Below are positions 1 to 25,668 of a stretch of 25,668 nt of DNA, piece after piece. Under the pieces are notes generated by a model. That model saw nothing but the letters and a program-made list of their open reading frames with translations. It did no database searches and was not told where the DNA came from. The translations under genes were made by a program, and so were the position numbers. This DNA is from a virus, in the UHGV virus genome UHGV-0118908. One strand, written 5' to 3'. Within the stretch, counting starts at the first letter, position 1, and each line of letters opens with the position of its first letter.

Positions 1-49
1 TTGATTAGAATGGTGTTTTTTAGATGTGAGAAATATTTTACCCGCTATT

Positions 50-250
50 TTACCCATTGGCGCGGCTTAAGAGCTTATTTTTGAATTCACAATGGTCACG
101 ATATAACCATCTTGCTCGCCCGTGGATAACTTTGGCTTTTGGAAGGTCTCCGGACTTAATCCGGTCATAGATGAAGGTTTTACCAAAGCCAGTATCAGCC
201 ATGATGAATTTCAAATCAACCAGGGAATCAGGCTGTAGTTCGTGTTGCAT
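50..250 (-). CDS. Excisionase-like / AlpA-family small HTH DNA-binding protein; alternative start at 202
   Basis: 66-aa ORF with FGKTFIYDRIKSGDLP..W motif typical of AlpA/Xis-type HTH proteins; GGAG about 10 nt upstream of ATG at 250; last gene of the leftward operon, where xis sits in lambdoid phages. No integrase start seen in 1..49. Confidence 0.5.
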   Translation of the reverse strand: MQHELQPDSLVDLKFIMADTGFGKTFIYDRIKSGDLPKAKVIHGRARWLYRDHCEFKNKLLSRANG

Positions 251-295
251 GAGTGCTATCTCCGAATAGGGAATCGAACCTGCAAATCAGGCAAT

Positions 296-316
296 AAAAA
301 ACCGCCATCAGGCGGC
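296..316 (-). terminator. Candidate intrinsic terminator on minus strand (short GC stem CCGCC/GGCGG followed by U-run)
   Basis: Plus strand reads aaaaaaCCGCCatcaGGCGG; on the minus-strand RNA this is a 5-bp GC stem, 4-nt loop and a run of 6 U. Stem is short. Confidence 0.3.
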
Positions 317-358
317 TTGGTGTTCTTTCAGTTCTTCAATTCGAATATTGGTTACGTC

Positions 359-670
359 TTATTCGATGCGCACTCCTGGTATTTCGCCTTTTGATATTGC
401 TAAGTCATAAATTTGCGCAGCACTATACCCATCTCGCATCCATGAATCTAAGGCGCGAACAGCCTCGCTACGCTTTTTATCTTCTCTCTCATTTTTGATA
501 TCAACGAGGACATCAACGCAATTAAGGCAAATGTGGATTTTGTCCTTACATTCGATCATGGCGGCTTTACCATGATTTCCGCCACACAGTGAGCATAAAT
601 CTTCAGGGTCTGGCTGGTATTTCTGTAACGTTAGAGGGTTGAATGTTAAACAGGCCATAATCATCTCCAT
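359..670 (-). CDS. Hypothetical Cys-rich protein (CxxC...CxxC, possible zinc finger); likely true start at third Met (658)
   Basis: 103-aa ORF; Cys pairs CSLCGG and CLNC; GGAG 6 nt upstream of the ATG at 658; flanked by hairpin/U-run structures on both sides. Confidence 0.45.
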   Translation of the reverse strand: MEMIMACLTFNPLTLQKYQPDPEDLCSLCGGNHGKAAMIECKDKIHICLNCVDVLVDIKNEREDKKRSEAVRALDSWMRDGYSAAQIYDLAISKGEIPGVRIE

Positions 671-700
671 AAAACAAAACCCGCAGTAGCGAGTTCAGAT

Positions 701-725
701 AAAAGAAAACCCCGCGAATGCGAGG
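701..725 (-). terminator. Candidate intrinsic terminator on minus strand
   Basis: Minus-strand RNA reads CCUCGC-auuc-GCGGGG (6-bp stem with one G.U) followed by UUUUCUUUU; lies immediately after the stop of the 730..1014 gene. Confidence 0.4.
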
Positions 726-729
726 ATTG

Positions 730-1014
730 TTATTCAGTGCCGATATTCACCTTTATCGCGAACACCTTTACCGGTTTATCGCCGAAGTGGGGATGTGTGA
801 TTGTCTTGATTTCATATCCGTCATACGGAATATCAATTCTGCGGCTGGAATCGTCGCGCTTCGGATATCCCTTTGTGATAATCAGACGGTCATACTTTCG
901 GAACATAATTCGCTTATTCCAATAGTCATTACACAGGCGATACTCTTCCGTTTTCTCTCCGCGAATCATGGCATCGAAGTATTCACCTTTAACGGCAAGT
1001 TGCAGGTTAGCCAC
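730..1014 (-). CDS. Hypothetical protein, possibly ASCH/DUF3850-like PUA fold; GTG start at 1014
   Basis: ORF-track entry 730..1083 overlaps the upstream gene by 77 nt; an in-frame GTG at 1014 is preceded by AGGAGG with 6-nt spacing and overlaps the upstream stop by 8 nt. Motif GEYFDAMIRGEKTEEYR resembles the DUF3850/ASCH N-terminal signature (family call from memory). Confidence 0.45.
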   Translation of the reverse strand: MANLQLAVKGEYFDAMIRGEKTEEYRLCNDYWNKRIMFRKYDRLIITKGYPKRDDSSRRIDIPYDGYEIKTITHPHFGDKPVKVFAIKVNIGTE

Positions 1015-1642
1015 GGTTAACCTCCTGCGGCGGCTCTGGTAGCGGCATCCAGTGTGACGGCTCACATACCCCCTCAACACCATTCATGTAAAAGAATTGA
1101 AATAACCCTTTACCTTTGTGAAACCCTACCATCTGCTCTTTTGTGTCTGAGCAATAAACCAAAACATCTTCTTCGTTTGGCATTCGATCACTACAGCTTA
1201 TCCAACCATCCGGAGTTACCGGAGAGTTGCCAGATAGCTCGTTCAACTTGTAAGTTTGGCTTACAGGTTCGGCACCATGAAGCATGGCGTCGCGGCAGGA
1301 GTTCCAGCCTCTCACCTCTGCAATAGCGGCAACAGCATCGACCGCGTACATTTTAAGAGGGTTAGGCATTGGTTTTTCTTCAGGTACTACTGGCACTGGA
1401 GGGGCGGCATAAACAGGAATAACGTCCGATTGCTCTTTATTGCTTTCATCCGTTAAAGCCCAGAATAATTTCCCAGCCGGATGTTTGAAAATATAAGCAA
1501 CCGGTTCTGCTTCCAGCGATGCCAGAGCAATTCGTGCCAGTTCTTCCGCTTCTTCTGCTGGCAGTACAACGTTGCTACCCGGTCCGTATGTTTCGCGCCA
1601 CTGCTTGATTGTCAGCAGTCGCTCTTTGGTTATAGTGGTCAT
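1007..1642 (-). CDS. DUF551 domain-containing phage protein
   Basis: 211-aa ORF; C-terminal W..CSDRMPNEEDVLVY...HWMPLPEPP matches the DUF551 signature common in lambdoid early-left regions; ATGA start/stop overlap with the upstream gene at 1639..1642. Confidence 0.6.
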   Translation of the reverse strand: MTTITKERLLTIKQWRETYGPGSNVVLPAEEAEELARIALASLEAEPVAYIFKHPAGKLFWALTDESNKEQSDVIPVYAAPPVPVVPEEKPMPNPLKMYAVDAVAAIAEVRGWNSCRDAMLHGAEPVSQTYKLNELSGNSPVTPDGWISCSDRMPNEEDVLVYCSDTKEQMVGFHKGKGLFQFFYMNGVEGVCEPSHWMPLPEPPQEVNRG

Positions 1643-1848
1643 TTGTTAATCCTCAAAACTTTATGCCCGGGCGCAAAAGCACGCGTTTTGTCTTTGCTTA
1701 TTCGCCAGCCATCCTTGCGCGCCTCTTTTGCACAGCCAGCCCATGACGTACCTATATACTCACCGAAGTCTGGCGACTTATATTTGCCATCTGTACATTG
1801 GAGGCAATCACAATAGAGATGCATGGTGTAACTTGCAGCGATAGCCAT
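1639..1848 (-). CDS. Small Cys-rich hypothetical protein (69 aa), start at internal Met of ORF-track entry 1639..1899
   Basis: ATG at 1848 is preceded by AAGGAG with 6-nt spacing; protein MAIAASYTMHLYCDCLQC...; the longer ORF-track start lacks an RBS. Confidence 0.5.
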   Translation of the reverse strand: MAIAASYTMHLYCDCLQCTDGKYKSPDFGEYIGTSWAGCAKEARKDGWRISKDKTRAFAPGHKVLRINK

Positions 1849-1849
1849 A

Positions 1850-2038
1850 TCACTCTCCTTTAGTGCGCAAGTGGTTTTTCCAGCGGTTTTGCGCCGCACT
1901 GGGCTTTTTGCAACAGCTGTGACCCATCACCCCGCAACACCCCGTCAACCTCACTCGTCTGTTACTAATCCTCAACCATCGCCAGACCCCAACACCGTTT
2001 CTGCTAGCTAACAGAATTTTTGCCTTACGGTTTTTCAT
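1850..2038 (-). CDS. Small basic Trp/Arg/Cys-rich ORF (62 aa), candidate
   Basis: GGAG 9 nt upstream of ATG at 2038; its start overlaps the stop of the upstream small ORF (ATGA) and its stop falls in the RBS of the next gene. No recognisable family. Confidence 0.3.
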   Translation of the reverse strand: MKNRKAKILLASRNGVGVWRWLRISNRRVRLTGCCGVMGHSCCKKPSAAQNRWKNHLRTKGE

Positions 2039-2208
2039 CGTTTTGTTCTCCTGCGTTTCCTTGCTGCTCGTTTCGCCGCTGCAACGCCTGTACGGCGTTT
2101 CGGTGCCGGAATGATGCTGTCAGCCATCAGGACATACGGCTTTGCAATTAGCGCAGAAGCCCAAAAACGAGTCGGGTACGGTAACAAGCCGATACATGCC
2201 ACACGCAT
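2035..2208 (-). CDS. Small ORF (57 aa) with strongly basic C-terminus (KRAARKRRRTKR), candidate
   Basis: Not in ORF track (under 60 aa). ATG at 2208 overlaps the TAA of the upstream gene (TAATG) and is preceded by AAAGGAGGTGAG; its TGA overlaps the ATG of the next ORF. Confidence 0.35.
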   Translation of the reverse strand: MRVACIGLLPYPTRFWASALIAKPYVLMADSIIPAPKRRTGVAAAKRAARKRRRTKR

Positions 2209-2738
2209 TACTCACCTCCTTTGATGCGAATGCCAGCGGCGCGGATTGCAGCGATGACTTCAGAAACTTTGTATGCCATTACCGTTTGGTAATCCTCGTG
2301 AAAATCTGTTCGATGAAGCATGCTGCTACGTTCTGGGAGCGATATTTCCCGTGCTTCCAGTTCTGCAATGCGCTTCTCTGCGGCTTCCAGCTCAACGCGC
2401 AGCCTCCCAACCGTAAGCGCAATATCCTCGTTCTCCTGGTCGCGTGATTTGATGTATTGCTGGTTTCTTTCCCGTTCATCCAGCAGCGCCAGCACGGTAG
2501 CCGGACTGGCTGCGGCGATAAATTCAGCATTGGCCTGCTGTTCCATTTGGAAATCTTCATCGAAACCGCTTTCAGGATGCGCTCCTTCAATTCTGCAAAT
2601 GGGAATATATCCAGCAGCCTCGCGATGAATTAGCGCATCATCACCATCAAATCGGCCCTCTCCATATTCGAGCGACCACTCGCCACACGTTGCTTTTTCT
2701 GCCTTTTCACGCAGTGCCTGATAGTCAATTTTGCTCAC
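2208..2738 (-). CDS. Ea22-like early-region protein (coiled-coil rich)
   Basis: 176-aa ORF; N-terminus MSKIDYQALREKAEKATCGEW resembles the Ea22-like family of lambdoid prophages (from memory); ATGA overlap with the upstream methyltransferase gene at 2735..2738. Confidence 0.45.
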   Translation of the reverse strand: MSKIDYQALREKAEKATCGEWSLEYGEGRFDGDDALIHREAAGYIPICRIEGAHPESGFDEDFQMEQQANAEFIAAASPATVLALLDERERNQQYIKSRDQENEDIALTVGRLRVELEAAEKRIAELEAREISLPERSSMLHRTDFHEDYQTVMAYKVSEVIAAIRAAGIRIKGGE

Positions 2739-3220
2739 TGGTTGCCCTCCTTCATAAAAATAATCCAGTGGGTCTTGTCACCCTTTCCTGTTCGTTGACC
2801 GATAACAGGCTTTCTGTCTGTCAGTGCCAATATTTGGCGAACAGGTATTTGCGTTTCATTCCATTTAAAAATCAGAACACCATATGGCCACAACACACGA
2901 AAGGCTTCTTTAAATCCCTGCCGCAAATCATCACGCCAGGTATCTTTATTCAGCCGTCCATATTTCTTTCCCATCCAGGCGTTATCACCAACACGCTCAA
3001 GATGCGGAGGGTCGAATACAACAACCGGAAACGATGCGTCTGCAAATGGTAATGCACGAAAATCTGCTATCAGGTCAGGGCTAATTATCAGCCGTCGGCC
3101 ATCACACAATATGTGATCTTCCTTTCTGATATCGCTAAATATCGCCCGGTCGTCCTTCTTATCGAACCAGAACATGCGACTGCCACAGCACATGTCGAGG
3201 ATTGCTGCATGTCCAGTCAC
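2735..3220 (-). CDS. Small SAM-dependent methyltransferase (DPPH catalytic motif), likely orphan DNA (or RNA) methyltransferase
   Basis: 161-aa ORF with glycine-rich LDMCCGSRMFWF (motif I-like) and VVFDPPH (motif IV-like, DPP[YFWH] class); ATGA overlaps with both neighbouring genes; no adjacent restriction endonuclease recognisable. Confidence 0.55.
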   Translation of the reverse strand: MTGHAAILDMCCGSRMFWFDKKDDRAIFSDIRKEDHILCDGRRLIISPDLIADFRALPFADASFPVVVFDPPHLERVGDNAWMGKKYGRLNKDTWRDDLRQGFKEAFRVLWPYGVLIFKWNETQIPVRQILALTDRKPVIGQRTGKGDKTHWIIFMKEGNQ

Positions 3221-3699
3221 TGGTTGCCTCCTTTGCGAAGCTGGGCGGCGAATCTCTCAGCATCAACAGCGCTTCCGCAATAGGCGGCGCGAGTCATGGA
3301 ATCCAATTCGTTGCGGTTTTTTCTGACGTATTCCTTCTGGCTTTCAGCAAACAACTCTACCCCCTGCGCCCGTACTTCAGCCAGGAATGCGTCGGTGGCT
3401 GGGGTTTCAGTAACATCATCTTCCCATTCGCTAAACTCCTCACGACAAAAGTCATTAAATTCCTTCTCAGATTGCTTAAGCGAGGTATTTTCAGCAGCCA
3501 TCTTCGCGCACTTGGCATCAAGGTTATCAATCGTGATTCCAGCAGAACGACACTCACGAAACGCCGTTTCTAGTTTTGATTCAAGTTCACCGAACTTACG
3601 CACCAGATATTCAGCGTTTGTTTCGTTAACCTTTAAATCTCGTGGGATGCATTTACCTTTCAGAAAACCATCCATCTCAATTAGTGACATTTGTTTCAT
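3217..3699 (-). CDS. Hypothetical acidic coiled-coil protein; start ATG 3699 favoured, GTG 3717 alternative
   Basis: ORF-track entry 3217..3717 begins at a GTG; in-frame ATG at 3699 ([11 protein letters not shown]...) overlaps the TGA of the upstream 54-aa ORF (ATGA). No family recognised. Confidence 0.5.
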
Positions 3700-3860
3700 T
3701 TCTTCCCACTCCGCCACATCGCATTCAGATATTTGTTGTCATTAACAGAACCGAAACTCTTTCTCTTAAGCAATTCTTCTCTCGATGGCATTGGCTTTAC
3801 GCGTTGGCGAATAATCATTTCTGCCGGAAGAATGCCGGGATTGTATGCAAGTCCTCTCAT
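3696..3860 (-). CDS. Small ORF (54 aa), candidate
   Basis: Not in ORF track. ATG at 3860 is preceded by AGAGGA with 7-nt spacing; stop overlaps the ATG of the downstream gene; reads [36 protein letters not shown]... Confidence 0.35.
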
Positions 3861-3876
3861 GGTAAATTCCTCTTTG

Positions 3877-4191
3877 TTAATTTATTCGTATGCCTGCTCT
3901 TTCTTCATCGAGTTTTTTTAGCTTGTATCGCATAGCTCTTACTGAATAAATTGAGCGGCAGGTTGCAATTGCTATTTCTTCTGCTGAGAACTTACCGAAA
4001 AGTGATACTTCGGCTCTTGTCCATCGTCTTCCACGAAGTCGGTTAACAATGTCAGCGCCAATCCTTGTTGCTTTCGCCATTACTGCTTTTTCAGTCCTTT
4101 CCAGTTTTTCTGCGATAACTTCAACTGGCATTGTCGCCGCTACCTCGCGCAAGAAATCGACTTCCCATTTCTCCCATGGAGTCTTTTTCAT
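3877..4191 (-). CDS. Hypothetical protein (104 aa), possibly two tandem helical W-containing repeats
   Basis: ORF-track entry; two similar segments ([12 protein letters not shown]... and [14 protein letters not shown]...). No confident family assignment. Confidence 0.45.
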
Positions 4192-4202
4192 AGTCGATAC
4201 CG

Positions 4203-4685
4203 TTATTTGATAAGAAGTGAAGGTTTCCCAACCTTGAGTTGAGCGCCTGGGATATTTATTCCTGCTTTTAGTTGGTGCTTGATTGCCAACTTGTCGGCTT
4301 TAATTGTCGTTTCAAACTCAACGTATTCATGAGGAAGGGCGCTTGAGTCGATGATTTCTACAGTTTCTGACGGTTTTCTGATTGTTACCTGGTGAATACC
4401 TGCTCGAATCTTTTTCTTGCCAACCATTTCAAGCGATGACGCTATATATGATTTGATGCTGTCAATCTTATTTTGAATTACTGTGGCTCGCTCATTCAGT
4501 GACTTTGCCTCTTCCTTGAGGCGTTCGGCATAACCAGATTCATTTTTAATGACGGAAAGAAGTTGCTCTATTTTATCGGTAAATTCTCCTTCCATGCCTT
4601 CTATTGTGTCAGCAATCATCTCTGGTTCTAAATCTGAATCCATCAATTTTGCGTATTCATTGGCAATTTCATATAGTTTGCTCAC
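4203..4685 (-). CDS. Sipho_Gp157-like protein (recombination-module associated); GTG start at 4685
   Basis: ORF-track entry 4203..4691 starts on a TTG that abuts the SD; GTG at 4685 is preceded by GGAGG with 6-nt spacing. KLYEIANEYAKL...GKKKI...IPGAQL pattern resembles the Gp157 family that often accompanies RecT/Erf (from memory). Confidence 0.5.
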   Translation of the reverse strand: MSKLYEIANEYAKLMDSDLEPEMIADTIEGMEGEFTDKIEQLLSVIKNESGYAERLKEEAKSLNERATVIQNKIDSIKSYIASSLEMVGKKKIRAGIHQVTIRKPSETVEIIDSSALPHEYVEFETTIKADKLAIKHQLKAGINIPGAQLKVGKPSLLIK

Positions 4686-5580
4686 TGGCAACCTCCAGTT
4701 TCGCTTTGCATTCTATGTAAATGGCTTGTACGTTCTGCTGCAATTTCATTCCAGATGTCAGGCGATATGCTTCTGCAAAATATCGCTTCAAATCATCCAT
4801 GTTTTCTGCCTGAGCCATTTCATCGCAAAGAAGTTGTGCTTTATCCATTATTTCCTGCTGGCGTTTCCGTTCATCTTCGCGGATATCTTCCTCTGATTTG
4901 TGCGGCATAACTGGTTCAGTCCACACACCTTCTTCTTCGTTTAGTACGTGAATAGCACTATCAAGACGTGATGCCTTAGGCCAATACTTGCTTGCACGCT
5001 TTACGACCGTCTTTCGCGCCATCTCATTCCAGTGATTTACCCATGGTCCTTTATCGCTGAATGCTGCCTTGCTTGTTTTCCTTACAGCCTCAATTTCAGC
5101 CAGACTCATCTCTTCCGTTAGATAATCACCTGCTGGCGTCTTAACTGTGCAGTAAACGCCAACGATATCACCACGATCACCGAAGGCGTTGTATTTATGG
5201 GTTGGTGCTTTATCAAGCCCGTTTGACTCATAGGTATCGTTAGCATGAACAAGTTTTGCCTGACCCCATGAGATAACACCAGACTCCATTGCAATATGGA
5301 GCAATCCCATATAACTGATATCAAGGCAAACCATGCCGTCGCGCGGAACCAGATAAGCCAGTTTGCTGGCCGGGTTTAAGGTGATGCCGATCGCCGCAAC
5401 ATTGATGATGGCGTTCTGTGCGCTGGTTGGATTTGCCAGTGCCGTTTTAGCCAGGTAATCATTTTTCTGGAAATACTGAATTGCAAACTGGCTTTCCTTA
5501 GCCCATGTCACCGTCTGTTCAGTCAATGCTCCGCAGAATAACTGCTCTTGCTGTTTAACGAATTCAACGATATTGCTCAT
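4669..5580 (-). CDS. recT: RecT-family single-strand annealing recombinase
   Basis: 303-aa ORF; GPWVNHWNEMARKTVVKRASKYWP matches the conserved RecT core (Rac RecT has GPWVTHWEEMAKKTAIRR); ATGA overlap with the upstream gene at 5577..5580. Confidence 0.85.
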   Translation of the reverse strand: MSNIVEFVKQQEQLFCGALTEQTVTWAKESQFAIQYFQKNDYLAKTALANPTSAQNAIINVAAIGITLNPASKLAYLVPRDGMVCLDISYMGLLHIAMESGVISWGQAKLVHANDTYESNGLDKAPTHKYNAFGDRGDIVGVYCTVKTPAGDYLTEEMSLAEIEAVRKTSKAAFSDKGPWVNHWNEMARKTVVKRASKYWPKASRLDSAIHVLNEEEGVWTEPVMPHKSEEDIREDERKRQQEIMDKAQLLCDEMAQAENMDDLKRYFAEAYRLTSGMKLQQNVQAIYIECKAKLEVASEQTI

Positions 5581-5888
5581 GCTGCTTCTCCAAAAATGTG
5601 TCTGCGTTTGAATATTGCGAAGGCATATTCAGCCTTAACTCTTTCGGTTATTGCATCCCAGAACCATTCAGCGGCTTTTTCCTGATAGTTACAGTCATCA
5701 TCTTCCAGCCAGTCGATAGCGTCCTTAGTGTGTTCATCTGGTTTATATGAGCGAAGCATTTCGCTTATTGGGTCGCAACGTTTGCAGAGGCGATCAACTT
5801 CACTGTTGATTCGTTCGTAATCTTCATCAGTAAAACTTGCGATAATTTGCGATATTTCACGCTTATCATTCAGAGTCAGAATCATCAT
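5577..5888 (-). CDS. Hypothetical acidic protein upstream of recT (position analogous to gam/abc anti-RecBCD genes)
   Basis: 103-aa ORF MMILTLNDKREISQIIASFTDEDYERI...; no family recognised; the functional guess is positional only. Confidence 0.5.
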   Translation of the reverse strand: MMILTLNDKREISQIIASFTDEDYERINSEVDRLCKRCDPISEMLRSYKPDEHTKDAIDWLEDDDCNYQEKAAEWFWDAITERVKAEYAFAIFKRRHIFGEAA

Positions 5889-5969
5889 CTTTCTCCTGTT
5901 CTTTGTGCTGATTGAGCATTTTGTTCATCTGACGAATGAATTCTTCGTCTGACCAGTTATCTGTAAAAC

Positions 5970-6122
5970 TCATTTCCTGCGATACCACGGAAGGTTGATA
6001 GCTGATTTCATAGCTTTATTTGCTTCAAGCCACATTTTTGAATCACCAATAAATCTGGCTATTACTGCTTTGTTCTGTGCAGCACGAAGCATCTGGTGAT
6101 TAATGGCTATTTCATTGCGCAT
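5970..6122 (-). CDS. kil: Kil-like small protein (host cell-division inhibitor family), candidate
   Basis: Not in ORF track (50 aa). ATG at 6122 is preceded by GGAGG; protein MRNEIAINHQMLRAAQNKAVIARFIGDSKMWLEANKAMKS...; the IA(T/R)FIGD(E/S)KM core resembles lambda Kil (from memory); sits next to cIII as in lambda. Confidence 0.4.
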   Translation of the reverse strand: MRNEIAINHQMLRAAQNKAVIARFIGDSKMWLEANKAMKSAINLPWYRRK

Positions 6123-6241
6123 AACGCCTCCAGTTGTTTCTTTGCTGCTCTGATTAATTGTTTAACTCGGCGTGATAATTCAGATTCGTGCGGGTAGAAA
6201 GCGGACATGACGCCGCTACCCGCGAGCTGAAAGTGCATCAT
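6107..6241 (-). CDS. cIII: CIII-like protein (FtsH inhibitor family), start at internal Met of ORF-track entry 6107..6346
   Basis: ATG at 6241 is preceded by AAGGAG with 7-nt spacing; MMHFQLAGSGVMSAFYPHESELSRRVKQLIRAAKKQLEAL shows the AG...P.ES.L.R pattern of CIII (from memory); position matches lambda cIII. Confidence 0.5.
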   Translation of the reverse strand: MMHFQLAGSGVMSAFYPHESELSRRVKQLIRAAKKQLEALCAMK

Positions 6242-6305
6242 GGGTAACTCCTTATATTTGATTGCATAACGAAAACGCCTCAAGTGAAGCGTTATTGGTA
6301 TGCAT

Positions 6306-6331
6306 ATAAAAAGGCCCTCACACTGGAGGGC
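6306..6331 (-). terminator. Candidate intrinsic terminator on minus strand upstream of cIII
   Basis: Plus strand reads aaaaaGGCCCTCacactgGAGGGC; on the minus-strand RNA this is a 6-bp GC stem with 6-nt loop followed by CUUUUUAU. Confidence 0.4.
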
Positions 6332-6426
6332 AAAGAAGATTTCCAATAATCAGAACAAGTCGGCTCCTGTTTAGTCACGAGCGACATTGCTCCGTGTATT
6401 CACTCGTTGGAATGAATACACAGTGC

Positions 6427-6615
6427 TTATTCGTCATGCATTTCAGGTAATTCTTCGTATTCGACGCCCCATACGAGTTTACACCAACTAACTCGCTCAT
6501 ATCTTTTACAGAAATCAGACCACATAACTTGTGTTCCATCATGGTTTGTTATTACCTCTGTAATATCACCAACACTAACAAAACTGGTATTAGAAGCAGT
6601 TATTTTTACTTTCAT
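6427..6615 (-). CDS. Hypothetical small protein (62 aa)
   Basis: ORF-track entry; start overlaps the stop of the upstream 98-aa gene (ATGA at 6615); no family recognised. Confidence 0.4.
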   Translation of the reverse strand: MKVKITASNTSFVSVGDITEVITNHDGTQVMWSDFCKRYERVSWCKLVWGVEYEELPEMHDE

Positions 6616-6911
6616 TATTCATCACCTATGGCTTTTTTGATAGCTTCGAGAGCCTTATTAACAGCTCCAGACCATTCTGGATATGTTGTCGTTGTTCTAT
6701 TTTTGGTTTGCTTAAGTAATAACTGAAGTGCTTCTAGAAGGTCAGGTGCTGCCGCTATTAGATTGGCATCTTCAATGCATTGAACTTCCTCACAGATTGC
6801 AATATACGAACGCCAGCCTGCGCCATTTTCAAGTGAGTCTGCCTGGATGATTTTAATCTCATCGCCATCCATCATTATTTCCCACTTACCTTCAGTACCT
6901 TTAAATTCCAT
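6615..6911 (-). CDS. Hypothetical protein (98 aa)
   Basis: ORF-track entry; acidic; no family recognised. Confidence 0.45.
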   Translation of the reverse strand: MEFKGTEGKWEIMMDGDEIKIIQADSLENGAGWRSYIAICEEVQCIEDANLIAAAPDLLEALQLLLKQTKNRTTTTYPEWSGAVNKALEAIKKAIGDE

Positions 6912-6950
6912 GTTATCCTCTGTTGTTTATGCCAAAAATAAAGGCCACCA

Positions 6951-7151
6951 TCAGGCAGCCTTGTTGTTCTGTTTACCAAGTTCTCTGGCAATCATTGCCG
7001 TTGTTCGTATTGCCCATTTATCGACATATTTCCCATTCTCCATTACAGGAAACATTTCTTCAGGCTTAACCATGCATTTCGATTGCAGCTTGCATCCATT
7101 GCATCGCTTGAATTGTCCACACCATTGATTTTTATCAATAGTCGTAGTCAT
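6951..7151 (-). CDS. ral: Ral-like restriction-alleviation protein
   Basis: 66-aa ORF MTTTIDKNQWCGQFKRCNGCKLQS...AIRTTAMIARELGKQNNKAA agrees closely with lambda Ral as remembered; located just downstream of N as in lambda. Confidence 0.6.
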   Translation of the reverse strand: MTTTIDKNQWCGQFKRCNGCKLQSKCMVKPEEMFPVMENGKYVDKWAIRTTAMIARELGKQNNKAA

Positions 7152-7229
7152 ACGGATAGTCCTGGTATTGTTCCATCACATCTTGAGGATGCTCTTCGAA
7201 CTCTTCAAATTCTTCTTCCATATCTCACC

Positions 7230-7556
7230 TCAAATAAGTGGTTTGCTGCCTAATTTCATTTTCTGGCGACCAACACAAGTCACACCCATTTCACTACGTG
7301 GCTTGCTGTACCATGTGCGCTGATTCTTGCGTTCAATACGTTGCAGGTTGCTTTCAATCTGTTCGTAGTATTCAGCCAGCACTGTAAGGTCTATCGGATT
7401 CAGTGCGCTTTCTACTCGTGATTTCGGTTTGCGATTCAGCGAGAGAATAGGGCGGTTAACTGGTTTTGCGCTTACCCCAACCAACAGGGGATTTGCTGCT
7501 TTCCATTGAGCCTGTTTCTCTGCGCGACGTTCGCGGCGGCGTGTTTGTGCATCCAT
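7230..7556 (-). CDS. N: Antitermination protein N (lambda-type); starts at internal Met of ORF-track entry 7230..7688
   Basis: MDAQTRRRERRAEKQAQWKAANPLLVGVSAKPVNRPILSLNRKPKSRVESALNPIDLTVLAEY... agrees with lambda N over its length (from memory); the arginine-rich motif follows the Met at 7556. Confidence 0.9.
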   Translation of the reverse strand: MDAQTRRRERRAEKQAQWKAANPLLVGVSAKPVNRPILSLNRKPKSRVESALNPIDLTVLAEYYEQIESNLQRIERKNQRTWYSKPRSEMGVTCVGRQKMKLGSKPLI

Positions 7557-7713
7557 CTGGATTCTCCTGTCAGTTAGCTTTGGTTGTGTGTGGGAGTCGT
7601 AGTCCTGAACGAAAACACCCCGCAATGGCACATTGGCAGCTAATCCGGATTCGCACTTCCGGCCAATGCTTCGTTTCGTATCATACACACCAAAGCCTTC
7701 TGCTTTGAATGCT

Positions 7714-7744
7714 GCCCTTCTTCAGGGCTTAATTTTTAAGAGCG
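7714..7744 (-). promoter_or_regulatory. nutL site (boxA CGCTCTTAAAAATTAA and boxB GCCCTGAAGAAGGGC on minus strand)
   Basis: Reverse complement of plus 7714..7744 gives the lambda nutL boxA and boxB hairpin sequences exactly, in the N leader. Confidence 0.8.
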
Positions 7745-7788
7745 TCACCTTCATGGTGGTCAGTGCGTCCTGCTGATGGCTTAAAATT

Positions 7789-7856
7789 ACAAGAAAGATT
7801 GTATGCTGTAAACAAGAAATATTGTAAAAAGGGGCGTGAAAAACAAACTCCATTGT
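7789..7856 (-). promoter_or_regulatory. OL operator cluster (three ACAA-N6-TTGT sites) overlapping candidate pL (-10 TACAAT, -35 TTACAA on minus strand)
   Basis: Sites ACAAGAAAGATTGT (7789..7802), ACAAGAAATATTGT (7812..7825) and ACAAACTCCATTGT (7843..7856); same half-site family as the OR sites; by-eye hexamers on the minus strand overlap the first two sites. Confidence 0.6.
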
Positions 7857-7905
7857 TTTTAAATGAAAAATAGTTTGTTTTTGGTTATCGAGATTGAGGT
7901 GGGGA

Positions 7906-9258
<1,353 letters not shown>

Positions 9259-9266
9259 GACATTCC

Positions 9267-9298
9267 CGCTCTTACACATCCCAGCCCTGAAAAAGGGC
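9267..9298 (+). promoter_or_regulatory. nutR site (boxA CGCTCTTA and boxB GCCCTGAAAAAGGGC)
   Basis: CGCTCTTACACATCCCAGCCCTGAAAAAGGGC immediately downstream of cro; essentially the lambda nutR sequence. Confidence 0.8.
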
Positions 9299-9377
9299 AT
9301 CAAATTAAACCACACCTATGGTGTATGCATTTATTTGCATACATTCAATCAATTGTTATCTAAGGAAATACTTACAT

Positions 9378-9656
9378 ATGCAACTTACAAGTACTCGCAA
9401 GAAAGCGAATGCAATTACAAGCAACATCCTGAATCGAATTGCTGTACGTGGTCAGCGAAAGGTTGCCGACGCGTTAGGGGTTAATGAATCGCAAATTTCG
9501 CGATGGAAAGACAGCTTCATCCCCAAAATGGGAATGCTTCTGGCTGTTCTTGAATGGGGTGTTGAAGACGAGGAGTTGGCGGAACTGGCTAAGCAAGTAG
9601 CCAGAATGCTGACAAAAGAAAAAGCCCCGAAGAACGGCGAATTCTTCGAGGCCTAA
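9378..9656 (+). CDS. cII: CII transcriptional activator; starts at internal Met of ORF-track entry 9318..9656
   Basis: MQLTSTRKKANAITSNILNRIAVRGQRKVADALGVNESQISRWKDSFIPKMGMLLAVLEWGV... closely resembles lambda CII (SQISRWK..IPK..MLLAVLEWGV). Confidence 0.85.
   Translation: MQLTSTRKKANAITSNILNRIAVRGQRKVADALGVNESQISRWKDSFIPKMGMLLAVLEWGVEDEELAELAKQVARMLTKEKAPKNGEFFEA
9411..9424 (-). promoter_or_regulatory. Candidate CII-binding site of pRE (TTGC-N6-TTGC on minus strand) inside the 5' part of cII
   Basis: Plus strand GCAATTACAAGCAA equals TTGCTTGTAATTGC on the minus strand; same position relative to the cII start as the pRE site in lambda. Confidence 0.5.
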
Positions 9657-9838
9657 TGTAGAAAGACTGGATCAATCCACAGGAGTAATTATGACAAAAC
9701 GTCGTAAGAAATACCAGGAAAAAGAAGAGATTCGACACCCTGATTCACCTGAGGGATTAGTGGTAGCCGCAGCAAATAACAGGGCGTTCGCAGAGCGCCT
9801 TGTTGGTGTTTACAGACTAGCCAAAGCAGGAGTGAAAC

Positions 9839-10729
9839 ATGGGCGTCGTTAAGTTAGCTGATTACAGGCATAACCCTGTACAACATCAGGAGGCATCCAG
9901 TATGGGGTATGTCTCTATACACCGCCAGTTTATGGACAGCAGGCTCTATAAGGACTCTCAGGCAGTACATCTTTGGCTTCACTTAATCCTCAAGGCTAAT
10001 CACGAATCTACTGTCGTCAATACGGATATCGGTCCGATAACTGTTGATCGCGGTCAGATGATAACTGGACGCCCGTCGCTGGTCAGAGAAACATTCATCC
10101 CCGACAACAAAGTTCGGAGCTTATTACGGACTTTTGAGTCGAAAGGGATGCTTAATATTTGCTCGATGGGGAAGAAATTTAGCCTGTTTACAATCGTTAA
10201 ATATGACGATTTTCAGGCAAAAAATTGTCCAACGGTTGTCCAACGGTTGTCCAACGCAAACACCAGTAATGGCGCGGCTCTCAGCGGAGATTGTCCAACG
10301 GTTGTCCAACGGTTGTCCATAAACAATAATATAAATAATATCTCTAATACTGACGTATTAGAGAGTGCCACAGCAGACAAAAAGTCTGACAAGAAAAAAC
10401 CTTCCGTTAGCTGTCAGGATGTTGTCGATGCTTACCACGAAATCCTTCCCGAAGCGCCAAGAATCCGCGCACTGAATGACAAGCGTAAAAACCAGATCCG
10501 AACGTTCTGGCGCAAAGCCGGAGTGATAACCCGCCAGCTTGACGGGCATGGGTTCACGATGCAGGACTGGAGAAATTATTTGAGCTACGTAGGCGAAAAT
10601 TGCCGATGGATGTTCGAAGAACGCCCAAACCATCAACGCGGAACCGTCTGGCACAAAAAGGGATTTGATTTCCTGCTTAACGACAATACCTACCTGAAAG
10701 TTCGTGAGGGTGAACACGATGACCGATAA
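9839..10729 (+). CDS. Replication initiator (O-like, iteron-binding) protein; alternative start at 9902
   Basis: 296-aa ORF with the iteron/AT-rich origin embedded mid-gene, followed by an overlapping helicase gene; AGGAG upstream of 9839 and AGGAGG upstream of the ATG at 9902. Confidence 0.7.
   Translation: MGVVKLADYRHNPVQHQEASSMGYVSIHRQFMDSRLYKDSQAVHLWLHLILKANHESTVVNTDIGPITVDRGQMITGRPSLVRETFIPDNKVRSLLRTFESKGMLNICSMGKKFSLFTIVKYDDFQAKNCPTVVQRLSNANTSNGAALSGDCPTVVQRLSINNNINNISNTDVLESATADKKSDKKKPSVSCQDVVDAYHEILPEAPRIRALNDKRKNQIRTFWRKAGVITRQLDGHGFTMQDWRNYLSYVGENCRWMFEERPNHQRGTVWHKKGFDFLLNDNTYLKVREGEHDDR
10225..10365. repeat. Replication origin: two clusters of three TTGTCCAACGG iterons followed by an AT-rich segment and a 22-bp palindrome
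   Basis: TTGTCCAACGG tandem x3 at 10225..10257 and x3 (last partial) at 10291..10320; then an AT-rich stretch with CTCTAATAC-tgac-GTATTAGAG; lambdoid ori architecture inside the initiator gene. Confidence 0.7.
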
Positions 10730-12155
10730 TTTTTATGCGCCGCCCCATAGCATCGAGGCAGAGCAGGCGGTTATTGGTGGATTGCTTCTGGATGATGACA
10801 GCAGTGAGCGCGTCCGGAAAGTTCTGGCGATGCTGAAGCCTGATTCATTTTACAGCCGACCACACAAAATCATTTTCGATGAAATAACCAGAATGCACCG
10901 GGAGCAAAAGCCAGTAGATGGGCTGACGCTTTTCGATGAACTGGATCGCAAATCATTAACGGCGTCTGTTGGCGGTTTTGCTTATATCGCTGAGATCGCA
11001 AAGAACACGCCAAGCGCCGCAAACATCGTTGCCTATGCAATGCAGGTTCGTGAAACCGCAATGGAACGCTACGCCATCAACCGCATGACTGAAGCGACGG
11101 AATTGCTCTATTCCCGCAACGGAATGACTGCAACGCAGAAGTACGAAGCTATTCAGGCGATTTTCACGCAACTGACAGACCATGCAAAAACCGGATCGCG
11201 TCGCGGACTTCGCTCATTTGGTGATGTCATGGAAGACTGGGTTAGCGACCTTGAGAAGCGTTTTGACCCGTCAGGCGAACAACGAGGAATGAGCACAGGG
11301 ATCCCATCGCTGGACAGGATGCTGTCACCGAAAGGTCTGGTGAAATGCTCTTTGTTTGTCATTGGCGCTCGCCCTAAGATGGGGAAAACGACGCTATACA
11401 GCCAGATGGCAATCAACTGCGCAGTGCATGAGAAAAAGCCTGCTCTGATGTTCAGCCTTGAAATGCCAGGTGATCAGATACTGGAAAAACTGGTAGGACA
11501 GAAGTCAGGTGTTAACCCGAATATTTTTTACCTTCCGGCGACAAATGACGCTGATGACGGCTATCAGGGTGATTACGATGGTGACTTCAACAGGGCGATC
11601 GAAACAGCCAATCGCTTGAGTGAAATCGACCTGCTTTACATCGACGACACGCCGGGATTATCTCTGGCTCAAATCGTCAGCGAAAGCCGTCGAATCAAGC
11701 GAGAAAAAGGATGTGTTGGCATGATTCTGGTCGATTACCTGACACTAATGACCGCTGAAAAGGCCGATCGCAACGACCTTGCTTACGGCATGATCACCAA
11801 AGGACTGAAGAACCTTGCCAAAGAGCTTGATTGCGTTGTTGTGCTTCTGACGCAGCTTAACCGCGCACTGGAAAGCCGAACCAATAAACGCCCATTACCA
11901 AGTGACTCACGAGATACAGGGCAGATTGAACAGGATTGCGATTATTGGGTGGGGATCCATCGTGAAGGTGCTTTTGATGACAATGTTCCACCTGGTGAAA
12001 CCGAACTAATCCTTCGTCTCAATCGTCATGGCAATACCGGCACGGTGTATTGCATTCAGGCAAATGGCGCTATTTATGACACAGACCAACAGTCTGCTGA
12101 AATTCGCCGCCGTGAACGCGAGGAACCGCAGTCCAAGAAGAAAGGAGGATTCTGA
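10719..12155 (+). CDS. DnaB-family replicative helicase (phage-encoded, P22 gene 12-like); ATG 10719 preferred over the GTG of ORF-track entry 10704
   Basis: N-terminal IEAEQAVIGGLLLD DnaB signature; Walker A GARPKMGKT; Walker B-like ILVDYL; overlaps the end of the initiator gene by 11 nt. Confidence 0.9.
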   Translation: MTDNFYAPPHSIEAEQAVIGGLLLDDDSSERVRKVLAMLKPDSFYSRPHKIIFDEITRMHREQKPVDGLTLFDELDRKSLTASVGGFAYIAEIAKNTPSAANIVAYAMQVRETAMERYAINRMTEATELLYSRNGMTATQKYEAIQAIFTQLTDHAKTGSRRGLRSFGDVMEDWVSDLEKRFDPSGEQRGMSTGIPSLDRMLSPKGLVKCSLFVIGARPKMGKTTLYSQMAINCAVHEKKPALMFSLEMPGDQILEKLVGQKSGVNPNIFYLPATNDADDGYQGDYDGDFNRAIETANRLSEIDLLYIDDTPGLSLAQIVSESRRIKREKGCVGMILVDYLTLMTAEKADRNDLAYGMITKGLKNLAKELDCVVVLLTQLNRALESRTNKRPLPSDSRDTGQIEQDCDYWVGIHREGAFDDNVPPGETELILRLNRHGNTGTVYCIQANGAIYDTDQQSAEIRRREREEPQSKKKGGF

Positions 12156-12184
12156 TGACCATCTACATCACTGAGCTAATAACA

Positions 12185-12213
12185 GGGGCTATTTACACAG
12201 TAGCCCTTTTTTA
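12185..12213 (+). terminator. Intrinsic terminator after replication genes (tR2-like position)
   Basis: GGGGCTA-tttacacag-TAGCCC followed by TTTTTTAT, immediately after the helicase stop. Confidence 0.55.
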
Positions 12214-12239
12214 TTGGATCGGAAGCGAGAGGTGAGAGT

Positions 12240-12509
12240 GTGAGCGAGCCGATTATGTCTCCTGACCTTTATTTAAAATATAGGTCTATTTGGGGGCACA
12301 GAAAAATGAAAGTTAATAGTTATAGATTCGACGATGCAACTCAATGGGTAACTAATTTCGGAAAGGTAAGAATAACTCCGCCGCAGTTTAGAAAACTCCT
12401 TTGCAACAAATGCGGAAGCGATAACTGGACAGATGATGGAAGAAACATGAATGAGTACTGCTGCGACTCATGCGGTCAGTACGTGATGGTTCAGGGCGAC
12501 GACGCTTAA
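12240..12509 (+). CDS. Hypothetical zinc-ribbon protein (CNKCGS...CCDSCG)
   Basis: ORF-track entry with GTG start (ATG at 12255 in frame); RBS-like GAGAGGTGAGAG upstream; two Cys pairs; no family recognised. Confidence 0.4.
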   Translation: MSEPIMSPDLYLKYRSIWGHRKMKVNSYRFDDATQWVTNFGKVRITPPQFRKLLCNKCGSDNWTDDGRNMNEYCCDSCGQYVMVQGDDA

Positions 12510-12549
12510 CACCCCAGCACGCTGATGGAGTCAAAGTGAAGGAGTAACG

Positions 12550-12996
12550 ATGAAGCAAATATATATGCTTCGCAACGAAGCAATCAGAAACAACACCATA
12601 GACGCAATACTCTCACTACCGATCGACGACAAGTCACCTCACGAAGTCCACGTTAAAGAACCCAAGCGGAGCAATTCTCAAAACCGCCTTATGTGGGCGT
12701 TATTGCAGGACGTATCACGTCAGGTGCTTTGGCATGGACAGAGACTTGCGCCGGAGGACTGGAAAGACCTGTTTACTGCCCTGTGGCTTAAGACCAAAAA
12801 ACTGGAGCAACGAAGTGTGCCTGGTATCGACGGTGGCGTTGTCATGCTTGGCGTGCGTACCAGCAAAATGCGAAAGGCCAGCATGACTGAGCTTATCGAA
12901 ATCATGTTTTGGTTCGGCTCAGAGCGCAACGTGCGGTGGAGTGATGACTACCGGCGAGAGTATGAATGGTCACAACGAAAAGGTAGGGCTGCATGA
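12550..12996 (+). CDS. ninB: NinB (Orf-family recombination mediator)
   Basis: 148-aa ORF; QNRLMWALLQDVSRQVLWHGQ...[24 protein letters not shown] parallels lambda NinB conserved positions. Confidence 0.8.
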   Translation: MKQIYMLRNEAIRNNTIDAILSLPIDDKSPHEVHVKEPKRSNSQNRLMWALLQDVSRQVLWHGQRLAPEDWKDLFTALWLKTKKLEQRSVPGIDGGVVMLGVRTSKMRKASMTELIEIMFWFGSERNVRWSDDYRREYEWSQRKGRAA

Positions 12997-13520
12997 CTAT
13001 CAAATCAAATACGCCAGCACACGACAAGGACTGCTGGCAAACGCCGCTTTGGCTTTTTGATGCACTGGATATTGAGTTTGGATTCTGGCTGGATTCGGCA
13101 GCGAGCGACAAAAATGCTCTGTGCGCTCACTGGTTAACTGAGGCCGACGACGCGCTCAATTCTGAGTGGGTAAGCCACGGTGCAATCTGGAATAACCCAC
13201 CGTACAGCAATATCAGGCCGTGGGTGGAAAAAGCCGCTGAGCAGTGCATACAACAGCGACAGACGGTAGTGATGCTTGTGCCAGAGGATATGTCTGTCGG
13301 ATGGTTCAGCAAGGCTCTGGAGAGTGTTGACGAAGTTCGTATTATCACTGATGGACGGATTAATTTTATCGAACCATCGACAGGGCTGGAGAAGAAGGGA
13401 AACAGCAAAGGTTCCATGCTGCTGATTTGGCGACCGTTCATCAGGCCTCGACGGATGTTTACTACCGTATCCAAAGCGGCATTGATGGCGATCGGGCAGG
13501 GCGTCAGGAGGGCGGCATGA
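12993..13520 (+). CDS. Phage Dam-type N6-adenine DNA methyltransferase (NPPY motif)
   Basis: 175-aa ORF; N-terminal [24 protein letters not shown] and IWNNPPYS match the phage N-6-adenine methyltransferase family; ATGA overlaps with ninB and ninE. Confidence 0.8.
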
Positions 13521-13699
13521 GACGACAGCGACGAAGTATCACCGACATCATCTGCGAAAACTGCAAATACCTTCCAACGAAACGCTCCAGAAATAAACGC
13601 AAGCCAATCCCAAAAGAATCTGACGTAAAAACCTTCAACTACACGGCTCACCTGTGGGATATCCGGTGGCTAAGAAATCGTGCGAGGAATACAAGGTGA
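13517..13699 (+). CDS. ninE: NinE; starts at internal Met of ORF-track entry 13427..13699
   Basis: [53 protein letters not shown]... agrees with lambda NinE as remembered; ATG overlaps the methyltransferase stop. Confidence 0.8.
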
Positions 13700-13869
13700 T
13701 TGACCCAAATCGAAGTTACGAACAAGAAAGCGTCGAGCGGGCTTTAACGTGCGCTAACTGCGGTCAGAAGCTGCATGTGCTGGAAGTTCACGTGTGTGAG
13801 CACTGCTGCGCAGAACTGATGAGCGATCCGAATAGCTCAATGTACGAGGAAGAAGACGATGGTGATTAG
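13696..13869 (+). CDS. ninF: NinF; GTG start overlapping the ninE stop (ORF-track entry 13654..13869 is over-extended)
   Basis: [47 protein letters not shown]... agrees with lambda NinF as remembered; GTGA overlap with the ninE stop; GAGGA 7 nt upstream. Confidence 0.7.
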
Positions 13870-14221
13870 CCGATACGGACAAATAACGTTTAAACATTTT
13901 CAAGACAATCCAACATGGGCTGCTGCGGCTGGATATGACTTTAATTATTTTGATTGTCTGTCAGTCGCATGTATTGCAACTACCAATGTTGCTAACAACA
14001 TAATCGATGAATTCTTGGATTTTCCAGACTATCAGGTCAGAGAGTTGCCTGCATTTTTTGTGAAAGTATCTGCTGCTACAGCTCTGTTATTTATTTTGTT
14101 ATTCGCATATCCATTGCTTGCCGTATTTGTTTATGTGAGATGCAAACACTCACAAAAGAAATACAGCGGAGAGCATACCGATATTACCAGCCAAAATATG
14201 CGTGTGTGGTTGAGGAGATGA
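13859..14221 (+). CDS. Hypothetical single-pass membrane protein (AT-rich insertion in the nin region)
   Basis: 120-aa ORF with GAGGAAG RBS; hydrophobic segment FFVKVSAATALLFILLFAYPLLAVFVYV followed by basic residues; visibly AT-richer than flanking nin genes; no family recognised. Confidence 0.5.
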   Translation: MVISRYGQITFKHFQDNPTWAAAAGYDFNYFDCLSVACIATTNVANNIIDEFLDFPDYQVRELPAFFVKVSAATALLFILLFAYPLLAVFVYVRCKHSQKKYSGEHTDITSQNMRVWLRR

Positions 14222-14243
14222 CAAGAGAAATGGGGGAGACGTC

Positions 14244-14533
14244 ATGCTAACCTACGCAAAGAAGCACGCGGCAGAGAATGCCAGGTTCGTATTTACGGCA
14301 TATGCAATGGCAATCCTGAAACTACAGTTCTGGCACATTACCGGATGGCTGGAATTTGCGGAACGGGAATGAAACCTGACGACCTGATCGGCGCGTGGGC
14401 TTGTAGCGCGTGTCAAGATGAAATCGACCGACGCACCCATAACCTCGACAACAAAGACGCCAGACTTTACCACCTGGAAGGCGTGATCAGGACGCAGGCG
14501 ATACTGCTGAAGGAGGGGAAGATTAAGCCATGA
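14244..14533 (+). pseudogene. DUF1364 (YbcO-like) gene with apparent 1-nt frameshift directly after its start codon; ORF-track entry 14345..14533 is the in-frame remnant
   Basis: ATG at 14244 with GGGGGAG RBS reads frame 0 for 43 codons to a TGA; the next frame encodes ANLRKEARGRECQVRIYGICNGNPETTVLAH...CSACQDEIDRRTH, which matches the YbcO/DUF1364 family (from memory), and has no start codon before the Met at 14345. Confidence 0.5.
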
Positions 14534-14892
14534 ACGAATATCAGTTTGTGCTTCCATACCCGCCGTCGGTGAACACCTACTGGCGAAGACGGGGAAGCCA
14601 ATACTACATCAGCGATAAAGGCCAGAAATACCGAAAAGACGTTCAGCAAATCATCCGCCAACTTAAGTTAGACATTTTCACCAAATCACGACTCCGCATC
14701 AAAGTCATCGCAGACGTTCCAGACTCCCGCCGCCGCGACCTCGATAACATCCTGAAAGGTTTACTCGACTCCCTTATCCACGCCGGATTTGCGGAAGACG
14801 ACGAGCAATTCGATGACATTCGCGTAATTCGTGGTGTGAAAGTACCAGGCGGACGGCTTGGAATAAAAATCACCGAACTGGAGAACGCATGA
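14530..14892 (+). CDS. rusA: RusA-family Holliday junction resolvase
   Basis: 120-aa ORF; PYPPSVNTYW...DSRRRDLDNILKGLLDSL...GGRL matches the RusA signature; ATGA overlaps on both sides. Confidence 0.85.
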   Translation: MNEYQFVLPYPPSVNTYWRRRGSQYYISDKGQKYRKDVQQIIRQLKLDIFTKSRLRIKVIADVPDSRRRDLDNILKGLLDSLIHAGFAEDDEQFDDIRVIRGVKVPGGRLGIKITELENA

Positions 14893-15077
14893 ACGCCACA
14901 ATTCAAACGATACCAGAGCTTCTTATCCAGACACGAGGCAATCAGACCGAAGTGGCGAGGATGCTTTCCTGCGCAAGAGGAACAGTGCTCAAGTACAACC
15001 GAGACAGCAAAGGTGAGCGTCACGTAATAGTTAACGGCGTCCTGATGGTCAAACAGGGCAAGAGGGGAAGACGATGA
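14889..15077 (+). CDS. ninH: NinH
   Basis: 62-aa ORF; GNQTEVARMLSCARGTVLKY...IVNGVLMV parallels lambda NinH; directly precedes Q. Confidence 0.8.
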   Translation: MNATIQTIPELLIQTRGNQTEVARMLSCARGTVLKYNRDSKGERHVIVNGVLMVKQGKRGRR

Positions 15078-15697
15078 GACTCGAAAGCGTAGCTAAATTT
15101 CATTCGCCAAAAAGCCCGATGATGAGCGACTCACCACGGGCTACGGCTTCTGACTCTCTTTCCGGTACTGATGTGATGGCTGCTATGGGGATGGCGCAAT
15201 CACAAGCCGGATTCGGAATGGCTGCATTCTGTGGTAAGCACGAACTCAGCCAGAACGACAAACAAAAGGCTATCAACTATCTGATGCAATTTGCACACAA
15301 GGTATCGGGGAAATACCGTGGTGTGGCAAAGCTCGAAGGAAATACTAAGGCAAAGGTACTGCAAGTGCTCGCAACATTCGCTTATGCGGATTATTGCCGT
15401 AGTGCCGCGACGCCGGGTGCAAGATGCAGAGATTGCCACGGTACAGGCCGTGCGGTTGATATAGCAAAAACAGAGCAGTGGGGGAGAGTTGTTGAGAAAG
15501 AATGCGGAAGATGCAAAGGTGTCGGCTATTCAAGAATGCCAGCAAGCGCCGCATATCGCGCTGTAACGATGCTAATCCCAAACCTTACTCAACCCACCTG
15601 GTCACGCACTGTTAAGCCACTGTATGACGCTCTGGTGGTGCAATGTCACAAAGAAGAGTCAATCGCAGACAACATTTTGAATGCGGTCACACGTTAG
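15074..15697 (+). CDS. Q: Late-gene antiterminator Q (lambda-type)
   Basis: 207-aa ORF MRLESVAKFHSPKSPMMSDSPRATASDSLSGTD...CRDCHGTGRAVD...CGRCKGVGYS agrees with lambda Q as remembered, including the zinc-binding Cys cluster. Confidence 0.9.
   Translation: MRLESVAKFHSPKSPMMSDSPRATASDSLSGTDVMAAMGMAQSQAGFGMAAFCGKHELSQNDKQKAINYLMQFAHKVSGKYRGVAKLEGNTKAKVLQVLATFAYADYCRSAATPGARCRDCHGTGRAVDIAKTEQWGRVVEKECGRCKGVGYSRMPASAAYRAVTMLIPNLTQPTWSRTVKPLYDALVVQCHKEESIADNILNAVTR
15361..15374 (-). promoter_or_regulatory. Candidate CII-binding site of antisense promoter paQ (TTGC-N6-TTGC on minus strand) inside Q
   Basis: Plus strand GCAAGTGCTCGCAA equals TTGCGAGCACTTGC on the minus strand, inside the Q coding region as in lambda. 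Confidence 0.4.
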
Positions 15698-15739
15698 TAG
15701 CATGATTGCCACGGATGGCAACATATTAACGGCATAATA

Positions 15740-15775
15740 TTGACTTTTTGAATAAAGTTGGGTAAATTTGACTCA
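15740..15775 (+). promoter_or_regulatory. Late promoter pR' (-35 TTGACT, -10 TAAATT) with overlapping qut region
   Basis: TTGACT-17 nt-TAAATT followed by TGACTCAACGATGG, matching lambda pR'/qut as remembered; immediately downstream of Q. Confidence 0.6.
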
Positions 15776-15803
15776 ACGATGGATAAATGCACTCGTTAAA
15801 TAA

Positions 15804-15833
15804 AGCCCTGAGTTAATAGCTCGGGGCTTTTTG
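15804..15833 (+). terminator. Intrinsic terminator close to pR' (tR'-like; would give a short 6S-like RNA)
   Basis: AGCCCTGAG-ttaatag-CTCGGGGCT (9-bp stem with one G.U) followed by TTTTT, roughly 30 to 60 nt downstream of the predicted start site. Confidence 0.5.
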
Positions 15834-16130
15834 CGTTTTAAGCACGGCCTTTCTGAAAGCACATCAAACCAAATACCAGACAGACAAAAATAATCACCTT
15901 ATCAGCTGTGGCTACGGTGCGGTGTGCTTTGCATAAAACAAAACCAGCTCAATGGCTGGCTTCGTGAAATCGGGTGGCAGGAGGTTGCGCTAACAACCTC
16001 ATGCCGTTTTGCCCGTGCATATCGGTCACGAACAAATCTGATTACTAAACACAGTAGCCTGGATTTGTTCTATCAGTAATCGACCTTATTCCTAATTAAA
16101 TAGAGCAAATCCCCTTATTGGGGGTAAGAC

Positions 16131-16454
16131 ATGAAGATGCCAGAAAAACATGACCTGTTAGCCGCCATTCTCGCGGCAAAGGAACAAGGCATCGGGGCAA
16201 TCCTTGCGTTTGCAATGGCGTACCTTCGCGGCAGATATAATGGCGGTGCGTTTACAAAAACAGTAATCGACGCAACGATGTGCGCCATTATCGCCTGGTT
16301 CATTCGTGACCTTCTCGACTTCGCCGGACTAAGTAGCAACCTCGCTTATATAACGAGCGTGTTCATCGGCTACATCGGTACTGACTCGATTGGTTCGCTT
16401 ATCAAACGCTTCGCTGCTAAAAAAGCCGGAGTAGAAGATGGTGGAAATCAATAA
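16131..16454 (+). CDS. S: Holin S (class I, lambda S107/S105 dual-start)
   Basis: 107-aa [65 protein letters not shown]... agrees with lambda S as remembered; the Met1-Lys-Met3 dual start is present. Confidence 0.9.
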
Positions 16455-16914
16455 TCAACGTAAGGCGTTCCTCGATATGCTGGCGTGGTCAGAGGGGACT
16501 GATAACGGACGACAGAAAACCAGAAATCATGGTTATGACGTCATTGTTGGCGGAGAGCTATTCACTGATTACTCCGATCACCCTCGCAAACTTGTCACGC
16601 TAAACCCAAAACTCAAATCAACAGCAGCCGGGCGCTATCAGCTTCTTTCCCGTTGGTGGGATGCCTACCGCAAGCAGCTTGGCCTGAAAGACTTCTCTCC
16701 AAAAAGCCAGGACGCTGTGGCATTGCAGCAGATTAAAGAGCGTGGCGCTTTACCGATGATTGATCGCGGTGATATCCGTCAGGCAATCGACCGTTGCAGC
16801 AATATCTGGGCTTCACTGCCGGGGGCTGGTTATGGTCAGTTCGAGCATAAGGCTGACAGCCTGATTGCAAAATTTAAAGAAGCGGGCGGAACGGTCAGAG
16901 AGATTGAGGTATGA
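16438..16914 (+). CDS. R: Endolysin R (lambda-type lytic transglycosylase)
   Basis: 158-aa [54 protein letters not shown]... agrees with lambda R as remembered. Confidence 0.9.
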
Positions 16915-17348
16915 GCAGAGTCACCGCGATTATTTCCGCTCTGGTTATCTGCATCATCGTTTGCCTGTCATGGGCTGTTAATCATTACCGTGATAACGCC
17001 ATAGCCTACAAAGAGCAACGTGATAAAGCCACATCCACAATCGCTGACATGCAGAAGCGTCAACGTGATGTAGCAGAACTCGACGCCAGATACACAAAGG
17101 AGCTTGCTGATGCTAACGCGACTATCGAAAGTCTCCGTACTGATGTTTCTGCTGGTCGCAAGCGCCTGCAAGTCGCCGCCACCTGTGCAAAGTCAACGAC
17201 CGGAGCCAGCAGCATGGGCGATGGAGAAAGCCCAAGACTTACAGCAGATGCTGAACTCAATTATTACCGTCTCAGAAGTGGAATCGACAAGATAACCGCG
17301 CAGGTTAACTACCTGCAGGAGTACATCAGGACTCAGTGCCTGAAATAA
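16911..17348 (+). CDS. Rz: Spanin inner-membrane subunit Rz (i-spanin)
   Basis: 145-aa ORF; N-terminal TM segment [18 protein letters not shown], then coiled coil; N-terminal half close to lambda Rz with a divergent C-terminal half; ATGA overlap with R. Confidence 0.8.
17104..17295 (+). CDS. Rz1: Spanin outer-membrane lipoprotein subunit Rz1 (o-spanin), embedded in the +1 frame of Rz
   Basis: ORF entirely within Rz in another frame; hydrophobic leader ending VASAC (lipobox-like) followed by a Pro-rich stretch, as in lambda Rz1; exact start uncertain. Confidence 0.6.
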
Positions 17349-17380
17349 TTTTTTTGCAAATCACAAAGTCCATTTAATGA

Positions 17381-17404
17381 GCCTCGCGATGCGGGGCTTT
17401 TTTA
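17381..17404 (+). terminator. Candidate intrinsic terminator after the lysis cassette
   Basis: GCCTCGC-gat-GCGGGGC (7-bp stem with one G.U) followed by TTTTTT. Confidence 0.45.
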
Positions 17405-17552
17405 CATCTGAATTTCACAGCGCATCTCACGCGCATATTACATCACCCGAGCCTTTCAGAAAGTTGAGCCTGAGAACTGCCGTATATGGTGGCGACCATC
17501 TCGGGACGGCTTTTCTGTGAGACAGGCTCACTTTCTAAAAGGTAAAGACGCT

Positions 17553-18071
17553 ATGAATCATCAATTGGCTAATCTCGATTTCCGGGACATGGTGGTTGTT
17601 TCTGGTGATCGCGTGATCACAACCTCCCGCAAGGTAGCAGCTTACTTCGACAAGCAGCATCACCACATCATTCAGAAAATCGAAAAGCTAGACTGTTCGG
17701 ATGAATTTCTAACCAGCAACTTTTCGCGGGTTACCTATGAACACAAGGGTAATCAGTATGTTGAATATGAAATTTCCAAAGACGGTGCGATGTACATCAT
17801 CATGTCGTTTACCGGCAAAAAAGCTGCCGCCATCAAAGAGGCGTTTATCAAAGCATTTAATTGGATGCGTGACAGGCTGATGGAGATGGCTCACTCATAC
17901 CAAAGAGAGCACAACGAGTTAATGCTGGAGTTCATGAAGGAAAAGGATGTTGCCAGTATGTCAGGACGCTTGCTGAACCGCTGGGGCAGGATCAAAAAAC
18001 CTCAACTCATAGCAAGAATCGAAAGGCTTGAGCAGCAGGCGCAAATATCGATCCCCGGACTGCCAAAGTGA
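17553..18071 (+). CDS. rha: Rha-family phage regulatory protein; ATG 17553 preferred over the GTG of ORF-track entry 17517
   Basis: VITTSRKVAAYFDKQHHHIIQKIEKL...NF...EYEISKDGAMYIIMSFTGKKAAAIKEAFIKAFNWM matches the pRha domain pattern (from memory); located between lysis and packaging genes as in P22-like phages. Confidence 0.55.
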   Translation: MNHQLANLDFRDMVVVSGDRVITTSRKVAAYFDKQHHHIIQKIEKLDCSDEFLTSNFSRVTYEHKGNQYVEYEISKDGAMYIIMSFTGKKAAAIKEAFIKAFNWMRDRLMEMAHSYQREHNELMLEFMKEKDVASMSGRLLNRWGRIKKPQLIARIERLEQQAQISIPGLPK

Positions 18072-18423
18072 CCATTCCAAAGCCCATCTACGGGTGGGCT
18101 TGATAATGAAACCGTGATTTACATCCCCACAATCCGGGTATGTAAAAGATAGTTCAGGCGAGAACAGATTTAACTAAGTCTGTGCACCACCAGTTGCGGC
18201 AGTACCACGAAACAACCCAAGCCAGTAAGTGGGGAAATAACACTGGCAGCCACTGAAAGATGAACCTCCTGCCTTATGGCAAAAAAGATTCTTTGTGGTG
18301 GCGGACTGATGGAAAGACATCGGTTATTGCAGAGACCATTCAATGAGTGGTCTCGACAATGGCTTATACCCTACACGGGATAACTTAACTGATATCCCTT
18401 TTAACGGATAAACGGAGCCAACA

Positions 18424-18666
18424 ATGGCAGAGATTATTCCCATGACTGAAGAACAGAAATTCCAGTTAGAGATTTACAAACTGGTCATGAACCAGAACGC
18501 AGCCGCAGAAGAAGCATTTCAGTTCATTGGTACTGACGAGCTGAAGCTTGAGCTATTTAAAATTCACTTCCAGTCAGGCGGCGCTAATTCAGATATCACG
18601 ACCCGCACTATCGAAGCGGTGCGTAAATCGAAGGAAGCGTTAGACCTGTTCACTACCGGAGCATGA
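18424..18666 (+). CDS. Hypothetical 80-aa protein upstream of the small terminase gene (P22 orf80-like position)
   Basis: ORF-track entry; ACGGAG RBS 8 nt upstream; no family recognised. Confidence 0.45.
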   Translation: MAEIIPMTEEQKFQLEIYKLVMNQNAAAEEAFQFIGTDELKLELFKIHFQSGGANSDITTRTIEAVRKSKEALDLFTTGA

Positions 18667-18701
18667 CGCTCAACCTGAAATAACAACTAAGTGAGATGAA
18701 T

Positions 18702-19190
18702 ATGGCAGCACCAAAGGGCAACCGATTTTGGGAGGCCCGCAGTAGTCATGGGCGAAATCCTAAATTCGAATCGCCTGAGGCGCTGTGGGCTGCTTGTTGT
18801 GAATACTTCGAGTGGGTGGAAGCTAACCCGCTATGGGAGATGAAGGCGTTCTCGTATCAGGGTGAAGTGATACAAGAGCCTATCGCCAAGATGCGAGCGA
18901 TGACCATTACCGGCCTCACTCTGTTCATTGATGTGACGCTTGAAACATGGCGCACATATCGCCTGCGAGAAGATTTATCTGAAGTCGTTACGCGAGCAGA
19001 ACAGGTCATCTACGACCAGAAATTCTCTGGCGCAGCCGCTGACCTTCTCAACGCTAACATCATCGCCCGTGATTTGGGCCTCAAAGAGCAGTCGCAAGTT
19101 GAAGACGTGACACCTGATAAGGGAGATCGCGATAAGCGACGCTCTCGTATCAAGGAGCTATTCAACCGTGGAACTGGACGCGATTCTTGA
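18702..19190 (+). CDS. Terminase small subunit (P22 gp3-type); ATG 18702 preferred over 18696
   Basis: [50 protein letters not shown]... agrees with P22 gp3 as remembered (162 aa from the second ATG). Confidence 0.85.
18969..18990 (+). other. Candidate pac site for headful packaging, inside the small terminase gene
   Basis: GAAGATTTATCTGAAGTCGTTA matches the P22 pac consensus as remembered, at the expected position within the gp3 homologue. Confidence 0.45.
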
Positions 19191-20667
19191 TAACCTGAGC
19201 GACGAAGAGCAAATCGAGTTGCTCGAGCTACTCGAAGAAGAAGAGAACTACCGGAACACACACCTGCTATATGAATTTACGCCATACAGCAAACAGCGTG
19301 AGTTCATCGACGCCGGGCATGACTATCCAGAGCGCTGTTTTATGGCTGGTAACCAGCTTGGTAAGTCATTTACTGGTGCTGCTGAAGTCGCGTTTCACCT
19401 TACAGGGCGTTATCCGGGCACAAAAGGCTATCCTGCTGATGGTAAATATGGCGGTGAGTGGAAAGGTAAGCGTTTCTATGAGCCTGTTGTCTTCTGGATT
19501 GGCGGCGAGACAAACGAGACTGTAACCAAAACGACTCAACGCATCCTGTGCGGTCGTATTGAAGAGAATGATGAGCCGGGCTACGGTTCAATACCGAAAG
19601 AGGACATCATTAGCTGGAAGAAGTCTCCTTTCTTTCCGAACCTTGTTGATCATCTTCTGGTTAAGCATCACACGGCTGATGGCGTTGAAGATGGCATTTC
19701 AATCTGCTACTTCAAACCATACTCGCAAGGCCGCGCTCGCTGGCAGGGTGACACAATCCACGGCGTGTGGTTTGACGAAGAGCCACCATACAGCATTTAT
19801 GGCGAAGGTCTTACCCGTACCAACAAATACGGTCAATTCTCAATTCTGACGTTTACCCCGCTGATGGGGATGTCTGACGTTGTTACCAAGTTCCTGAAGA
19901 ATCCCAGCAAGTCGCAGAAAGTGGTCAACATGACCATCTATGACGCTGAGCACTACACAGACGAACAGAAAGAGCAAATCATCGCATCCTATCCCGAGCA
20001 TGAGAGAGAGGCGCGTGCTCGCGGTATTCCTACGATGGGTAGCGGTCGAATCTTCCAGATACCGGAAGAGACGATTAAGTGTCAGCCGTTCGAGTGTCCT
20101 GATCACTTCTACGTAATTGGCGGGATGGATTTCGGATGGGATCACCCACAGGCGCAAGTTCAGCTTTGGTGGGATAAGGACGCAGACACAATCTACGTTT
20201 CACGCGTGTGGAAGGCGAAAGAAAAAACAGCCGTTCAGGCATGGGGAGCCGTTAAATCATGGGCGCATAAAGTGCCAACCGCATGGCCTCATGACGGAAA
20301 CCAGCATGAGAAGGGCGGCGGTGAGCAGCTCAAAGGGCAGTATGCCGACGCTGGTTTTATGATGTTGCAGGAGCATGCGACATGGCCTGATGGCGGTAAC
20401 GCTGTGGAGCCTGGCATCACTGAATTGCGCGACATGATGCTCGATGGTCGCTTCAAAGTATTCAACACCTGTGAGCCATTCTTTGAGGAGTTCCGCCTCT
20501 ATCACCGTGATGAAAACGGGAAAATCGTCAAGCTTAACGACGACGTTCTCTCAGCCGTTCGCTATGCATACATGATGCGCCGCTTCGCAAAAATGATGCG
20601 CGACATCAAAAAACCAAAAGAGAAAAAGATACCAGCCCCAATCAGGCCCATCGCACGGAGAACTTAA
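19168..20667 (+). CDS. Terminase large subunit (P22 gp2-type), GTG start
   Basis: 499-aa ORF overlapping the small-subunit gene end; AGGAG upstream of the GTG; length and sequence fit P22 gp2; stop overlaps the portal start. Confidence 0.9.
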
Positions 20668-22833
20668 ATGGCCGACGAAAACAGACTCAATTCCATTCTG
20701 TGTAAGTTTGACGCAGACTGGATGGCGAGCGATGAAGCCAGAACCGAGGCGACAAATGACCTGTATTTTAGCCGAGTGTCGCAATGGGATGACTGGCTAT
20801 CAAACTACACTACCCTGCAATATCGCGGACAATTCGATGTTGTTCGCCCGGTGGTCAGGAAACTGATCGCAGAGATGCGCAGGAACCCTATCGACGTTCT
20901 CTTCCGACCCAAAGACGGCGCTAATCCTGATGCTGCCGATGTGCTGATGGGGATGTATCGTACTGATATGCGCCATAACACGGCAAAAATTGCCGTTAAC
21001 GTTGGCGTTCGTGAGCAGATAGAGTCCGGCGTTGGTGCATGGCGTCTGGTCACGCAGTACGAAGACAACGATCCAACAAGCAACAATCAGGTAATTCGAC
21101 GCCTGCCAATTCATGAAGCCTGCTCACACGTCATATGGGACGCCAACAGCAAGCAGATGGATAAGAGCGACGCTAAGCACTGCACGGTGATTAACGCTTT
21201 GTCACGCAATGGCTGGAAAGAGTTCGCAGAGGATTACGGTATTGATCCGGATACCTTGCCATCTTTCCAGAATCCGAACGATACATGGCTGTTTCCGTGG
21301 GTATCGAATGATGTCGTCTACGTCGCTGAGTATTACGAGGTCGAAGAGAAGAAAGAGAAAGTCTTCATCTACCGCGACCCACTGACAGGTGAGCCAGTCA
21401 GCTATTACCAGCAGGATATCAAAGACGTCATCGACGACCTGGCTAATCGTGGATTCATTAAGGTAGCAGAGCGTAAGGTGAAGCGTCGGCGTGTGTATAA
21501 GTCGATTATCACCTGCACGCAGATACTGAAAGACCGCGAGAAGATAGCCGGAGAGCATATTCCAATCGTTCCAGTGTATGGCGAATGGTCATTCGCTGGT
21601 GACAAGGAGTGCTACGAAGGAGTGGTAAGGCTAACGAAAGACGGTCAACGCCTTCGTAACATGATCATGTCGTTCAACGCCGATATTGTTGCTCGTTCAC
21701 CGAAGAAGAAACCGACCTTCTTCCCTGAGCAAATCGAAGGCTACGAATACATGTACGGTGGAAATGATGACTATCCGTACTATCTGCAGAACAGGACCGA
21801 TGAAAACGGTAACGACCTGCCGATTGGTCCAATCTCCTACATGGAAAACCCTGAAGTGCCGCAAGCCAACGCTTACATGCTTGAGGCTGCCACCAACGCA
21901 GTGAAAGAGGTGGCTAGTCTTGGTGTGGATGCGCAGGCAGCAAACTCTCAGGTCGCTTTCGATACCGTCAATCAACTGAACATGCGGGCAGACCTTGAGA
22001 CATACGTGTTTCAGGATAACCTGGCTACCGCAATGCGACGTGATGGCGAGATTTATGCCTCAATGGTCAATGATATTTATGACGTTCCTCGTCATGTAAC
22101 GCTGACACTTGAAGATGGAAGCGAGAAAGACGTTCAACTCTATGCGCAAGTTGTCGATTACCAGTCCGGCAATGTGGTCACACTCAACGACATTCGCGGT
22201 CGCTATGAGTGCTATACAGACGTAGGACCATCCTTCCAGAGTATGAAGGAACAGAACCGCGCAGAGATTCAGGAGTTGCTCACCAAGGTTCCGCAAGGTA
22301 CTCCAGAGTTCCAGATGCTGATGCTGCAATACTTCACGCTGCTTGACGGTAAAGGCGTCGAGATGATGCGAGAGTACGCGAACAAGCAACTGGTGATGAT
22401 GGGGCTGAAGAAGCCAGAAACACCTGAAGAGATGGAGATGGTACAGCAGGCTCAACAGCAGCCGCAGCAGCCATCAGCAGAGCAAATTCAGGCGCAGGGT
22501 ATCCTTCTGCAAGGTCAGGCTGAATTGCTCAAGGCAGAGAACCAACAGGCGCAGATTCAGGTTGAAGCCGCCAAGGTTGAAGCCCAAAACCAACTCAACG
22601 CCGCGAAGATTGCAGAAATCTTCAACAATATGGACCTCGACAAGCAGGCAGAACTGCGTGAGTACCTCAAGCTCGTAGGTCAATTCCAGCAACAGCGCAG
22701 CAAGGACGCTCGTGCTAACGCTGAGCTGCTTCTTAAAGATGCAGACCAGACTCATTCACAACGCATGGATTTCGCGAATCTTATGCGTCAAGTTCAAATC
22801 CCCTCCGGCGGAGTAGCCGAGACACCTCAATAA
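20668..22833 (+). CDS. Portal protein (P22 gp1-type)
   Basis: 721-aa ORF; long conserved stretches ([66 protein letters not shown]) agree with the P22 portal as remembered; Gln-rich coiled-coil C-terminal barrel region. Confidence 0.9.
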
Positions 22834-22846
22834 GAGAGAGTTAATC

Positions 22847-23758
22847 ATGGACCAAACCACCGACATTCAGGCTTCTGAAGAATTAACCCTGCCCGGCAAT
22901 CATGCAGCGGCATCTGCTGATGGCTTAGTTGTCGATAATGCCAACGACAACGCAGGTCAGGAAGAAGGCTTCGAGATTGTCCTGAAAGACGATGAGAAAC
23001 CAAAACAAGACCCGGCAACTAATGCTGAATTTGCCCGTCGCCGCATCGAACGCAAACGACAGCGTGAGCTTGAGCAGCAGATGGAAGCGGTTAAGCGTGG
23101 AGAGTTGCCGGAGCACCTGCGGGTGAACCCTGAGTTACCAAAACAACCAGACCCTAACGATTATCTTTCCGAAGACGCACTGGCTAAGTACGACTATGAC
23201 CAGAGCCGCGCACTGGCGGCCTTCCAGCAGGCAAACAGTGAATGGCAGATCAAGGCTATGGACGCACGAAGCCAGGCTGTCGCCGAGCAGGGTCGCAAAA
23301 CTCAGGAGTTCACCCAGCAATCAGCGCAATACGTCGAGGCAGCCCGTAAGCACTACGACGCAGCGGAAAAGCTCAATATCCCTGACTATCAGGAGAAAGA
23401 GGATGCATTCATGCAACTGGTGCCGCCAGCAGTCGGTGCCGACATCATGCGCCTCTTCCCGGAGAAATCCGCTGCTCTCATGTATCACCTTGGTGCTAAT
23501 CCTGAGAAAACACGCCAGTTGCTGGCGATGGACGGGCAATCCGCGCTGATTGAACTCACTCGACTGTCAGAACGTTTAACTCTCAAGCCTCGAGCCAAGC
23601 CTGTTTCAGAAGCCCCGTTACCTGATGAACCCATTCAGGGGCACGCTGTTGCTGCAAATATCTCTGCGATTGAAAAGCAGATGGAAGCGGCAGCAAACAA
23701 AGGGGATGTAGAGACGTACCGCAAGCTTAAGGCGCAACTGAATAAAGGAATTCGATAA
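22847..23758 (+). CDS. Scaffolding protein (P22 gp8-type)
   Basis: 303-aa ORF between portal and coat genes; helical and charged; TAATG overlap with the coat start. Confidence 0.8.
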
Positions 23759-25053
23759 TGGCATTAAATGAAGGTCAACTGGTCACGTATGCTCTGGATG
23801 AAATCATCGAAACCGTCCAGAACCTGACGCCAATGGCGTCCAAAGTGACAAAATACACCCCTCCGGCAGAATCCATGCAGCGTTCAAGCAACACCGTGTG
23901 GATGCCTGTTGAGCAGGAAGCGCCAACACAGACTGGCTGGGATTTAACTGGCAACGCAACCGGGATTCTGGAACTCTCCGTGAAATGCAACATGGGCGAT
24001 CCGGATAACGATTTCTTCGAGCTTCGTGCAGATGACTTGCGTGATGAGCGTTCTTACCGTCGCCGCATCCAGGCATCCGCCAAAAAACTGGCGAATAACA
24101 TTGAGTCAGCGATTGCCAAACAGGCAACTGAAATGGGCTCGCTTGTTGTTCACGATACCCGCGCAATTGGTCCATCTACTGGCCTGTCTGGCTGGGATTT
24201 TGTGTCTGATGCAGAGCGCCTGATGTTCTCCCGTGAGCTAAATCGCGATATGGGCATCAGTTACTTCCTGAACCCTGACGATTACCGCAAAGCAGGCCGC
24301 AACCTGGTAGATGGTGACATCTTTGGGCGCGTTCCTGAAGAAGCGTATCGCAACGGTACTATTCAGCGTCAGATTGCTGGCTTTGATGAAATTCTTCGCT
24401 CACCGAAACTTCCGGCAGTTACCAAGTCAACCGCTACTGGTGTAACTGTGACTGGAGCGCAGAAGTTTAAGCCGCAGGCATACACCCTTGATACCGATGG
24501 TAACAAGGAGAACGTCGACAACCGTGTTGCAACGGTGACCGTATCCTCCACCACCGGGTTTAAGCGCGGAGACAAAATCAGTTTCACTGGTGTGAAATTC
24601 CTGTCTCAGATGGCGAAGAACGTGCTGACTGATGACGCGACTTTCTCAATCACCCGTGTGATCGATGGTACTCACATCGAAATCACGCCGAAGCCTATTG
24701 CGCTGGATGACGCGTCACTGACAAAAGAAGAGAAGGCTTACGCTAACGTAAACACATCTCTTGCTGATACCACTCCGGTAAACGTTCTTAACGTGGCAAC
24801 AACCACCGCTAACGTGTTTTGGGCTGATGACTCAATCCGTCTGCTGTCTCAGCCGATCCCGGTAACCCATGAACTGTTTGCTGGTATGAAAACGTCTTCC
24901 TTCAGCATTCCTGGTATTGGTGTTAACGGCATCTTCGCAACGCAGGGCGATATCAACACTCTGTCTGGTAAGTGCCGTATTGCTGTGTGGTATTCAGCAT
25001 GTGCTGTACGACCAGAGGCAATTGGTGTTGGTCTGCCTAACCAGACCGCGTGA
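23758..25053 (+). CDS. Major capsid (coat) protein (P22 gp5-type)
   Basis: 431-aa [30 protein letters not shown]...RDETAYRRRIQ-type sequence agreeing with P22 coat as remembered, at the gp5 position and length. Confidence 0.9.
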
Positions 25054-25060
25054 TAACCAG

Positions 25061-25085
25061 AGGGAGCTTCGGCTCCCTTTTCTAT
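25061..25085 (+). terminator. Intrinsic terminator immediately downstream of the coat gene
   Basis: AGGGAGC-ttcg-GCTCCCT followed by TTTC; then a GGAG RBS for the next ORF. Confidence 0.5.
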
Positions 25086-25096
25086 TGGAGATACCA

Positions 25097-25668
<572 letters not shown>

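Follow-up and report, generated by a model that had tools for sequence, protein, structure and literature searches.

The early-left region of the virus genome UHGV-0118908, a stretch of 25,668 nucleotides analysed here in full and referred to below as the window, carries between positions 2208 and 3860 a chain of overlapping genes, one of which encodes a small orphan methyltransferase. This raises the questions of whether the chain works as a single anti-defence unit and on which substrate the methyltransferase acts. All four consecutive minus-strand ORFs listed in the initial annotation are present (Table 1). The block is an ordinary mosaic accessory region in the early-left (pL) operon of a P22-like lambdoid prophage. 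The explanation we prefer, and judge reasonably probable as a whole, is that it forms the accessory genes at the distal end of the pL operon, the counterpart of the lambda exo-xis or 'ea' region, and that the methyltransferase most likely acts on DNA.

Upstream of the block, on the same strand, lie N, Ral, RecT and a Mu-Gam-like gene. The Ral product is 97% identical to lambda Ral, which bears out the earlier remark that Ral lies upstream in the same operon. To the right are the repressor, CII, DnaB, NinB, RusA, Q and lysis genes, and P22-type portal, scaffold and coat genes. Between ~6270 and ~725 the minus strand has no strong terminator-like site and one weak match, at ~1517, inside an ORF. 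The gene order and this terminator-free stretch agree with the proposed early-left, N-antiterminated location downstream of Ral. An Rfam scan of the whole window returned no RNA families. Base composition across the block is mosaic (39–53% GC), and the methyltransferase cassette carries no clear signature of its own.

Table 1. Features of the accessory block and of the genes that follow it, in order of transcription (window coordinates)
Feature	Position	Strand	Match or content
DUF2737 protein, 54 aa (HK620 hkaI / HK97 gp38 type)	3696..3860	-	Pfam PF10930, phrog_1117
Acidic all-helical protein, 160 aa (HK97 gp37 / mEpX1 gp30 type)	3217..3699	-	phrog_614
Linker copy 1, AAGGAGGCAACCAGTGA	3217..3233	-	End of 160-aa gene; methyltransferase Shine-Dalgarno and GTG start
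Orphan SAM-dependent methyltransferase, 161 aa, GTG start	2735..3220	-	phrog_954; motif I LDMCCGS; DPPH
Linker copy 2, AAGGAGGGCAACCAGTGA	2735..2752	-	End of methyltransferase gene; Ea22-like Shine-Dalgarno and GTG start
Ea22-family coiled-coil protein, 176 aa	2208..2738	-	Pfam PF13935 Ead_Ea22
Very basic ORF, 57 aa, pI 12	2035..2208	-	phrog_13831, E 4e-35
ORF, 62 aa	1850..2038	-	phrog_1380, E 2.7e-32

The three internal junctions had been described as ATGA overlaps. A four-base overlap is present at each, but only that at 3696..3699 is ATGA; at 3217..3220 and 2735..2738 the downstream gene starts with GTG and the overlap reads GTGA. The translational coupling deduced from them is supported by the stop/start overlaps together with GGAGG-type Shine-Dalgarno sequences, which lie 7–8 bases 5' of the methyltransferase and Ea22-like starts; GGAGG also precedes the start of the 57-aa ORF. 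The coupled chain runs on past 2208, through a TAATG overlap into the 57-aa ORF and an ATGA overlap into the 62-aa ORF, so that the series down the chain reads ATGA, GTGA, GTGA, TAATG, ATGA. The junction between the Ea22-like gene and the 57-aa ORF is AAAGGAGGTGAGTAATG. Overlaps of four bases between stop and start are frequent in phage operons and unremarkable alone.

The flanking proteins are acidic (pI 4.9 and 4.8), as had been noted. The further statement that they belong to no recognisable family does not hold: the 54-aa, 160-aa and 176-aa ORFs all match existing families, which are recognisable but whose functions are poorly known. The 54-aa protein, which is basic (pI 10.7), matches Pfam PF10930 with an E-value of 5e-29 and 100.4 bits (gathering cut-off 25) over profile positions 1–52 of 53, and phrog_1117 with an E-value of 2.5e-38; homologues in HK620, mEpX1 and E. 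coli genomes are named 'DUF2737 family protein'. The 160-aa ORF, its length counted from the ATG at 3699 that is the start used by nearly all homologues, matches phrog_614 (E 6e-60), and the homologues listed are enterobacterial and labelled 'hypothetical' or 'CPS-53 prophage protein'. Their alignment is mosaic by blocks: the N-terminus is conserved, other blocks vary, and the C-terminal ..QLRKGGNQ is invariant. The AF2 model of this protein consists of five helices, some of them long, with a mean pLDDT of 77; at a pTM of 0.36 such an elongated helical model is unsuitable for a fold search. Our literature searches found no paper on DUF2737, HK97 gp37 or the methyltransferase family, and no activity is known for the DUF2737 protein or the HK97-gp37-like one.

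The gene downstream of the methyltransferase had been called Ea22-like, and the match of its product to PF13935 (E 1.4e-33, 116.8 bits; gathering cut-off 27) confirms this. BLASTP aligns it with lambda Ea22 (E 5e-26) from the N-terminal region into the first part of the coiled coil. The likeness comprises an N-terminal helix, the coiled-coil start (ERERNQQYIK.RDQENEDIALTVG.LRVELE) and a C-terminal AGIRIKG(G)E; the window protein ends ..AGIRIKGGE, and the IRIKG(G)E end is common to lambda Ea22. It also displays the block-wise mosaicism described for Ea22 (PMC7093339), but 36 residues are inserted near its N-terminus, and its middle and C-terminal domain differ from those of lambda Ea22. The lambda/Stx exo-xis region occupies the same position, at the distal pL end between the recombination genes and xis. 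In contrast to lambda, the recombination module here consists of RecT and the Mu-Gam-like gene, the virion genes are P22-like, and orf60a, orf61, orf63 and ea8.5 are absent from the block, which holds other cassettes instead, including the methyltransferase. The sole experimental data that we found report a pro-lysogenic role, not an anti-defence one, for the Ea22 of lambda and Stx phages (PMC7093339); by analogy, the protein encoded here would be expected to tilt the lysis-lysogeny decision towards lysogeny.

Closer comparison of the junctions revealed how the block is put together. The methyltransferase gene is a 482-bp cassette between direct repeats GGAGG(G)CAACCAGTGA, which are two copies of a conserved gene-junction sequence of 16–17 bases. 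Copy 1 encodes (K)GGNQ and the stop of the 160-aa gene, and copy 2 encodes (K)EGNQ and the stop of the methyltransferase, each together with the Shine-Dalgarno sequence and GTG of the next gene. The window contains exactly two copies of the 12-mer core GGCAACCAGTGA, where chance would give 0.09 (at most one mismatch). In mEpX1 the same junction lacks the methyltransferase, and a single linker copy connects the 160-aa homologue with the Ea22-like gene that directly follows it: ..CAGCTTCGCAAAGGAGGCAACCAGTGA is followed immediately by GCAAAATTGAC.., flanks that in the window are split by the methyltransferase gene and the second linker copy. The linker also stands ahead of the methyltransferase where this follows a DUF2737 gene (L012) or an Ea22-like gene (L010). 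At least 120 viral contigs carry an 18-mer form; its distinct contexts number 98, with many different downstream ORFs. Since it joins many different gene pairs, the genes are independent, shuffled modules and not one system, and since the linker is common to the cassettes, recombination at it could exchange them. We hold the mosaic-cassette reading of the block with high confidence.

Lambdoid gene-boundary mosaicism likewise shows the presence or absence of cassettes exactly at a short common intergenic sequence, and many alternative neighbours on either side. The linker differs from the usual lambdoid junctions in combining 18 bases of coding sequence, ribosome-binding site and start codon, and in being reused several times per operon; a limited literature search found no earlier description of it. 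On this reading the block is a string of small, independently exchangeable cassettes, co-transcribed under N antitermination and each probably translated by re-initiation at the four-base stop/start overlap. The linker, AAAGGAGG(G)CAACCAGTGA, at once ends the upstream gene (..KGGNQ, stop), carries a ribosome-binding site and provides the next GTG start; the comparative structure suggests that homologous recombination there could swap, insert or delete cassettes while expression is kept. The methyltransferase gene may have entered in this way, which would have left it between two linker copies.

The description of that gene as encoding a small DPPH methyltransferase is well founded. The protein matches phrog_954 over residues 3–160 (E 8.7e-87), and F69-D70-P71-P72-H73 is invariant in 64 relatives, as are the motif I residues; DPPH is found as well in nine aligned phage and archaeal-virus members, lies directly after strand 4, and conforms to the motif IV consensus of the methyltransferases of exocyclic amino groups (N6-A / N4-C / N2-G), (D/N/S)PP(Y/F/W/H). 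The PADLOC model MTase_II (PDLC03288; 169 profile positions) matches residues 6–160 with an E-value of 8.8e-73, the oMTase model also matches, and the NCBI name is only 'class I SAM-dependent methyltransferase'. The protein has the Rossmann-like seven-strand fold and glycine-rich motif I of that class, as well as its acidic residues for binding the ribose and adenine of SAM. Motif I (residues 8–14) precedes DPPH (residues 70–73), an order I then IV that departs from the permuted order of beta-class enzymes (IV–VIII, recognition domain, X, I–III). The catalytic core fills almost all of the 161 residues, and there is no target-recognition domain. At this length, and lacking such a domain, the protein is unusually small for a DNA methyltransferase, which speaks against a DNA substrate. 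Longer relatives carry heterogeneous extensions with no recognised DNA-binding domain. We considered these fusion partners as a clue to function and set them aside, as they hold no informative domains and probably reflect gene calling or read-through. The isoelectric point was likewise rejected as a diagnostic of function, being too variable across the family (pI 4.9 to 9.4, not uniformly basic). The family comprises 2721 clusters at 50% identity. Its very high cross-phylum conservation is atypical of sequence-specific DNA methylases and also speaks against DNA; the recognition parts of such methylases diverge.

Profile comparisons gave a mixed picture. The 161-aa protein scores below every gathering cut-off of the Pfam DNA-methylase models PF01555, PF02086, PF02384 and PF05869, and in Pfam matches only Methyltransf_11/25, below threshold. 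Among the 64 relatives, 42 match PF01555 (N6_N4_Mtase), all weakly (best E 6e-5; two scored individually fell below the cut-off), while Methyltransf_11 and Methyltransf_25 match 63. With hhalign, a beta-class phage N6A methylase aligned at 73% probability (E 3e-5) over 54 columns around motifs IV–VI. By fold, the closest solved structures are methyltransferases of small molecules, tRNA and rRNA (among them Trm11, TrmN, RsmC and Bud23), with M.TaqI ranking lower, and PDB sequence searches with the single protein and with the profile returned only generic methyltransferases. Literature and PDB searches found no characterised member, solved structure or DNA-methylation experiment for the family.

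The absence of a partner restriction enzyme, claimed earlier, was upheld within the ORFs scanned (those of the early-left region and those of at least 90 aa elsewhere in the window), where RusA was the only endonuclease family. No restriction endonuclease lies beside the homologues in the eleven other phages and prophages examined; in a Halorubrum virus the neighbouring GIY-YIG gene is annotated as a homing-type nuclease. The phage has a second methyltransferase, a PF05869 Dam at 12993..13520, to which the 161-aa protein has no sequence similarity. Phage orphan DNA amino-methyltransferases (T1/VT2-type Dam PF05869; beta-class N6_N4_Mtase PF01555; the non-specific Hia5 and M.EcoGII) are likewise phage-borne, early-expressed and, like the gene in this window, without a cognate endonuclease, and they have the (D/N/S)PP(Y/F/W/H) catalytic loop in common with it. 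Motifs IV–VI weakly resemble those of PF01555 enzymes, but the motif order of beta-class enzymes is IV then I. Hia5, at 281 aa, has a recognition region at about residues 80–170 (PMC3299994) that the 161-aa protein lacks. The region from 'gD..LPf.d.sFdlVv' to '..RVLkPgG.l' is of the Methyltransf_11/25 type, whereas small-molecule class I enzymes have no PP loop. The (D/N)PP(Y/F) RNA methyltransferases Trm11, TrmN, RsmC and RsmD differ in having THUMP or other RNA-binding extensions, and class I enzymes in having the helices between strands 1 and 4 that are missing from the predicted model. Other identities were rejected: Hia5 and Hin1523, since Hia5 has DPPY besides its greater length and recognition region; M.EcoGIX, a plasmid-borne single-strand-specific enzyme; and the pneumococcal phage SpSL1 cds16 'N6 adenine methylase', for which no adenine methylation was detected and whose negative result does not transfer because it belongs to a different, beta-class family.

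Tight translational coupling within a single transcription unit could mean that the four (or six) genes form one system for anti-defence or host takeover, with the coiled-coil proteins as targeting factors or regulators of the methyltransferase, and some contigs do fuse it to the downstream coiled-coil protein (P0002, for example, of 279 aa). Loss of the stop codon inside the common linker explains these fusions, however. Contrary to the co-functioning block implied at the outset, the methyltransferase is a self-contained cassette with quite different neighbours elsewhere: in strain 19AR1321 it comes directly after DUF2737, in strain 472 an Ea22-like gene stands on each side of it, and in a Klebsiella phage it belongs to the pR-side replication module, where it follows O and P. 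Gram-positive, Bacteroidota, Verrucomicrobia and archaeal viruses carry it without an Ea22, DUF2737 or gp37-like gene, and mEpX1 retains the flanking genes without it. We regard a single system as improbable. It is very improbable that the gene is a decaying or inactive passenger without current function. It does lie in a prophage early operon, repressed in lambdoid lysogens, close relatives such as mEpX1 lack it, and split or frameshifted copies exist, as in Klebsiella phage ST16-OXA48phi5.1. Against this, the ORF is unbroken and keeps all 44 residues that are invariant in the family, and a good Shine-Dalgarno sequence precedes its GTG start; its product is 98% identical to a protein cluster on 116 contigs; and DNA matches occur in 945 of 5426 complete E. 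coli genomes (17%), with at least 80% coverage in 855.

The substrate is the point on which a different answer deserves most discussion. The enzyme might methylate another universal exocyclic amino or amide substrate and so manipulate host translation or signalling, the candidates being rRNA or tRNA (as for RsmC, RsmD, Trm11 and TrmN), protein glutamine (HemK), and a free nucleotide or nucleotide-based immune signal. The missing recognition domain favours this, as do the generic class I, tRNA and rRNA enzymes among the top fold matches, the near-universal Methyltransf_11/25 matches, and a PDB profile search that matched only PH0226 and, with an insignificant E-value, the RsmD-like HI0767. Identities of 38–65% across coliphages, Gordonia, Firmicutes, Bacteroidota and haloarchaeal viruses suggest a substrate invariant between hosts. 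DNA, however, is also a universal substrate, and the targets in rRNA and tRNA are not the same in bacteria as in haloarchaea. From DPPH through motif VI the protein is similar to beta-class DNA N6/N4 methylases, and the PHROG and PADLOC curators place the family among DNA methylases. In other phages the gene is always in the early replication-recombination module, and in two cases it immediately follows, and overlaps, a C5-cytosine DNA methylase gene. A non-DNA target seems unlikely to us, if by no means negligible; we lean towards DNA because of the weak PF01555 matches, the hhalign alignment of motifs IV–VI and the early replication-recombination context.

With DNA as the preferred substrate, the enzyme would be an amino-methyltransferase of minimal size, made up of the SAM-binding core and the invariant DPPH loop and lacking a target-recognition domain. 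Most likely it would methylate adenine N6 or cytosine N4 in phage DNA that replicates early in lytic growth, with sequence specificity that is presumably short or low. Together with Ral and the Dam-type methyltransferase, it could thereby shield progeny genomes in advance from restriction in their next host. A putative anti-restriction role of the methyltransferase is plausible.

The locus itself is a textbook mosaic accessory region, and its value lies in the methyltransferase family and the linker. The common linker AAAGGAGGCAACCAGTGA would provide a concrete mechanism for in-frame, expression-preserving exchange of cassettes in the 'ea' region. The related junction AAAGGAGGTGAGTAATG encodes ..KGGE and could account in a simple way for the conserved K/R-G-E motif at the C-terminus of Ea22 proteins: the motif, unexplained according to the literature, would then be an embedded ribosome-binding site and not a protein feature. 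We suggest, tentatively, that PHROG 954, which occurs in haloarchaeal viruses and in the phages of most bacterial phyla, may be a class of minimal methyltransferase (~150 residues, no target-recognition domain, invariant DPPH) with either a low-specificity DNA target or a universal non-DNA one. If the former is true, DNA methylation with little or no specificity would amount to broad anti-restriction by potentially the smallest DNA methyltransferase known; if the latter, a universal target such as an adenine-containing nucleotide signal or RNA would imply a general counter-defence. Phage annotation would benefit from knowledge of the substrate, which could also yield a compact tool for methylation or reveal a new anti-restriction strategy.

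The block consists of four consecutive minus-strand ORFs that overlap by 4 bases in every pair, as the initial annotation had described. All three overlaps had been read as ATGA, which holds for the 54-aa/160-aa pair (3696..3699) only; those at 3217..3220 and 2735..2738 are GTGA, so that the methyltransferase and the Ea22-like gene have GTG starts, each with a GGAGG 7-8 bases 5' of it. The 160-aa length takes the ATG at 3699, which nearly all homologues use, as the start. The coupled chain does not end at 2208, the boundary first assigned, and continues through a TAATG into a 57-aa ORF (phrog_13831) and then through an ATGA into a 62-aa ORF (phrog_1380). Four-base start/stop overlaps are routine in phage operons. 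The original observation is confirmed in part.

Coordinates of the block genes, the linker copies and the methylase gene pairs of two other phages
Feature	Position	Strand	Assignment
54-aa ORF	3696..3860	-	DUF2737
160-aa ORF	3217..3699	-	PHROG 614
161-aa ORF	2735..3220	-	PHROG 954 methyltransferase
176-aa ORF	2208..2738	-	Pfam Ead_Ea22
Linker copies in window	3217..3233 and 2735..2752	-	AAAGGAGGCAACCAGTGA-type junction
Gordonia phage Bosnia gp64/gp65 pair	L001 1469..3468		C5 methylase PF00145, about 500 aa
Akkermansia phage Chantilly pair	L008 1509..3465		C5 methylase PF00145, about 500 aa

The 12-mer GGCAACCAGTGA has exactly two copies in the window, one at each end of the methyltransferase gene, against a chance expectation of 0.09 with one mismatch allowed. 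It belongs to a linker, one sequence that holds the last five codons of the upstream gene, a ribosome-binding site and the next start codon. In phage mEpX1 the homologue of the 160-aa gene ends in ..CAGCTTCGCAAAGGAGGCAACCAGTGA and passes directly into GCAAAATTGACTATCAGGC, where the Ea22-like gene starts; both flanks recur in the window, with the methyltransferase gene and another copy of the linker between them. The linker also lies 5' of the methyltransferase after a DUF2737 gene (strain 19AR1321) or an Ea22-like gene (strain 472). In a scan of IMG/VR, at least 120 viral contigs (L014-L133) carried the exact 18-mer AAAGGAGGCAACCAGTGA, in at least 98 distinct pairs of upstream C-terminus and downstream N-terminus. 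It is preceded by DUF2737 or many different C-termini and followed mostly by Ea22-like N-termini, and in other cases by the methyltransferase or one of eight or more further small ORFs. This range of joined gene pairs marks it as a reusable inter-cistronic linker of the lambdoid 'ea' region. From the sequences we infer recombination at the linker, by which cassettes would be swapped with expression kept. Some contigs carry methyltransferases fused C-terminally to a coiled coil (P0002, 279 aa; P0009, 248 aa), and the P0002 extension resembles the downstream Ea22-like gene; read-through fusions of the P0002 type are apparently the product expected from stop-codon loss in the linker.

A related arrangement closes the Ea22-like gene. 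Ea22 proteins have a conserved K/R-G-E at the C-terminus, described as 'of unknown significance' (PMC7093339). In the window (..KGGE, 2208..2224, -) it is encoded by AAAGGAGGTGAGTAATG, which comprises a Shine-Dalgarno sequence and the overlapping start of the next ORF. A role as ribosome-binding site for the next gene would offer a simple explanation of the motif. Lambda retains AAAGGAGAGTGA (L011 2148..2160) with no downstream gene overlapping there, and these codons may be a relic of a former one.

The proteins on either side of the methyltransferase are acidic (computed pI 4.9 and 4.8), as had been noted, but the view that the flanking proteins lack a recognisable family did not hold. The 54-aa ORF is a DUF2737 protein (100 bits against a Pfam cut-off of 25) with counterparts in HK620 hkaI and HK97 gp38. 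The 160-aa ORF (PHROG 614) is of the HK97 gp37/mEpX1 gp30 type, and its listed homologues are all enterobacterial and labelled 'hypothetical' or 'CPS-53 prophage protein'. In the alignment the N-terminal 75 residues and one further 19-residue segment are conserved, internal and C-terminal blocks come in several alternative versions, and the ..QLRKGGNQ end is invariant; the AF2 model has five helices, of which two are long (pLDDT 77, pTM 0.36). The Ea22-like assignment stands: the 176-aa protein matches Ead_Ea22 with 117 bits, and its N-terminal helix, the initial stretch of its coiled coil and its C-terminal AGIRIKG(G)E are also present in lambda Ea22.

The 161-aa protein matches PHROG 954 'DNA methyltransferase' (E 9e-87) and the PADLOC MTase_II and orphan-MTase models; its only Pfam matches, Methyltransf_11/25, are sub-threshold, and NCBI names it a 'class I SAM-dependent methyltransferase'. 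Relatives 38-65% identical occur in haloarchaeal tailed viruses and in phages of Gordonia, Corynebacterium, Staphylococcus, Listeria, Streptococcus, Enterococcus, Lactobacillus, Porphyromonas, Akkermansia, Vibrio and Acinetobacter. A profile search returned 2721 clusters (50% identity) at E <=0.001 and 428 at E <=1e-30, and 945 of 5426 complete E. coli genomes match the gene. Across 64 aligned relatives 44 columns are invariant, including LDxCCGS (motif I), D30, D53-F54, F69-D70-P71-P72-H73 (motif IV) and K119-W120. The confident AF2 model (ma8b419d208c3; pLDDT 89, pTM 0.87) consists of the seven-strand class I core alone, without any extra domain, and a PDB search found no solved structure related by sequence. 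No helices are assigned between strands 1 and 4; in the model, conserved loops and a hairpin (SRMFWFDK, LCDGR) replace the usual helices A-C of the Rossmann-like fold, so a partner, a second subunit or the substrate may cover one sheet face. Hia5 and M.EcoGIX are different enzymes. No adenine methylation was detected for the SpSL1 'N6A methylase', which is a member of another family.

In the other phages examined the gene always lies within the early replication-recombination module, with no adjacent restriction endonuclease. In Bosnia and Chantilly it is directly 3' of, and overlaps, a C5-cytosine DNA methylase; the C5 methylases of these unrelated phages are only distant kin. Outside enterobacteria the methyltransferase occurs without any of its partners in the block, and its neighbours are combinatorial, which argues against the block genes forming one co-functional system.

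Literature and PDB searches gave no experiment showing DNA methylation by a member of this family. The 161-aa enzyme probably methylates DNA. The DPP-aromatic loop, typical of exocyclic-amino methyltransferases, is invariant; 42 of 64 relatives match Pfam N6_N4_Mtase weakly (best E 6e-5); PHROG and PADLOC place the family among DNA methylases; and its gene neighbours are replication/recombination genes and DNA methylases. An hhalign comparison with a beta-class phage N6A methylase (73% probability, E 3e-5) covers motifs IV-VI, although the motif order of such methylases differs from the I-then-IV of the 161-aa enzyme. Action on a substrate other than DNA is less likely. Against DNA stand the missing target-recognition domain, the failure of the protein to reach the threshold of any DNA-methylase model, nearest folds that act on RNA or small molecules, and an unusually high cross-host conservation.

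The window is a P22-like lambdoid prophage, and the block is the equivalent of the lambda exo-xis ('ea') region. Its right-hand neighbours, also on the minus strand, are a 104-aa ORF (phrog_11492), a Mu-Gam-like gene, RecT, several small ORFs, Ral (97% identical to lambda Ral) and N, which bears out the placement of Ral upstream in the same operon. Farther right are an S24/HTH repressor, CII, an O-like initiator, DnaB, NinB, a PF05869 Dam methylase, RusA and Q, and then holin, Rz, terminase and P22-type portal, scaffold and coat genes; a DUF551 protein and an excisionase-like gene lie to the left. No strong terminator-like site was seen on the minus strand from ~6270 to 725, and this stretch, with the co-oriented N, Ral and RecT genes, suggests that the block is part of the N-antiterminated pL transcript.

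Several other features of the window were noted. A strong terminator-like hairpin with a T-run (6941..6962, -) overlaps the last few Ral codons; it lies inside the pL transcript, and read-through would need N antitermination. The interval between N and the repressor, where lambdoid phages have exclusion or moron genes, holds a phrog_2651 ORF (7906..8382, -) with a signal-peptide-like segment. The 104-aa ORF (3877..4191, -), kept at equal length in mEpX1, also matches the C-terminal part (positions 145-269 of 319) of PHROG 323 'transcriptional regulator, D5-like', and by this match resembles a separately encoded piece of a larger protein family. The nin-region Dam (12993..13520, +; PF05869, E 1e-64; phrog_111) is directly 3' of NinB with a 4-base overlap and has no sequence kinship to the 161-aa enzyme; the phage thus has two small orphan methyltransferases, plus Ral.

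The block genes are co-oriented in a terminator-free stretch, with Shine-Dalgarno-preceded overlaps and a cassette structure. N-dependent early transcription and coupled translation across the overlaps would express them, and recombination at the linker would exchange the cassettes. The 161-aa enzyme would methylate replicating phage DNA early, complementing Ral and the nin-region Dam methylase; Ral alleviates type I restriction in lambda. The Ea22-like protein may favour lysogeny, as Ea22 of lambda and Stx phages is reported to be pro-lysogenic (PMC7093339). The interpretation first proposed is supported in part. Every block gene is a member of an existing family and the architecture is a familiar lambdoid mosaic; the remaining interest lies in the linker, which is reusable, and in a minimal methyltransferase family that is uncharacterised.

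Follow-up and report, generated by a model that had tools for sequence, protein, structure and literature searches.

A frameshifted, probably non-functional ybcO-like allele in the nin region of a P22/Sf6-like Escherichia prophage

The ybcO-like (DUF1364) gene in the nin region of a P22/Sf6-like Escherichia prophage lacks one G at its start codon, and this lesion is very probably a heritable loss-of-function pseudogene allele that belongs to a young haplotype. The window analyzed here is the whole 25,668-nucleotide stretch of the viral genome UHGV-0118908. It represents a P22/Sf6/IME10-like lambdoid prophage with cI/cro/cII, O/P-like and DnaB genes, the nin region and Q, together with the lysis, terminase, portal, scaffold and coat genes. 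The gene order ninF, phrog_2638, ybcO, rusA, ninH and Q places ybcO at its usual lambdoid nin position. DUF1364/YbcO proteins are treble-clef zinc fingers and predicted His-Me finger (HNH) nucleases, which are classified in group 7 with DUF968, and their genes typically adjoin RusA and Q (PMC4999995, PMC5714182). A structure of the family has been solved (3g27), the nuclease activity is a prediction, and literature searches on YbcO function retrieved no experimental or biochemical work. The biological weight of the allele is small, as it adds one more case of a lambdoid prophage in which a dispensable accessory gene has decayed.

Reading frames at the ybcO start and conserved residues of YbcO

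Direct reading of the window around the start gives GGGGGAGACGTC-ATG(14244)-CTA-ACC-TAC-GCA-AAG…, in which the sequence 5' of the ATG is …GAAATGGGGGAGACGTC and the codons from the ATG onward are ATG CTA ACC TAC GCA AAG AAG…. The start region contains the following features.

14232..14238, plus strand: Shine-Dalgarno-like GGGGGAG (direct reading), whose GGAG ends 5 nt before the ATG at 14244
14244..14246, plus strand: native ybcO start codon, with one G of the ancestral ATGG gone immediately after or within it (ATGGCT > ATGCT)
14244..14372, plus strand: out-of-frame 42-codon ORF from the native start (MLTYAKKHAAENARF…ERE*), from the ORF list
14246..14533, plus strand: YbcO/DUF1364 body, codons 2-96 and stop, without a start codon of its own (direct reading, Pfam, PDB)

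The initial annotation had described the ATG at 14244, next to the ribosome-binding site, as opening a short out-of-frame ORF, and this frame indeed runs for 42 sense codons to a TGA at 14370-14372; a Pfam search with the 42-codon ORF gave no match. It had also placed the YbcO body (ANLRKEARGRECQ…) one base off, with no start before the Met at 14345, which the ORF reading confirms. The frame from G14246 reads GCT AAC CTA CGC AAA… (ANLRKEARGRECQVRIYGICNGNPETTVLAH…) and stays open to the TGA at 14531-14533, with the full translation ANLRKEARGRECQVRIYGICNGNPETTVLAHYRMAGICGTGMKPDDLIGAWACSACQDEIDRRTHNLDNKDARLYHLEGVIRTQAILLKEGKIKP*. Between the in-frame stop at 14219-14221 and the ATG at 14345, this frame holds no ATG, GTG or TTG; the first in-frame start of the body is codon 35 (ATG 14345), and a complete ORF of about 94-97 aa is lacking. 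Because all close intact relatives read ATGGCTAAC where the window has ATG-CTAAC, the lesion is a deletion of one G out of the GG that spans codons 1 and 2, and insertion of one G restores M-A-N-L-R-K, as had been proposed. With the ribosome-binding site and ATG kept and the G lost from ATGGCT, ribosomes would read the 42 out-of-frame codons and stop at 14370-14372.

After restoration of the G, the translation of 96 aa reaches 147 bits in the comparison with Pfam PF07102 YbcO (cut-off 29.9), which assigns it to the family and supports the view that a YbcO/DUF1364 gene is frameshifted right after its ATG. Residues 1-95 of the restored protein align with PDB 3g27 (YbcO of prophage 82) with E = 5e-39, and the 62-aa ORF starting at 14345 scores 75.5 bits against PF07102, covering Pfam YbcO positions 34-91. 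The repaired translation is aligned end to end with the YbcO proteins of DLP12 and 82 (PF07102; 3g27), which have the same length (96 aa) and whose genes occupy the same place immediately upstream of rusA, ninH and Q. Unlike these proteins, the window's YbcO has its start out of frame and Gln in place of His58, and a full-length product is not expected. The homologues are 96 aa long in 114 of 119 cases and start with MANLRK (family pattern M-[AST]-[NK]-L-R-K); alignment with DUF1364 relatives thus sets their beginning at M-A-N-L-R-K, not at the equivalent of 14345. A 96-aa DUF1364 protein starting ATGGCTAAC is annotated in E. coli APEC20/16, in strain ws5-3 and in phage HK75.

Regarding the conserved residues, Cys13, Cys21, His32, Cys54 and Cys57 are all present in the window's YbcO body, and the full conserved Cys/His set (C13, C21, H32, C54, C57, H58) is broken at its last member.

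14414..14416, plus strand: CAA, encoding Gln58 in the motif C54-x-x-C57-H58, by C>A at 14416 (CAC > CAA)

His58 is invariant in 107/107 cluster representatives (71-98% identity) and in 114/114 full-length IMG/VR genes. A conserved β-hairpin His of the family, given without a residue number, has been superimposed on the catalytic His of His-Me nucleases (PMC4999995). His32 is most likely this histidine, and the putative zinc-binding or catalytic roles of single residues are deduced from the published descriptions of the fold (PMC4999995, PMC5714182). A full-length Q58 protein (P0187) is present on 911 contigs named Salmonella, and Q58 also occurs with an intact ATGG in two IMG/VR loci (L041 and L042) with another upstream context. 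As full-length Q58 genes exist, Q58 is separable from the frameshift, and it is probably the older of the two changes. Given these genes, His58Gln may leave the protein active. Q58 may be a widespread variant that is possibly catalytically dead.

Linked changes in the upstream gene and distribution of the haplotype

Two changes linked to the frameshift were absent from the description in the initial annotation, namely His58Gln and a premature TGA in the upstream gene, which encodes one hydrophobic helix.

13859..14221, plus strand: nin-region gene phrog_2638, annotated without a function, with the hydrophobic stretch AATALLFILLFAYPLLAVFVYV; 130 aa in relatives and 120 aa here
14073, plus strand: haplotype-specific T>C (Val72Ala in phrog_2638); T in every intact relative, whereas the lesion-bearing loci all match the window
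14219..14221, plus strand: premature TGA in the context TGA-C, by C>A at 14221; the intact relatives all have TGC (Cys121)

The relatives of phrog_2638 end with ...RRCQEKWGRRHG* (…CQEKWGRRHG-TAA), in which the TAA lies inside ATGGCTAA, and the intact 130-aa and 96-aa genes overlap by 8 nt. In the window, the TGA at 14219-14221 removes the last 10 codons of phrog_2638 and lies 25 bp upstream of the frameshift, sharing its frame with the YbcO body. Because the G is removed, the phrog_2638 frame is in register with the YbcO body, and since phrog_2638 normally ends inside ATGGCTAA, the loss of the G alone would fuse the two genes in frame. The TGA would separate them again and prevent such a fusion.

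The closest intact allele, that of E. coli APEC20/16 (L001; WP_000237096.1, WP_000002228.1), is 99.3% identical to the window over 601 bp and shares its upstream gene, junction and downstream rusA. It reads TGC/ATGG/CAC where the window reads TGA/ATG/CAA, and thus encodes the 130-aa and 96-aa proteins. Over the 675 bp of 13859-14533 the window and this allele differ at 6 positions, 4 of which are specific to the lesion haplotype: T14073C (V72A), C14221A (TGA), the G loss and C14416A (H58Q). All four changes are carried by 12/12 copies of the haplotype, which are identical over 13859-14394 and differ only at the 3' end of ybcO. The two variants found there are both known from intact alleles as well, suggesting that they come from recombination with intact alleles. 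In this upstream context, the TGA and the G loss always occur together (12 copies), and either change is seen in 0/22 intact relatives; a search of IMG/VR for an allele with the TGA and an intact ATGG found none.

The G-loss junction was found in 11 other public loci, distributed over IMG/VR, five NCBI Escherichia assemblies (GCA_048025155.1, GCA_026082515.1, GCA_051129485.1, GCA_020168615.1 and GCA_019839805.1), an ENA gut metagenome and Logan runs. All 10 places examined (10/10) show the ATGCTAAC junction with the TGA, the G loss and Q58, and the upstream protein truncated to 120 aa has exact matches in 25 contig blocks. This distribution bears on whether the lesion is a sequencing or assembly error in a genome that truly reads ATGGCT and has an intact gene. 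Single-base indels are a common assembly artefact, and a short-read contig from a human-gut metagenome (L032 in ERZ916005 of ENA, matching window 8859-19221), which probably represents the same strain, shows 100% identity with the window along 10.4 kb. Against an error, however, stand the 11 other loci from IMG, NCBI isolates, ENA and Logan, which share the junction and the two linked substitutions on backgrounds that are ~2% diverged and differ in gene content. The GG is no long homopolymer, and the 120-aa and 80-aa products are both in NCBI as Escherichia proteins with multiple records. An error is thus extremely improbable.

The exact junction in the IMG/VR genome UViG_2778261457_000006 lies in a core (13691-14394) that is identical to the window, whereas outside this core the two differ by ~2%. 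In other lesion loci the DnaB-type helicase measures 821, 478 or 458 aa, the nin region has Dam or PAPS reductase, and in L033 and L039 ybcO and rusA are separated by an HNH_3 gene. Since the same junction occurs with such differing replication and nin modules, the allele is heritable, and recombination has carried it from one prophage mosaic to another. In the favored reading, the frameshift travels with Cys121>TGA and His58Gln on one young haplotype, spread by homologous recombination into several prophage mosaics, and the phage would tolerate it because nin-region genes are dispensable. As for the HNH_3 insertion itself, it encodes a homing-endonuclease-like protein of 174 aa (L033:5672-6196 and L039:5474-5998), and CFSAN064035 (H14) has a similar insertion close to this position.

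The allele is rare. It is absent from all 14 complete E. coli genomes in RefSeq that share the window's upstream gene (0/14), IMG/VR contains 1 lesion locus against at least 120 intact starts, and the allele is on ~10 contigs, compared with at least 1000 for each intact protein. Exact-pattern scans for the G-loss junction found none in genome_contigs (one genome per species) and none in the JGI metagenomes (JGI samples only); owing to this composition of the two collections, the empty scans say nothing on the reality of the allele.

The position of the lesion coincides with a boundary between modules. Among the 23 IMG/VR loci with a close upstream gene (≥96% identical), 22 read ATGGCTAA and 1 matches the window; from that junction, 18 of those 22 go on into ybcO, and 4 lead to a ninG-type gene. 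Most phage records begin to resemble the window exactly at 14246, and ATGGCTAAC is directly preceded by 13 different upstream sequences in IMG/VR (loci L044-L123). As many upstream modules abut it, the ybcO start codon is a mosaic module boundary. Lambdoid module junctions can therefore fall exactly at the shared ATGGCTAA start/stop overlap, and a one-base loss at such an overlap inactivates a gene while joining it to the adjacent one. Phages sharing the upstream junction have either the ybcO-rusA pair or ninG, which fits a recombination-related accessory role. The short ATGGCTAA sequence (window 14244-14251) is itself a shared mosaic junction that combines the start of ybcO or ninG with the stop of the upstream gene.

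Recurrent loss of the same G and possible selection

The same G is missing at the ybcO start of a further E. coli locus (L043:1312-1806, in GCA_002109925.1, ADKD01000013.1; P0002), where one G is gone from the same ATGG (TAAATGCTAACC). In contrast to the window, L043 has a different upstream module, an intact His58 and no compensating stop. Its 63-codon upstream ORF runs in frame into YbcO and is annotated from a TTG as a 101-aa protein, which is the predicted type of fusion between an upstream gene and YbcO; the intact form of this upstream context is found at 22 IMG/VR loci. Comparison of the two loci shows that the same dinucleotide has been hit at least twice, in the window haplotype and in L043. 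Such a repeated loss might point to selection against the gene or to a mutational hotspot instead of purely neutral decay.

Broken forms of ybcO are common in public data and include the frameshifted tails P0006, P0019 and P0032, as well as the 62-aa N-truncated forms P0146 and phrog_7109. In addition, P0092 (E. coli), a 117-aa 'nuclease domain-containing protein', joins YbcO residues 1-70 in frame to the C-terminal part of RusA and is a further decay product of the ybcO-rusA pair, formed by a deletion fusion.

An adaptive explanation would hold that the inactivation of ybcO and the truncation of its neighbour were selected, the nuclease or the fusion being harmful in some hosts. It would account for the recurrence of the loss and its spread over mosaics: the same G is gone in two upstream contexts, the haplotype is on at least 4 different backgrounds, all four derived changes are non-synonymous or disruptive, and other broken forms are on record (P0006, P0019, P0032 and P0092). 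The frequency of ~1% or less, however, argues against a general advantage, recombinational spread is normal for any nin-region segment, and four of four non-synonymous changes is not significant (~0.3 expected under neutrality). Selection for loss is very unlikely, and the haplotype would represent neutral decay.

Potential products, recoding and annotation of the allele

Regarding the products that the allele could still yield, two in-frame ORFs and one potential slip site are present downstream of the native start.

14258..14261, plus strand: A_AAG tetramer, the sole candidate site for a -1 slip by which ribosomes would pass from the ATG frame to that of YbcO
14345..14533, plus strand: 62-codon ORF from the first in-frame ATG (ORF list, Pfam)
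14369..14533, plus strand: 54-codon C-terminal ORF, whose ATG shares bases with the TGA that ends the 42-codon ORF (ATGA 14369-14372)

The initial annotation had suggested a truncated product starting at 14345. The corresponding 62-codon ORF exists, but the likeliest truncated start is rather the ATG at 14369, where reinitiation after the 42-aa peptide is possible. At most an N-terminally truncated fragment would be made, most plausibly the one of 54 aa formed by such reinitiation, and Prodigal-type callers list a 54-aa PF07102 gene in L032 and L038-L040. Cys13 is missing from all of the fragments, and those of 54 and 62 aa are without Cys21 and His32 as well. Without these three residues and with Gln58, the 54-aa fragment would not be expected to be an active nuclease. 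A protein look-up of the 62-aa ORF product found nothing, because gene callers choose either ATG 14369 (54 aa) or ATT 14291 (80 aa).

The possibility of recoding, by which full-length or fused YbcO would still be made at a low level, was considered from the geometry of the region. A -1 slip at A_AAG would enter the YbcO frame at Lys6 and give MLTYAK-EARGREC…. The YbcO body continues the frame of the TGA at 14219-14221, which is followed by C, and read-through of this stop would give a fusion of the upstream protein to YbcO. UGA-C is a weak context for termination. No copy has a stop within the 95 codons of the YbcO frame, which is compatible with ongoing use; this openness is uninformative either way, as the core of the haplotype is invariant and thus too young. 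The window's A_AAG is in the frame-restoring register, as at the -1 sites of E. coli (dnaX and IS3/IS911; A_AAA_AAG or A_AAG with a stimulator), and in E. coli A_AA.G is the tetramer most prone to shifting, reaching up to 5.6% only with a pseudoknot (PMC4066793).

In contrast to the dnaX and IS3/IS911 sites, however, the window has no slippery heptamer in the frame of ATG 14244, where there is a bare A_AAG only. It also has no stimulator, since neither a Shine-Dalgarno sequence nor a hairpin or pseudoknot was found at the right spacing and the fold of 14262-14341 is no better than that of shuffles (z = 0.04). Tetramers without a stimulator shift barely above background in E. coli (0.147% vs 0.112%; PMC4066793). 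Nor is the shifted arrangement conserved: at least 120 homologues in IMG/VR start from an ordinary ATG, and 22/23 relatives with the same upstream context are unshifted. Moreover, A_AAG is the ancestral in-frame Lys-Glu of all intact alleles, implying that nothing has evolved for slippage, and the allele is rare and young and has His58 changed too. A programmed frameshift was rejected on the bare tetramer, the z of 0.04 and the unconserved arrangement. Recoding in general is permitted by the geometry and finds no positive support, so that it is very unlikely.

A further reading, in two versions, regards the three-lesion haplotype as a selected state and not as neutral decay. In one version, ybcO, and with it a toxic fusion of the membrane protein to the nuclease, would have been switched off because the nuclease harms some hosts, with the G loss coming first and the TGA being compensatory; in the other, UGA-C and A_AAG would let through a trickle of the fusion or of a near-full-length Q58 protein with a non-catalytic DNA-binding role. 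Little credence is given to this reading, and the pseudogene allele remains the preferred one.

The allele is already represented in public databases as truncated proteins without a pseudogene flag, and it is of a known kind. NCBI lists an 80-aa 'DUF1364 domain-containing protein' that begins at ATT 14291 (14291-14533; P0158, 8 contigs) with no frameshift flag, and the 120-aa truncated upstream protein as a normal hypothetical protein (P0122). The value of the present analysis for annotation lies here, as both products are carried unflagged as ordinary Escherichia proteins. In PHROGs, the 42-aa peptide matches phrog_14831, the antisense ORF 14252-14557 (minus strand) matches phrog_10845 and the 62-aa YbcO matches phrog_7109; these three families are most likely shadow or mis-called ORFs of highly conserved DNA. 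The antisense ORF 14252-14557 was rejected as a real gene, having no Pfam match and a PHROG match that is best explained as a shadow ORF.

Downstream of the lesion, the next gene is unaffected.

14530..14892, plus strand: rusA (Holliday junction resolvase), intact, whose ATG overlaps the ybcO stop (ATGA 14530-14533)

It keeps its own start and ribosome-binding site, with AAGGAGG 13 nt upstream of the ATG. The overlap with ybcO belongs to a chain of stop/start overlaps that can be followed through the nin region from 13517 to 15697, comprising Dam/NinE (ATGA 13517-13520), ybcO/rusA (ATGA 14530-14533), rusA/ninH (14889-14892) and ninH/Q (15074-15077), and the chain breaks only at the two lesions.
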